Source of the DNA: Candidatus Baldrarchaeota archaeon | GTDB taxonomy: Archaea > Asgardarchaeota > Baldrarchaeia > Baldrarchaeales > DXJG01 | Length of the DNA: 32,000 nt | Reading direction: 5' to 3' | Assembly: GCA_019056805.1 (NCBI GenBank) | Contig: DXJG01000009.1 | Location: 186,015 to 218,014 of the forward strand | Shown: positions 1 to 32,000 of the stretch, one piece after another | Layout: every line of letters starts with the position of its first letter | Position numbering within the stretch: the stretch's first letter is position 1 | Made by a program: the position numbers and the translations under genes | The notes under the pieces: model-generated | Databases searched by the model: none | What the model saw: only the letters and a program-made list of their open reading frames with translations | Told to the model about the DNA's origin: nothing

Positions 1-409
1 AGAAAAGAGATTGAACATCAAAAAAACACTGACAATGAAAGTCACTTACCATGATCCATGTGAATTAGGAAGATATAGCAAAATCTACGAAGAACCAAGA
101 ACTATAATAAAATCAATACCCTCAATCAATTTAGTAGAACTAGAATTTAATAGAGAGAAATCAACTTGCTGCGGTGGAGGAGGCCTCTTAAAAGCAACAT
201 TTCCCCAAGTTGCTGTCGAAATCGCAAAAGAAAAAATAGAAACTGAAATTATACCTCTCAATGTCAATGCTATAATTACCGCATGTCCATTCTGTTACCT
301 GAACCTTAGAGATGGCATTAGAGAAAGAGAGGATTCTCTTGAAATCTATAACATAGAAGAAATCTTAGCATTAGCTATCGGAGGAAAAAATAATGGAAAA
401 AATCGCTGA
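1..409 (+). CDS. C-terminal part of a CCG-domain Fe-S oxidoreductase (GlcF/LutA/HdrD-like); 5' end lies outside the window
   Basis: YHDPCELGR, CCGGGG and ACPFC cysteine-rich CCG motifs. The frame is open back to the window edge (gaa aag aga ttg), and the stop overlaps the lutB start. Confidence 0.85.
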   Translation, partial: EKRLNIKKTLTMKVTYHDPCELGRYSKIYEEPRTIIKSIPSINLVELEFNREKSTCCGGGGLLKATFPQVAVEIAKEKIETEIIPLNVNAIITACPFCYLNLRDGIREREDSLEIYNIEEILALAIGGKNNGKNR

Positions 410-1655
410 AAACTGGTTCAAATATAAAGATAACCTATATGAAGCATTAGACAATGAATTCATAAGAATCGCGCTTAGAAGAGCAATAAAAGCTTTTAGA
501 ACTAACAGAGATAAAGCGATCCAACGTTACCCTGAAGTTGAAGAAAAAAGAAAGAAATTAAAAGAAGCAAAGGAATACGCCCTTACACATCTAAATGACA
601 TGATTAAAATGACAATAGAATCCTTTGAAGCAATGAAAGGACATGCTTATTACGCTAAAACCGTTAACGACGCACTCAAAATACTCGACGAAATTATCGG
701 CTCAGGAAAACTAATTGTAAAATCCAAATCAATAACCTCAGAAGAACTAGACTTAAATGAACACTTAGAAAAACAAGGAAACACTATATATGAGACAGAC
801 TTAGGCGAATTTATCATACAAAATCTAGGCAGCAAACCTATGCATATTCTTTCTCCAGCAATCCACGTTCCCAAAGAAAAAGTTGCAGAACTATTTTCAA
901 AAATAGTTAACAAAAAATTACCCCCCAATATAGAATTACTTGTCTCTGTTGCTAGAAAATTGCTCAGAGAAAAATTCTTTAAAGCCGACATAGGAATCAG
1001 CGGTGCTAATGCTGTATCAGCCAATACAGGCTCTATCTTTGTAATAGAAAATGAGGGAAACGCCAGATTTGTCACAAATGCCCCTCCAACCTATATCGCT
1101 CTTACTGGTATCGAAAAAATAGTTCCAACACTTATGGATGGTATGCTTCTTGTAGAAGTAGTTTCACGCTACGCCAGCTACTATGCCCCCAGCTTTGTTT
1201 CAATAATTTCAGGTCCAAGTAAAACTGGCGATATAGAAAAAGTTCCAGTATATGGTGTTCACGGACCAAAAGAAGTTCATCTAATTCTACTTGATAATGG
1301 TCGTAGCGAAGTTGCCAAGGATCCCATATTTAGACAAGCACTATACTGCATACGATGTGGAGCATGTCTCTATGAATGTCCAGTTTACGCCCTAACCGCT
1401 GGTCATTACGGTTACAAATACTTTGGAGGCATCGGTGCCATTTGGACTGCTTTTATTGCCGGTGGACTTGAAAAAGCAGCTCCCATTGCATATACTTGTA
1501 CATTATGTGGAAGATGTGTTAAAGCTTGCCCCATGGAAATAGATGTACCAAAAATGATACTAAAATTAAGAACAATGTTGTCACGAAAAGGATATGTACC
1601 AAACTACGTAAAAACAATGATTCAAAACGTATTAACCACTGGTATTCCTTACTAA
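393..1655 (+). CDS. lutB: Lactate utilization protein B (LUD domain plus 2x[4Fe-4S])
   Basis: KSKSITSEE, ETDLGEFIIQ, HILSPAIH, ENEGN, CIRCGACLYECPVY and CTLCGRCVKACP motifs of LutB/YkgF. Confidence 0.88.
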   Translation: MEKIAENWFKYKDNLYEALDNEFIRIALRRAIKAFRTNRDKAIQRYPEVEEKRKKLKEAKEYALTHLNDMIKMTIESFEAMKGHAYYAKTVNDALKILDEIIGSGKLIVKSKSITSEELDLNEHLEKQGNTIYETDLGEFIIQNLGSKPMHILSPAIHVPKEKVAELFSKIVNKKLPPNIELLVSVARKLLREKFFKADIGISGANAVSANTGSIFVIENEGNARFVTNAPPTYIALTGIEKIVPTLMDGMLLVEVVSRYASYYAPSFVSIISGPSKTGDIEKVPVYGVHGPKEVHLILLDNGRSEVAKDPIFRQALYCIRCGACLYECPVYALTAGHYGYKYFGGIGAIWTAFIAGGLEKAAPIAYTCTLCGRCVKACPMEIDVPKMILKLRTMLSRKGYVPNYVKTMIQNVLTTGIPY

Positions 1656-1859
1656 TTGTAATTCGAAAATAAAATTGTGAAAGGGATGAGGGAGGAGGTT
1701 TGATTTCTTATATCCTCCCTCCCTCGATCATCGGAATGCGTACCTCACTTTCTCCCTCCACTTCGCATCTCTCTAAAATATAATTGAACAATCTAATTTA
1801 AGATTTTCGCAGAATATAATTAAAATATTTGCGAAGTATTGAATTGATAAAGCCCGATA

Positions 1860-2723
1860 TTAAACACCTATCAATCTAATATCTTTTTCCGAAGATACTT
1901 CTGCAATCTTAGCATTTACTGGAATAACATAATTTCTAGCTGAAAAAATACTTAATATTTCTTCATCAAAAAAGTAACGATAACCTTCGGGGAATACTTC
2001 ATGTGCCCTAATCATAAGTTCTATGCCATTTTTATTGGCAAATTTCTCATATACATCTCTACCAAAGACTCTTATGCCTGGCCCCCTCATACTGGGTTGA
2101 AATCCTGAAATCCCCTCCCTAGGATCGTTCCACAATAGTTGAAGAACTAAGGGATCTCTTGCTTCAATTAAATTCTTTTCTATCTCTTCTATTTGTTGAA
2201 GAGTTTTCAAATATTCGGCAATTCCTCCATGAAGCGCCAATATATTGTCATTTACTAAGACCGCATATGGCATCTTCGCAAATAACTCACTGTACATGTC
2301 GTAAAAATTCCTATCTAATTTACGCATTACCTCGTGGTAAAAGCCATAATAAAGGTTGGCAAGAGGAGTTTCATGATTACCGCGAAGTAATATTACACTT
2401 TCTGGATAAAGCATCTTCAAGCACAAGACATAATTTAGATTTTCAATTTGAGAAACTCCCCTATCAACATAATCCCCTAAAAAGATAATGTAATCATACC
2501 TTCCATTCAGAAATATCTCTACGATTCTTTTTGTAGAATCAAAATCTCCATGGGTATCGCCAACAAATAAAACATTGTCACCTCTTACTTTTAAAAGAGA
2601 TTTTTCAGTTTCAAATATATTAGAGGACATTTGAATTAATTCTTTAATTTCACTAAAAGTGAGAGAAGAAACTTTATCGGGATTTTGAACAATATCCTTA
2701 ATTCTATTCTCCACAAATATCAC
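1860..2723 (-). CDS. PPP-family Ser/Thr protein phosphatase (PP1/PP2A-like)
   Basis: GDTHG, GDYVDRG, RGNHE, HGG, LLWNDP, IRAHE and FSARNY motifs. Confidence 0.9.
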   Translation of the reverse strand: MIFVENRIKDIVQNPDKVSSLTFSEIKELIQMSSNIFETEKSLLKVRGDNVLFVGDTHGDFDSTKRIVEIFLNGRYDYIIFLGDYVDRGVSQIENLNYVLCLKMLYPESVILLRGNHETPLANLYYGFYHEVMRKLDRNFYDMYSELFAKMPYAVLVNDNILALHGGIAEYLKTLQQIEEIEKNLIEARDPLVLQLLWNDPREGISGFQPSMRGPGIRVFGRDVYEKFANKNGIELMIRAHEVFPEGYRYFFDEEILSIFSARNYVIPVNAKIAEVSSEKDIRLIGV

Positions 2724-2776
2724 CTAATACTTAATTCACGTCCAAAATAGTTCAAAGTTTTATAACTTTTAATACT

Positions 2777-3430
2777 TTACTTTCTTTCTAAACCTAATTT
2801 CTCAACAATTTGTTGAAAGACCTTATCTATAGGATTCATACCATTAACACGAATAAGCAACTTTTTCCCTTCATAGTACTCTATTAGGGGTCTTGTTTCC
2901 TCATTAAAGACCTTAAGTCTCTTTTCTACGACTTCTGGTCTATCATCATCTCGAATAAAAAGCTTTCCACCACAAACATCACATTTTTCATCATGTTTAG
3001 GCGGATTATAATATAAATTATAAACTCTTCCACATGATTTACAAGTTCTTCGAAGCGATAAACGCCGTATAATCTCCTCATCTGCCACATCAATATATAC
3101 CACAGCATCAATTTTAAGACCCACTTCACTTAATATGACGTCTAAAGCTTTAGCTTGTTTTAATGTCCTTGGAAAACCATCCAAAATGAACCCCTTCTTA
3201 CAGTCTGGTTCTTGTAATCGATTCTTTAAAATCTCTATAACAAGTTCGTCTGGAACAAGTTCTCCCCTATTCATATAAGTCTTAACTTTCTCTCCCAGAG
3301 GAGTTCCCTTCATAACCTCTTCTCTCAGGATATCCCCCGTAGATACGTGAGGTATTCCATACGTTTTTGATAACATTTCAGCCTGTGTCCCCTTTCCAGA
3401 CCCAGGCGCTCCAAGTAAAATAATATTCAT
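2777..3430 (-). CDS. adk: Adenylate kinase, bacterial type with zinc LID
   Basis: GAPGSGKGTQA, HVSTGDILR, GFILDGFPRT, CKSCG...CDVCGG and RDDD motifs. Confidence 0.95.
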   Translation of the reverse strand: MNIILLGAPGSGKGTQAEMLSKTYGIPHVSTGDILREEVMKGTPLGEKVKTYMNRGELVPDELVIEILKNRLQEPDCKKGFILDGFPRTLKQAKALDVILSEVGLKIDAVVYIDVADEEIIRRLSLRRTCKSCGRVYNLYYNPPKHDEKCDVCGGKLFIRDDDRPEVVEKRLKVFNEETRPLIEYYEGKKLLIRVNGMNPIDKVFQQIVEKLGLERK

Positions 3431-3612
3431 CGCAACTCACCCAGCAACATCAATATTTGTGATAACCCAATTCTTCAAGATAAATTTTAAGGTTTAAATT
3501 CGTGAAGAACTAAAACGGTAATAGATGTCATTTTCTAATATTCATATATGTCAAATGTAAAAATAATACTACAATTATTAAACAGCTTACCAAGGGATTC
3601 TGAGGTAAGAAA

Positions 3613-4524
3613 ATGTACGAAATAACTGTCATAGGTCATATAGTAATTGATGAAATAAAAAGAGGAAATTTTCAATCCAGAGCAATAGGAGGTGCAGCTA
3701 CGTACAGTACCTTAGCAGCTCAATCCTATGGTGCAAAAACTTTGCTCATCAGCAAAATAGGAACTGATTTTCCTGAGAATCTAATCCTACCCTTAATCGA
3801 AAAGGGAGTAGACATCTCATGTGTTAAACGTGTTTCATCTCCGACAACAAAATTTAAGCTTATCTACGAAAACGACACACGAATTCTCTTTCTAATAGAT
3901 CGTTGCGATCCAATACTTCCAGATGACTTATGTCAGAAAAGTTTTCAAGCAAAATTTTTCCATATTGGATGTGTTGCAAACGAGGTACCTCTATCTACTA
4001 TCAAAACGATTCGATCCAAAAAGAAACACATCTCTCTTGACGTTCAAGGATATATTAGAAAAACAGATGAAAGAGGCAAAGTGTTTTTTACAAAGTGGAA
4101 AGATGCCAAACAATTTTTAAAAAATATAGATATAGTTCACGCCGACATCGATGAAGCAAAAATTATCACCGAGGCTGAGACCCCAGTCGAGGCAGCTAAA
4201 ACACTTATAAACATGGGCGCGAATATTGCCCTTATCACATTGGGAGAGAAAGGATCCTACATAGGTACAAAAAATGGAAATCTCTTTTATGTTCCAGCAG
4301 CTAAGACAAGCAAAAACGTCGATAGTACTGGTGCTGGAGATGTTTATACAGTCATCTTTGCTTTGGAATATTTTAATACGTATGATGTAAAATGGGCAGG
4401 AGCAGTCGCATCGAGTGCGGCGTCGTTCATAGTTGAGTTCCCTGGACCACAAGGTTTCTCTAACAAAAACATAATATATGAAAGAGCCAAAATTCTTCTA
4501 AATCATGTTAAAAAAATAACTTGA
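3613..4524 (+). CDS. PfkB/ribokinase-family carbohydrate kinase
   Basis: N-terminal GGAATY, ITLGEKGS and C-terminal VDSTGAGD signature. Confidence 0.88.
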   Translation: MYEITVIGHIVIDEIKRGNFQSRAIGGAATYSTLAAQSYGAKTLLISKIGTDFPENLILPLIEKGVDISCVKRVSSPTTKFKLIYENDTRILFLIDRCDPILPDDLCQKSFQAKFFHIGCVANEVPLSTIKTIRSKKKHISLDVQGYIRKTDERGKVFFTKWKDAKQFLKNIDIVHADIDEAKIITEAETPVEAAKTLINMGANIALITLGEKGSYIGTKNGNLFYVPAAKTSKNVDSTGAGDVYTVIFALEYFNTYDVKWAGAVASSAASFIVEFPGPQGFSNKNIIYERAKILLNHVKKIT

Positions 4525-4678
4525 CAAGATAAGCTTACTCGTGGTTAATTAGCCAACACAAAGTGTAGTTCTGGTTAAATATTATTGCTGAAAAATTTAA
4601 ATTAAAGACTATGTAAAAAAAGAAAGCAGTCTTTAAATGAGTACCTAAAATGTAGAGAGCTAACTTGGGGTTACTAAG

Positions 4679-6127
4679 ATGGAAGAAAAAACGAGTCTTG
4701 ACAAGTTTAATAATTTTAGTGAATGGTTTAGAACTGTTATAACCGATATAGATTTAATTGATACTAGATATCCCATTAAAGGATGTTATGTTTGGCGTCC
4801 ATATGGATTTAAACTCAGAAAATATGTCTTAGACATTATTAGAAGACTTCTCGATAATACAGGTCACGAAGAAGTATTATTCCCTCTTCTGATTCCTGAA
4901 GATATCTTTAGTCTTGAAAGAGAGCATATAAAAGGGTTTGAAGGCGAAGTATATTGGGTCACGCATGGAGGACTTAGGAGACTTGAAAAACGCTTAGTTC
5001 TAAGACCTACAAGCGAAACCGCCATGTATAGCATGTTTAAAAAGTGGATTCATAGCCATGCAGACCTACCAATTAAGGTGTATCAGATCGTAAATATTTT
5101 TAGATACGAAACAAAAGCTACAAAACCTTTGATAAGAGTTCGTGAAATAACCACATTTAAAGAAGCCCACACTGTACACACAACTGCAGAAGAAGCTGAA
5201 AAACAAATAAAAGAAGCAATCGAAATCTACAGTAAATTTTTCGACGAACTGGGAATTCCCTATATAATTAGTCGGCGTCCAGATTTTGATAAATTTGCTG
5301 GAGCAGTCTATAGCATTGCCTTTGATACCCTAATGCCTGACGGTAGAACCATGCAAATAGGAACTGTACATAACCTTGGACAAAACTTTGCTAAAGCTTT
5401 CGAAATAACATATGAAGACATAGATGGAAAACACCAGTTTGCTCATCAAACTTGTTATGGAATATCCGAGCGAGTTATCGCAGCAGTAGTAGCAATTCAC
5501 GGAGACAATCGCGGCGCTATTTTCCTACCTACAATAGCACCAATACAAGTAGTTATCGTACCAATTATCTATAAGGGAGAAGAAGAGAAAGTAGTTGAAG
5601 CTTGTAAAAAAGTCTTTGACGCTCTTAAATACGACGGAATAAGAGTATTCCTTGATGAAAGAGACATTAGTCCTGGAAGAAAATTCTATGACTGGGAGTT
5701 TAGAGGGGTTCCTATTAGAATTGAAATAGGACCAAAAGATGTTGCAAACAACCAAGTAACTATTGTGAGACGAGACACAATGGAAAGAACAACATGTTCC
5801 TTAGACGAAATGAAAGACGTTATCAAGAAACTATTTACTGAAATCGAAGAAAATCTGAGGAAAAGGGCATGGGAAGAATTTAGAAAAAGAATTTTCAGAG
5901 TTAATAGTTTACGAGAAGTAAAAGAAATAGTACAAAATAGACGCGGTATAGCATTAATTCCTTGGTGCGAAAATGATGAATGTGGACTAAAAATACGAGA
6001 AGAAGTCGAAGGAGAAGTCTTAGGAGTTGTATTATCCAAAGGCATAGCAGATGTAACCGGGAATGAAGTTTGCCCCATATGTAAGAAACAAACAAAAAAA
6101 TTGGCAGCAATAGCAAAAACATATTAA
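4679..6127 (+). CDS. proS: Proline-tRNA ligase (archaeal/eukaryotic type)
   Basis: [33 protein letters not shown], anticodon-binding domain and C-terminal Zn-binding Cys pairs. Confidence 0.96.
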
Positions 6128-6139
6128 ATTTCATTAATC

Positions 6140-6844
6140 TTACTTTATTTCTTTAGCTATTTTTTGTAACAGAGTTATTGAGTATTTTTCTAGTTTTTCA
6201 AGGAAATCTACCGATTCTTCGACATTTTGATGTTTGTATGTAATTCTCATTAAAATTCTTCTATAAGGATCTCCCTTAAATGGTTCTAAACGCACAATAT
6301 ACCATTCAACTCCATCTTTAGGCATTCCCGTCCATAATTCTATTGCCAAGGGAGAAAGCATAGTTTTCATTACAGTTTTCTTTAATAGCTTTGGTGTTAA
6401 CATGCCTTGAATCATCTTAGACGGATTGATTCCACTATAAACTTGAATATTTGCCAACAACTGCATTTGCGGAACTATGGTTCTAAACCTTTCCTTAAGA
6501 CTTTCACGTAGAATTCCATATGAGGTCCAAAAGTAATCTAAGGCTGTTTGAACTGATCTTGTATCAACCACAAACCCCTTTTCACTTACCACTATCAAAG
6601 AGGTGGCATCCGCTGGACGTCTAAAAAGATATTCAACAAGTTCACCCGGAGGTTGTGGAACTGGTTGCGGTGGAGGAGGAACCATAAGCTTCCTAGTTGT
6701 ATAAGAAAAACCCAGATTCGATAATTTATCAATGAAAATTTGAACAGGAATCGGAGGCCCTATCTTTATTAAATGTTTAAAAATTATATGAACACTTTCA
6801 ACAAAGAACTTTGTCATTAAATCACCGCTAAAAATTTTAGACAA
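6140..6844 (-). CDS. Hypothetical protein with a proline-rich loop (PPPPQPVPQPP)
   Basis: 234-aa ORF filling the space between proS and the TrxR-like gene; no family recognised. Confidence 0.65.
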   Translation of the reverse strand: MSKIFSGDLMTKFFVESVHIIFKHLIKIGPPIPVQIFIDKLSNLGFSYTTRKLMVPPPPQPVPQPPGELVEYLFRRPADATSLIVVSEKGFVVDTRSVQTALDYFWTSYGILRESLKERFRTIVPQMQLLANIQVYSGINPSKMIQGMLTPKLLKKTVMKTMLSPLAIELWTGMPKDGVEWYIVRLEPFKGDPYRRILMRITYKHQNVEESVDFLEKLEKYSITLLQKIAKEIK

Positions 6845-7047
6845 AGATAATTAAAATGTAATGGAAGTCTCAACGTATAATTTGCATTTCTAATTAGGTT
6901 ACCGCCATCTTGTAACAGTAATATTTTTAGATTTGAGCGTGATGTTTAGCTGTAATTTACGGCTAAAACTTGGTCAACTCAGGACTCAGACAATTATCAG
7001 TTTCGGAAATAAATGTTAGACTTTACATAGCTAAAGGAGGCTATAAT

Positions 7048-7983
7048 TTGTCTCTTGAAATAGATCTTATTATTATTGGCGGTGGAGTTGCTGGCCTTTC
7101 TGCAGCCATTCAAGGGGCTAAACTAGGGCTTGAAACCATGATCTTAGAGAGAAAAAATGTAGGTGGTAAAGCTATCGATGCTTATGTGATTAAAGATTAT
7201 CCTGGCCTTACGCAGATTAGTGGTGCAAAACTAATTAGTAACATGAAGAAGCAAGCCCTCGAGAATGGTGTAAGAATTAAAGAACTAGAAGAAGCATTAA
7301 AAATTGATGCTTTCAATGACAAGACAAGAGTGATTTCATCTAAAGATATATATTTCGTTAAGTCCATCATCATAGCCACTGGGGGGAGATATAAAAAACT
7401 TGGAGTCCCTGGAGAAGAAGAATTCATTGGAAAAGGAGTTTTCCATAGTATAACATCTAGTGGCCTTTCTTTCAAAGGGAAAAATGTTGCCGTGGTCGGT
7501 TGTGGTGATATAGCGGTTTTAAATGCTTTAACCTTGGCTAATCTAGACGCTAATGTATATTTGATTTGCAGTGAAAACAAACTGCAAGTAATCGATGTCT
7601 TAAGAAGGAAGGTTCTAAGAAGTAAAATCAAAGTCCTGTTGAATACAAATGTTATTTCCATCGATGGAGATTCTTTCGTTCGAAAAATAACATTATTTGA
7701 TAAAGAAATAAACAAAACTATAGAATTAGAGATTGACGGAGTTTTTGTAGCTTTGGGTATAGAACCTGAAAGCGACATCGCCAAGCAAATTGGTGTCTCT
7801 ATTGATAAGAACGGTTACATCGTAGTTGATAAAAAACAAAGAACAAACATACCTGGAATCTTTGCTGCTGGAAACGTAACAAATGGCATTCTAAAAGTTG
7901 CAGTTTCCATAGGTGAGGGTGCGACCGCTGCGATTAGTGCCTATGAATATATAAAGGGAGTAAAAGTTTATGGAAAAAATTAA
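7048..7983 (+). CDS. Thioredoxin-reductase-fold flavoprotein lacking the catalytic CxxC (possibly FNR-like)
   Basis: IIIGGGVAGLSAA, IIATGG, LGVPGEEEFIGKGV and TNIPGIFAAG. Start moved from 6970 to TTG 7048 because AAAGGAGG lies at 7033-7040. CATC is replaced by SITS. Confidence 0.8.
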   Translation: MSLEIDLIIIGGGVAGLSAAIQGAKLGLETMILERKNVGGKAIDAYVIKDYPGLTQISGAKLISNMKKQALENGVRIKELEEALKIDAFNDKTRVISSKDIYFVKSIIIATGGRYKKLGVPGEEEFIGKGVFHSITSSGLSFKGKNVAVVGCGDIAVLNALTLANLDANVYLICSENKLQVIDVLRRKVLRSKIKVLLNTNVISIDGDSFVRKITLFDKEINKTIELEIDGVFVALGIEPESDIAKQIGVSIDKNGYIVVDKKQRTNIPGIFAAGNVTNGILKVAVSIGEGATAAISAYEYIKGVKVYGKN

Positions 7984-8044
7984 GTATGCAATTCCCATTT
8001 TTTGTTAACATCAAGAAATGTCAATGTACATGGAGGACTAACGA

Positions 8045-9196
8045 ATGAAAATAAAAACAAAAACATTCACTGCAATCTTAATTATGATACTTCTATGTAT
8101 GAGCTCGTTATCCATGGCGGAAGTTGCTGCTTCTCCTGGAACTAGAAAAGATGCCGTTGTTAAGTATATTTTGAATTTACAAGTAGACAAGGGAGGTTTT
8201 AAATCTTTTTCAAAAGACGACCCTAACATTAAAGCTACTTTTGAAGCTATCCACACGTTAAATCTACTGGACAAACTAGGAAAAATTAAGAAAAATAAAA
8301 TTATTGAATGGATTAATGAAACCCTAATCGTTTCTGATGAAACCTCGGAAGATTATGGTTTAATTAGAGAAAGACCAGGCGGAGAAGCAAATATATATAG
8401 CATTTATTTTGGTTTGCAAATATTTAACATACTTGACAAAGATTATACAGAGTATCTGGACCAAGAATATGTTATAAACTGGGTAATGAAGTGTAATACG
8501 GACACTGTTTTCTCCATACGACCTAATAGTTCGGAAAAAGCAATATGGACAACATATTATGCTTTTTCAATAATCTATACGCTAAATAGGACACTTTGGA
8601 CTCAGCTAAGTTCCAACATCACAAACTGGCTTGTAACACTTCAAAATCCTGATGGTGGTTTCTCTCTTGGTAACAATGTTTCTTCATTACCAGAAACGTA
8701 TGCTACCATTAAAATATTAAGCCTTGCAGGACAAATTGAAAACAGCGGAATAGATATAGAGAAATTAAAAACTTGGATTTTAGAAAGAATGCTACCAGAC
8801 GGGTCCTTTGAGGAAATTCCTGGTTCAGGTACTGGTTCTCTCTTCACAATATATCTAGCTATCAATATTCTACATGACATTGATGCTTTGCAGCAATTAG
8901 ACGATAACAGAAATAAAGTGATAGAATGGATACTAAGTTGTCAGAGATCTTCAGGTGGATTTGGACTTTTAAATTCAACATCAGAAGAATCAACAGTTTT
9001 AGGAGAAGCTACTATGGAAGCAACATTCTATGCCATTTCAACTCTATATCTATTAGATCCAGAATTATCAAGTTTAGCGGAGAAACCTTGGTGGGAACTA
9101 CCATTAGGACTTCCTCTTCACATATGGCTGCTATTAATTACAGTGGCTTTGGTGGTTATACTAATGTCAATTTATGTAAAATTTAGGAAAATTTAA
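8045..9196 (+). CDS. Prenyltransferase/squalene-oxidase repeat (alpha/alpha toroid) protein with signal peptide and C-terminal membrane anchor
   Basis: Repeats LQVDKGGF, LQNPDGGF, RMLPDGSF, CQRSSGGF; hydrophobic N-terminus; C-terminal TM followed by KFRKI. Confidence 0.75.
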   Translation: MKIKTKTFTAILIMILLCMSSLSMAEVAASPGTRKDAVVKYILNLQVDKGGFKSFSKDDPNIKATFEAIHTLNLLDKLGKIKKNKIIEWINETLIVSDETSEDYGLIRERPGGEANIYSIYFGLQIFNILDKDYTEYLDQEYVINWVMKCNTDTVFSIRPNSSEKAIWTTYYAFSIIYTLNRTLWTQLSSNITNWLVTLQNPDGGFSLGNNVSSLPETYATIKILSLAGQIENSGIDIEKLKTWILERMLPDGSFEEIPGSGTGSLFTIYLAINILHDIDALQQLDDNRNKVIEWILSCQRSSGGFGLLNSTSEESTVLGEATMEATFYAISTLYLLDPELSSLAEKPWWELPLGLPLHIWLLLITVALVVILMSIYVKFRKI

Positions 9197-9261
9197 AATA
9201 AAACCTTATTTTTTTCGAAAAAAGCACATTGGATGGTCTTTTCCTTAAAAGGTATTAATCG

Positions 9262-10812
9262 TTATTTTATTTTGAATTTTTTAAAAACCTCTGGTATTTC
9301 GTCGATAAGATCTGTTGCAACAATGTGATATCCCTTCTTGTCCACTGCTAAGTCTCCAGCCGTTCCGTTAACAAATGCTGCAACAGCTGCTGCCACTAGC
9401 GGGTCATTTTTCCATGCTAAAAATGTTGCAACTAAGCCTGATAGCACATCACCAGTTCCTCCTACAGACATGCCTGGATTGCCAGTTGTGTTCACTTTTA
9501 CTGTTTTTCCATCACTTACTATATCCCAGTGTCCTTTTAGAAGTATGGTAACACCAAGTTGTTGTGCAGCGTTCTTTACATGTTCTATCCTTTCTTCAAA
9601 CGATAATTTTGTGACATCGATTTTTGTTAAGATTTTAAATTCTCCAGCATGAGGAGTTAATACAGTTTTTGTTCCTGAAAGTATAGTAGGAGATGCAGAC
9701 AATATTTTTAAACCATCAGCATCTATGACTAATGGTTTTTCCTTTTCTTTTAACACTTTAAAAAGTTTTAGACATGCTTCAAGTGTTTCTTTACTTGTTC
9801 CCAAACCTGGACCTATTATTACTACATCGCTTCTTTCAACCAAGGGAATAATCACATCAAATGCATTTGATGTAAGGATTTGGCCTGGATAGTCATGAAC
9901 AATAATGTTAGGTGAGAATCCTCTAATAGCATTTGCTACCTTTTCTGGTGCTGTTATTATGGATATATCGCAACCACATCTTAAAGCAGCCAATGCACAG
10001 AGAGCAGGAGCACCAGTATAAAGATTACTTCCACCAATAATGAGAATTCTGCCAAAATCTCCTTTTTTTGCTTCAGGTTTTCGCATTTTCGTTGCGATAC
10101 GAAGGTCACCTGGACCAACAAGTAGCTCAGCTTCCGGAGGTATCCCTATATTCGCAACCACAACTTCTCCTGTATATTCTTCTCTTCCTTCTAAACCTTT
10201 TTTAAACGCATGAAAGGTCACCGTTAGGTCGGCTTTCACCGCAATTCCATGTATTTCACCTGTATCTGGATTTAAACCAGTCGGAACATCTATAGCAATC
10301 TTAAAACCCTTAGATTCGTTGAAAATTTTAACCGCCGTACGATAAGGTTCTCTCAACTCCCCCCTCACACCAGTACCTAACATACCATCTATCACTATAT
10401 CTGCAGTCTTTATTTCCTTTTCCAGCTCTTTTAACTGTTCAACATTCCTTATTTCGAAAGTTTTAACCGAAGAGAACATATTTCTTAATATGTCCCAATT
10501 TTTTCTAGCTTCATCAGTCCTAATATCAGCAGCTCGCCCTAACAATAAAACAATTACTTTCGCCTTTAAAGATGTCAAGTGTCGAGCAACTACAAATCCA
10601 TCCCCGCCATTGTTTCCTAATCCAGCTAACACAACAATTTTCTTTTCCTTCACATCGAATCTTTTAGAAATTTCTGTAACAATAGATTTACCTGCATTTT
10701 CCATAAGTAGTAATCTTGGAACTCCGAGCCATTCAGAGTTTTCGTCAATAATACTCATTTCTCTACCCGAAATTATCTTCTTTTCATCCTTCACAAGAAT
10801 CCCCACTTTCAT
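9262..10812 (-). CDS. nnr: Bifunctional NAD(P)H-hydrate epimerase/dehydratase (YjeF)
   Basis: LMENAG, GNNGGDG, DGMLGTG, IDVPTG, IGGS..YTGAP, VIDADG, TPHAGEF and GGTGDVLSG motifs. Confidence 0.93.
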   Translation of the reverse strand: MKVGILVKDEKKIISGREMSIIDENSEWLGVPRLLLMENAGKSIVTEISKRFDVKEKKIVVLAGLGNNGGDGFVVARHLTSLKAKVIVLLLGRAADIRTDEARKNWDILRNMFSSVKTFEIRNVEQLKELEKEIKTADIVIDGMLGTGVRGELREPYRTAVKIFNESKGFKIAIDVPTGLNPDTGEIHGIAVKADLTVTFHAFKKGLEGREEYTGEVVVANIGIPPEAELLVGPGDLRIATKMRKPEAKKGDFGRILIIGGSNLYTGAPALCALAALRCGCDISIITAPEKVANAIRGFSPNIIVHDYPGQILTSNAFDVIIPLVERSDVVIIGPGLGTSKETLEACLKLFKVLKEKEKPLVIDADGLKILSASPTILSGTKTVLTPHAGEFKILTKIDVTKLSFEERIEHVKNAAQQLGVTILLKGHWDIVSDGKTVKVNTTGNPGMSVGGTGDVLSGLVATFLAWKNDPLVAAAVAAFVNGTAGDLAVDKKGYHIVATDLIDEIPEVFKKFKIK

Positions 10813-11042
10813 ATCTAAAATATATTAGTGAATTAACTAGCCTAAGAGTTTTTTAATTTTGGTTATCTTCTTCTAAATATGTATCCAAATAGGATAAGTA
10901 TTATTAGAACCGAATGTCTTCATAATAAACTTGAATAAAGTAACTTGTTAATATTGTGATCATCGCAGAGCATCTGTGATGCACAAACGTAAAGGTTAAG
11001 AGGGTAGAGGCAATAATTATAGGTTCATCAGGAGGCTTCTAA

Positions 11043-11618
11043 TTGTTAAATAAGATTAAAAATAAGGTCGGTAAACTCTTTAGCTTGCCAGCAAAACTCT
11101 TAGCTGTCATGGGGTTTGCTCCAAACCTACTAACTTTCTTAGGATTATTATTCTCAATAATTTCGGGTTTCTTCTATTACTTTAAATATATTTTTTACGC
11201 CGGAATATTAATTCTTATTTCTGGATTATTAGATGCATTGGATGGTGCTGTAGCAAGAGAATCGGGCAAAGTTACAGTATTTGGAGGATTTTTTGATTCA
11301 GTTGCCGATAGATATAGTGACGCTATAATTCTTACTTCTATTATTCTAAGCGGGCTTTGTGACATTTTTTGGGGGATACTAGCCATTATAGGATGTTTTT
11401 TGGTTAGCTATTGTAGAGCACGGGGTGAAGCTGTTGGAATCAAAAAAATGACTGTTGGAATAGCTGAGAGACCAGAGAGACTAATTTTACTTGCTTTTGC
11501 AACTTTTTTAGAAATGTTCTTCAACGGGGCAATTCATTATGCCATAATAATCTTAGTTGTGTTATCACATCTTACCGTGGGTCAAAGAATATATTATGTA
11601 TGGAAACGTCTTAAGTGA
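11043..11618 (+). CDS. pgsA: CDP-alcohol phosphatidyltransferase (archaetidylinositol phosphate synthase-like)
   Basis: PNLLT, DALDGAVAR...GGFFDSVADRYSD, VSYCRARGE and ERPER motifs; AGGAGG SD before the TTG start. Confidence 0.88.
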   Translation: MLNKIKNKVGKLFSLPAKLLAVMGFAPNLLTFLGLLFSIISGFFYYFKYIFYAGILILISGLLDALDGAVARESGKVTVFGGFFDSVADRYSDAIILTSIILSGLCDIFWGILAIIGCFLVSYCRARGEAVGIKKMTVGIAERPERLILLAFATFLEMFFNGAIHYAIIILVVLSHLTVGQRIYYVWKRLK

Positions 11619-11964
11619 GATCAAAAACTCGTGATAAAAGTTCATTTATAACTTCTTTCGCCATTTTCATAGCTTTTTTTCCTTTTTCCGTTATCTCATA
11701 GTATTTGCGCGAAGGTTTCCCTTCTTCTTTCTCTCCTTTTCTCACTCTAACAAGCCCTTCACGTTTTAGCAAATAAAGGACCGTATAGCTTGTAACTTTT
11801 CCCGGCGAAAAATCAAATTTTTCCTTTATCTGTTTCCTAAGCTCATAACCATACTTAGGACCTTCTTGAAGTAATCTTAAAACATAAAGCCATAAATTTT
11901 CTTTTGTAAGCTTATTTATTAAACGTTGTACAGCTTTAACTTTCTTTTCTTTCAATTTAGTCAC
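11611..11964 (-). CDS. PadR-family transcriptional regulator
   Basis: LLQEGPKYGYEL, YTVLYLLKREGLV and RKYYEITEKG winged-helix motifs. Confidence 0.88.
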   Translation of the reverse strand: MTKLKEKKVKAVQRLINKLTKENLWLYVLRLLQEGPKYGYELRKQIKEKFDFSPGKVTSYTVLYLLKREGLVRVRKGEKEEGKPSRKYYEITEKGKKAMKMAKEVINELLSRVFDLT

Positions 11965-12085
11965 TCCCTAGCAAATATTTTACATTTTTATCGTAAATAG
12001 AGAAATATTAAAGTTCAATACAATACAAAGTTGCAAATAAACTCAAGTTTCTATCTTTTATCTAGAAAGAAATATAAAAATATTT

Positions 12086-12330
12086 TTGACACTCTTCCCA
12101 TCGAAATAAAGAGATTTTTGCTTCTAAGGACTTCATTAACATCCTTGACTCATCAGCTTTTACCTCAACCATGTTTCTGTTCTTAGAAGCAAAAGGGTGT
12201 GTTAACACCCCATTATTCCTACCCCATGAAGGGGCTCGGGATTATAGTGAATTTTTAGCAAAGTTTAAACAACCCGCTTCAATACCCTCACTTCTTCCCA
12301 TGATAAATCAGAAGCGTTCATAGCGATATT
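12086..12330 (-). mobile_element. Probable degraded IS200/IS605 (tnpB 3' end/right end) remnant
   Basis: The minus strand reads ...AGCLNFAKN*...GRNNGVLTHP...KSLEAKISLFRWEECQ and ends GATGGGAAGAGTGTCAA, resembling archaeal tnpB tails and TCAA right ends. Hairpin GGGTGT-GTTA-ACACCC at 12195-12210. No intact ORF. Confidence 0.45.
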
Positions 12331-12461
12331 CTTGTAAAGGTGTTCTGAGATACTTTTTCACATAACGTCTTGAGTTCGACTTTGAATAAAGATTCCGAAA
12401 CTTTTTAAACATGTTAGTTTACAATGTTCCCATAAGATCACGTAATTAATAGGTGATAATA

Positions 12462-12749
12462 TTGCCTAAGAAAAGAAAAAGTGGTGGCCGTTCTAAAGGC
12501 GGTAAGGGTAGAACAGTACTTGTTCAATGTGCTAGATGTGGACAACGCGTACCTAGAGATAAAGCTAAAAAAGTTACGCGATATACAAGCCTAGTTGATC
12601 CTATGCTTGCTAGAGAACTCAGAAAGCAAGGTGCAATAATTCCAAGAAGAAGTATAACACAATATCTTTGCATAAGATGCGCTGTCCACTATGGCGTGGT
12701 AAAAATAAGGAGCAAAGATGAGAGAAAGAAAAGAGAGCCACTACGATAA
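12462..12749 (+). CDS. rps26e: 30S ribosomal protein S26e
   Basis: MPKKRKSGGRSKG, VQCARCGQRVPRDKAKK and YLCIRCAVHYGVVKIRS motifs. Likely start is TTG 12462; the ORF track starts at GTG 12453. Confidence 0.95.
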   Translation: MPKKRKSGGRSKGGKGRTVLVQCARCGQRVPRDKAKKVTRYTSLVDPMLARELRKQGAIIPRRSITQYLCIRCAVHYGVVKIRSKDERKKREPLR

Positions 12750-12817
12750 ATAAATATTTCGTATCTTCCTTGTTTTTATCGAAATATATCGTAATTTTCA
12801 TATTCCTTGTTTTTAGT

Positions 12818-13444
12818 CTATATTTTGAGTGAAATAAGTAACAGAGACGAAACTACTGCATAAAGAACGAGATATAATGGGAACATGTAATGATTGAGCA
12901 AAAGATAGTCAGCGAATGCCCAAATAAGTAAACATGAAGCGAAAAGTGATATTCTTCTACTCCTAGTTTTTATAGCTGAAATAACCAATAAGGAGAGCAT
13001 AAGAATACCGCCCATTACAACATAAGTCTTCATTATTAATGAAAACCAGAGAGGTGCCTGTTGGGTATCCAAAATCTCAGCTTCAATTATATGAACACCT
13101 GTAAGGGGTATCGAAATCAATATGACTGCAATAGAAAATATTATGTAAAATTTTATCACTTTTCTCAATTTTTCTGAGTGGATGAACTGTGTTAAAAATA
13201 GCCAGCCAATTGCACCCGTGAAAAGACCAAGTGAAAACCAAACAAATGCAAAAATCCCACTATTTATAAGCTCTAGGAACCATAGACTCATATCTACTAA
13301 TCCTAAACATCCAAAGAGATAGTAAAGACTAAAATATAAAGTTGTGTTTTCTATTTTTCTATACTTTAAGCCCGATTTAATCAATACATAGGTTGAAAAC
13401 GTTGTTAGAGAAATACTCAACATAGCGAGGAAATATTCATACAC
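12818..13444 (-). CDS. Integral membrane protein with about 7 predicted TM helices
   Basis: Seven hydrophobic segments separated by short basic loops in 208 aa, with no soluble domain. Confidence 0.7.
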   Translation of the reverse strand: MYEYFLAMLSISLTTFSTYVLIKSGLKYRKIENTTLYFSLYYLFGCLGLVDMSLWFLELINSGIFAFVWFSLGLFTGAIGWLFLTQFIHSEKLRKVIKFYIIFSIAVILISIPLTGVHIIEAEILDTQQAPLWFSLIMKTYVVMGGILMLSLLVISAIKTRSRRISLFASCLLIWAFADYLLLNHYMFPLYLVLYAVVSSLLLISLKI

Positions 13445-13508
13445 TTTAATACCCCCTTGATTAAGTGAAAAATTAGCTATAAAAAGTACGAGAAAAAACT
13501 AAGAAAAC

Positions 13509-14066
13509 TTATTTGTAGAAAATCTTTTTTAACAGTAGCTTGAAAGCTTCGAGAACATTTTGTCCATTGAGTGCTGAAGTTCTCAGAAAACAGATGTCAC
13601 CATTAACATTGATATATTTTTTCATTTCTTCAATAGAAATAATATTATCTAAATCGCACTTATTTATGCAAAAAACTATCGGTATATCGTTTTTCAGCAT
13701 ATTTTTAAGTTCTTTCCAACTTTTTAGATTTTCTTCCAATAAACCACGTTGTCCATCCGCAACAAAAATTATTCCATCAACTCCTCTTAGAACCGTAGGC
13801 CGTGTCTCAACATAGTAATTTTGCCCAGTAGCAGTCCATACATTCACCTCTATATTCCACTTTGATGCTTTAAATATTAAATTACCAAAATCAAAGAAAA
13901 GTGTTCGTCCCGTCGAGGTCTCCAATGAACTTATTTTATTTTGCAAATTGAATATTTTAAAGAGAGTTTTTACTGTAGTAGTTTTTCCACTCATTGCAGG
14001 ACCATAATAAACAATTTTTGTCTTTATTTTCTTATTCACATAGTCTACTATCAAAACGATCACCAT
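13509..14066 (-). CDS. MglA-like small GTPase (Ras superfamily)
   Basis: KIVYYGPAMSGKTT (G1), GRTLFFDFG (MglA switch I with Arg), TATGQ (G3), NKCD (G4) and TSAL (G5). Confidence 0.9.
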   Translation of the reverse strand: MVIVLIVDYVNKKIKTKIVYYGPAMSGKTTTVKTLFKIFNLQNKISSLETSTGRTLFFDFGNLIFKASKWNIEVNVWTATGQNYYVETRPTVLRGVDGIIFVADGQRGLLEENLKSWKELKNMLKNDIPIVFCINKCDLDNIISIEEMKKYINVNGDICFLRTSALNGQNVLEAFKLLLKKIFYK

Positions 14067-14941
14067 AAACCATTTATCCAGTCTTCTATTTGGAAAAACC
14101 TCCCTTTTTGCAATATATTTTCAAAATCTTCATTCCATTCTGCTTTAATAAACAAAATTATATCTTCAGGGGGCGTTTGAGAATAACCTATGGTTTCAAG
14201 CAACGTTTTACCTGATATTTTACCAGAAATTTGAAATTGTTCAAGAAGACGAATCCTAGAGAGAAGATATAAAGCTCTCCTACAAGCATGAACAAATTTT
14301 AGTATTTCCTCTCTTAATATTTCTTCCCTTAAGACCTCTTCTTCTGCATCAAAATCTAGCAAAACTTTCAATATATGTTCGTTTAACTGCTTCTTACCAA
14401 TTTTTTTCTTCAAAACTTTTTTAATCCGCTCCATCGCTACACTAGTTCTCTCTAATATTTTCTCAGAAATCATTTTTCCGAAAAACATATCTATATTCCC
14501 GTACTTCTGAAACTTAAAAGGATTTGAAAGATGTAAAACTCCACAGTAATTATTTTTATTAAGAATTTTTTCCACCACATCTTTTAAGCTAAGCAAAGCC
14601 GATTTTATCCCTATTATACATCCCTTAAAATCATCAAATTCAGAAAGAGCTCTCTTAGCATACTGACTATAAACTAATGTGGCTACCCTTTTCATGTCAT
14701 AGTCTTGTTCCTCTGAAAAAAGCAGTTGAAGACGTTCTTCTCTTGTAACAAAATCTGTCCAATAAACAACAGTTTCCCTATGAGGAAATAAAGATGCTAG
14801 AAAATCAACATACATATTTACAATATTTGAATCATCTCCAAATACTATTACAGGGACACGTAAAAATAAGCAATTAAGAAGTTGAGAAAATTCATCCTTA
14901 TCTAAATTTTTTAACAACCGACTTAACAGCTTTCTCGTCAT
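14060..14941 (-). CDS. Hypothetical protein, possibly cDENN-like alpha/beta domain plus helical C-terminus
   Basis: 293-aa ORF overlapping the GTPase start by 7 nt. LLNCLFLRVPVIVFG...VDFLASLFPH resembles the cDENN core pattern by eye only. The CDS itself is likely real; the product call is weak. Confidence 0.5.
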   Translation of the reverse strand: MTRKLLSRLLKNLDKDEFSQLLNCLFLRVPVIVFGDDSNIVNMYVDFLASLFPHRETVVYWTDFVTREERLQLLFSEEQDYDMKRVATLVYSQYAKRALSEFDDFKGCIIGIKSALLSLKDVVEKILNKNNYCGVLHLSNPFKFQKYGNIDMFFGKMISEKILERTSVAMERIKKVLKKKIGKKQLNEHILKVLLDFDAEEEVLREEILREEILKFVHACRRALYLLSRIRLLEQFQISGKISGKTLLETIGYSQTPPEDIILFIKAEWNEDFENILQKGRFFQIEDWINGLW

Positions 14942-14956
14942 AAAGAGACACCATAC

Positions 14957-15895
14957 CTAAAATGACAACTGAAAATCTTCAAGTGCACTTACTTTGGGAA
15001 TGACGGGTTTTTTCATCTTACTTTCTCTTAATATGTTTCTAATCTTATTTATACAAGAATTTATAATAAGACGAAGGAAACCAAGTTTAATATGTCCCTT
15101 AACAGTCTTTATAACTAATACACAACCTCCTAAATCATAAATGAAATACATATAATTTCTACAATCACACATAAGTCGTCTTACCACGGTTTTCTTTGTA
15201 ATCCACATAAGTCTTGTAGCAGTATCCATTAGAGAATAAGCTAAAACGTCTCCACTACTTGTCTCGCTACATTCACTATTTCTTGACAGAGATAAAACTA
15301 AATATCCTCCTTCATAAATTAAAGAAACTGTCTCTATCTCCCGAATTAAAGTTAACAGCTCCTCCAAACTTCTTCTAATACTTTCAAAAGTCTCACCATT
15401 TAATTCTAACATTTCATGTTTAATCCCGTCAAATTCTTCTCCCCCAGGTTTTACAAGAAAGGACCTCAAAATATTCTTTAGTTCTTCCTCAGTAAACTTT
15501 CTAAGTGGCGGTTTTATATCAGATAAATTCAAAAGTGCATTACGAAGAAGGAAAAAGTTTTCACGCATTTTCAGGAAAATTGCACCAAGATTAACTCTTG
15601 GCCTAGTTACAATTGTAAAACAAAATTCTCTAAGATCCTGTAAAGGAGATATCACCATATTAACTCTGTTTCCCTCGATAAACAAGTAGTTTAGAAGCCC
15701 CCTACTTAACTGTTGAGCTGCGGCGTAAATTGCAGAGCTTGATGAACAAACACCAAATATTTCATTTTCACTAAGCCAAACACCAACAATACTTATTGGA
15801 AACCCATCTTTCTGAGATAAAATAGCTGTTTCCACGCCATAAATTTCCCTAAACTTCTCTAGGTAACATTTAATATCGTTTAACACTTTTCGCAT
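14957..15895 (-). CDS. Tandem roadblock/LC7 (MglB-like) domain protein
   Basis: Two roadblock-like units: GVETAILSQKDGFPI...AIYAAAQQL...LFIEG...VNLGAI and IETVSLIYEGGYLV...LMDTATRL...IKLGFLRLII. Confidence 0.72.
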   Translation of the reverse strand: MRKVLNDIKCYLEKFREIYGVETAILSQKDGFPISIVGVWLSENEIFGVCSSSSAIYAAAQQLSRGLLNYLFIEGNRVNMVISPLQDLREFCFTIVTRPRVNLGAIFLKMRENFFLLRNALLNLSDIKPPLRKFTEEELKNILRSFLVKPGGEEFDGIKHEMLELNGETFESIRRSLEELLTLIREIETVSLIYEGGYLVLSLSRNSECSETSSGDVLAYSLMDTATRLMWITKKTVVRRLMCDCRNYMYFIYDLGGCVLVIKTVKGHIKLGFLRLIINSCINKIRNILRESKMKKPVIPKVSALEDFQLSF

Positions 15896-15996
15896 CTAAC
15901 ATCCCACTACAAAATTCTCTCCAATTAGTTTTCACACGCACTATAAAAAGTCCAACAAATACTCACATCTCACATGCTAGAATGAAAGAAGAGAAA

Positions 15997-17091
15997 TCAG
16001 AAATTTTTCCAATATTTTGAAAGAATTTTTTTCAACTCATTGACTGTCTCATTTATTTTTCTTTTTTTCTTACTTGGCGTTTTAAAAACACCTATATCGT
16101 CGTAAAACTCTACTTCCACCCCAGTTAAACTATATAGAACAGCAGAAACAGACAGAGGGAGCGCTAAAAGATTATACCCGCCTTCTAAAACAAATACAAT
16201 CCTAGAACCACATACCCGCTTAGCTATTCTCAATATTTCACCTGAAAGTCTAAAAAAGGTTCTAGATCTCAAATTTAAATTACCCACAGGATCCGCGAAA
16301 TGAGCATCAAAACCAGCTGAAACCACAATTAAATCAGGATTAAAACTCTTAGCTAACGGCTCAACAAAATTTACAAAAACATCCAAATAACAATCTTCAG
16401 CAACGCCCAAAGGCAGAGGTACATTGATATTGTACCCTTCTCCCACACCATAACCTATTTCTTGTATCCCACCTCTTTCTCCATGTTCAAAGTCATATTC
16501 ATGAAAAGAAACAACTAGAACCGTATTATCATCGTAAAAAATCTGAGAAGTACCGTCAGAAGGATGTGCATCCCAATCAACAATCATTATACGTTTAACT
16601 CCAAGCTTTTCCTGTAAATATCTCACCATAACAGCCACATTATTGAAAAAACAAAGCCCCTCAGCATGAGCAATACCCGAATGATGACCTGGCGGACGAA
16701 CCAGCGCAAAACCCTGAGCATATTTTCCCTTAACAACAAGTTCACCCGCTTTAATTGCCGTACCAGCCGCAGCAAGCGATGCCTTTAAAGTCCCCCCACT
16801 TACATAACTAAGCTCTCCGACCACTCCTTTCCCCATTTTTGACAATTCATCAATAACATGATAAATATAAGGGTGATGAACACGCTTAATATCCTCAAAT
16901 TCGGCTTTTCTTCCCTCTGCAATCTCTATCTTACCTTCTCTTACGAGTTCGCTTTCTCTTAAAAAATTAAGCGTTAATATAATTCGTTGAGGCGACTCAA
17001 AACTTTCCATCCATGGACGTGTAAAATCAGTAACATGCATCAAGGTATTAGGATGATATAAAACACATACTTTTTTCATGTTAACCACCAA
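15997..17091 (-). CDS. Zn-dependent histone deacetylase-family protein (AcuC/AphA-like)
   Basis: ESPQR, RPPGHH, GLCFFNN, DWDAH, NINVPL, SAGFDAH..DP and LEGGY motifs. Confidence 0.92.
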   Translation of the reverse strand: MVVNMKKVCVLYHPNTLMHVTDFTRPWMESFESPQRIILTLNFLRESELVREGKIEIAEGRKAEFEDIKRVHHPYIYHVIDELSKMGKGVVGELSYVSGGTLKASLAAAGTAIKAGELVVKGKYAQGFALVRPPGHHSGIAHAEGLCFFNNVAVMVRYLQEKLGVKRIMIVDWDAHPSDGTSQIFYDDNTVLVVSFHEYDFEHGERGGIQEIGYGVGEGYNINVPLPLGVAEDCYLDVFVNFVEPLAKSFNPDLIVVSAGFDAHFADPVGNLNLRSRTFFRLSGEILRIAKRVCGSRIVFVLEGGYNLLALPLSVSAVLYSLTGVEVEFYDDIGVFKTPSKKKRKINETVNELKKILSKYWKNF

Positions 17092-17117
17092 CTTCGTATT
17101 TAACTCTAAACAACCTC

Positions 17118-17942
17118 TTACCTGTGGTACTCACTCCATGGAGGACCAGGATCATAGTAGTGAACCTCTACCTCTGGCAGTTCGAGTTGAAGTATATATG
17201 ATAAACGTCTCATACCTACGGATTCCGTGGCATAATGCGTAGCTCCTACAAGTTTAATTCCTAAATTCTTCGCTAAAAGAGCTTCCCTGTGAAGAAATGT
17301 ACCTGTGACGTAAGTATCAACTCCCTTCTCCTTAGCTCTCATAAGCAACTCTTCATTTACCCCTCGACCACCAACCACAGCTACACATTTAACTTCCTCA
17401 TCTAACTTCCCAACATAATGAACACAATTAACATTTAATTTATGCATAACAATCTGCAAGAATACAGAAAGATTAAGTTTTCTCTTAACCATGCATATTC
17501 TACCTAACGGAATATTATCAGTTCCATAAGATGCGGGCAACGTGTCTACAACATTAAGCTCCAATATTTCAGCAAGCGTATCACTAATTCCTCCCTCCAC
17601 AGCATCCCAATTCGTATGAACAACATATATGTTAATCTTATACCTCAAAGCTATCCGCAGAATTTCAAGATAAGTATCCACTATGCGTGAAGTAGGTGTC
17701 GAAAAAAGGGGATGATGCGTAATTATCAAATTTACCTTTTTATGTACAGCTTCGACCATTGCATCATAAGTTGGATCTAGGGTTACCATAATCTTTTTAA
17801 CCTCAATATCTTTCTGCCTGCTTGGAAAACACGTCCCTATTTGCAAACCTATTATATCGCTTTTATGAGCTAATGAAGGAGGAGCTATTTCCTCTAACTT
17901 TCTTATAACTTCAAATAAAGACACCATATTAACCCCATCCAA
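17118..17942 (-). CDS. Nif3/YbgI-like dinuclear metal centre protein
   Basis: IGLQIG, IITHHPLF, HTNWD, VAVVGGRG, DTYVTG and THYATE motifs. Confidence 0.88.
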   Translation of the reverse strand: MDGVNMVSLFEVIRKLEEIAPPSLAHKSDIIGLQIGTCFPSRQKDIEVKKIMVTLDPTYDAMVEAVHKKVNLIITHHPLFSTPTSRIVDTYLEILRIALRYKINIYVVHTNWDAVEGGISDTLAEILELNVVDTLPASYGTDNIPLGRICMVKRKLNLSVFLQIVMHKLNVNCVHYVGKLDEEVKCVAVVGGRGVNEELLMRAKEKGVDTYVTGTFLHREALLAKNLGIKLVGATHYATESVGMRRLSYILQLELPEVEVHYYDPGPPWSEYHR

Positions 17943-18085
17943 TAACTCTACACTTTTCCAGATAATAAGTTAAATTAATCATAAGAACATTTTATTTAAC
18001 TACAGGTAAGAAACCTACCTGAAAAATAGTTTAACCTCTATATCATTATTTTGCTTTCCGAGCGATACAAAATCAGGGGTAAAAA

Positions 18086-19435
18086 ATGGCAGAAAAAATT
18101 GATAGAGAAGAGATAGCGGTAGAAGCATTAACATTAATCGAACTTAAAGGATTATCAGCTAGAACCGCTATGAATAAAGTAACCCAAGAAATGGGCATAA
18201 TAGATTGGAAAGAAAGAGGAGCAGCTCACGCTCTAGTATTTGAAGTTCTAAGAAGAAAAAACACCTTGGATAGAATACTAAATCTAGTCTTAAAAGAGGG
18301 GTCTACACGTTTAATGCACCCTTATCTAAGAAACCTTTTGAGACTAGCAATATACCAAATGAAATTTGGAAAAGTAGGCGGGCCACTCGTAACTAATGAA
18401 GCCGTTAAAATAACTAAAGAAAAATTTGGAGTAAAAACTGCAAAATTTGTAAACGCTATCCTAAGACAAGTAGAAAAATTTTCTACCAAAAAAATCTATG
18501 AGCATCTCAACGATATCGAAGCATTAAGTATCAAATATTTTTACCCTACATGGCTTGTTAACTATCTAATCAAGCTAGTAGGAAGAAATATGGCCATAAA
18601 AATAATGAAAAAAACAAATACAGTACCGCCAATATACATACGAATAAACACCCTAAAATGCGACAAAAAAAGAGCAATAAAAATGCTTAGAAAAGAAGGA
18701 GTTAAAGTAGAAGAAGATAAAGACCTTCCAGAAATAGTAAAAGTAGTCTCCTATGAAAAACCTGTTACAAGAACAAAAGCATTCCAAGAAGGATACATAT
18801 ACATACAAACAAAATCATCTGCCCTAGTTACCCACGTATTAAACCCCTTACCTGGAGACTTCATAATAGATCTATGTGCAGCCCCAGGAGGAAAAACAAC
18901 CCACATGGCACAGTTAATGAAAAATCAAGGAAAAATCCTAGCTATAGATCTTAACATTAGAAGAATGGAAGAAATGAAAGAAAAATTCAAAAAACTAGAA
19001 GCAAAAATAACTCACCCACTAGTTGCAGACTCACGTATACTACATAAAATCACCATGCATAAAGCTGACAAAGTACTAGTAGATGCTCCGTGTAGTTCCA
19101 CCGGAGCTATCTGGTCTAAACCAGAAATAAAATGGAAAATAAAGCCTAGAGATATAAAACGCGTAACTCAAATACAATGGGAACTCCTAACAGCAGCAGC
19201 AAAACTTGTAAAAGAAAACGGAATACTTGTATACTCTACATGTTCCATAACATTAGAGGAAAATGAAGTGCTCATTGAAAAATTCCTAAAACTTTACCCA
19301 GAATTTAAACTTGTGCCAGCGGAACCCTTCATAGGACTTGAAGCATATAGAGGTCTAAAAGACGCACAGAGATTGTTTCCCTACCCAAATGAAACGGAAG
19401 GATTTTTCATCGCAAAAATGAAAAGAATGTTTTAA
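18086..19435 (+). CDS. rsmB: RsmB/Sun-type RNA m5C methyltransferase with N-terminal NusB-like domain
   Basis: LRLAIYQ, FVNAILR, IRINTLK, DLCAAPGGKTT, VLVDAPCSSTG, VYSTCS and GFFIAKM motifs. Confidence 0.9.
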   Translation: MAEKIDREEIAVEALTLIELKGLSARTAMNKVTQEMGIIDWKERGAAHALVFEVLRRKNTLDRILNLVLKEGSTRLMHPYLRNLLRLAIYQMKFGKVGGPLVTNEAVKITKEKFGVKTAKFVNAILRQVEKFSTKKIYEHLNDIEALSIKYFYPTWLVNYLIKLVGRNMAIKIMKKTNTVPPIYIRINTLKCDKKRAIKMLRKEGVKVEEDKDLPEIVKVVSYEKPVTRTKAFQEGYIYIQTKSSALVTHVLNPLPGDFIIDLCAAPGGKTTHMAQLMKNQGKILAIDLNIRRMEEMKEKFKKLEAKITHPLVADSRILHKITMHKADKVLVDAPCSSTGAIWSKPEIKWKIKPRDIKRVTQIQWELLTAAAKLVKENGILVYSTCSITLEENEVLIEKFLKLYPEFKLVPAEPFIGLEAYRGLKDAQRLFPYPNETEGFFIAKMKRMF

Positions 19436-19531
19436 AAATAAAAAGAGAAGATATAAGAGTTTTATAGATTTAAAATATCATCTTAAATATTTCAAAAAAT
19501 ATTTAACAAGCAGCAAAAATTATAGAATGAA

Positions 19532-19635
19532 GGGCCCGTGGCCTAGCTGGATATGGCGCCGGCCTGCGGATAAAATTTTAAAATGACTTAGTAGAAAGCC
19601 GGAGATCCCGGGTTCAAATCCCGGCGGGCCCGCCA
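19532..19635 (+). tRNA. tRNA-Arg(GCG) with a 27-nt intron at position 37/38 (19570-19596) and encoded CCA
   Basis: Acceptor GGGCCCG/CGGGCCC, anticodon stem CCGGC/GCCGG, loop CT-GCG-G, T arm CCGGG TTCAAAT CCCGG. BHB central helix CTGC/GTAG with bulges GGA and AAA. Confidence 0.95.
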
Positions 19636-19681
19636 AACTAAGAAATTCATTATTCAAACCTAACGTTGAGAGATGACTTAA

Positions 19682-20812
19682 ATGCGCAACACCTCACCCC
19701 GATTCGGAAAAGTGCAGCGTATAATGGCAAGAGAAGAAATAGATTCGATCCTTTTAATAAACCCTATAAATGTTTATTATGTAACTGGCTTTTCAACAAT
19801 TTCACCTAGCCTTTCATCTGCAGCAATTATTTCACATGAAGGAGAAATAACACTTATTGTACCTAAACTAGATGAAACAAGAGCAAAAGAAAGATCATGG
19901 ACAGGAGATATACGGGTTTATCAACCCTACCCTTTATCGTTAAACAAAAATAAAGAAAAAGGATTTTTTGAAGTAATTAGAGAAGTACTAAAAGAAAAAA
20001 GTCTTGAAAGTTCCATGATAGGTCTTGAGCTTGGTTTTCTTCCAGTAAAATTCTTTGAAATCTTAAGAAATCACATCCCCAATGCTGGATTCAAAGATAT
20101 TACTCATGATATGATGTTAGCACGAATGATTAAAGATTACAACGAGATAGACAAAATCAAAAAGTCTTTAGAAATCGCTGAAAAGGGTTTAAGAACAGCC
20201 ATAGAAATAGTAGAACCAGGATTATCCGAAATAGACATAGCAGCAGAAATAGAAAATGCAATAAGAAAAGCAGGAGCTCAAAAGATAGGTTTCGAAACCG
20301 TTGTGGCATCAGGACCAAGATCAGCTCAACCACATGCAACAGCTGGAACAAGAAAAATAAACGAAAACGAATTTATAATCATAAACATCTCGGCAGTATT
20401 TAGCGAATACTACTCAGATATCACACGAACTCTATTTTTAGGCACACCTAACGATGAACATAAAAAAATGTTTGAAACAGTTAACGCAGCTTTAAAAGAT
20501 GCCATAGAAAGGGTAGCACCAGGAACACGAGTCAGCGACATAGACAAAGCAGCTAGAAAAACAATACACAATGCTGGATATGAAAATTACTTCATCCATG
20601 CCTCAGGACATGGCATAGGATTAGAATTGCATGAACCTCCTCAAATAACCAGTAACTGCGAAGATATCCTCAGACCAGGAATGATACTATGTATAGAGCC
20701 AGGAATATACGTTCCAGGAAAGGGCGGGGTAAGGATAGAAAATATGGTGCTTGTAACCGAGGAAGGATATCAAATACTCAACGAGCTACCCGATGATATT
20801 TTTCCCTTATGA
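19682..20812 (+). CDS. pepQ: Xaa-Pro peptidase (M24B)
   Basis: YYSDITRT, HASGHGIGLELHE, IEPGIY and GGVRIENMVLV; creatinase-type N-terminal domain. Confidence 0.9.
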   Translation: MRNTSPRFGKVQRIMAREEIDSILLINPINVYYVTGFSTISPSLSSAAIISHEGEITLIVPKLDETRAKERSWTGDIRVYQPYPLSLNKNKEKGFFEVIREVLKEKSLESSMIGLELGFLPVKFFEILRNHIPNAGFKDITHDMMLARMIKDYNEIDKIKKSLEIAEKGLRTAIEIVEPGLSEIDIAAEIENAIRKAGAQKIGFETVVASGPRSAQPHATAGTRKINENEFIIINISAVFSEYYSDITRTLFLGTPNDEHKKMFETVNAALKDAIERVAPGTRVSDIDKAARKTIHNAGYENYFIHASGHGIGLELHEPPQITSNCEDILRPGMILCIEPGIYVPGKGGVRIENMVLVTEEGYQILNELPDDIFPL

Positions 20813-20814
20813 AC

Positions 20815-21513
<699 letters not shown>

Positions 21514-21828
21514 TCACCATACCGCCCATTATACATTACGCTATAACATGCTCAATCAATATAAGTTTACTCGAAAATACAAGCATTGGTACATTGCAAC
21601 TTAACAATATCAAATTTTGCAATTCTTTTGCAATTCGTAATTCGAATATTTTTTGTTTCAACTGTAAAAAACAGAATATACCAAAATTATATTCAGAAAT
21701 ATCAAATTAGCATTATTTTACTAATACAAGATTATCTAAAAGGTAACGCGTATAAAATTCGTGAAGATAACTTTTTAAAATTCTAAAACATTTGAATCAC
21801 ACAAAAAATATAGATAGGAGAGGAGAAA

Positions 21829-23017
21829 ATGACACAAAAAACAACAGTTTCAATAATAAAGGCAGACATAGGTTCACTAGCAGGACACCATGTAGTACAT
21901 CCAGAACTAATTGAACTTGCCAAAAAGGAACTCGAACACGCCAAAAAAGAAGGAATCATAAAAGACTACTACGTATTTAACTGTGGAGACGACCTACAAC
22001 TACTAATGACGCACGACAAAGGAGAAGGAAATTCACAAGTCCACGAACTTGCATGGAACACATTCAAAAAAGCAGCAGAAAAAGCAAGAGAAATGAAACT
22101 CTACGGCGCAGGGCAAGACTTACTAAAAGAAGCATTCTCAGGAAACATACGAGGCATGGGACCAGGAGTAGCAGAACTAGAATTCGAAGAAAGAAAATCA
22201 GACCCAATCCTAGTATTCGCAGCAGATAAAACAGAACCAGGAGCATTCAACCTACCACTATTCAAAGTATTCGCAGACCCCTTCAACACCCCAGGACTCG
22301 TAATAGACCCAAACATGCACGGACCAGACCTAGAACACACAGGATTCAAATTCAAAATACTTGACGTAATAGAAGGAAGAAGCGTAGTCTTAAAAGCACC
22401 AGAAGAAATCTACGACATTCTCGCATTAATAGGTACAACAGGGCACTATGTAATCGAAAAAATATGGAGATACGACGATCTACCAGCAGCATCAGTATCC
22501 ATAACAAGACTAAGCTTGATAGCAGGAAAATATGTGGGCAAACTAGCAGCTATAATGGCTGCTAGGCCTAAAGATGACCCAGTTGCTATCGTACGTGCGC
22601 AACACGGTCTTCCAGCCGTAGGCGAAGTACTCGAAGCTTTTTCATTTCCACACGCCGTCGCAGGTTGGATGCGTGGTAGCCACTACGGGCCCCTAATGCC
22701 TGTAGGATTAAAAGATGCTCGATGCACCAGATTCGACGGCCCCCCAAGAATCGTATGTCTAGGATTCCAAGTATGCAATGGCCATCTAATTGGTCCTTCA
22801 GATATGTTTGACGATCCAGCATTTGACAGAACCAGAATGCTTGCCAACGAAATTGCCGAATATTTCAGAAGACATGGACTCTTCATGCCCCACAGACTCG
22901 GTCCAGATGGGAGAAGAACAATAACAGAATTAAACATGTTCTTCTCCCAGGACTCACGAAATGGAATATACAACGCTACCTCAGGTGCTAGAGAAACTCA
23001 GAGAACGATTCAAGTAA
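21829..23017 (+). CDS. fbp: Fructose-1,6-bisphosphate aldolase/phosphatase (class V); join(21829..22541,22572..22906,22956..23017), 369 aa after removing two introns
   Basis: KADIGS..GHH, GDD, YGAGQDLL, DKTEPGAFN, GWMRGSH and RFDGPP. After splicing, YVGKDDP and HRLGPDEMEYTTLPQVL are restored; stop TAA at 23015-23017. Confidence 0.93.
22542..22571 (+). other. Putative BHB-type mRNA intron 1 of fbp (30 nt, in frame, relaxed motif)
   Basis: GGGC-AA^A-CTAGCAGC-tataatg-GCTGCTAG-GCCT-AA^A. Removal converts YVGK-LAAIMAARPK-DDP to canonical YVGKDDP. Confidence 0.82.
22907..22955 (+). other. Putative BHB mRNA intron 2 of fbp (49 nt, frameshifting, strict BHB)
   Basis: TCG-GTCC-AG^A-TGGGAGAAGAACA-(16 nt)-TGTTCTTCTCCCA-GGAC-TC^A-CGA. 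Removal restores the frame and the conserved C-terminus. Confidence 0.9.
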
Positions 23018-23018
23018 A

Positions 23019-23038
23019 CCATTTTCCTTTTATTTTTC
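23019..23038 (+). terminator. Pyrimidine-rich archaeal terminator candidate for fbp
   Basis: CCATTTTCCTTTTATTTTTC directly follows the spliced-frame stop at 23017. Confidence 0.45.
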
Positions 23039-23107
23039 AATAACTTTACAATACTCTAATTTAATTTTTTATTTTCCCAAGATACTCAATTCCAGAAAAA
23101 TATAAAT

Positions 23108-24169
23108 CTAAAAAATAGCATCGATGAGATTTAAAATAAATGTAGGAGGAACAGTGAGATAAAAATAATTTTCGTTAAATACCGATTTAAATAAAATCTC
23201 TGATTCTAATAGTTCTTCTACACATTCATTAAGCATATATTTTGCTATTTCGTCCCTTATTTCATCGCATAATAAATAATACAAATCTCTTAATTCTTTA
23301 AAAGATAAGTATGCCTTTTTAGGTCTTCTTGAGAGATGCAACGCCATTTTTTCCAGTAAAAGAACGCTTTGCATGTTCATATTTCTTAAAGCTTCCAATA
23401 TCACAAGATCATCATTTAATATCCAAAGTAAGTCATGAGAACATTTTCTAACGTCTTCAACGGTTATTTCCATTCCAGAAGCCGCAAACGGATAAAGCCT
23501 TCTTAATATTTCAATAGATACACTCGGTCTATTAATGTCAAACTCGCAAACTAAATCCGTAATGTACCTAATCACATCTATATCAATTTCTATAGGAAAC
23601 GCTAACTTTACACGTTGCAAAGTTATATCAAAAAGCTGACGAGGCGTATAGATTCCAAGTTTCAAAATGAAATCTAAACGATTTTCTAAATTAGAGAAAC
23701 TTTTTCTTGAAAGAGTTCCGGCATCAGCTGATGCTAAAACAATTATATTCCTTTTTTTACTCTCTCTTAAAACTTTACGAAATAAACTGGAATACAGATC
23801 AACATCATCTAGCACTAATACTAGGAAAAGATCCTTATACTTCTCATTACTTATACATTCAACTTCGTTTCCAATGAAAGAAAACTTTCTTCCACCTATA
23901 ATATTATTTAAAAATTTCTTATTTTCAGAATCATGCATATTGACAAAAACTTTAGGGAATCCATAAGCATCCTTTATTTTCTCCCCTAAATAGTTCACGA
24001 AAGCGGTTTTACCTATACCATTAATACCAGTAACCACAATGTGCAAGGGGTATTGATGGCTTATTCCATCTTCTACGAATGTTTCTGCTACTTTGAGTTC
24101 CTTTTCCCTATGTAATAATTCTGGTGGGATAAAGAAAGGGTCAAAAATTGCAGCTGGGCCGATATTCAA
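23108..24169 (-). CDS. cdc6: Cdc6/Orc1-like AAA+ ATPase (divergent)
   Basis: IPPELLHREKEL, Walker A GINGIGKT, Walker B VLDDVD, YTPRQLFDITLQR and a winged-helix-like C-terminus; GGTGA SD before the TTG start. Confidence 0.75.
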   Translation of the reverse strand: MNIGPAAIFDPFFIPPELLHREKELKVAETFVEDGISHQYPLHIVVTGINGIGKTAFVNYLGEKIKDAYGFPKVFVNMHDSENKKFLNNIIGGRKFSFIGNEVECISNEKYKDLFLVLVLDDVDLYSSLFRKVLRESKKRNIIVLASADAGTLSRKSFSNLENRLDFILKLGIYTPRQLFDITLQRVKLAFPIEIDIDVIRYITDLVCEFDINRPSVSIEILRRLYPFAASGMEITVEDVRKCSHDLLWILNDDLVILEALRNMNMQSVLLLEKMALHLSRRPKKAYLSFKELRDLYYLLCDEIRDEIAKYMLNECVEELLESEILFKSVFNENYFYLTVPPTFILNLIDAIF

Positions 24170-24312
24170 TTGACATCACCAATTTTATGTTTAAAGTGAT
24201 GTATTTAAACTCCAATAAAATATTCATTTAAAAGTATAAATAACAATTAGAGGGAGAGGTCATTGAAACTATCAACCTTTTTAAGAAGGAGTGAGTAAAA
24301 AATAATGGGGAG

Positions 24313-24897
24313 ATGCAAAACTTGATGAATGAGCCCACAGATGAAAAATTAAAACAAATATCGAAAATGTTAGATGAATTAGAAAGAAAAACAACCTTGG
24401 AGGCAATAGCTCTCGTTTCCAAAAGCGGTTTACGTGTAGCTTGTGCAACAAGTACAGTGGTAGATGCCGACTTATTTTCAGCTTCGGCAGCAGCCTTGAT
24501 AAATATCGGAGAGAAAACAACACGAGAATTAGGACATGGAAACCTAAATGATGTAATATTAAGAGGTGAAAATGGTTTTACGATAGTTACAGAGGTAAAT
24601 CCACAAATGATGCTCGTTGCTAGCTGTAAAGAAACACATAAACTAGGGTACTATATGGCGTTACTCAAAAACTATACAAGACGTATAGCTCAAGCTCTTG
24701 AACTTCCCTCTATTGAAGAAAAGATCCCACAAGTCCTGGAAAAACCTTATGTTGAAGAACATCCTACTCCGCCAGCACCACCAAAACCATTAGAAACAAA
24801 GACTCCAGAACCAGAGGTTTTAGAAACAGAACCTGAAGAGAGAGATGAAGAAGAGGAAGCACTACTAGAGGCTCTAAGAGCACTAGAAGAGGAATAA
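24313..24897 (+). CDS. Roadblock/LC7 domain protein with Pro/Glu-rich C-terminal tail
   Basis: LEAIALVSKSGLRVA, FSASAAALINIGEKTTRELGHGNLNDVILRGENGF and KLGYYM; tail PTPPAPPKP...ERDEEEEALL. Confidence 0.85.
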   Translation: MQNLMNEPTDEKLKQISKMLDELERKTTLEAIALVSKSGLRVACATSTVVDADLFSASAAALINIGEKTTRELGHGNLNDVILRGENGFTIVTEVNPQMMLVASCKETHKLGYYMALLKNYTRRIAQALELPSIEEKIPQVLEKPYVEEHPTPPAPPKPLETKTPEPEVLETEPEERDEEEEALLEALRALEEE

Positions 24898-24898
24898 T

Positions 24899-25483
24899 AT
24901 GAGTAAAGTAATAGTCATCTCAGGTACGCCGGGAACGGGAAAGACTCTAGTATCCTCAATATTAGCTAAAAAAATTAATGGTCTACACGTTAATCTAAGT
25001 GAACTTGTGTTAAAAGAGAAATTGTATAAAGAAATTGATAAAGAAAGAGAAACTGTTGTAGCAGATTTAAGAAAACTCGTCCCTCGCTTAATAGAGATAA
25101 TTAAGTCCACTAATTCTCCAATAATAATTGAAGGACACTACGCTGAAATTGTCCCAGAATCTTTTATCGATATAGTTATAATTTTAAGAACGCATCCCAA
25201 AGAACTCGAAAAAAGATTGAAAGAGAAAAAGTTCAAAGAAAGCAAAATCCGTGAAAATATACAAGCTGAAATTCTAGGAGTTTGTTCCTATAATGCGTTA
25301 AACACCTATAATAAAGAAAAAATCTATGAAATAGATACAACTTCGAAAACACCAGACGAAACAGTAGAATTAATATTGAAAATCATAGAAGGAAAAGGGA
25401 ATGAGTACAAAATAGGAAAGATAGACTGGTTGACAGTACTAGAGAAAGAAGGAACTTTAAGCGAATTTTTCAGAGAAAGGTGA
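24899..25483 (+). CDS. AK6/Fap7-type adenylate kinase/ATPase
   Basis: ISGTPGTGKT, IIIEGHY, LRTHPKELEKRL, KIRENIQAEILG and IDW motifs. Confidence 0.85.
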   Translation: MSKVIVISGTPGTGKTLVSSILAKKINGLHVNLSELVLKEKLYKEIDKERETVVADLRKLVPRLIEIIKSTNSPIIIEGHYAEIVPESFIDIVIILRTHPKELEKRLKEKKFKESKIRENIQAEILGVCSYNALNTYNKEKIYEIDTTSKTPDETVELILKIIEGKGNEYKIGKIDWLTVLEKEGTLSEFFRER

Positions 25484-26106
25484 TGCCCATGAAAATAAAT
25501 GTTAGTAAAAAGGGTATCAGAGTTCTAGGAATATCTGAAAGCTTCAAAAAAGGTATAAGCAAAAAATCTATCCTTGCAGGCATAGTTATGAGAGGAGACC
25601 TAATTATCGATGGATTCGCTATTACAACAATAACCGTTGGGGGTTTAGATGCCACACAAGGAGTCCTTAAACTTTACAACATGCTTGGAAGAAAAGACAT
25701 AAATGTAATTATGCTAAACGGCGTGATAATTGCTTGGTACAACGTTATAGACCTCGAAGAGCTTCATAAAAAAACAGGGGTACCTATAATTGCTGTTACC
25801 TACGAAGAATCGGAAGAAAAACTTGACAAATATTTTAAAGAAAATTTCCCCGAAGACTGGGAGAAAAGAGTGGAAATTTATAGGAGAAACGGTGAAAGGG
25901 AAAAAATATTATTAAAAACAGGATACACAGTCCTAGTAAGATACTTGGGTATGCGAAGAGACCAAGCAAAAGGACTACTTAATAAGTTCACAAGACAAGG
26001 GGCAATACCAGAACCACTCAGAGTCTCCAGACTACTAGCAAGGTCATTACTACAACATCCAATAAAACTTGACTTAATTCAAAACTTTAATAAAAATCAG
26101 TTATAA
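25480..26106 (+). CDS. DUF99/UPF0215 protein (endonuclease V-like fold)
   Basis: IRVLGISESF, IIDGF..TTITVGGLDAT, LNGVIIAWYNVID and IPEPLRVSRL motifs. Confidence 0.82.
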   Translation: MMPMKINVSKKGIRVLGISESFKKGISKKSILAGIVMRGDLIIDGFAITTITVGGLDATQGVLKLYNMLGRKDINVIMLNGVIIAWYNVIDLEELHKKTGVPIIAVTYEESEEKLDKYFKENFPEDWEKRVEIYRRNGEREKILLKTGYTVLVRYLGMRRDQAKGLLNKFTRQGAIPEPLRVSRLLARSLLQHPIKLDLIQNFNKNQL

Positions 26107-26244
26107 TGAGATAATTTTTTACTAATAATTTAACAAAAAATCCTCTGCAAAATTATCAAAACTTTACCCCTTTTTTACCGAAAGATTTTTCTTATTATCA
26201 TCGAAACCGATTTTTGGATATTAAGAATTTTACGGTGACAAACA

Positions 26245-27990
26245 ATGCCACATCTAAAGAGGTTTAACGACGCTATAAGTAAGAAAATCCTTGCATTAAG
26301 CGTTACTGTAGGCATCGTAGCTGGATTAGGTTCAATAATATTCTATACACTATTACAGTTAATGTCTTCAATATTTTTAGAATATATTTGTGGTTTAACC
26401 ATGCCTAAACCCTTTGGTGAACCCCCCCTCATAGAACTACCCTTTGACGTTACTGGTTCACCAAGAAAATGGCTTCTAATTTTAATCCCCACTTTAGGAG
26501 GATTAATATCCGGATTAATTGTTTACACCTTAGCGCCTGAAGCTGAAGGCGATGGAACAGACGCAGTAATAGGAGTCATCCATAACCAAGGAGGAAAAAT
26601 AAGAGGTAGAGTACCAATAATCAAAACCATCGCATCCGCCATAACTATAGGAACTGGAGGAAGCGCGGGAAGAGAGGGACCTATTTCCCAAATAGGAGCC
26701 GGATTTGGATCAGTAATAGCTCAACGTCTAAAACTTTCCCCAAAAGAAAGAGAATTACTAGTGATATGCGGCGCTGCTGGAGGCATAGCTAGTATTTTCA
26801 AATCTCCATTTGGAGGAGCCTTTTTTGGTATAGAAATGCTCTATAAGAGGGACTATGAAGTAGAAGCCTTTATACCAACCATAATATCTAGTTTTGTTGC
26901 ATATAGCATTTTTGCATCAGTAACAGGCTGGCAACCAATCTTCTTCGCTCCACCCTACACTTTTAATCCATTGGAACTACCATTCTTCGCCATACTAGGA
27001 ATTATAGCTGGCCTACTAAGTATACTATATGTTAGAGTGTTCTACGACTTGAGAGATAAGCTCTTCAAAAAAATAAATGTTTCAAATCACATTAAACCAG
27101 CAATAGGGGGCTTTCTACTAGGATTAATGGCATTCTTCTTCCCCTACGTCTTAGGACCTGGATACGGATTAGCCCAACTAGCATTAGAAGGTAAATTAGC
27201 CATATCAATACTGTTAATTTTAATATTTGCTAAAATCGTAGCTACATCTTTAACTATAAATTCAGGAGGAAGTGGAGGAGTCTTCGGCCCTTCCGTAGTT
27301 ATTGGAGCAGCACTCGGAGGCGTATTAGGTGGACTTTTCCATCTAATCTTTCCAACAATAATAGTTAAACCTGAAATATTTGCACTGATAGGAATGGGAG
27401 CATTTTTTGCTGGCTCAGCTAAAGTACCAATATCAGCAATAATCATGGTATCAGAAATGACCGGAGACTACAACATCTTGATCCCAGCTATATTAGCATC
27501 GACAATGGCATACCTAGTTTCAGGAGACTACACAATATATGAAAAACAAGTATTAACTCGAGCAGATTCACCAGCGCACATACCGGAACTCTTATCCGAT
27601 ATATTATCATCTCTAAAAGTTAAAGATGCTATGACGAAGAATGTAATTACCATAAAACCAAGTGCAACGATAGATGAACTTGAAAAACTAATAAATGAAA
27701 CAGAACACTTAGGATTTCCAGTAGTAAATGAAAAGGGAGAGCTCGTAGGAATTGTAACATACGAGGACGTTATCAAAGTTAGACCCGAAGAAAGACCTAA
27801 AATGAGGGTAGAAGACATAGAAACCAAAAAATTAATAGTAGCATATCCAAATGAAAATCTAGATACAGTTCTCCGCAAAATAGTATTACATGATATATCA
27901 AGACTGCCTGTCGTCGATCCAAAGAACCCCAAGAAACTTCTCGGAATAATAACCAGATACGACATTGCAAAGGCAATACATGTTAAATAG
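26245..27990 (+). CDS. CLC-family chloride channel/transporter with CBS pair
   Basis: PEAEGDGTDAVI, GSAGREGPI, SGGSGGVFGPS, GDYTIY and two C-terminal CBS domains. Confidence 0.93.
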   Translation: MPHLKRFNDAISKKILALSVTVGIVAGLGSIIFYTLLQLMSSIFLEYICGLTMPKPFGEPPLIELPFDVTGSPRKWLLILIPTLGGLISGLIVYTLAPEAEGDGTDAVIGVIHNQGGKIRGRVPIIKTIASAITIGTGGSAGREGPISQIGAGFGSVIAQRLKLSPKERELLVICGAAGGIASIFKSPFGGAFFGIEMLYKRDYEVEAFIPTIISSFVAYSIFASVTGWQPIFFAPPYTFNPLELPFFAILGIIAGLLSILYVRVFYDLRDKLFKKINVSNHIKPAIGGFLLGLMAFFFPYVLGPGYGLAQLALEGKLAISILLILIFAKIVATSLTINSGGSGGVFGPSVVIGAALGGVLGGLFHLIFPTIIVKPEIFALIGMGAFFAGSAKVPISAIIMVSEMTGDYNILIPAILASTMAYLVSGDYTIYEKQVLTRADSPAHIPELLSDILSSLKVKDAMTKNVITIKPSATIDELEKLINETEHLGFPVVNEKGELVGIVTYEDVIKVRPEERPKMRVEDIETKKLIVAYPNENLDTVLRKIVLHDISRLPVVDPKNPKKLLGIITRYDIAKAIHVK

Positions 27991-28013
27991 TTAAATTCTT
28001 TTCCCAAAAATCG

Positions 28014-28748
28014 CTATACAAGGCTTAAAAATATTAATATAACAAAAACAAAGAACAACAAAGATAGTAAAGTCGAATACATCATAAATGTTTCAACACT
28101 AGTTTGAAACTGCATAAAATCTCTTTTAATTACCAAAAAGTCCTCAATGGTCTTCCTCAATCGCATTAATTCTTCTTTGAACTCCAATACGCCCGACATT
28201 CTTTCCATCAAATCATTAACTTTTACTTTTTCTTGTCTAATTTCTGAAATTAATTTCATACCATCTTCCACAACTCTCCACATATCATCTACAGCAATAT
28301 ACCAATCCATTTCCTTATATTTCTCTCCAGTAACTCTATATATCTTCAAATCAATCTTTCTAAGGTTTTTTTCGCTAACATAAGATTTAGGATCAATAAT
28401 TAAAGCAACAGCCTTATTAAATAAAGACTGATAAACTTTTTGAGTGTTTATATCCAAATTACTCATAAAATCTGCACCAAAACCTGGATGAGAATGCCAC
28501 CAACCAACTATACTTTCTCCTTTTCCCTCTTTATCTAATTTTTCAGCTATAATTGCCATATCAAGTGGATCTATTTCAACAAAGGTTTTAGAACCCCTGC
28601 TACGTGGAATTTCGACATCAACGATGTTTAGATGACCATCTTCGATTTTTCCAATCAAAAAACCTCCAATTTCTCTATCTAACTTTCGAGAAGCTGTATC
28701 AATGATCTTAATTAATGCAATAGGTGAAATCTTAACTTTCGTCATCAA
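28014..28748 (-). CDS. JAMM/MPN+ metalloprotease (Rpn11/CSN5-like) with coiled coil and C-terminal TM anchor
   Basis: EIGGFLIG, IVGWWHSHPGFGADFMSNLDINTQ (intact HxH...S..D), AVALIIDP and hydrophobic tail LLSLLFFVFVILIFLSLV. Confidence 0.85.
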   Translation of the reverse strand: MMTKVKISPIALIKIIDTASRKLDREIGGFLIGKIEDGHLNIVDVEIPRSRGSKTFVEIDPLDMAIIAEKLDKEGKGESIVGWWHSHPGFGADFMSNLDINTQKVYQSLFNKAVALIIDPKSYVSEKNLRKIDLKIYRVTGEKYKEMDWYIAVDDMWRVVEDGMKLISEIRQEKVKVNDLMERMSGVLEFKEELMRLRKTIEDFLVIKRDFMQFQTSVETFMMYSTLLSLLFFVFVILIFLSLV

Positions 28749-28933
28749 CTTTCACCTACACCGCTTAAAGTATAATAACAACCTTTCCATGTAATTATCT
28801 AGTACTTTGTATTAATTTGTCTTTCCAAAATAAAGGAAAAAATTGACATTTCAGCATTAAATGTCCCCAAAAGATATAAGAATTAAATAATTTAAGTAAG
28901 TACCTAATCGTAAGGTAAGTTCTTTATAAGCGG

Positions 28934-30133
28934 GTGTGCGCAGTGATAGATTTAACAAATCGTGTCAAATCAATAGAATATGCCATTAGAGATGTAGTTG
29001 TTTATGCCAAAAAATTAGAAAAAACCGGTAAAAAAATCTTATACCTGAATATCGGGGATCCTTGCAAATACGATTTCGATACTCCTCAACATATAAAAGA
29101 GGCATATTGTGAAGCAATAAAGAAGGGATATAACTGGTACAGCGATTCCAAAGGACTTCCAGAACTAAGAGAAGCAATAGCTGAAAAAGAAAAACGAGTA
29201 AACAATATAGACATCGACCCAGAAAACGTAATCGTCACTTCTGGAATCTCAGAAGCAATAAAAATGGTTATAGCAGCATTAATTGACAACGGAGATGAAA
29301 TACTAGTTCCAGGACCGACATATCCACCCTACATAGCATATACTAAGTTTTTTGGAGGTAAACCCGTAGCTTACAGATGTATCGAGGAAGAAGGTTGGCA
29401 ACCAGATATTGAAGATATTAGAAACAAAATAAGCGAAAAAACAAAAATACTTGTAATAATAAACCCAAATAACCCTACAGGAGCATTATACAACGAGAAA
29501 ACAATTAAAGAAATATTAAATATTGCCGCTGAACATGAACTCGTCGTAGTTTCTGACGAAATCTACGATCAAATAGTTTACGAAAAAAGACATACCAATA
29601 CAGCTAAAATTGCTAATGAAATTCCCGTAGTAGTTTTTAATGGATTTTCGAAAGTATATCTTGCACCAGGATGGCGTTTAGGCTACATGTACTTTTATGA
29701 TCCAGAAGGAAAATTAGAAAATCTTCGTGAAGGTATTGAAAAAGAAGCTAGAATAAGATTAAGCGTAAACACTCCGGCCCAAGTAGCCGCTATAACCGCC
29801 CTTAGGGGGCCACAAGATCACATAAAAGAAATGGTGGAAAAACTAAGAAAAAGGCGAGATTATACCTGGAAAAGGCTTAACGAGATCGATGGTATAACTT
29901 GTGCAAAACCCGAGGGCGCATTTTATGCTTTTCCTAAAATTAATCTAGGAAATAAATGGAAAAACGATAAAGAATTCGTTTTAGGGCTTCTCGAAAATAC
30001 TGGAGTCCTCGTAGTCTTTGGCTCAGGATTCGATCCTACGTATGGTAAAAATCACTTCCGAACAGTCTTTCTACCTCCATTAGAAACCCTTGAAGAAGCA
30101 TTTGACAAACTAGAGAAATACGTGACTTCATAA
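28934..30133 (+). CDS. PLP-dependent class I/II aminotransferase (alanine aminotransferase-like)
   Basis: LNIGDP, GLPELREAIA, INPNNPTGA, SDEIYD, GFSKVYLAPGWRLGY and PEGAFYAF motifs. Confidence 0.92.
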   Translation: MCAVIDLTNRVKSIEYAIRDVVVYAKKLEKTGKKILYLNIGDPCKYDFDTPQHIKEAYCEAIKKGYNWYSDSKGLPELREAIAEKEKRVNNIDIDPENVIVTSGISEAIKMVIAALIDNGDEILVPGPTYPPYIAYTKFFGGKPVAYRCIEEEGWQPDIEDIRNKISEKTKILVIINPNNPTGALYNEKTIKEILNIAAEHELVVVSDEIYDQIVYEKRHTNTAKIANEIPVVVFNGFSKVYLAPGWRLGYMYFYDPEGKLENLREGIEKEARIRLSVNTPAQVAAITALRGPQDHIKEMVEKLRKRRDYTWKRLNEIDGITCAKPEGAFYAFPKINLGNKWKNDKEFVLGLLENTGVLVVFGSGFDPTYGKNHFRTVFLPPLETLEEAFDKLEKYVTS

Positions 30134-30209
30134 AATAACTAGACACATTCTACTTTTTTATATGTACAGAAATTGAAAAATAAGATTTTCAAGATAAAAA
30201 TTAAAGTAA

Positions 30210-31010
30210 TTAATCTTTGAAAATATAAGCATCTTTGAATTTTTTTATAAATTCAACAACTGACATATACTCTTCAACAAACTGCTTGTATCCATTTTCA
30301 GTTTGTTGTCCCTCTAATGGTTGAGCTTGGACTTTTTCCACAATAGACCAACGAGAAACGTTGTCTTGATTAAACGATGTAAATTCTCTTTCATCGACGT
30401 AAAGAACCCTAAGTTTTTCGGGTCTTTCGTATATCTTCTTCTCATATCTTTTCAAAAATGCCTCATAAATCGGCCTCTTAGCTCCACCAAGTAAAAACTT
30501 AGCTTTCATAACACCAGAAGTTAAATGTACTTCAATTTTTTCGAAAAATTTTTCACGATACTCAACAGTTGGTATAGTCCCTCTTCTTCTCACCTCGGTT
30601 AACTTTTTGGGGGCCAAAATCATTCCCCTATCAACTAAAACCCTTTCAATCACAGTAGCTATCTCAGAAGCTGATGATTTGGCAAGAGGATCTATAACTT
30701 CAGGTGTAACAATGTTTACAAGAGGTATAGGTTCAGAAGGTCTGAGTTCTGCGGGATTGAAAACTAAAACACCTATTGCTTCTTCAACTTTGACCGGATG
30801 TCCCTTATAAAGAGCAGTCCCCTTAATAACTCCAGGACCGATGAGACAAGACCTAACAACGTCTTCATGTATCAATGTCCAGAGTTGTTTAGACATTATA
30901 AGTACTTCTCCATTAAATTCAACGCCTTTAACATGGGGGAGAGATAAATCTGGGATATGTGTGTCTAAAAGCCAGTAGAGAACAGTATCAGCAGCTTCGT
31001 ATTGTGTCAA
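30210..31010 (-). CDS. Hypothetical protein
   Basis: 266-aa ORF starting 2 nt after the upstream ORF's stop; no family recognised. Confidence 0.7.
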   Translation of the reverse strand: MTQYEAADTVLYWLLDTHIPDLSLPHVKGVEFNGEVLIMSKQLWTLIHEDVVRSCLIGPGVIKGTALYKGHPVKVEEAIGVLVFNPAELRPSEPIPLVNIVTPEVIDPLAKSSASEIATVIERVLVDRGMILAPKKLTEVRRRGTIPTVEYREKFFEKIEVHLTSGVMKAKFLLGGAKRPIYEAFLKRYEKKIYERPEKLRVLYVDEREFTSFNQDNVSRWSIVEKVQAQPLEGQQTENGYKQFVEEYMSVVEFIKKFKDAYIFKD

Positions 31011-31012
31011 AT

Positions 31013-31978
31013 TTATACCCTCAAATTTGTTCTTACAAATTTGTTCATTAAATGATTAAAGAGATATTTAGATAAAATCTTTACTTTTTCTTCTCCACGT
31101 TGTCTGACAAGTTCCTTTACTTTTTCTTTTATTTCCGAAATTGGAGGCTCTCCAGCGCCAAACCTTGAATACATCTCTGTAATAACATGTACAACTGCAT
31201 CTTCGACTTCCATGCCCTGTTCTATAAGGGTTTTGAGTACTTTTTCAACAGAGTTTAGCAGAAAGTCCGCTTGTTCCTCTCCGTGTCTTCTTCTTGCAAG
31301 TCTGATATCTCTTTCTAGAAAATCGGTTGGTTTAACTAAATCTGGTTCAACTTTTCCTCCTCGTGGAACTGGACCACCAATAAAAACGTACTGTGAAATC
31401 TGAACTTCCCTAGGAACGGGTCGATGTATCGAATTCAAAATTAACTCTAAATAGCTGTCTTTCATTAGATCTGAAACAGGTTTTGATAAATCTTCGATAG
31501 TGGTAGCAATTCTATCCTTAATATTTTCAAAGAGTTTTATTCCTTTAATATCCTTTATTAGGTTATAGATTTTTGTCAGAAATTCCTGGAGCTGTCTTTT
31601 TCTTTCCTCTAACATTTCCATTGCTTTTTCTTTATCTATTCTCTCGAGAGCACATATTAATGCTAGGGCGGCATCCAAATAACTTGAATTTCTATGACTT
31701 TTCAACCACTCATCCATTACGGGTTCAATAACTTCTTCGATAACCTTTTTCCTTTCATTTAGAAAATTAATTATCGAACCTTCAGAAATTGCTTTTTCAT
31801 CCGATATTATACGTTCCCAGTTGGCAAGATTTCTTACAGACTCCTCAGCTTTTTTCCTAAAAGTTTTATATAAATATTCTATCCATTTTCCTTCTTTTAC
31901 TGCAAAATTGAAAAGATAAGATGAAACATCTGGAACTTCAAAATCCAATTTTTTAAGTCGTTCCATTTCATTTACCAA
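31013..31978 (-). CDS. Hypothetical, largely alpha-helical protein
   Basis: 321-aa ORF with typical charged composition; no family recognised. Confidence 0.7.
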   Translation of the reverse strand: MVNEMERLKKLDFEVPDVSSYLFNFAVKEGKWIEYLYKTFRKKAEESVRNLANWERIISDEKAISEGSIINFLNERKKVIEEVIEPVMDEWLKSHRNSSYLDAALALICALERIDKEKAMEMLEERKRQLQEFLTKIYNLIKDIKGIKLFENIKDRIATTIEDLSKPVSDLMKDSYLELILNSIHRPVPREVQISQYVFIGGPVPRGGKVEPDLVKPTDFLERDIRLARRRHGEEQADFLLNSVEKVLKTLIEQGMEVEDAVVHVITEMYSRFGAGEPPISEIKEKVKELVRQRGEEKVKILSKYLFNHLMNKFVRTNLRV

Positions 31979-32000
31979 TATTTTACATACACTTTCGGCA

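Follow-up and report, generated by a model that had tools for sequence, protein, structure and literature searches.

Four minus-strand open reading frames occupy positions 12818-15895 of the window, by which we mean the whole 32,000-nucleotide stretch of DNA analysed. In coding order they encode a tandem (double) roadblock protein of 312 aa (14957..15895), a stand-alone DENN core of 293 aa (14060..14941), an MglA-family small GTPase of 185 aa (13509..14066) and a seven-transmembrane (7TM) protein of 208 aa with a GTG start (12818..13444). Their spacings as read from the sequence, a 15-nt gap, a 7-nt overlap and a 64-nt gap, are exactly those given in the original prediction of four co-oriented genes. 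The 64-nt spacer between the GTPase and 7TM genes (13445..13508, minus strand) contains four oligo-T tracts (T4, T6, T5 and T5 on the coding strand) and a Shine-Dalgarno-like motif, AAGGGGGT, just 5' of the GTG start. The T-tracts resemble archaeal oligo-U terminators, and co-transcription of the fourth gene is therefore not certain in this genome; a sigma-70 promoter and terminator scan was set aside as unsuited to archaea.

The first gene encodes two roadblock domains within one chain, RB1 (approximately residues 4-116) and RB2 (approximately residues 168-288), with a conserved PPL..F linker between them and a short C-terminal helix at the end. The family profile matches the solved chain 7f8m over residues 4-116 (E 5e-7) and 9jue over residues 168-288 (E 4e-9), and it also matches MglB (6hjm/6h5b, E about 8e-4). 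As both halves match roadblock/MglB chains and align with each other over 110 columns (HHalign self-alignment, E 2.4e-5), the tandem roadblock label has held. The closest clusters in the Atlas consist of Asgard Robl_LC7 proteins, 330-336 aa long.

The label of MglA GTPase for gene 3 was likewise confirmed by a profile search against the PDB, in which MglA was matched at E 6.6e-43 to 2e-42 and the next best match was Rab11B at 9e-14. The protein consists of one 185-aa MglA with no roadblock fused to it, and has canonical G1 (GPAMSGKT) and G4 (NKxD) motifs, R54-T55 in G2 and ATGQ82 in G3. Residues G22-T29, R54, T55, Q82, N135, K136 and D138 are invariant among 42 orthologues, and R54-T55 aligns with the RTLFFD motif of the Thermus thermophilus and Myxococcus xanthus MglA proteins. 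In G3 the Asp of DxxGQ is missing, GQ is kept and the V-P of the Group 1 motif is replaced. Gene 3 is a Group-1-like MglA with invariant R54, T55 and Q82. The same genome also encodes a second MglA, which has its own separate roadblock genes, as well as nine additional small GTPases. A Rab-like or Rag identity for gene 3 was considered and rejected, since the closest solved family is MglA (E 7e-43, against 9e-14 for Rab).

Pfam, NCBIfam and PDB sequence searches returned no significant family for the product of gene 2, and Folliculin_C was matched by 3 of the 77 members of its family (length about 300 aa), at best with E 5e-4. The DENN-like label is nonetheless upheld by the AF2 model (pLDDT 91, pTM 0.86), whose six best VIA matches are all DENN proteins (Z 13.0-9.9): DENND10 (13.0), FLCN-CT (12.8, two chains), chains of the SMCR8/C9orf72 complex (10.8 and 9.9) and DENND1A (10.3). 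All six align the model to their C-terminal DENN lobes, at only 7-13% sequence identity; Foldseek against the PDB gave nothing at E <= 1e-3, its best match being at 3e-3. Model residues 1-150 form the cDENN alpha/beta domain, which has a P-loop-like topology without Walker motifs, and P-loop NTPase folds rank after the DENN matches in VIA, as described for DENN. The helical dDENN domain is present as helices 153-269, whose counterparts in the alignments are FLCN 344-558 and DENND10 157-357. The uDENN/longin domain is absent from the chain, for residue 1 of the model already aligns with FLCN 344 and DENND1A 167. Gene 2 is thus modelled as cDENN plus dDENN without a longin domain. It ends in a conserved amphipathic tail (mean hydrophobic moment 0.41) that closes with W(G), W293 being nearly invariant.

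The roadblock-DENN-GTPase order and its tight spacing are intact in 64 of the 65 distinct genomes inspected, across nine families, and the arrangement is therefore not due to chance; for the first three genes, the synteny across Asgard genomes that the original prediction had put forward as a check proved strong. These loci were recovered by genome search, a locus search of the contig set having returned none. The DENN family occurs in 107 of 201 genomes, corresponding to 9 of the 27 sampled families. The flanks of the trio differ by family (HD protein/CTP synthase, FtsZ/fumarase and others), which led us to reject any functional connection with the HDAC, NIF3 or S26e genes that flank it here. 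In the 18 families without a DENN orthologue, the best MglA matches (E 1e-32 to 1e-46) belong to the class of the second MglA, and the GTPases at trio loci score about 1e-75 or better; at the family level, the DENN gene and the trio-type MglA paralogue are absent together. Duplicated roadblock and MglA pairs without DENN were found at five loci, and in two genomes the DENN gene has been relocated away from the pair, which suggests that the roadblock and the GTPase form the tight unit.

From these folds, motifs, gene order and distribution we infer a set of interactions and activities. It is probable, in our assessment, that the first three genes make up an ancient, self-contained Asgard MglA switch and that the 7TM gene is a later neighbour. 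The GTPase would cycle between its GTP and GDP states, relying on R54 as an intrinsic arginine finger and on Q82 for catalysis, and the double roadblock would fold as a single-chain pseudo-dimer that binds the GTP-state GTPase in the manner of an MglB dimer. We hold with good confidence, by analogy, that the double roadblock would position R54 and Q82 and so serve as both GAP and localisation platform. In Group 1 MglA, the Arg and Gln of the GTPase itself are brought into position by an MglB dimer (PMC4316618), and a single-chain MglB-type GAP for the neighbouring MglA is the most likely role of gene 1. The longin-less DENN protein may dock onto the roadblock-GTPase pair as a scaffold, effector or exchange helper, and its amphipathic tail possibly tethers it to a membrane or partner. 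The 7TM gene would be an order-specific addition, dispensable for the core switch and maybe co-expressed with it. Co-folding of the roadblock, the GTPase, DENN residues 1-280 and Mg scored 0.14 against a mark of 0.32, with the DENN tail, which may hold a binding motif, removed; this score speaks neither for nor against the complex.

The proposed switch is close to the Group 1 MglA-MglB systems of M. xanthus and T. thermophilus (PMC4316618, PMC13408092) in the intrinsic Arg beside the G2 Thr, in a G3 motif without Asp yet with Gln, and in an adjacent roadblock gene, and one double-roadblock chain can meet their 2:1 roadblock:GTPase stoichiometry. It differs from them in having two diverged, fused roadblocks instead of a homodimer, a DENN gene sitting in between, and [ST]ATGQ rather than TVPGQ as G3. 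This G3 sequence and the purely structural nature of the DENN likeness are points against the proposed switch.

The DENN protein could instead be a true GEF for MglA, as proposed by Liu et al. (bioRxiv 10.1101/2020.10.19.343400), and the trio a minimal GAP/GEF/GTPase module that is the direct forerunner of eukaryotic longin-DENN GEFs. We regard this as rather doubtful. The fold does match the Rab-interacting cDENN:dDENN lobe, the protein co-occurs with the trio-type MglA paralogue at the family level, and surface-type Arg and Glu residues (R28, R55, E77, R85, E155, R175, E200, R222 and E268) are conserved; furthermore, cDENN and dDENN alone in folliculin-CT show GEF activity in vitro (PMC3438538). 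However, the longin domain is absent, and in the DENND1B-Rab35 complex the GTPase is contacted by all three domains of the DENN module (PMC3521125), which means that without a longin domain the core may lack GEF activity of its own. In addition, DENN has been dropped from the duplicated roadblock and MglA pairs, and the catalytic (GAP) site of the FLCN, SMCR8 and C9orf72 complexes lies in their longin domains (PMC12290439). There is a precedent in M. xanthus, where a proposed MglA GEF proved to be an effector and MglB remains bound after hydrolysis (PMC13408092). The GEF label, drawn from the fold, is putative, and an accessory regulator or scaffold is the most likely role of the DENN protein within an MglA switch.

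The operon itself is already in print. Fig. 5b of Liu et al. (bioRxiv 10.1101/2020.10.19.343400; Nature 2021) presents a predicted Asgard operon of a [quoted passage not shown], for which those authors drew the folliculin/Ragulator analogy. By its components, the trio matches it as a Baldrarchaeia copy: the three components, the tight operon and the wide Asgard conservation are shared with that figure. By comparison with what is presented there, the GTPase here is an MglA, so that the Rab-like label does not fit gene 3; the roadblock protein carries two full domains in tandem; no longin domain is present in the DENN protein; the distribution extends to 9 of the 27 families sampled and not to all; and the host order adds a 7TM gene that goes unmentioned in that account.

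With FLCN-FNIP, C9orf72-SMCR8, DENND1, DENND10 and Ragulator-Rag as points of comparison, the locus shares the cDENN plus dDENN fold and the placing of a roadblock/longin pseudo-dimer platform next to a small GTPase. We infer that the roadblock-then-DENN gene order mirrors the eukaryotic longin-cDENN-dDENN domain order, which may be described by analogy as a "split DENN module". However, there is a single DENN chain here, and the GTPase is an MglA, not a Rag heterodimer or Rab. A Rag heterodimer with C-terminal roadblocks is absent from the locus, gene 3 being a lone MglA, and a longin-DENN heterodimer with a GAP arginine finger is absent as well, the one longin-less DENN gene being single copy in the genome; with no longin fused to DENN there is no longin arginine finger. 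The Ragulator/folliculin-type resemblance first suggested for the locus therefore stands as an analogy and fails as membership.

The AF2 model of the fourth product has seven long helices (pLDDT 87) and its best VIA match is a 7TM domain, in agreement with the 7TM label. That match, the adhesion GPCR ADGRL3 (Z 11.6, rmsd 4.5, 194 aligned), falls in the generic-bundle range and does not reach the Z of about 13 recommended for helical bundles, and in Foldseek GPCRs appear at E 0.09 or worse together with rhodopsins. Among the loops, 1, 3 and 5 have four Lys or Arg residues each and 2, 4 and 6 have none, and with the model this positive-inside pattern predicts an N-out/C-in topology. No significant family emerged from sequence searches of Pfam (nothing over the cut-off), NCBIfam and the PDB, and an Atlas shape search gave TM < 0.5. 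The Atlas feature search pointed to low-recognition archaeal and CPR clusters, with HisKA_7TM as a mere lead (0.88, 10% of members); the HisKA_7TM profile has no match in this genome, and a weak test for longer or fused homologues found none. A rhodopsin identity was rejected because the Schiff-base (retinal) lysine is missing from mid TM7, the first Lys from TM7 onward being the C-terminal K207.

The 7TM gene was found solely in the host order, in 5 of 201 genomes, and was not found in the other 196, 102 of which carry the DENN gene. The core switch would therefore work without it in at least seven other families, and the 7TM gene lies outside the conserved module. It is a lineage-specific add-on whose modelled fold is receptor-like, and it seems to be the unreported part of the locus, restricted to one archaeal order; paper searches found no report of it.

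Might the 7TM protein have been recruited in Baldrarchaeia as the membrane receptor of the roadblock-DENN-MglA switch, sensing an outside ligand and triggering MglA exchange directly or via DENN, with the double roadblock as GAP? We consider this improbable. In its favour, the gene directly follows the GTPase gene in all five carriers, which span two families at about 40% identity, and the same order is seen on further Baldrarchaeia contigs; the 5-nt gap in the sister family, compared with 64 nt here, speaks for gene 4 being a genuine part of the operon in that family. The predicted arrangement is GPCR/rhodopsin-like, and a possible ligand site is offered by the invariant polar intramembrane residues (D51, K139, T76, W55/W69/W81/W175) and by an AEI motif, also invariant, in the longest of the outer loops. 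Against it, adjacency is kept between the two families by 27 of 48 tightly co-oriented pairs (46 of 115 for all neighbour pairs), so that the GTPase-7TM adjacency is ordinary synteny, not above background. The restriction to one order, the T-tracts in the spacer and the generic-bundle Z also tell against it, as do short inner loops without a cytoplasmic tail and nine other small-GTPase loci examined in this genome that have no similar 7TM gene directly downstream. The actinobacterial conservon (CvnA-D) is likewise an operon that combines an MglA-family GTPase with a roadblock protein, a membrane protein and one further partner, but its sensor CvnA is a histidine kinase and the four genes here have no kinase domain; conservon Group 2 MglA also lacks the G2 Arg and has NxFD, whereas gene 3 is Group-1-like with G2 Arg and NKxD. 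GPCRs share the 7TM bundle and the predicted N-out/C-in orientation, but no sequence-level link to GPCR families was found and the operon has no heterotrimeric G protein. If true, this reading would matter greatly, as an archaeal receptor-coupled small-GTPase circuit with a split longin/DENN-like regulator, analogous to GPCRs or the conservon; the present evidence for it is weak.

That the genes are co-located yet biochemically unrelated, or that the double roadblock serves another GTPase such as the second MglA, is very improbable: those other GTPases, and roadblock genes for the second MglA, do exist in the genome, but across nine families the trio keeps its order, its overlapping start and stop codons and its co-occurrence despite all flanks changing, and the roadblock and GTPase duplicate jointly.

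An MglA switch of three genes is the reading we prefer. The trio is one of the few Asgard operons joining a GTPase with its likely regulators. Since such shared operons are uncommon in Asgard archaea according to Tran et al. (PMC10933270), the trio is a ready test bed for the origin of eukaryotic longin-DENN regulators from MglA/MglB logic, proposed in PMC3521125. Paper searches found no experimental test of the trio. The refinements made here, namely an MglA in place of a Rab, a single-chain double roadblock, a longin-less DENN and the separability of DENN, sharpen the experiments and leave the category of the trio unchanged. The Baldrarchaeia host, probably of a thermophile type, could yield stable proteins.

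On the minus strand of the window, open reading frames encode a double roadblock protein (15895-14957, 312 aa), a DENN-fold protein (14941-14060, 293 aa), an MglA-type GTPase (14066-13509, 185 aa) and a 7TM protein (13444-12818, 208 aa), and the co-orientation, 15-nt gap, 7-nt overlap and 64-nt gap of the original prediction were exactly recovered. HDAC-family and NIF3 genes lie upstream in the same orientation, and a convergent ribosomal S26e gene lies downstream. Close homologues are annotated as Candidatus Baldrarchaeia/Baldrarchaeota, with a single Odinarchaeota label, which places the host in that group of Asgard archaea. The first three genes form a trio that is real and well conserved: a check of synteny across Asgard genomes found the order roadblock-DENN-GTPase intact in 64 of 65 inspected genomes, with flanking genes that vary between families.

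The three labels given to these proteins were borne out. A profile built from 45 orthologues of the first gene was searched against solved structures, and residues 4-116 matched the roadblock protein 7f8m (E 5e-7), while residues 168-288 matched the roadblock protein 9jue (E 4e-9) and MglB chains (E about 8e-4). Since HHalign also aligns one half to the other (E 2.4e-5, 110 columns, 15% identity) and a conserved PPL..F linker joins the two, the product is, judging from sequence comparison, a fused, asymmetric roadblock pseudo-dimer. Sequence libraries did not name the second protein, apart from weak Folliculin_C matches in 3 of 77 members. Based on its AF2 model (pLDDT 91), only DENN proteins occupy the first six ranks among the structural matches, namely DENND10 (Z 13.0, rmsd 4.0, 182 aligned), two chains of the folliculin C-terminal domain (Z 12.8, rmsd 3.4, 185 aligned), two C9orf72-SMCR8 chains (Z 10.8 and 9.9) and DENND1A (Z 10.3); P-loop NTPase folds rank behind them, as the DENN literature describes. 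In the structural alignments, residue 1 is already matched with the beginning of the cDENN lobe, and a longin domain is therefore absent. The C-terminal 13 residues are modelled with low confidence, yet they are conserved and amphipathic with a nearly invariant terminal Trp, and may form a membrane- or partner-binding tail. For the third protein, the best matches of the family profile are Thermus and Myxococcus MglA (E 7e-43 to 2e-42), with Rab11 as the next best family (E 9e-14). Across 42 orthologues, the P-loop, R54-T55, Q82 and NKxD do not vary, and the G3 motif is [ST]ATGQ instead of TVPGQ.

An arginine beside the G2 threonine is the mark of Group 1 MglA, in which the intrinsic Arg and Gln are positioned by the MglB dimer (PMC4316618). 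By analogy, the trio would work like MglA-MglB: the double roadblock most likely would act as a single-chain MglB on the adjoining MglA, stimulating hydrolysis through R54/Q82, and most likely would also set the location of MglA. The DENN protein may join as an accessory scaffold, effector or exchange factor. Published evidence on its candidate GEF role points both ways: the isolated cDENN:dDENN part of folliculin acts as a GEF for Rab35 in vitro (PMC3438538), whereas all three DENN domains contact the GTPase in another analysis (PMC3521125) and the catalytic site of folliculin-type complexes lies within the longin domains (PMC12290439). Longins have been proposed to derive from MglB-like roadblocks (PMC3521125). 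We infer that the order of the two genes, with the roadblock immediately ahead of the longin-less DENN, repeats the longin-cDENN-dDENN arrangement of domains and agrees with this proposal.

Membership among conservons was rejected. Membership in the Rag/folliculin system was ruled out, as there is no Rag and no longin-DENN protein; the Ragulator/folliculin-type resemblance originally suggested is one of analogy, the trio being similar to longin-DENN complexes. That analogy had already been drawn by Liu et al. (bioRxiv 2020.10.19.343400), who predicted an operon, "conserved in most Asgard archaea", in which a LAMTOR1-like roadblock is encoded together with a Rab-like GTPase and a DENN protein. 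In a comparison at the level of features, our locus shows every testable feature of that operon. The trio, the core of the locus, is already published, and recognising its GTPase as MglA and its DENN protein as longin-less refines that picture modestly. In our incomplete coverage of the literature, we found no experimental test of the trio and no paper reporting the 7TM addition.

With a protein query, and counting incomplete genomes and related genomes that are not independent, the DENN gene was found in 107 of 201 genomes of the phylum, nearly always in single copy: in 106 of 116 other genomes of nine families and in none of 84 genomes of the other 18 families, where a profile search added nothing but marginal partial matches. 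The best MglA matches in these 18 families (E 1e-32 to 1e-46) fall in the score class of the host's second MglA; hence the search did not turn up the trio-type GTPase in them either. This second MglA (L120:3921-6288; G000:C9:99920-102287) is 34% identical to the MglA of the trio, also has R-T and GQ, sits among separate roadblock-type genes (94, 154 and 123 aa) and a divergent 128-aa roadblock-like ORF, and belongs to a class found in nearly all searched Asgard genomes.

Roadblock and GTPase appear to be the tighter unit, because second double-roadblock and MglA copies occur without DENN at five loci (L122, L123, L131, L138, L140) of one family in which the complete trio is present as well, and the DENN gene lies away from the pair in two genomes. 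Solo trio-type MglA paralogues with no roadblock neighbour occur at L125, L127-L129, L132-L135 and L139. In the GTPase tree (midpoint-rooted, several forks unsupported), paralogues mostly cluster with trio GTPases of their own lineage, consistent with lineage-level duplications. At L133, a 200-aa 6-TM gene without detectable similarity to the window's 7TM gene lies directly upstream of the solo MglA.

The 7TM label agrees with an AF2 model in which seven long helices are predicted from only 11 sequences (pLDDT 87). Positive-inside charges predict an N-out/C-in topology; a cytoplasmic tail is lacking, as is a Schiff-base lysine in TM7. Structure comparison places the model near GPCR transmembrane domains (best Z 11.6, rmsd 4.5) and microbial rhodopsins, with scores within reach of generic helical bundles. 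Invariant positions include polar residues within the membrane and an AEI motif in the longest of the outer loops. The four-gene synteny did not extend beyond the host order, to which all 7TM genes found belong (5 of 201 genomes, two families); each of them sits immediately downstream of the GTPase, at a gap of 5 nt in the sister family and 64 nt with four T-tracts here. S26e directly follows the GTPase in one other family (L035), which fits an insertion of the 7TM gene in the order's ancestor. Retention of the GTPase-7TM pair is unexceptional, since a control comparison of the two families showed that adjacency is kept by 27 of 48 gene pairs in tight co-orientation and by 46 of all 115 neighbour pairs. 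The core switch can do without the 7TM gene; this order-specific variant is of uncertain function, and coupling of the protein to the switch as a receptor seems improbable.

The short spacer that separates S26e from the convergent 7TM gene (12750-12817) contains a repeated AAAAACAAGGAA...ATACGA/ATTACGA unit and may be a bidirectional terminator region. A stretch of 490 nt (11965-12452) separates PadR from the divergent S26e gene and holds neither an ORF of 60 aa nor an Rfam match. In many genomes of family f9, the contig breaks off upstream of the roadblock gene, at a distance of roughly 0.6-2 kb (L051, L053, L054, L056, L057, L059-L061, L063-L065, L130). This points to a repeat or an element that is difficult to assemble; in those intact loci that were checked, ARAGORN predicted no tRNA at this position. 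Many f9 genomes carry a convergent Arf-like GTPase gene just downstream of the trio (Arf-like loci: L030, L051-L057, L059, L060, L063, L064; one gene further in L051, L052 and L060). In family f12 (L040-L047), a divergent FtsZ gene lies just upstream and fumarase genes lie downstream. Elsewhere in the window, another roadblock/LC7 gene with a C-terminal extension (24313-24897, plus strand, 194 aa) is tightly followed by AAA_18 kinase-like and endonuclease dU genes. A tRNA found by Rfam and missed by ARAGORN (19532-19632, plus strand) probably contains an intron, given its length of 101 nt.

What the first reader, a model, noticed from the sequence alone, without database searches (positions are those of the whole stretch)
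21829..23017. Central-metabolism gene (FBP aldolase/phosphatase) split by two tRNA-type BHB introns: candidate archaeal mRNA splicing system
Seen: the fbp ORF matches class V FBPA/P except for a 10-aa insert in YVGK|DDP and a loss of similarity after HRLGP. Each break coincides with a hairpin flanked by a 4-bp helix and two 3-nt bulges. Cutting after the second nucleotide of each bulge gives exons 21829-22541, 22572-22906 and 22956-23017 (1110 nt, 369 aa), restoring both motifs. Established: BHB motifs are cut by the tRNA splicing endonuclease EndA, and archaeal protein-coding introns are known in only a few genes, mainly cbf5. Inference: this lineage splices mRNAs of core metabolic enzymes. 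Automated annotation would miss this and call a 404-aa protein with a nonsense tail, so more such introns may be hidden genome-wide.
Basis: partly seen in the sequence, partly recalled or inferred. Interest (0 to 1): 0.93.

Follow-up and report, generated by a model that had tools for sequence, protein, structure and literature searches.

The report
Two tRNA-type introns split Asgard fbp
The gene for a key sugar-building enzyme (fructose-1,6-bisphosphate aldolase/phosphatase) of a heat-loving Asgard archaeon is interrupted by two tiny introns of the kind normally cut out of tRNAs, so the working enzyme can very probably be made only after the messenger RNA is cut and re-joined, something published so far for essentially one archaeal gene (cbf5).

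Summary
The 404-aa ORF at 21829-23043 is a class V FBP aldolase/phosphatase. It carries an exact 10-aa insert inside YVGK|DDP and loses similarity after HRLGP. Removing 22542-22571 (30 nt) and 22907-22955 (49 nt) gives a 369-aa protein with the family C-terminus. Both inserts fold as bulge-helix-bulge (BHB) motifs, and the cuts fall where the archaeal splicing endonuclease cuts.

Comparative evidence is strong:
- Intron 2 sits at the same site in all 11 genus-level sequences (34, 37 or 49 nt). Its core is invariant and its loop hypervariable.
- Exon 3 evolves under purifying selection only in the spliced frame (181 synonymous vs 34 non-synonymous differences; read-through frame 0 vs 220).
- Intron 1 occurs in 6 alleles, one of 29 nt (frame-breaking). 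Sister alleles lack exactly these bases.
- A same-order orthologue has neither intron.

The genome encodes an alpha/beta EndA pair and RtcB. I verified four more such introns, in pcm, pyrG, infB and porG. Another Asgard genus has a separate 70-73-nt intron in fbp.

No RNA data exist, so splicing is inferred. All 14 public gene calls are unspliced. This scan has already flagged similar introns in other Asgard genomes; I found no publication beyond cbf5.

The parts
21817..21825 (+). Shine-Dalgarno-like GGAGAGGAG, 4 nt upstream of the ATG of fbp
   Evidence: Read directly from the sequence.
21829..22541 (+). fbp exon 1 (codons 1-237 plus the first two bases, AA, of the Lys238 codon)
   Evidence: PF01950 match and alignment to 3r1m. 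Against relatives there are 47-64 synonymous vs 12-14 non-synonymous codon differences.
22536..22539 (+). BHB 1 central helix, 5' strand (GGGC, exon)
   Evidence: Pairs with GCCU at 22566-22569 (G-U, G-C, G-C, C-G).
22540..22542 (+). BHB 1, 5' bulge AAA. The predicted cut is after 22541.
   Evidence: Fold. The cut position restores GGC AAA GAT = G K D.
22542..22571 (+). Intron 1, 30 nt. It has an inner stem CUAGCAGC/GCUGCUAG, a loop UAUAAUG, and then GCCU plus AA. It splits the codon of the Lys that aligns with K232 of S. tokodaii FBPA/P.
   Evidence: Exact 10-aa gap against 3r1m. It is present in 6 alleles with loops UAUAAUG, UAUAAUA, CGCUUUG, CAAAAAG and CAAAAG, one of them 29 nt long. It is absent, base for base, from 5 sister alleles and from the same-order orthologue.
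22570..22572 (+). BHB 1, 3' bulge AAA. The predicted cut is after 22571.
   Evidence: Geometry read from the sequence and the fold. The outer helix beyond it is weak (U22535-G22573 only), which makes this a relaxed BHB.
22572..22906 (+). fbp exon 2 (third base of the Lys238 codon to the first base of the Asp350 codon)
   Evidence: Against relatives there are 38-41 synonymous vs 2-4 non-synonymous codon differences. Its codon usage differs from exon 1.
22898..22904 (+). BHB 2 outer helix 5' strand (UCG, 22898-22900) and central helix 5' strand (GUCC, 22901-22904), both in the exon
   Evidence: They pair with CGA at 22957-22959 and GGAC at 22950-22953. All 7 pairs are invariant in 8 sequences.
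22905..22907 (+). BHB 2, 5' bulge AGA. The predicted cut is after 22906.
   Evidence: Fold. The cut restores G|AC = Asp, then EMEYTTLPQV.
22907..22955 (+). Intron 2, 49 nt (1 mod 3, so it shifts the frame). It has a perfect inner stem of 12-13 bp, 22908-22919 pairing with 22938-22949, and a loop of 16-18 nt.
   Evidence: z -4.9. It sits at the same site in all 11 genus-level sequences, at 34, 37 or 49 nt. In the structure count 95.5% of cells are paired, against 33-57% when the partners are slid.
22954..22956 (+). BHB 2, 3' bulge UCA. The predicted cut is after 22955.
   Evidence: In relatives the bulge reads UCA, AUA or UUA.
22956..23017 (+). fbp exon 3 (AC of the Asp350 codon, 18 further codons, and the stop TAA at 23015-23017)
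   Evidence: Spliced frame: 181 synonymous vs 34 non-synonymous pairwise codon differences. Read-through frame: 0 vs 220. Of the 20 variable columns, 15 lie at codon position 3.
23022..23038 (+). T-rich tract (TTTTCCTTTTATTTTT) directly after the spliced-frame stop. It resembles an archaeal terminator, and the unspliced ORF runs through it.
   Evidence: Read from the sequence. The terminator function is inferred.
21829..23043 (+). Unspliced read-through ORF (404 aa), as called by public annotation

Best explanation
The fbp gene (class V fructose-1,6-bisphosphate aldolase/phosphatase) of this Asgard archaeon is a split gene with two bulge-helix-bulge (BHB) introns. Records of the same genus are titled Ca. 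Baldrarchaeota or Ca. Odinarchaeota.

Proposed mechanism:
1. The pre-mRNA folds locally so that each exon-intron boundary lies in a 3-nt bulge on either side of a 4-bp helix.
2. The genome's heteromeric (alpha-beta) splicing endonuclease EndA cuts after the second base of each bulge.
3. The RNA ligase RtcB joins the exons. The 30-nt and 49-nt introns are probably released as circles.
4. The mature 1110-nt reading frame gives the 369-aa enzyme.

What is shown: the sequence anatomy; the comparative pattern; selection on the spliced frame; the presence of the enzymes; and other such introns in the same genome.

What is inferred: that cleavage and ligation actually take place on this mRNA.

The unspliced message would give a protein with 10 residues inserted at the catalytic lysine and a frameshifted nonsense tail, so splicing is very probably obligatory for activity.
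For: 1. Homology breaks coincide exactly with the inserts, and removing them restores YVGKDDP and the family C-terminus.
2. BHB geometry is met in both:
   - Intron 1: central helix GGGC/GCCU, bulges AAA and AAA, inner stem 8-10 bp.
   - Intron 2: outer helix UCG/CGA, central helix GUCC/GGAC, bulges AGA and UCA, inner stem 12-13 bp.
   - Motifs this strong occur about 2-3 times per million positions.
3. Intron 2 is at the same site in all 11 genus-level sequences, at 34, 37 or 49 nt. The BHB core is invariant, the only stem or central-helix changes seen in the relatives give G-U pairs, and the loops run from 5 to 18 nt without resemblance.
4. Exon 3 shows 181 synonymous vs 34 non-synonymous differences in the spliced frame, and 0 vs 220 in the read-through frame. 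The whole gene shows 94-114 synonymous vs 16-19 non-synonymous, so it is not a pseudogene.
5. Orthologues:
   - The same-order orthologue G004 (82% identical) is contiguous and reads LGPEEMEY.
   - Of 164 Asgard genomes with fbp, none outside this genus and one other genus shows a candidate intron.
   - Five sister alleles lack exactly the 30 bases of intron 1.
6. One intron-1 allele (L116) is 29 nt, so there the frame is broken unless the insert is removed.
7. Intron-1 loop residues read IM, II, AL, KK, with changes at all codon positions, while the stems are kept.
8. Machinery: EndA alpha (184 aa, with the catalytic Tyr/His region), a beta-like paralogue (178 aa) and RtcB are present. ARAGORN finds 22 of its 31 tRNA calls interrupted.
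9. Four further genes of this genome are split the same way, with abutting Pfam coordinates: pcm 3-59|61-208, pyrG 1-40|42-265, porG 1-32|33-173, and infB.
10. The DNA is real: independent contigs from four studies, one of them shared with the source sample.
Against: - There is no RNA evidence of any kind; no RNA run was listed.
- The relatives are too close for covariation: 0 pairs with compensatory double changes, and the shuffle controls are not exceeded.
- Intron 1 is in frame and free of stops in 5 of 6 alleles, so read-through would give a full-length protein.
- The outer helix of intron 1 is weak. The minimum-free-energy fold extends the central helix to 5 bp (U22535-A22570), a register that would not give the right cut.
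- One stem-breaking change in L073 (CTA to CTT) is synonymous in the read-through frame.
- The 29-nt allele rests on one Logan contig (seen in two samples) and differs by one A in a run of A, so an error is possible.
- The role of K232 as the Schiff-base lysine is from my memory of Fushinobu 2011 and Du 2011. I did not find it in the library.
Confidence: 0.88

Rival explanations
1. Only intron 2 is spliced. The 30-nt 'intron 1' is a true in-frame insertion, translated as a 10-residue loop (KLAAxxAARP), and the hairpin is incidental.
For: It is in frame and stop-free in 5 of 6 alleles. The outer BHB helix is weak and there is a competing register. The one stem mismatch (L073) is a synonymous change in the read-through frame.
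Against: - It splits the codon of the lysine inside the otherwise invariant YVGKDDP motif. None of the other Asgard genomes with fbp, nor the solved structures, has an insert there.
- The BHB geometry has cut sites that restore the motif exactly, at about 3 per million positions by chance.
- The central two residues are hypervariable (IM, II, AL, KK) while the stem bases are kept.
- A 29-nt allele breaks the frame.
- In-frame BHB introns of the same size are verified elsewhere in this genome, e.g. infB at 33 nt.
Confidence: 0.07
2. There is no splicing at all. The gene is decaying, or it works as a C-terminally altered 404-aa protein.
For: Public annotation calls the unspliced ORF, which is open for 404 codons.
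Against: - The whole gene is under purifying selection (94-114 synonymous vs 16-19 non-synonymous).
- Exon 3 is conserved only in the frame that read-through cannot reach (181/34 against 0/220).
- Read-through tails differ in length and sequence between alleles (379-420 aa) and run into the T-rich terminator tract.
- The open read-through frame is explained by the T-poor coding strand.
Confidence: 0.03
3. The ribosome, not an RNA enzyme, skips intron 2, by programmed frameshifting or by translational bypassing of the hairpin as in phage T4 gene 60.
For: A stable hairpin of similar size (34-49 nt) lies between two frames. T4 gene 60 bypasses 50 nt (from my own knowledge).
Against: - No matching take-off and landing codons give the right frame. 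GAU at 22906-22908 and GAC at 22951-22953 would land in the wrong frame (read).
- There is no slippery heptamer upstream of a downstream structure.
- It does not explain the exact 3-4-3 bulge-helix-bulge geometry, the conserved exon pairing, intron 1, or the same geometry in four other genes.
Confidence: 0.02
4. The BHB motifs are endonuclease cleavage sites that destroy or regulate the mRNA without exon ligation.
For: EndA also cuts BHB motifs in rRNA precursors and in a 5' UTR (PMC7714728).
Against: Selection on exon 3 in the spliced frame requires that exons 2 and 3 be joined and translated. RtcB is present. The excised lengths are exactly those that restore frame and motifs.
Confidence: 0.02
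5. The inserts are assembly or sequencing artefacts of a metagenome bin.
For: The genome is a metagenome-assembled draft of 18 contigs.
Against: Contigs from four runs in four studies (one shared with the source sample) are identical across intron 1, and one covers intron 2. Eleven genus-level sequences from separate assemblies carry intron 2, and six alleles carry intron 1.
Confidence: 0.005

Closest known systems
cbf5 pre-mRNA intron of Crenarchaeota (Aeropyrum, Sulfolobus, Desulfurococcales; Watanabe 2002, Yoshinari 2006, Yokobori 2009 = PMC2738675)
   Same: It is a short BHB intron inside a protein-coding sequence. The organisms have a heteromeric (alpha-beta) EndA. The intron is present or absent by lineage. 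Gene callers mis-annotate it.
   Different: The gene is different (central metabolism, not RNA modification) and so is the phylum (Asgard). There are two introns in one gene, one of them inside a catalytic codon. cbf5 of this genome is contiguous. Splicing is not shown experimentally here.
Archaeal tRNA and rRNA BHB introns (Marck and Grosjean 2003; Asgard tRNA census, bioRxiv 10.64898/2026.10.13.758758)
   Same: The same 3-nt bulge, 4-bp helix, 3-nt bulge motif, with a cut after the second bulge base. The enzymes are presumably the same. The same genome has heavily interrupted tRNA genes.
   Different: The substrate is an mRNA without a tRNA body. The exon halves of the motif must also encode protein. 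The Asgard preprint covers tRNA genes only and does not use the terms mRNA or cbf5.
BHB intron in the 5' UTR of HVO_1309 mRNA, Haloferax volvanii (PMC7714728)
   Same: An mRNA shown to be cut by the archaeal splicing endonuclease in vivo and in vitro.
   Different: That intron lies in the untranslated leader and does not interrupt the reading frame.
HAC1/XBP1 unconventional mRNA splicing in eukaryotes (IRE1 plus RtcB or Trl1)
   Same: The intron is removed from an mRNA by a protein endonuclease at stem-loop sites, and the exons are joined by a tRNA ligase (RtcB in metazoa). The reading frame changes on splicing.
   Different: The nuclease (IRE1) and its recognition motif are different. That splicing is regulatory and stress-induced. 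A regulatory role here is pure speculation.

Membership tests
Archaeal BHB (splicing-endonuclease) intron | [quoted passage not shown] | tested here: met
   Intron 1: GGGC/GCCU with bulges AAA and AAA. Intron 2: GUCC/GGAC with bulges AGA and UCA.
Archaeal BHB (splicing-endonuclease) intron | Flanking helices: an inner (intron) helix and an outer (exon-exon) helix | tested here: inconclusive
   The inner helices are perfect (8-10 bp and 12-13 bp). The outer helix of intron 2 is 3 bp (UCG/CGA) and invariant. The outer helix of intron 1 is only a possible U-G pair plus distant pairs, and the MFE fold prefers a 5-bp register. Intron 1 is therefore a relaxed motif that needs a broad-specificity enzyme.
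Archaeal BHB (splicing-endonuclease) intron | Cutting after the second base of each bulge yields a functional product | tested here: met
   The product is 1110 nt and 369 aa. YVGKDDP and the C-terminus DEMEYTTLPQVLEKL are restored. It equals the alleles and orthologues that lack the introns.
Archaeal BHB (splicing-endonuclease) intron | The genome encodes the splicing endonuclease, of a type that accepts relaxed motifs, and an RNA ligase | tested here: met
   There are two PF01974 paralogues, one with the catalytic Tyr/His region and one without. RtcB matches at E 4e-183. That they form an (alpha-beta)2 enzyme is inferred from the pair.
Archaeal BHB (splicing-endonuclease) intron | The structure is kept in relatives while the unpaired parts drift | tested here: met
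   Intron 2: core invariant, 3 changes from A-U to G-U, loops of 5-18 nt. Intron 1: stems kept, five different loops. No compensatory double changes were seen, because the sequences are too close.
Archaeal BHB (splicing-endonuclease) intron | Spliced RNA, a circular intron, or cleavage in vitro is observed | not testable with these tools
   No RNA run was listed for this stretch.
Class V FBP aldolase/phosphatase (PF01950) | Full-length match to the family, including the active-site motif and the C-terminal segment | tested here: met
   The unspliced ORF matches E 8e-164 over profile positions 1-342 only. The spliced product aligns over residues 1-369 with the contiguous orthologue G004. The Lys aligned with K232 of 3r1m is restored next to DDP.
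cbf5 intron (orthologue of the crenarchaeal mRNA intron) | The intron lies in cbf5 | tested here: not met
   cbf5 of this genome matches TIGR00425 positions 6-319 over 945 contiguous bases. The fbp introns are separate acquisitions.

The most novel reading that the evidence does not exclude
The fbp introns belong to a genome-wide set of endonuclease-dependent mRNA introns. I verified six here, in fbp (two), pcm, pyrG, infB and porG, and earlier notes of this scan list more. That would make mRNA splicing obligatory for core metabolism and translation in an Asgard lineage.

Beyond housekeeping, splicing could act as a gate on enzyme output. The unspliced message encodes a protein broken at the catalytic lysine, so EndA/RtcB activity would set how much active FBPA/P is made, much as IRE1/RtcB does for HAC1/XBP1. 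The introns might also spread as a family: four of the six share CTAG in the inner stem.
Probability: 0.15. Interest if true: 0.9.

Novelty: new member of a known kind. Interest (0 to 1): 0.75.

Why it matters
Published knowledge of archaeal mRNA splicing rests on one coding gene (cbf5, Crenarchaeota) and one 5' UTR (Haloferax). A 2020 paper still says so, and a 2025 paper still cites only the cbf5 papers.

Here an enzyme that drives gluconeogenesis cannot be read from the genome without removing two tRNA-type introns. One of them sits inside the catalytic lysine codon. The organism belongs to the archaeal group closest to eukaryotes, and the same genome has at least four other split genes.

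Practical consequences:
- All 14 public gene calls for this protein cluster are wrong at the C-terminus, and five of them also carry a spurious insert at the active site.
- Metabolic reconstructions and protein families built from Asgard bins therefore inherit such errors.

Conceptual consequence: split protein genes processed by protein enzymes may be common in Asgard archaea, which bears on ideas about the origin of interrupted genes. The claim is directly testable by RT-PCR or metatranscriptomics.

Tried and rejected
- **RNA evidence.** No RNA holder was listed for this stretch in either search, so expression and splicing could not be tested.
- **Structure-only genome scan for BHB motifs.** The background is as high as the signal. 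Canonical and mirror-image motifs were almost equally frequent (70459 vs 70431).
- **ORF-rescue and codon-model filters.** These gave only a small excess (38 vs 26), because the T-poor coding strand leaves wrong frames open. Only the top hits were usable. No genome-wide count can be given.
- **Covariation.** No compensatory double changes were found in intron 2 and the shuffle controls were not exceeded. The relatives are too close.
- **Foreign origin of exon 2, to explain its odd codon usage.** Protein trees of the exon 1 and exon 2 parts both put the same-order orthologue nearest, and a clade with it is not rejected (p-AU 0.54). Rejected for lack of support.
- **Polarity of intron 1 (gain or loss).** The DNA tree puts the alleles without intron 1 as a clade (support 77/99) inside a ladder of carriers. 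Carriers as a single clade is not rejected (p-AU 0.25). This stays undecided.
- **Introns as a multi-copy mobile repeat.** blastn-short of six introns against the genome found only themselves.
- **Two-match fbp genomes in the phylum scan.** These were contig ends or simple frameshifts, not introns.
- **Literature check of the Schiff-base lysine numbering.** The library returned nothing relevant.
Full report
**1. What is in the sequence**

The ORF 21829..23043 (+) encodes 404 aa. It is preceded by a GGAGAGGAG ribosome-binding-like site. It matches Pfam PF01950, the class V fructose-1,6-bisphosphate aldolase/phosphatase (FBPA/P), at E 8e-164, but only over profile positions 1-342 of 361.

Against the solved S. 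tokodaii enzyme (3r1m) the alignment is continuous apart from two gaps. One is a 6-residue insert, PDLEHT; the same-order orthologue G004 reads PDLEST at this point, so it is a real protein feature. The other is an exact 10-residue gap between YVG and KDDP. Similarity ends after HRL.P.

Joining 21829-22541, 22572-22906 and 22956-23017 gives 1110 nt and 369 aa. YVGKDDP is restored and the protein ends ...HRLGPDEMEYTTLPQVLEKLRERFK*. The spliced-frame stop (23015-23017) is followed directly by a T-rich tract. The read-through ORF runs across that tract.

**2. The RNA shape**

In the canonical BHB motif each strand reads helix, then 4-bp central helix, then 3-nt bulge, then helix. The enzyme cuts after the second bulge base. 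(This is established knowledge: Marck and Grosjean 2003, as summarised in the Asgard tRNA preprint.)

| Element | Intron 2 | Intron 1 |
|---|---|---|
| Outer helix | UCG (22898-22900) / CGA (22957-22959) | only a possible U22535-G22573 pair plus more distant exon pairing |
| Central helix | GUCC (22901-22904) / GGAC (22950-22953) | GGGC (22536-22539) / GCCU (22566-22569) |
| Bulges | AGA and UCA | AAA and AAA |
| Inner stem | perfect, 12-13 bp | CUAGCAGC / GCUGCUAG |

Intron 2 fits the motif fully. Intron 1 has a weak outer helix, and the MFE fold extends its central helix by a U-A pair. It is therefore a relaxed motif.

The folds are more stable than shuffles: z -4.9 for intron 2 and z -2.4 for intron 1.

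A scan of the whole 1.92-Mb genome shows how rare such motifs are:
- As strong as intron 1: 10 in 3.85 million strand positions (mirror-image control 3).
- As strong as intron 2: 7 (control 8).

Each such motif is thus a roughly one-in-a-million event per position. Here two of them fall exactly on the two homology breaks of one gene.

**3. The DNA is real**

Contigs of four public runs from four studies (one shared with the source sample) cover intron 1 with no difference, and one covers intron 2.

**4. Relatives**

The window lies in G000:C17 of an Asgard genome. Records of the same genus are titled Ca. Odinarchaeota AUK032 and Ca. Baldrarchaeota Yap30.bin4.67.

The same-order genome G004 has a contiguous fbp that is 82% identical and reads LGPEEMEY across the intron-2 site. 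In a scan of 400 Asgard genomes, 164 have fbp. Candidate introns were found only in this genus and in one genus of another family. Most other matches are contiguous over profile 1-360, and the ten split or truncated ones I examined were contig ends or simple frameshifts.

*Intron 2.* Eleven genus-level sequences (three species genomes plus metagenome contigs) all carry it at the same site, at 49, 37 or 34 nt.
- In the eight aligned sequences the 7 exon-involving pairs and the 9 core stem pairs never vary or change only from A-U to G-U. In that alignment 95.5% of cells pair, against 33-57% when the partners are slid.
- In three further alleles the only helix changes are again to G-U: GGAC to GGAU in L117, and A to G in the stem of L116.
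- The loops differ completely, from 5 to 18 nt.
- No compensatory double substitution exists, so this is conservation rather than covariation.

*Exon 3.* The strongest single result concerns exon 3. Across eight sequences, pairwise codon differences are 181 synonymous vs 34 non-synonymous in the spliced frame, and 0 vs 220 in the read-through frame. Of the 20 variable columns, 15 are third codon positions of the spliced frame. The last 19 residues are therefore translated in a frame that can be reached only by skipping the insert. The whole gene is under purifying selection (94-114 synonymous vs 16-19 non-synonymous), so it is not a pseudogene.

*Intron 1.* It occurs in six alleles: G000, L117, L073, L098, L118 and L116.
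- Their loops are UAUAAUG, UAUAAUA, CGCUUUG, CAAAAAG (in two alleles) and CAAAAG.
- The stems are kept, apart from one mismatch in L073.
- One central-helix change, GCCU to GUCU, keeps pairing as G-U.
- Five alleles are 30 nt and free of stops. If read through, they would give KLAA-xx-AARP(K/R), with xx = IM, II, AL or KK.
- The sixth allele (L116) is 29 nt and breaks the frame. There the public gene call is split into products of 263 and 83 aa. This allele rests on one contig, seen in two samples.
- Five sister alleles lack exactly these 30 bases and read GGC AAA/AAG GAT. That is the predicted spliced junction.
- A rooted DNA tree allows either one loss or one gain.

*Position in the enzyme.* The intron lies inside the codon of the lysine that aligns with K232 of 3r1m (numbering). 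From my memory of Fushinobu 2011 and Du 2011, this is the Schiff-base lysine and is followed by the metal-binding DD. I could not confirm this in the library.

**5. Machinery and genomic context**

- The genome has two EndA paralogues. One is 184 aa and has the catalytic Tyr/His region. The other is 178 aa and lacks the His. This matches the heteromeric alpha-beta arrangement that accompanies cbf5 splicing in Crenarchaeota and was reported for most Asgard genomes.
- RtcB is present.
- ARAGORN finds 22 of its 31 tRNA calls interrupted.
- cbf5 itself is contiguous.
- The top hits of my filtered scan are four further split genes. Their exon translations abut exactly on Pfam profiles:

| Gene | Place in G000 | Intron length | Pfam coordinates of the two exons |
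|---|---|---|---|
| pcm | C17:48225-48255 | 31 nt | PCMT 3-59 / 61-208 |
| pyrG | C9:155012-155043, minus strand | 32 nt | CTP_synth_N 1-40 / 42-265 |
| porG | C6:49473-49507 | 35 nt | POR 1-32 / 33-173 |
| infB | C10:39163-39195 | 33 nt | splits GGI / TQHIGA |

- Earlier notes of this scan had flagged these and others in the same genome, and many in other Asgard genomes. I re-derived the four independently.
- Another Asgard genus (family f18: G039, G030, G139-G142) has a different insert of 70-73 nt, six codons further on in fbp. It has an in-frame stop and BHB-like ends, and its removal restores EEMEYTTLPGVLKKL.

**6. Mechanism**

Shown: the anatomy, its conservation, selection on the spliced frame, the presence of the enzymes, and the same arrangement in other genes.

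Inferred: the pre-mRNA folds into the two BHB motifs. EndA cuts after 22541, 22571, 22906 and 22955. RtcB joins the exons. The 369-aa enzyme is translated from the ligated mRNA.

Ribosomes that read an unspliced message would make a protein with ten extra residues at the catalytic lysine and a nonsense tail. Whether the cell uses this as a control point is unknown.

**7. Rivals**

- *Intron 1 is a translated in-frame insertion.* This has some support: it is in frame, its outer helix is weak, and one stem-breaking change is synonymous. Its position, its geometry, its loop variability, the 29-nt allele and the verified in-frame infB intron count against it. I give it 7%.
- *Pseudogene or truncated protein.* Contradicted by the substitution pattern.
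- *Ribosomal bypass.* It lacks matching codons and does not explain the geometry.
- *Artefact.* Excluded by the independent assemblies.

**8. Known or new**

The searchable literature names cbf5 as the only coding-sequence case, plus a 5' UTR intron in Haloferax. The Asgard tRNA-intron preprint does not use the terms mRNA or cbf5. The kind of element is therefore known. This gene, this phylum, two introns in one gene and a catalytic codon split are new. All 14 public gene calls of the protein's cluster are unspliced.

**9. Unexplained**

- Codon usage switches at the intron-1 site. Exon 1 has A3 0.61 and T3 0.07, like the most biased genes of the genome. Exon 2 has A3 0.34 and T3 0.27. The genome mean is 0.39 and 0.33. 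The switch is also seen in G003, which lacks intron 1, but not in G004. Trees give no sign of foreign origin.
- Intron-2 lengths (34, 37, 49) and the f18 intron lengths (70, 73) all equal 1 modulo 3.
- Four of the six verified introns carry CTAG in the inner stem: 8 occurrences in 210 nt against 0.6 expected.

Noticed in passing
L010:2538-2610 (G039); also L015:1052-1124, L105:140-209, L106:142-211, L107:144-213, and L108 (reverse strand): A different Asgard genus (family f18, six genomes, one of them complete) has its own insert of 70-73 nt in fbp, six codons downstream of intron 2. The unspliced frame contains a stop. The ends look like a BHB (AUAC/GUAG with one mismatch, bulges ACA or ACU and AAC or AAU, inner helix UGCG/CGCA). 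Removing it restores EEMEYTTLPGVLKKL.
   Followed up: partly
window 21829-23017; the switch lies near 22530-22570: Third-position codon composition switches sharply at the intron-1 site. Exon 1 has A3 0.61 and T3 0.07, like the genome's most biased genes. Exon 2 has A3 0.34 and T3 0.27, and GC 0.50. Exon 3 looks like exon 1 again. The switch is also present in G003, which lacks intron 1, and absent in G004. Protein trees give no evidence of foreign origin. Unexplained.
   Followed up: partly
G000 C17:48225-48255 (pcm), C9:155012-155043 minus strand (pyrG), C10:39163-39195 (infB), C6:49473-49507 (porG); loci L112-L115: Four further protein-coding genes of the same genome are split by BHB inserts of 31-35 nt. 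The Pfam coordinates abut exactly on the two sides.
   Followed up: yes
the six verified mRNA introns of G000 (window 22542-22571 and those listed above): Four of the six introns carry the palindrome CTAG (as GCTAG/CTAGC) in the inner stem: 8 occurrences in 210 nt against 0.6 expected at the genome rate. None has extra copies elsewhere in the genome. This could reflect a shared origin or a sequence preference.
   Followed up: partly
window 22907-22955 and the homologous introns in L026, L029, L073-L075, L098, L102, L116-L118; also the f18 introns: All length variants of intron 2 (34, 37, 49 nt) and of the f18 fbp intron (70, 73 nt) equal 1 modulo 3, so the lengths differ by multiples of three although the sequence should be non-coding. 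This may be chance, as few independent indel events are involved.
   Followed up: no
proteins P0001-P0014 (90% cluster of the window's 404-aa ORF): All 14 public gene calls for this protein are read-through products of 263-420 aa. None is the 369-aa spliced protein. One gene is called as two fragments because its intron 1 is 29 nt.
   Followed up: yes
G000 C10:25263-26207 (L109): cbf5, the classic intron-bearing gene of Crenarchaeota, is contiguous in this genome.
   Followed up: yes
window 20815-21507 (-) and 21829 onwards (+): Triosephosphate isomerase and fbp are transcribed divergently from a 321-bp AT-rich spacer (GC about 0.26). The order M24 peptidase, TIM, fbp, AAA ATPase is kept in the relatives' contigs.
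   Followed up: partly
window 22321-22338 (residues PDLEHT): There is a six-residue insert relative to the S. tokodaii enzyme. G003 carries the identical PDLEHT and the same-order orthologue G004 reads PDLEST, so it is a genuine protein feature and not a third intron.
   Followed up: yes
window 23108-24169 (-): A 353-aa ORF with only weak AAA/ATPase_2 Pfam matches, below the cut-offs. It is conserved next to fbp in the relatives. Its function was not examined.
   Followed up: no

What the first reader, a model, noticed from the sequence alone, without database searches (positions are those of the whole stretch)
22898..22959. Intron 2: strict bulge-helix-bulge, 49 nt, frameshifting
Seen: outer helix TCG(22898-22900)/CGA(22957-22959), central helix GTCC/GGAC, bulges AGA and TCA, and a perfect 13-bp intron stem TGGGAGAAGAACA/TGTTCTTCTCCCA with a 16-nt loop. 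Since 49 mod 3 = 1, the unspliced mRNA reads into a junk tail. The spliced frame gives GPDEMEYTTLPQVLEKLRERFK*, followed at once by a T-rich terminator-like tract. Established: the EYTT C-terminal loop is conserved in FBPA/P and closes the active site. Inference: splicing is obligatory for a normal enzyme.
Basis: partly seen in the sequence, partly recalled or inferred. Interest (0 to 1): 0.88.

Follow-up and report, generated by a model that had tools for sequence, protein, structure and literature searches.

The report
tRNA-type intron splitting an Asgard fbp gene
The only gene for the sugar-making enzyme FBP aldolase/phosphatase in this Asgard (Baldrarchaeia-type) archaeon is interrupted near its end by a 49-base insert shaped exactly like a tRNA intron, so the messenger RNA almost certainly has to be cut and re-joined before an active enzyme can be made, which in print is known in archaea only for the cbf5 gene.

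Summary
Window 22898-22959 folds into a canonical bulge-helix-bulge (BHB): a 3-bp outer helix, a 4-bp central helix, two 3-nt bulges and a perfect 13-bp intron stem.

Cutting after the second base of each bulge removes 22907-22955 (49 nt). This joins the reading frame to EMEYTTLPQVLEKLRERFK*, the near-universal C-terminus of this enzyme family.

- **Boundaries:** a motif-free scan of 2142 possible excision products ranks exactly this excision first.
- **Relatives:** the same intron sits at the same codon in 14 loci (9 variants; 34, 37, 43 or 49 nt) of one genus. It is missing in the sister genus and in every other Asgard fbp gene searched.
- **RNA pairing:** every substitution in a helix keeps the pair. 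Seven are changes to G-U and one is compensatory.
- **Selection on the last exon:** it evolves under purifying selection in the spliced frame (106 synonymous, 21 non-synonymous codon differences), not in the unspliced frame (0, 120).
- **Machinery:** the genome encodes two EndA paralogues (alpha/beta type) and RtcB.

No RNA data exist, so splicing itself is inferred.

The scan has noted such mRNA introns before, in this genome (I re-checked pyrG and glyA) and in other Asgard and DPANN genomes. In print only cbf5, plus one Haloferax 5'UTR, is described. Verdict: real, a new member of a known kind.

The parts
21829..22541 (+). fbp exon 1 (FBP aldolase/phosphatase, class V FBPase). It ends in the YVGK Schiff-base lysine codon.
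   Evidence: PF01950 match, E = 8e-164. Alignment A1.
22542..22571 (+). Intron 1: 30 nt, in frame. It is a relaxed BHB with central helix GGGC/GCCU, two AAA bulges, an 8-10 bp intron stem and almost no outer helix.
   Evidence: Fold. Present only in the window and L001, and absent from 9 other loci of the genus whose sequence equals the predicted spliced junction. Removal adds 15 bits.
22572..22906 (+). fbp exon 2. Its last 9 nt (TCGGTCCAG) form the exon half of the BHB.
   Evidence: The third positions of codons CTC, GGT and CCA are invariant, while 29 of the 40 upstream third positions vary.
22898..22959 (+). Canonical hBHBh' motif: 3-bp outer helix, 4-bp central helix, bulges AGA and TCA, and a 13-bp intron helix.
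   Evidence: 99.4% of cells are paired across 9 variants.
22907..22955 (+). Intron 2: 49 nt, frameshifting. The cuts are AG|A and TC|A.
   Evidence: The BHB rule and the motif-free excision scan pick the same excision. Orthologous introns of 34, 37, 43 and 49 nt exist.
22956..23017 (+). fbp exon 3. It encodes (D)EMEYTTLPQVLEKLRERFK and the TAA stop.
   Evidence: Codon differences are 106 synonymous and 21 non-synonymous in this frame, against 0 and 120 in the unspliced frame.
23018..23050 (+). T-rich tract after the spliced-frame stop, which looks like an archaeal terminator.
   Evidence: Read directly from the sequence. Function not tested.

Best explanation
Bases 22907-22955 are an archaeal bulge-helix-bulge intron inside the coding sequence of the single fbp gene (FBP aldolase/phosphatase).

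**Proposed mechanism.** In the pre-mRNA, the last 9 bases of exon 2 and the first 4 bases of exon 3 pair with each other and with the 3' end of the intron. This builds the outer and central helices, and the intron's own 13-bp hairpin supplies the inner helix. The tRNA-splicing endonuclease, here a two-paralogue and probably (alpha-beta)2 EndA, cuts after the second base of each 3-nt bulge. RtcB then joins CCAG to ACGAAATG. The result is a 369-codon mRNA (with intron 1 also removed) whose product carries the catalytic EYTT tyrosine and the C-terminal helix. Unspliced mRNA gives a 404-aa protein with an unrelated tail that lacks this tyrosine.

**Shown here:** the motif, its exact fit to the homology-defined insert, its conservation as an RNA structure, selection on the spliced frame, and the presence of the enzymes.

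**Inferred:** that cleavage and ligation actually occur, and that the unspliced product is inactive.
For: - **Motif and fold:**
- **Truncated unspliced match:** the Pfam match stops at 342 of 361 in the unspliced ORF.
- **Restored C-terminus:** the spliced tail equals the family consensus. EYTT is in 111 of 120 homologues. Removal adds 39 bits and gives full-length profile coverage.
- **Boundaries:** the predicted excision is rank 1 of 2142 distinct products.
- **Orthologous introns:** the same intron is at the same site in 14 loci with 9 variants. Loop length and sequence vary freely, while the helices are kept.
- **Pairing:** all 7 one-sided helix changes go to G-U, which pairs only in RNA of this strand. 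There is also one C:G to U:A double change. 99.4% of cells are paired, against about 50% when the partners are slid.
- **Exon half of the BHB:** its synonymous sites are frozen, 0 of 4 variable against 29 of 40 nearby.
- **Exon 3 selection:** 106 synonymous and 21 non-synonymous in the spliced frame, 0 and 120 in the unspliced frame.
- **Intron-less relative:** the same-order relative reads CCAG|AAGAG at the site.
- **Distribution:** only genus g1 shows a match stopping at profile position 342, among 164 Asgard genomes carrying the gene.
- **Machinery:** two EndA paralogues, one alpha-like and one with beta-subunit matches, plus RtcB.
- **Same rule elsewhere:** it restores pyrG in this genome, glyA is split too, and it fits a tRNA-Arg gene in this window.
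- **Catalytic tyrosine:** ST0318 Tyr347 is required for activity (PMC8740755).
Against: - **No RNA data.** No RNA run holds this gene, so no junction read, circular intron or cleavage product has been seen.
- **Structure alone is weak.** Genome-wide, BHB-shaped folds are no more frequent than in a mirror-image control. The case rests on position and comparative data.
- **Weak covariation.** It is statistically weak because the helices hardly vary (82 of 500 shuffles reach the observed score).
- **Unexplained length pattern.** All four intron length classes are 1 modulo 3 and none has an in-frame stop. Splicing does not require either, and this is unexplained.
Confidence: 0.85

Rival explanations
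1. Truncated but working enzyme, or early pseudogene. A hairpin inserted into the 3' end, the cell uses the 404-aa product with the foreign tail, and the old C-terminal coding sequence is no longer translated.
For: The unspliced ORF is open through the intron in all 9 variants, and all lengths keep the same downstream frame. No RNA evidence for splicing exists.
Against: - Exon 3 is under strong purifying selection in the spliced frame only: 106 and 21 there against 0 and 120 in the unspliced frame.
- The unspliced tails end at different stops (382-404 aa) and are not conserved.
- The product would lack the tyrosine whose mutation inactivates ST0318.
- This is the only fbp copy in the genome.
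Confidence: 0.05
2. Split gene. The last 18 residues (MEYTTLPQVLEKLRERFK) are translated separately from the internal ATG at 22961. An AGGA lies 8 nt upstream, inside the BHB. The peptide would complement the truncated enzyme without being covalently joined.
For: The ATG is in the correct frame and a weak Shine-Dalgarno-like AGGA precedes it (sequence). This reading would also explain selection on the spliced frame.
Against: - The Met is ancestral: EMEYTT occurs in most of the 120 homologues. It is not a new start codon.
- The reading does not explain the exact BHB geometry, the pair-preserving substitutions, or the frozen synonymous sites in the 5' exon half.
- It does not explain why the same cutting rule restores pyrG and a second fbp site.
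Confidence: 0.04
3. Translational recoding. The ribosome either shifts +1 inside the insert or bypasses the 49 nt, as in phage T4 gene 60, and so joins the frames without RNA splicing.
For: A stable hairpin sits at the frame change and the gap is about 50 nt, as in gene 60.
Against: - The only matched take-off and landing codons are CCA at 22902-04 and CCA at 22947-49. They lead into the third frame, which stops after 11 codons.
- The codon in frame with GAA 22958 is CAC, not GAY (sequence).
- No slippery or hungry-codon motif is conserved.
- A +1 shift would leave 11-16 non-conserved residues next to the catalytic tyrosine.
- Neither idea needs the 3-nt bulges and the 4-bp helix.
Confidence: 0.03
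4. Assembly or sequencing artefact.
For: None found.
Against: The insert occurs in independent assemblies from ENA, JGI and NCBI and in four length variants. A second run of the source's study carries the stretch without a difference.
Confidence: 0.01

Closest known systems
cbf5 pre-mRNA intron of Crenarchaeota (Watanabe 2002; Yoshinari 2006; Yokobori 2009, PMC2738675)
   Same: It is a short BHB-type intron inside a protein-coding gene, cut by EndA. It is restricted to a lineage, with gain and loss. It occurs in organisms with a hetero-oligomeric EndA.
   Different: The gene differs (a central-metabolism enzyme rather than an RNA-modification enzyme) and so does the phylum (Asgard). This gene carries two introns, one gained very recently. 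Splicing has been shown experimentally for cbf5 but not here.
Archaeal tRNA introns (canonical hBHBh' at 37/38), for example the tRNA-Arg(GCG) intron at window 19570-19596
   Same: The geometry and cutting rule are identical: a 4-bp helix, two 3-nt bulges and a cut after the second bulge base. The same enzymes are presumed to act.
   Different: [quoted passage not shown] The RNA is translated, so ribosomes and EndA must compete for it.
BHB intron in the 5'UTR of Haloferax volcanii HVO_1309 mRNA (PMC7714728)
   Same: It is an mRNA substrate of the splicing endonuclease.
   Different: That intron lies in the untranslated leader and changes no protein sequence. Here the intron breaks the reading frame.
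HAC1/XBP1 unconventional mRNA splicing by IRE1 and RtcB (eukaryotes)
   Same: An endonuclease cuts at paired stem-loops. An RtcB-type ligase joins the ends. The excision is frameshifting and swaps the C-terminus of the protein.
   Different: The nuclease and its recognition motif are different. That system is a regulated stress switch, and no evidence of regulation exists here.

Membership tests
Archaeal BHB (EndA-dependent) intron | [quoted passage not shown] | tested here: met
   GTCC/GGAC with bulges AGA and TCA. Kept in all 9 variants, with one G-U.
Archaeal BHB (EndA-dependent) intron | Flanking helices on both sides (strict hBHBh') | tested here: met
   3-bp outer helix TCG/CGA and 11-13 bp inner helix.
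Archaeal BHB (EndA-dependent) intron | Cutting after the second base of each bulge yields the functional mature RNA | tested here: met
   It restores GPDEMEYTT.... It is the best of 2142 excision products and adds 39 bits.
Archaeal BHB (EndA-dependent) intron | Splicing endonuclease and RNA ligase encoded by the organism | tested here: met
   Two EndA paralogues and RtcB on contig C9.
Archaeal BHB (EndA-dependent) intron | Spliced junction or excised (circular) intron seen in RNA, or cleavage by EndA in vitro | not testable with these tools
   No RNA run holds the gene.
FBP aldolase/phosphatase (PF01950, class V FBPase) | Full-length profile match including the C-terminal EYTT tyrosine | tested here: met
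   Met only after removing the intron. Unspliced, the match covers 1-342 of 361. Spliced, it covers HMM positions 2-364 of 367.
Programmed ribosomal bypass (T4 gene 60 type) | Matched take-off and landing codons that put the ribosome in the correct downstream frame | tested here: not met
   The only matched pair (CCA and CCA) lands in the wrong frame (sequence).
Self-splicing group I/II intron or any curated RNA family | Match to a curated covariance model | tested here: not met
   No Rfam match at E <= 1 in 22300-23200. At 49 nt it is also far too short.
Repeated mobile hairpin (MITE-like) element | Further copies in the genome | tested here: not met
   blastn-short finds only the locus itself.

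The most novel reading that the evidence does not exclude
The two fbp introns are not just tolerated insertions. They would be a post-transcriptional switch on gluconeogenesis. Intron retention would yield a stable isoform that lacks the catalytic tyrosine, or that has a 10-residue insert beside the Schiff-base lysine. The ratio of spliced to unspliced mRNA would be set by EndA access, temperature or ribosome traffic. This would be an archaeal counterpart of HAC1/XBP1-type frameshifting splicing.

Two features hint that the unspliced frame is seen by selection. All four intron-2 length classes are 1 modulo 3, and the frame is open through the intron in all nine variants.
Probability: 0.1. Interest if true: 0.9.

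Novelty: new member of a known kind. Interest (0 to 1): 0.7.

Why it matters
In print, protein-coding BHB introns in archaea amount to one gene (cbf5) in Crenarchaeota and one 5'UTR in Haloferax (PMC7714728).

- **What this case adds.** A well-supported case in an Asgard archaeon, in the only gene for the ancestral gluconeogenic enzyme, shows that the tRNA-splicing machinery can be needed to make a core metabolic protein. A second intron in the same gene was gained so recently that the empty allele survives in sister lineages.
- **Wider pattern.** pyrG and glyA in this genome are also split, and Freyarchaeota-labelled genomes carry an independent fbp intron. Together these point to ongoing intron gain in mRNAs of the closest prokaryotic relatives of eukaryotes.
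- **Practical consequence.** Gene callers mis-annotate such genes. The public protein entries P0001-P0003 all carry the frameshifted tail.

Tried and rejected
- **RNA evidence.** No RNA holder was listed for the gene.
- **DNA contigs.** Contigs of four DNA runs were laid on the region. They confirm the DNA sequence, but intron 2 is covered only in a run of the source's own study, and no intron-less DNA form was seen.
- **Genome-wide BHB count.** There is no excess over a mirror-image control at any threshold except the single best hit, which is this intron. A motif count cannot serve as a census.
- **ORF-fusion census.** Scoring BHB hits by whether excision fuses two ORFs gave the same rate as random positions, because gene junctions mimic fused ORFs. 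Abandoned.
- **Donor copies.** None was found for intron 1 or intron 2 in the genome.
- **Rfam.** No match.
- **Literature on the FBPA/P C-terminal loop.** The two 2011 Nature structure papers are not in the library. The role of the tyrosine is taken from PMC8740755. 'Closes the active site' rests on my memory only.
- **Composition shift at intron 1.** I suspected one, but GC3 is similar in both exons and the pattern is the same in intron-less orthologues.
- **Other split fbp genes.** In five other Asgard genomes the splits are contig ends or a plain frameshift, not introns.

Full report
**1. The observation.**

The sequence at 22898-22959 reads TCG GTCC AGA, then a 13-nt arm, a 16-nt loop and the complementary 13-nt arm, then GGAC TCA CGA. 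This is the canonical archaeal layout: outer helix, central 4-bp helix, 5' bulge, intron helix, central helix partner, 3' bulge, outer helix partner.

RNAfold returns this structure as the minimum-energy fold: -28.4 kcal/mol, z = -5.0, and no shuffle out of 200 does as well.

I scanned the whole 1.92-Mb genome for this geometry. The intron is the single best hit, with 20 Watson-Crick pairs and no G-U. A mirror-image layout, which keeps hairpin content but has the wrong topology, gives no such hit. Below that level real and mirror counts are equal. Shape alone would therefore not carry the claim.

**2. What the gene is, and what excision does.**

ORF 21829-23043 is an FBP aldolase/phosphatase (PF01950, E = 8e-164). 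The profile match stops at position 342 of 361, exactly at the insert.

The BHB rule cuts after the second base of each bulge. That removes 22907-22955 (49 nt) and joins CCAG to ACGAAATG. The new frame reads (GP)DEMEYTTLPQVLEKLRERFK and stops at 23015-23017.

- Intron-less homologues end in GP[DE]EMEYTTLPQVLEKLKDRF.
- The E-x-EYTT motif is present in 111 of the 120 best homologues. The exceptions are the intron-bearing genes, a fragment and four EVEYTG sequences.
- Against a profile built from 115 intron-less homologues, the unspliced product scores 643.9 bits (positions 2-346 of 367). Removing intron 2 gives 682.9 bits (2-364). Removing both introns gives 698.2 bits.
- I then ignored the motif and tried every excision starting at 22885-22934 with length 0-79 nt. 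Of 2142 distinct products, the top one is the BHB-predicted excision.

**3. Comparative evidence.**

Protein search found three close relatives with the same frameshifted tail (P0001-P0003) and an 80%-identical Baldrarchaeia protein without it. I gathered more loci by three routes:
- their contigs;
- two same-genus species genomes;
- a pattern scan of metagenome and genome collections.

Together these give 14 loci and 9 distinct intron variants of 49, 43, 37 and 34 nt, all at the same codon.

- **Loop versus helices.** The loop varies freely in length and sequence, and the helices do not.
- **Pairing.** 99.4% of cells pair, against about 50% when partners are slid by 1-3 columns.
- **Direction of change.** All seven one-sided changes convert a Watson-Crick pair to G-U. 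G-U pairs only in RNA of the sense strand. One pair changed on both sides, C:G to U:A.
- **Exon half of the BHB.** The codons that build it (CTC GGT CCA, GAC) never vary at synonymous sites, while 29 of the 40 preceding third positions do.
- **Exon 3.** It shows 106 synonymous and 21 non-synonymous codon differences in the spliced frame, against 0 and 120 in the frame that an unspliced mRNA would use. Exon 3 is therefore translated in the spliced frame.

**4. Distribution.**

Among 400 Asgard genomes, 164 have the gene. Only the window's genus shows a match ending at profile position 342: G000, G001 and G003. G002 has no fbp hit at 82% completeness.

The same-order genome G004, identical here to the Baldrarchaeia record, reads CCAG|AAGAG with no insert. 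Gain in the ancestor of this genus is the simplest reading.

Public records of the genus are labelled Baldrarchaeota (Yap30.bin4.67) and Odinarchaeota (AUK032).

**5. Machinery and context.**

The genome encodes two EndA paralogues. A 184-aa protein matches the catalytic halves of the EndA models. A 178-aa protein also matches beta-subunit models. This fits a broad-specificity (alpha-beta)2 enzyme. An RtcB ligase is also present.

Other genes obey the same rule.
- **pyrG:** its Pfam match is split by 35 nt. A 32-nt BHB (4-bp outer, 4-bp central and 11-bp inner helices) fills the gap.
- **glyA:** it is split into pieces as well.
- **tRNA-Arg(GCG):** this gene in the window has a canonical 27-nt intron.
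- **tRNA genes overall:** ARAGORN recognises only 18 in a 91%-complete genome, 12 of them with introns. This fits the heavily interrupted tRNA genes reported for Asgard archaea (bioRxiv 10.64898/2026.10.13.758758).

Earlier notes of this scan flagged pyrG, glyA, porG and kae1 in this genome, and similar introns in other Asgard and DPANN genomes. I used them as leads and re-checked pyrG and glyA only.

**6. Function of the restored end.**

The Tyr of EYTT aligns with Tyr347 of ST0318 (index 348 in chain 3R1M_A). PMC8740755 cites the 2011 structure paper and repeats the assay. It reports that this residue is important for both activities and that Y347T has no FBP phosphatase activity.

The unspliced product lacks it. 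This is the only fbp copy in the genome. So 'splicing is needed for an active enzyme' is a well-founded inference, not a demonstration.

**7. Rivals.**

- **Pseudogene or truncated enzyme:** contradicted by selection on exon 3.
- **Separate translation of the last 18 residues** from ATG 22961: this would explain the selection, but not the BHB geometry, the pair-preserving changes or the frozen exon sites.
- **Ribosomal bypass:** fails because the only matched codon pair (CCA and CCA) lands in the wrong frame.
- **A +1 frameshift:** would leave 11-16 unconserved residues beside the catalytic tyrosine.
- **Assembly error:** excluded by independent assemblies with four length variants.

**8. An unexplained detail.**

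All four length classes (49, 43, 37, 34) are 1 modulo 3. None of the nine variants has an in-frame stop inside the intron, although the loops contain out-of-frame stops. Splicing does not require this.

With at least three independent indels, the chance is about 1 in 27. The independent fbp intron of the Freyarchaeota-labelled genus is also 1 modulo 3 (70 or 73 nt), but it does contain an in-frame stop. Coincidence therefore remains likely.

**9. Comparison with what is known.**

The mechanism is that of the cbf5 pre-mRNA intron (PMC2738675). A 2020 study states that cbf5 is the only such case, and adds one 5'UTR intron in Haloferax (PMC7714728). A 2025 EndA paper still cites only the cbf5 work. 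Four full-text searches found no report of BHB introns in Asgard protein-coding genes.

This is therefore a new member of a known kind: new gene, new phylum, two introns in one gene, one of them a recent gain.

**Verdict.** The feature is real. It is very probably spliced (0.85). Direct RNA evidence is lacking.

Noticed in passing
window 22542-22571: A second intron lies in the same gene: 30 nt, in frame, between the Schiff-base Lys of YVGK and the DDP aspartates. It is a relaxed BHB (GGGC/GCCU, two AAA bulges, almost no outer helix). It is present only in the window and L001. Nine other loci of the genus read exactly the predicted spliced junction (GGGCAA|AGATGAC), so it is a very recent gain with the empty allele preserved.
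   Followed up: partly
window 19532-19635 (+): A tRNA-Arg(GCG) gene with an encoded CCA and a canonical 27-nt BHB intron at 37/38 (19570-19596; bulges GGA and AAA). The find_trnas tool misses it. It is a local positive control for the cutting rule.
   Followed up: partly
L019:2537-2609 and the same site in L024, L044-L047: All six genomes of another Asgard genus (one protein is labelled Freyarchaeota) carry a different 70-73 nt insert in fbp, four codons downstream (after EYT). It has a relaxed BHB: central ATAC/GTAG with one mismatch and inner TGCG/CGCA. The cuts AC|N and AA|N restore EYTTLP, and the downstream exon differs mostly at synonymous sites. This looks like an independent intron gain in the same loop of the same enzyme.
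   Followed up: partly
G000 contig C9 155012-155043 (-) and contig C6 43039-44122 (-): pyrG is split by a 32-nt BHB insert. glyA is broken into at least two frames, with a 26-nt GC-rich BHB hairpin near its 5' end. So mRNA BHB introns occur in several genes of this genome.
   Followed up: partly
alignment A3 (window 22897-22964 and orthologues): Intron 2 lengths (49, 43, 37, 34 nt) all differ by multiples of three, and the unspliced frame stays open through the intron in all nine variants. Splicing would not require this, so it is either chance (about 1 in 27) or a hint that translation of unspliced mRNA matters.
   Followed up: partly
whole genome G000: ARAGORN finds only 18 tRNA genes in a 91%-complete genome, and 12 of them have introns. 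Most tRNA genes are probably too interrupted to be recognised.
   Followed up: no
window 22318-22335: A six-residue insert (GPDLEH) follows the conserved MH of the enzyme. It is shared with the intron-less Baldrarchaeia orthologue (GPDLES) and absent from other Asgard homologues. It is probably a genuine protein insertion, but I did not examine it for RNA structure.
   Followed up: no
proteins P0001-P0003 and P0062: Public protein predictions for these genes carry the frameshifted or truncated C-terminus. The introns have led to mis-annotated entries in the databases.
   Followed up: no

What the first reader, a model, noticed from the sequence alone, without database searches (positions are those of the whole stretch)
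22536..22572. Intron 1: cryptic in-frame 30-nt intron inside the codon of the catalytic Schiff-base lysine
Seen: GGGC/GCCT central helix (one G-U), AAA bulges on both sides and a perfect 8-bp stem CTAGCAGC/GCTGCTAG. The exon-side outer helix is essentially absent, so this is a relaxed HBh'-type motif. Both junctions fall in AAA runs, so the spliced product is the same in any register. The split Lys is residue 238, which matches K232 of characterised enzymes after allowing for a 6-aa insert upstream. Established: Tyr229 and Lys232 drive the aldolase step and D233/D234 bind metal; relaxed motifs need the broad-specificity EndA types. Inference: if retained, the intron adds 10 aa that break the Tyr-Lys-Asp-Asp geometry without a frameshift, so ORF-based annotation cannot see it.
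Basis: partly seen in the sequence, partly recalled or inferred. Interest (0 to 1): 0.8.

Follow-up and report, generated by a model that had tools for sequence, protein, structure and literature searches.

The report
Hidden in-frame mRNA intron in fbp
A 30-base hairpin insert inside the catalytic lysine codon of an Asgard archaeon's only detected fructose-bisphosphate aldolase/phosphatase gene has the shape that the tRNA-splicing enzyme cuts, so the mRNA very probably has to be spliced, yet gene annotation reads straight through it.

Summary
Window 22536-22572 reads GGGC / AAA / 8-bp stem / 7-nt loop / stem / GCCT / AAA. [quoted passage not shown]

Cutting after the second nucleotide of each bulge removes 22542-22571 (30 nt) and restores G-K-D-D. 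That matches solved FBP aldolase/phosphatases and eight insert-free Baldrarchaeia-type sequences.

New here:
- The same 30-nt insert sits at the same site in three other alleles (L101, L069, L094), which differ from the window by up to 11% in exon DNA.
- Exons of insert-bearing alleles are under strong purifying selection (dN/dS 0.02-0.04), while the insert's loop and peptide vary freely.
- In L094 the 3' bulge is AGA. Read-through puts Arg before DD; only cuts after bulge nucleotide 2 (the canonical site) or 3 rebuild Lys.
- The same gene has a frame-shifting 49-nt BHB intron. The pcm and porG genes carry BHB introns with compensatory changes.
- The genome encodes alpha and beta EndA subunits (alpha has the specificity-loop lysine) and RtcB.

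No RNA data cover the junction, so splicing is inferred (about 0.85). This scan has already noted such mRNA introns in this gene, this genome and many other genomes. In print I found only cbf5.

The parts
21829..22541 (+). fbp exon 1 (Met1 to the first two bases of the Lys238 codon)
   Evidence: Pfam FBPase_3 profile positions 1-230. PDB 3R1M E 1.7e-158.
22536..22539 (+). 5' strand of central helix H (GGGC, exon 1)
   Evidence: Pairs with GCCT 22566-22569 (one G-U). All 12 H cells are paired in the three alleles counted (own, L069, L094).
22540..22542 (+). 5' bulge AAA; predicted cut after 22541
   Evidence: Unpaired in the RNAfold structure. Invariant in the four insert-bearing alleles.
22542..22571 (+). 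Intron 1: 30 nt, in frame, no stop (canonical register)
   Evidence: Found by the strict BHB scan. Cleanly absent from G003, G001, G004, L070, L071 and L098, and from every more distant locus where the motif was found. Present at the same site in L069, L094 and L101.
22543..22565 (+). Intron hairpin h': 8-bp stem CTAGCAGC/GCTGCTAG with loop TATAATG
   Evidence: 23 of 24 stem cells are paired in the three alleles counted. The loop varies at 6 of 7 positions.
22566..22569 (+). 3' strand of helix H (GCCT, end of the intron)
   Evidence: L094 has GTCT, which keeps pairing through G-U.
22570..22572 (+). 3' bulge AAA; predicted cut after 22571
   Evidence: L094 has AGA here. Only a cut after bulge nucleotide 2 or 3 rebuilds the AAA Lys codon.
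22572..22906 (+). fbp exon 2
   Evidence: Pfam FBPase_3 profile continues at positions 230-340.
22907..22955 (+). Intron 2: 49 nt, frame-shifting canonical BHB (GTCC/AGA/13-bp stem/GGAC/TCA)
   Evidence: Fold z -5.0. Lengths of 49, 34 and 37 nt in the alleles measured, each 1 mod 3. Present in all eight genus alleles and absent from G004. The downstream EMEYTTLPQV reading frame is conserved with synonymous changes.
22956..23017 (+). fbp exon 3, including the stop codon at 23015-23017
   Evidence: After splicing it reads D-EMEYTTLPQVLEKLRERFK, matching the C-terminus of P0004, the intron-free relative.

Best explanation
The 30 nt at 22542-22571 are a bulge-helix-bulge intron of the fbp pre-mRNA.

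Proposed mechanism:
- The transcript folds so that exon bases GGGC pair with the last four intron bases GCCU.
- This leaves AAA bulges on opposite strands, next to a stable intron hairpin.
- The heterotetrameric (alpha-beta)2 splicing endonuclease cuts after the second nucleotide of each bulge.
- RtcB joins the exons, rebuilding the AAA codon of the Schiff-base lysine next to the two metal-binding aspartates.

A second, frame-shifting BHB intron (22907-22955) must be removed from the same mRNA. Because intron 1 is in frame and stop-free, unspliced mRNA would give a protein with 10 extra residues inside the catalytic K-D-D motif, which is probably inactive.

Shown here: the geometry, the exact indel, the conservation pattern and the presence of the enzymes. 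Inferred: the cleavage and ligation in vivo.
For: 1. The geometry fits the indel boundaries exactly. The chance is about 1.6e-5.
2. Removal makes the Pfam FBPase_3 profile contiguous (1-230 then 230-340). It reproduces the sequence of eight insert-free Baldrarchaeia-type sequences and the solved enzymes.
3. The insert persists in four alleles whose exons differ by up to 11%. Exon dN/dS is 0.02-0.04 at dS 0.29-0.53, so the interrupted gene is kept functional.
4. Read as codons, the insert has pN 0.14-0.30 against 0.005-0.02 in the exons. 35 of 36 pair cells stay paired, and variable sites lie in unpaired positions (2 of 24 paired against 7 of 13 unpaired, Fisher p 0.004).
5. In L094, read-through gives Arg before DD, while the canonical cut gives Lys.
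6. The same gene has an obligatory frame-shifting BHB intron.
7. The pcm and porG genes have BHB introns with contiguous Pfam profiles across the junction and compensatory double changes in relatives.
8. Machinery: EndA alpha has the Tyr/His/Lys triad and the specificity-loop Lys (own K39 aligns to A. pernix K44). The beta paralogue lacks the catalytic His. RtcB is present.
9. fbp is single copy, and no Inositol_P or DeoC-type alternative was found in the 91% complete genome.
Against: - No RNA read or contig covers the junction.
- The outer exon helix is missing, so cleavage depends on an untested broad specificity of this EndA.
- There is no double compensatory change within intron 1, and L069 has one U-U mismatch in the stem.
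- Four-fold synonymous positions inside the stems are not significantly more conserved than in the exons (1 of 5 variable against 42%; p 0.31). Stem conservation alone therefore cannot separate RNA constraint from peptide constraint.
- The insert is stop-free in all four alleles, which is also what a retained peptide would need.
Confidence: 0.85

Rival explanations
1. The 30 nt are a retained, translated in-frame insertion. The enzyme tolerates a 10-residue loop between Lys and the two Asp, and the BHB-like fold is incidental.
For: The insert is in frame and stop-free in all four alleles. Databases hold it as protein. The synonymous-site test for RNA constraint is not significant. There are no RNA data.
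Against: The motif coincides with the indel at a chance of about 1e-5. The peptide evolves 7-60 times faster than the rest of a very constrained enzyme. L094 loses the Lys next to DD in read-through. The site lies between adjacent catalytic residues. The same mRNA must be spliced at intron 2 anyway.
Confidence: 0.08
2. Translational bypassing: the ribosome takes off at the first AAA and lands at the second AAA over a hairpin, as in phage T4 gene 60.
For: Identical AAA codons flank the insert in three of the four alleles, and a stable hairpin follows the first AAA.
Against: In L094 the landing codon would be AGA. There is no stop codon after the take-off codon. Intron 2 and the pcm and porG inserts have no matched codons but do have BHB geometry.
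Confidence: 0.02
3. Assembly artefact, or a recently inactivated pseudogene.
For: The genome is a metagenome assembly, and the insert breaks a catalytic motif.
Against: Identical DNA is found in contigs of three other runs. The insert is found in three further diverged alleles. dN/dS is 0.02-0.04 among insert-bearing alleles.
Confidence: 0.01

Closest known systems
BHB intron of cbf5 pre-mRNA in Crenarchaeota (Watanabe 2002; Yoshinari 2006; Yokobori 2009, PMC2738675)
   Same: A short BHB-type intron inside a protein-coding sequence. It is linked to a hetero-oligomeric EndA and is gained and lost among close relatives.
   Different: A different gene (central metabolism) and a different phylum (Asgard, Baldrarchaeia-type). 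This one is in frame and stop-free, so it breaks no ORF. It sits in a catalytic codon. It is one of two introns in the gene and one of several in the genome. No RNA proof exists here, whereas cbf5 splicing was shown experimentally.
Non-canonical tRNA introns with relaxed HBh' motifs, cut by (alpha-beta)2 or epsilon2 EndA (PMC5829648, PMC3239211)
   Same: The same motif class: central helix, one well-formed bulge next to the intron helix, and no outer exon helix. It has the same enzyme requirement for the specificity loop with its Lys.
   Different: The host RNA is an mRNA with no tRNA body to help the enzyme dock.
Heavily interrupted tRNA genes of Asgard archaea (PMC11291895; bioRxiv 10.64898/2026.10.13.758758)
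   Same: An Asgard lineage rich in BHB introns with two EndA paralogues. ARAGORN calls introns in 22 of the 31 tRNAs it finds here.
   Different: In the passages I searched by term, both papers mention introns only in tRNA genes.
HAC1/XBP1 unconventional mRNA splicing (IRE1 cut, tRNA-ligase or RtcB joining)
   Same: Protein-only excision of a short intron from an mRNA at stem-loop sites, with joining by the tRNA ligase.
   Different: A different nuclease and a different motif. The eukaryotic case is a stress-regulated frame switch, and no regulation is shown here.

Membership tests
Archaeal bulge-helix-bulge intron (EndA/RtcB spliced) | [quoted passage not shown] | tested here: met
   GGGC/GCCT lies between the AAA bulges at 22540-22542 and 22570-22572.
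Archaeal bulge-helix-bulge intron (EndA/RtcB spliced) | Flanking helices h (exon) and h' (intron) of the strict hBHBh' form | tested here: not met
   h' is 8-10 bp. h is absent, with at most one U-G pair. The motif is therefore the relaxed HBh' class, not the strict form.
Archaeal bulge-helix-bulge intron (EndA/RtcB spliced) | Canonical cuts give the functional, uninterrupted sequence | tested here: met
   The Pfam profile is contiguous. The product is identical to the insert-free relatives. L094 requires this register.
Archaeal bulge-helix-bulge intron (EndA/RtcB spliced) | The structure is kept among homologous copies | tested here: inconclusive
   35 of 36 cells are paired, with one G-C to G-U change and one mismatch, but no double compensatory change. 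The synonymous-site test gives p 0.31.
Archaeal bulge-helix-bulge intron (EndA/RtcB spliced) | Excision and exon ligation seen in RNA | not testable with these tools
   No RNA run covers the site.
(alpha-beta)2 EndA with specificity loop L1/CSL | Two paralogues, one catalytic and one structural | tested here: met
   L001 (184 aa) has the Tyr/His/Lys triad. In L002 (178 aa) Val replaces the catalytic His. Both have the N- and C-terminal endonuclease domains.
(alpha-beta)2 EndA with specificity loop L1/CSL | Loop insert with the conserved Lys (K44 of A. pernix alpha) | tested here: met
   The alignment to 3P1Z_B has no gap in the loop region, and own K39 aligns to K44 (the feature is taken from PMC5829648).
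(alpha-beta)2 EndA with specificity loop L1/CSL | Cleavage of relaxed motifs in vitro | not testable with these tools
   This needs the recombinant enzyme.
FBP aldolase/phosphatase (Pfam PF01950) | Full-length family match with the Y-x-x-K-D-D motif | tested here: met
   E 4e-164 in the genome search. The motif is contiguous only after removal of 22542-22571.

The most novel reading that the evidence does not exclude
Because intron 1 is in frame and stop-free, its removal could act as a post-transcriptional switch. Unspliced mRNA would give a full-length subunit with a disrupted catalytic loop, which could poison the oligomeric enzyme. The efficiency of EndA on this weak (relaxed) motif would then set gluconeogenic capacity. 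More broadly, this Asgard lineage would run a protein-only mRNA splicing system on many housekeeping genes.
Probability: 0.08. Interest if true: 0.85.

Novelty: new member of a known kind. Interest (0 to 1): 0.62.

Why it matters
In the paper library I found splicing of archaeal coding sequences by the tRNA endonuclease described only for cbf5. Here a central-metabolism gene of an Asgard archaeon carries two such introns. One of them leaves the ORF intact, so annotation pipelines silently deposit a wrong protein: 10 extra residues in the active site and a wrong C-terminus (P0001).

Three consequences follow:
- It shows a class of annotation error that no frame-based check can catch.
- It adds to the evidence that mRNA splicing by EndA and RtcB is routine in some relatives of eukaryotes.
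- It offers a simple test substrate, a 77-nt transcript, for the substrate range of an Asgard EndA.

Tried and rejected
- **RNA evidence:** no RNA holder was listed for the gene. The one RNA run with a small share (X22) covers only 21829-22078, at about 88% identity, so it comes from a relative and says nothing about the junctions.
- **Degenerate pattern scan:** a scan of metagenome contigs for inserts at the site found nothing. The pattern was too narrow; L069 and L094 read GGG AAA there, and L069 also TAC. The protein-based scan then found them.
- **Paralogous copies:** blastn-short found none of either intron in the genome, so there is no sign of a repeated mobile element.
- **In-frame scan:** a genome-wide scan for other in-frame, stop-free strict BHB motifs gave 108 hits. 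Those I inspected other than intron 1 read as ordinary conserved coding sequence, for example P-type ATPase and NuoH-like motifs (judged by eye from the translations), so I rejected them.
- **ORF-rescue hits:** most contain a ribosome-binding site plus a start codon and are intergenic hairpins.
- **Distant exon-exon helix:** the GATAGCA/TGCTATC pairing in the RNAfold structure is not conserved in L069 or L094, so I dropped it.
- **Synonymous-site test:** the test for RNA constraint in the stems is not significant.
- **Literature check:** a search for the roles of Lys232 and Tyr229 found nothing relevant in the library.
- **Not run:** structure prediction of the read-through protein, because the tools return no coordinates to judge active-site geometry.

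Full report
**What is there**

The ORF at 21829..23043 (+) is a fructose-1,6-bisphosphate aldolase/phosphatase, with PDB 3R1M at E 1.7e-158. It differs from the solved enzyme by exactly 10 residues (LAAIMAARPK) between the G-K and D-D of the Y-V-G-K-D-D motif. Homology also ends at residue 362, well before the ORF does.

The DNA at 22536-22572 reads GGGC, AAA, CTAGCAGC, TATAATG, GCTGCTAG, GCCT, AAA. RNAfold gives that fold with z -4.8. Exon GGGC pairs with the last four intron bases. The two AAA bulges lie on opposite strands, four base pairs apart. The intron side has an 8-10 bp helix and the exon side has none.

My strict BHB scan recovers it as intron 22542-22571. It also recovers a second, canonical one at 22907-22955.

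**Is it more than chance, and is it real DNA?**

A 30-nt strict motif with a stem of 8 bp or more occurs at 3.9e-6 per position and strand in this genome. That is about 1.6e-5 for the four equivalent registers of one indel.

Contigs from three other sequencing runs, two of them from other studies, cover the insert without a single difference or gap.

**Comparison with relatives**

The genome (1.92 Mb, 18 contigs, 35% G+C) belongs to a Baldrarchaeia-type Asgard genus, judged by the record titles of its congeners.

- In congeners G003 and G001, and in G004 of the same order, the 30 nt are cleanly absent: GGC|AAR GAT GA.
- They are also absent from L070, L071 and L098, and from every more distant FBPA/P locus in which I could find the motif.
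- They are present at the same site in metagenome contigs L069 and L094 and in ENA contig L101.
- These four alleles differ by up to 11% in exon DNA.
- On an exon tree, the split between insert-bearing alleles plus outgroup and the insert-free clade has support 1.0. This means one gain, possibly followed by one precise loss.

**Selection**

Among insert-bearing alleles the exons have dN/dS of 0.02-0.04 at dS of 0.29-0.53, so the interrupted gene has stayed functional for a long time.

Read as codons, the insert has pN of 0.14-0.30 against 0.005-0.02 in the exons. The peptides are LAAIMAARPK, LAAIIAARPK, LAAALAARPK and LAAKKAARSR.

In the three alleles counted (own, L069, L094):
- 35 of 36 pair cells remain paired, with one G-C to G-U change and one U-U mismatch.
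- Variable sites fall at 2 of 24 paired positions against 7 of 13 unpaired positions (Fisher p 0.004).

There is a limit to this. Four-fold synonymous sites inside the stems are not significantly more conserved than in the exons (p 0.31), and there is no double compensatory change. Stem conservation alone does not prove RNA-level constraint.

**The informative allele**

In L094 the 3' bulge is AGA. Read-through then puts Arg, not Lys, before D-D. Removing 30 nt in the first two registers also gives Arg. Only a cut after the second (canonical) or third bulge nucleotide rebuilds AAA. Selection therefore acts on the spliced product, and the Lys codon is split between its second and third base.

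**Context that raises the prior**

*Intron 2.* It is 49 nt here and 34 or 37 nt in the relatives I measured, each 1 mod 3. It is present in all eight genus alleles and absent from G004. Downstream of it, the frame encoding EMEYTTLPQV is conserved with synonymous changes, so the mRNA must be spliced there.

*Two further coding-sequence introns,* found by my genome scan:
- A 31-nt intron in the protein-L-isoaspartate methyltransferase gene (pcm), at G000:C17:48225-48255.
- A 35-nt intron in the 2-oxoacid:ferredoxin oxidoreductase gamma gene (porG), at G000:C6:49473-49507.
- In both, the Pfam profile is contiguous across the junction: PCMT 3-59 / 61-208 and POR 1-32 / 33-173.
- Both show compensatory double changes in relatives. 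G004 lacks the porG intron but has a different 28-nt BHB intron elsewhere in that gene.

*tRNA genes.* ARAGORN finds only 31 tRNAs, and it calls introns in 22 of them.

**Machinery**

- There are two EndA paralogues, and both have the N- and C-terminal endonuclease domains.
- The 184-aa paralogue aligns over almost its whole length to the A. pernix alpha subunit, with no gap in the loop region. It keeps the Tyr/His/Lys triad and the specificity-loop Lys; own K39 aligns to K44.
- That loop is reported to confer cleavage of relaxed motifs and to be present in Asgard EndAs (PMC5829648).
- The 178-aa paralogue has Val in place of the catalytic His.
- RtcB is present.
- fbp is single copy, and I found no Inositol_P-type phosphatase or DeoC-type aldolase in the 91% complete genome.

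**Verdict**

The most likely mechanism is excision by (alpha-beta)2 EndA at 22541|22542 and 22571|22572, followed by RtcB ligation (confidence about 0.85).

The main rival is a tolerated, translated insertion (about 0.08). It is disfavoured by the geometry, by the fast-evolving peptide in a very constrained enzyme, and by L094. Translational bypassing (0.02) fails on L094 and cannot explain the other inserts. An artefact or pseudogene is excluded.

What is missing is any RNA read across the junction.

**Novelty**

In the paper library I found only cbf5 as a spliced archaeal coding sequence. In the passages I searched, the Asgard intron papers deal with tRNA genes only.

Earlier notes of this scan already describe BHB mRNA introns in this gene, in about ten other genes of this genome and in many other genomes. 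Within the scan, the new elements are:
- the additional alleles,
- the selection analysis,
- the register argument from L094,
- the EndA loop check.

I file it as a new member of a known kind. Its notable property is that it is invisible to ORF-based annotation; public databases hold the read-through protein.

Noticed in passing
L032:526-556 (G000:C17:48225-48255, + strand; outside the window): A 31-nt canonical BHB intron (CGCC/ACA/9-bp stem/GGCG/ACA) splits the GQTISAP|HMVA motif of the protein-L-isoaspartate O-methyltransferase gene. It is kept at the same site in G002, G001 and G004, with compensatory changes in both helices.
   Followed up: yes
L033:474-508 (G000:C6:49473-49507, + strand; outside the window): A 35-nt BHB intron splits FFGAE|RRGAP of the 2-oxoacid:ferredoxin oxidoreductase gamma subunit. 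It is present in G001 and G003 with compensatory stem changes and is cleanly absent from G004.
   Followed up: yes
L041 (G004:C56, about 106640-106666, minus strand): The porG gene of relative G004 carries a different 28-nt BHB intron (CCTC/AAA/GGGTGAGG..CCTCACCC/GGGG/ATT) at another site, so intron positions turn over within the order.
   Followed up: partly
window 19532-19632 (+): A tRNA gene (Rfam 55.7 bits). ARAGORN in intron mode calls it tRNA-Cys(GCA) with a 27-nt intron. The find_trnas run on the window did not report it.
   Followed up: partly
whole genome G000: ARAGORN finds only 31 tRNA genes and calls introns in 22, several with odd anticodon calls. This suggests many heavily interrupted tRNA genes that standard tools misread.
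   Followed up: no
window 22324-22341 (residues PDLEHT of the fbp product): A 6-residue insert relative to the Sulfolobus enzyme is shared by the order (G004 has PDLEST). It is an ordinary lineage-specific loop and not an intron.
   Followed up: partly
P0001, P0002, P0003 (public protein collections): Deposited fbp proteins of this genus are read-through products. P0001 carries the 10-aa insert, and all three carry a wrong C-terminus from unspliced intron 2.
   Followed up: yes
G000:C5:1042-1071 (+) and G000:C9:155013-155042 (-): Two further G+C-rich strict 30-nt BHB motifs outside long ORFs. They may be introns of RNA genes. A third, at C9:265586-265615, lies in the tRNA-Trp region.
   Followed up: no
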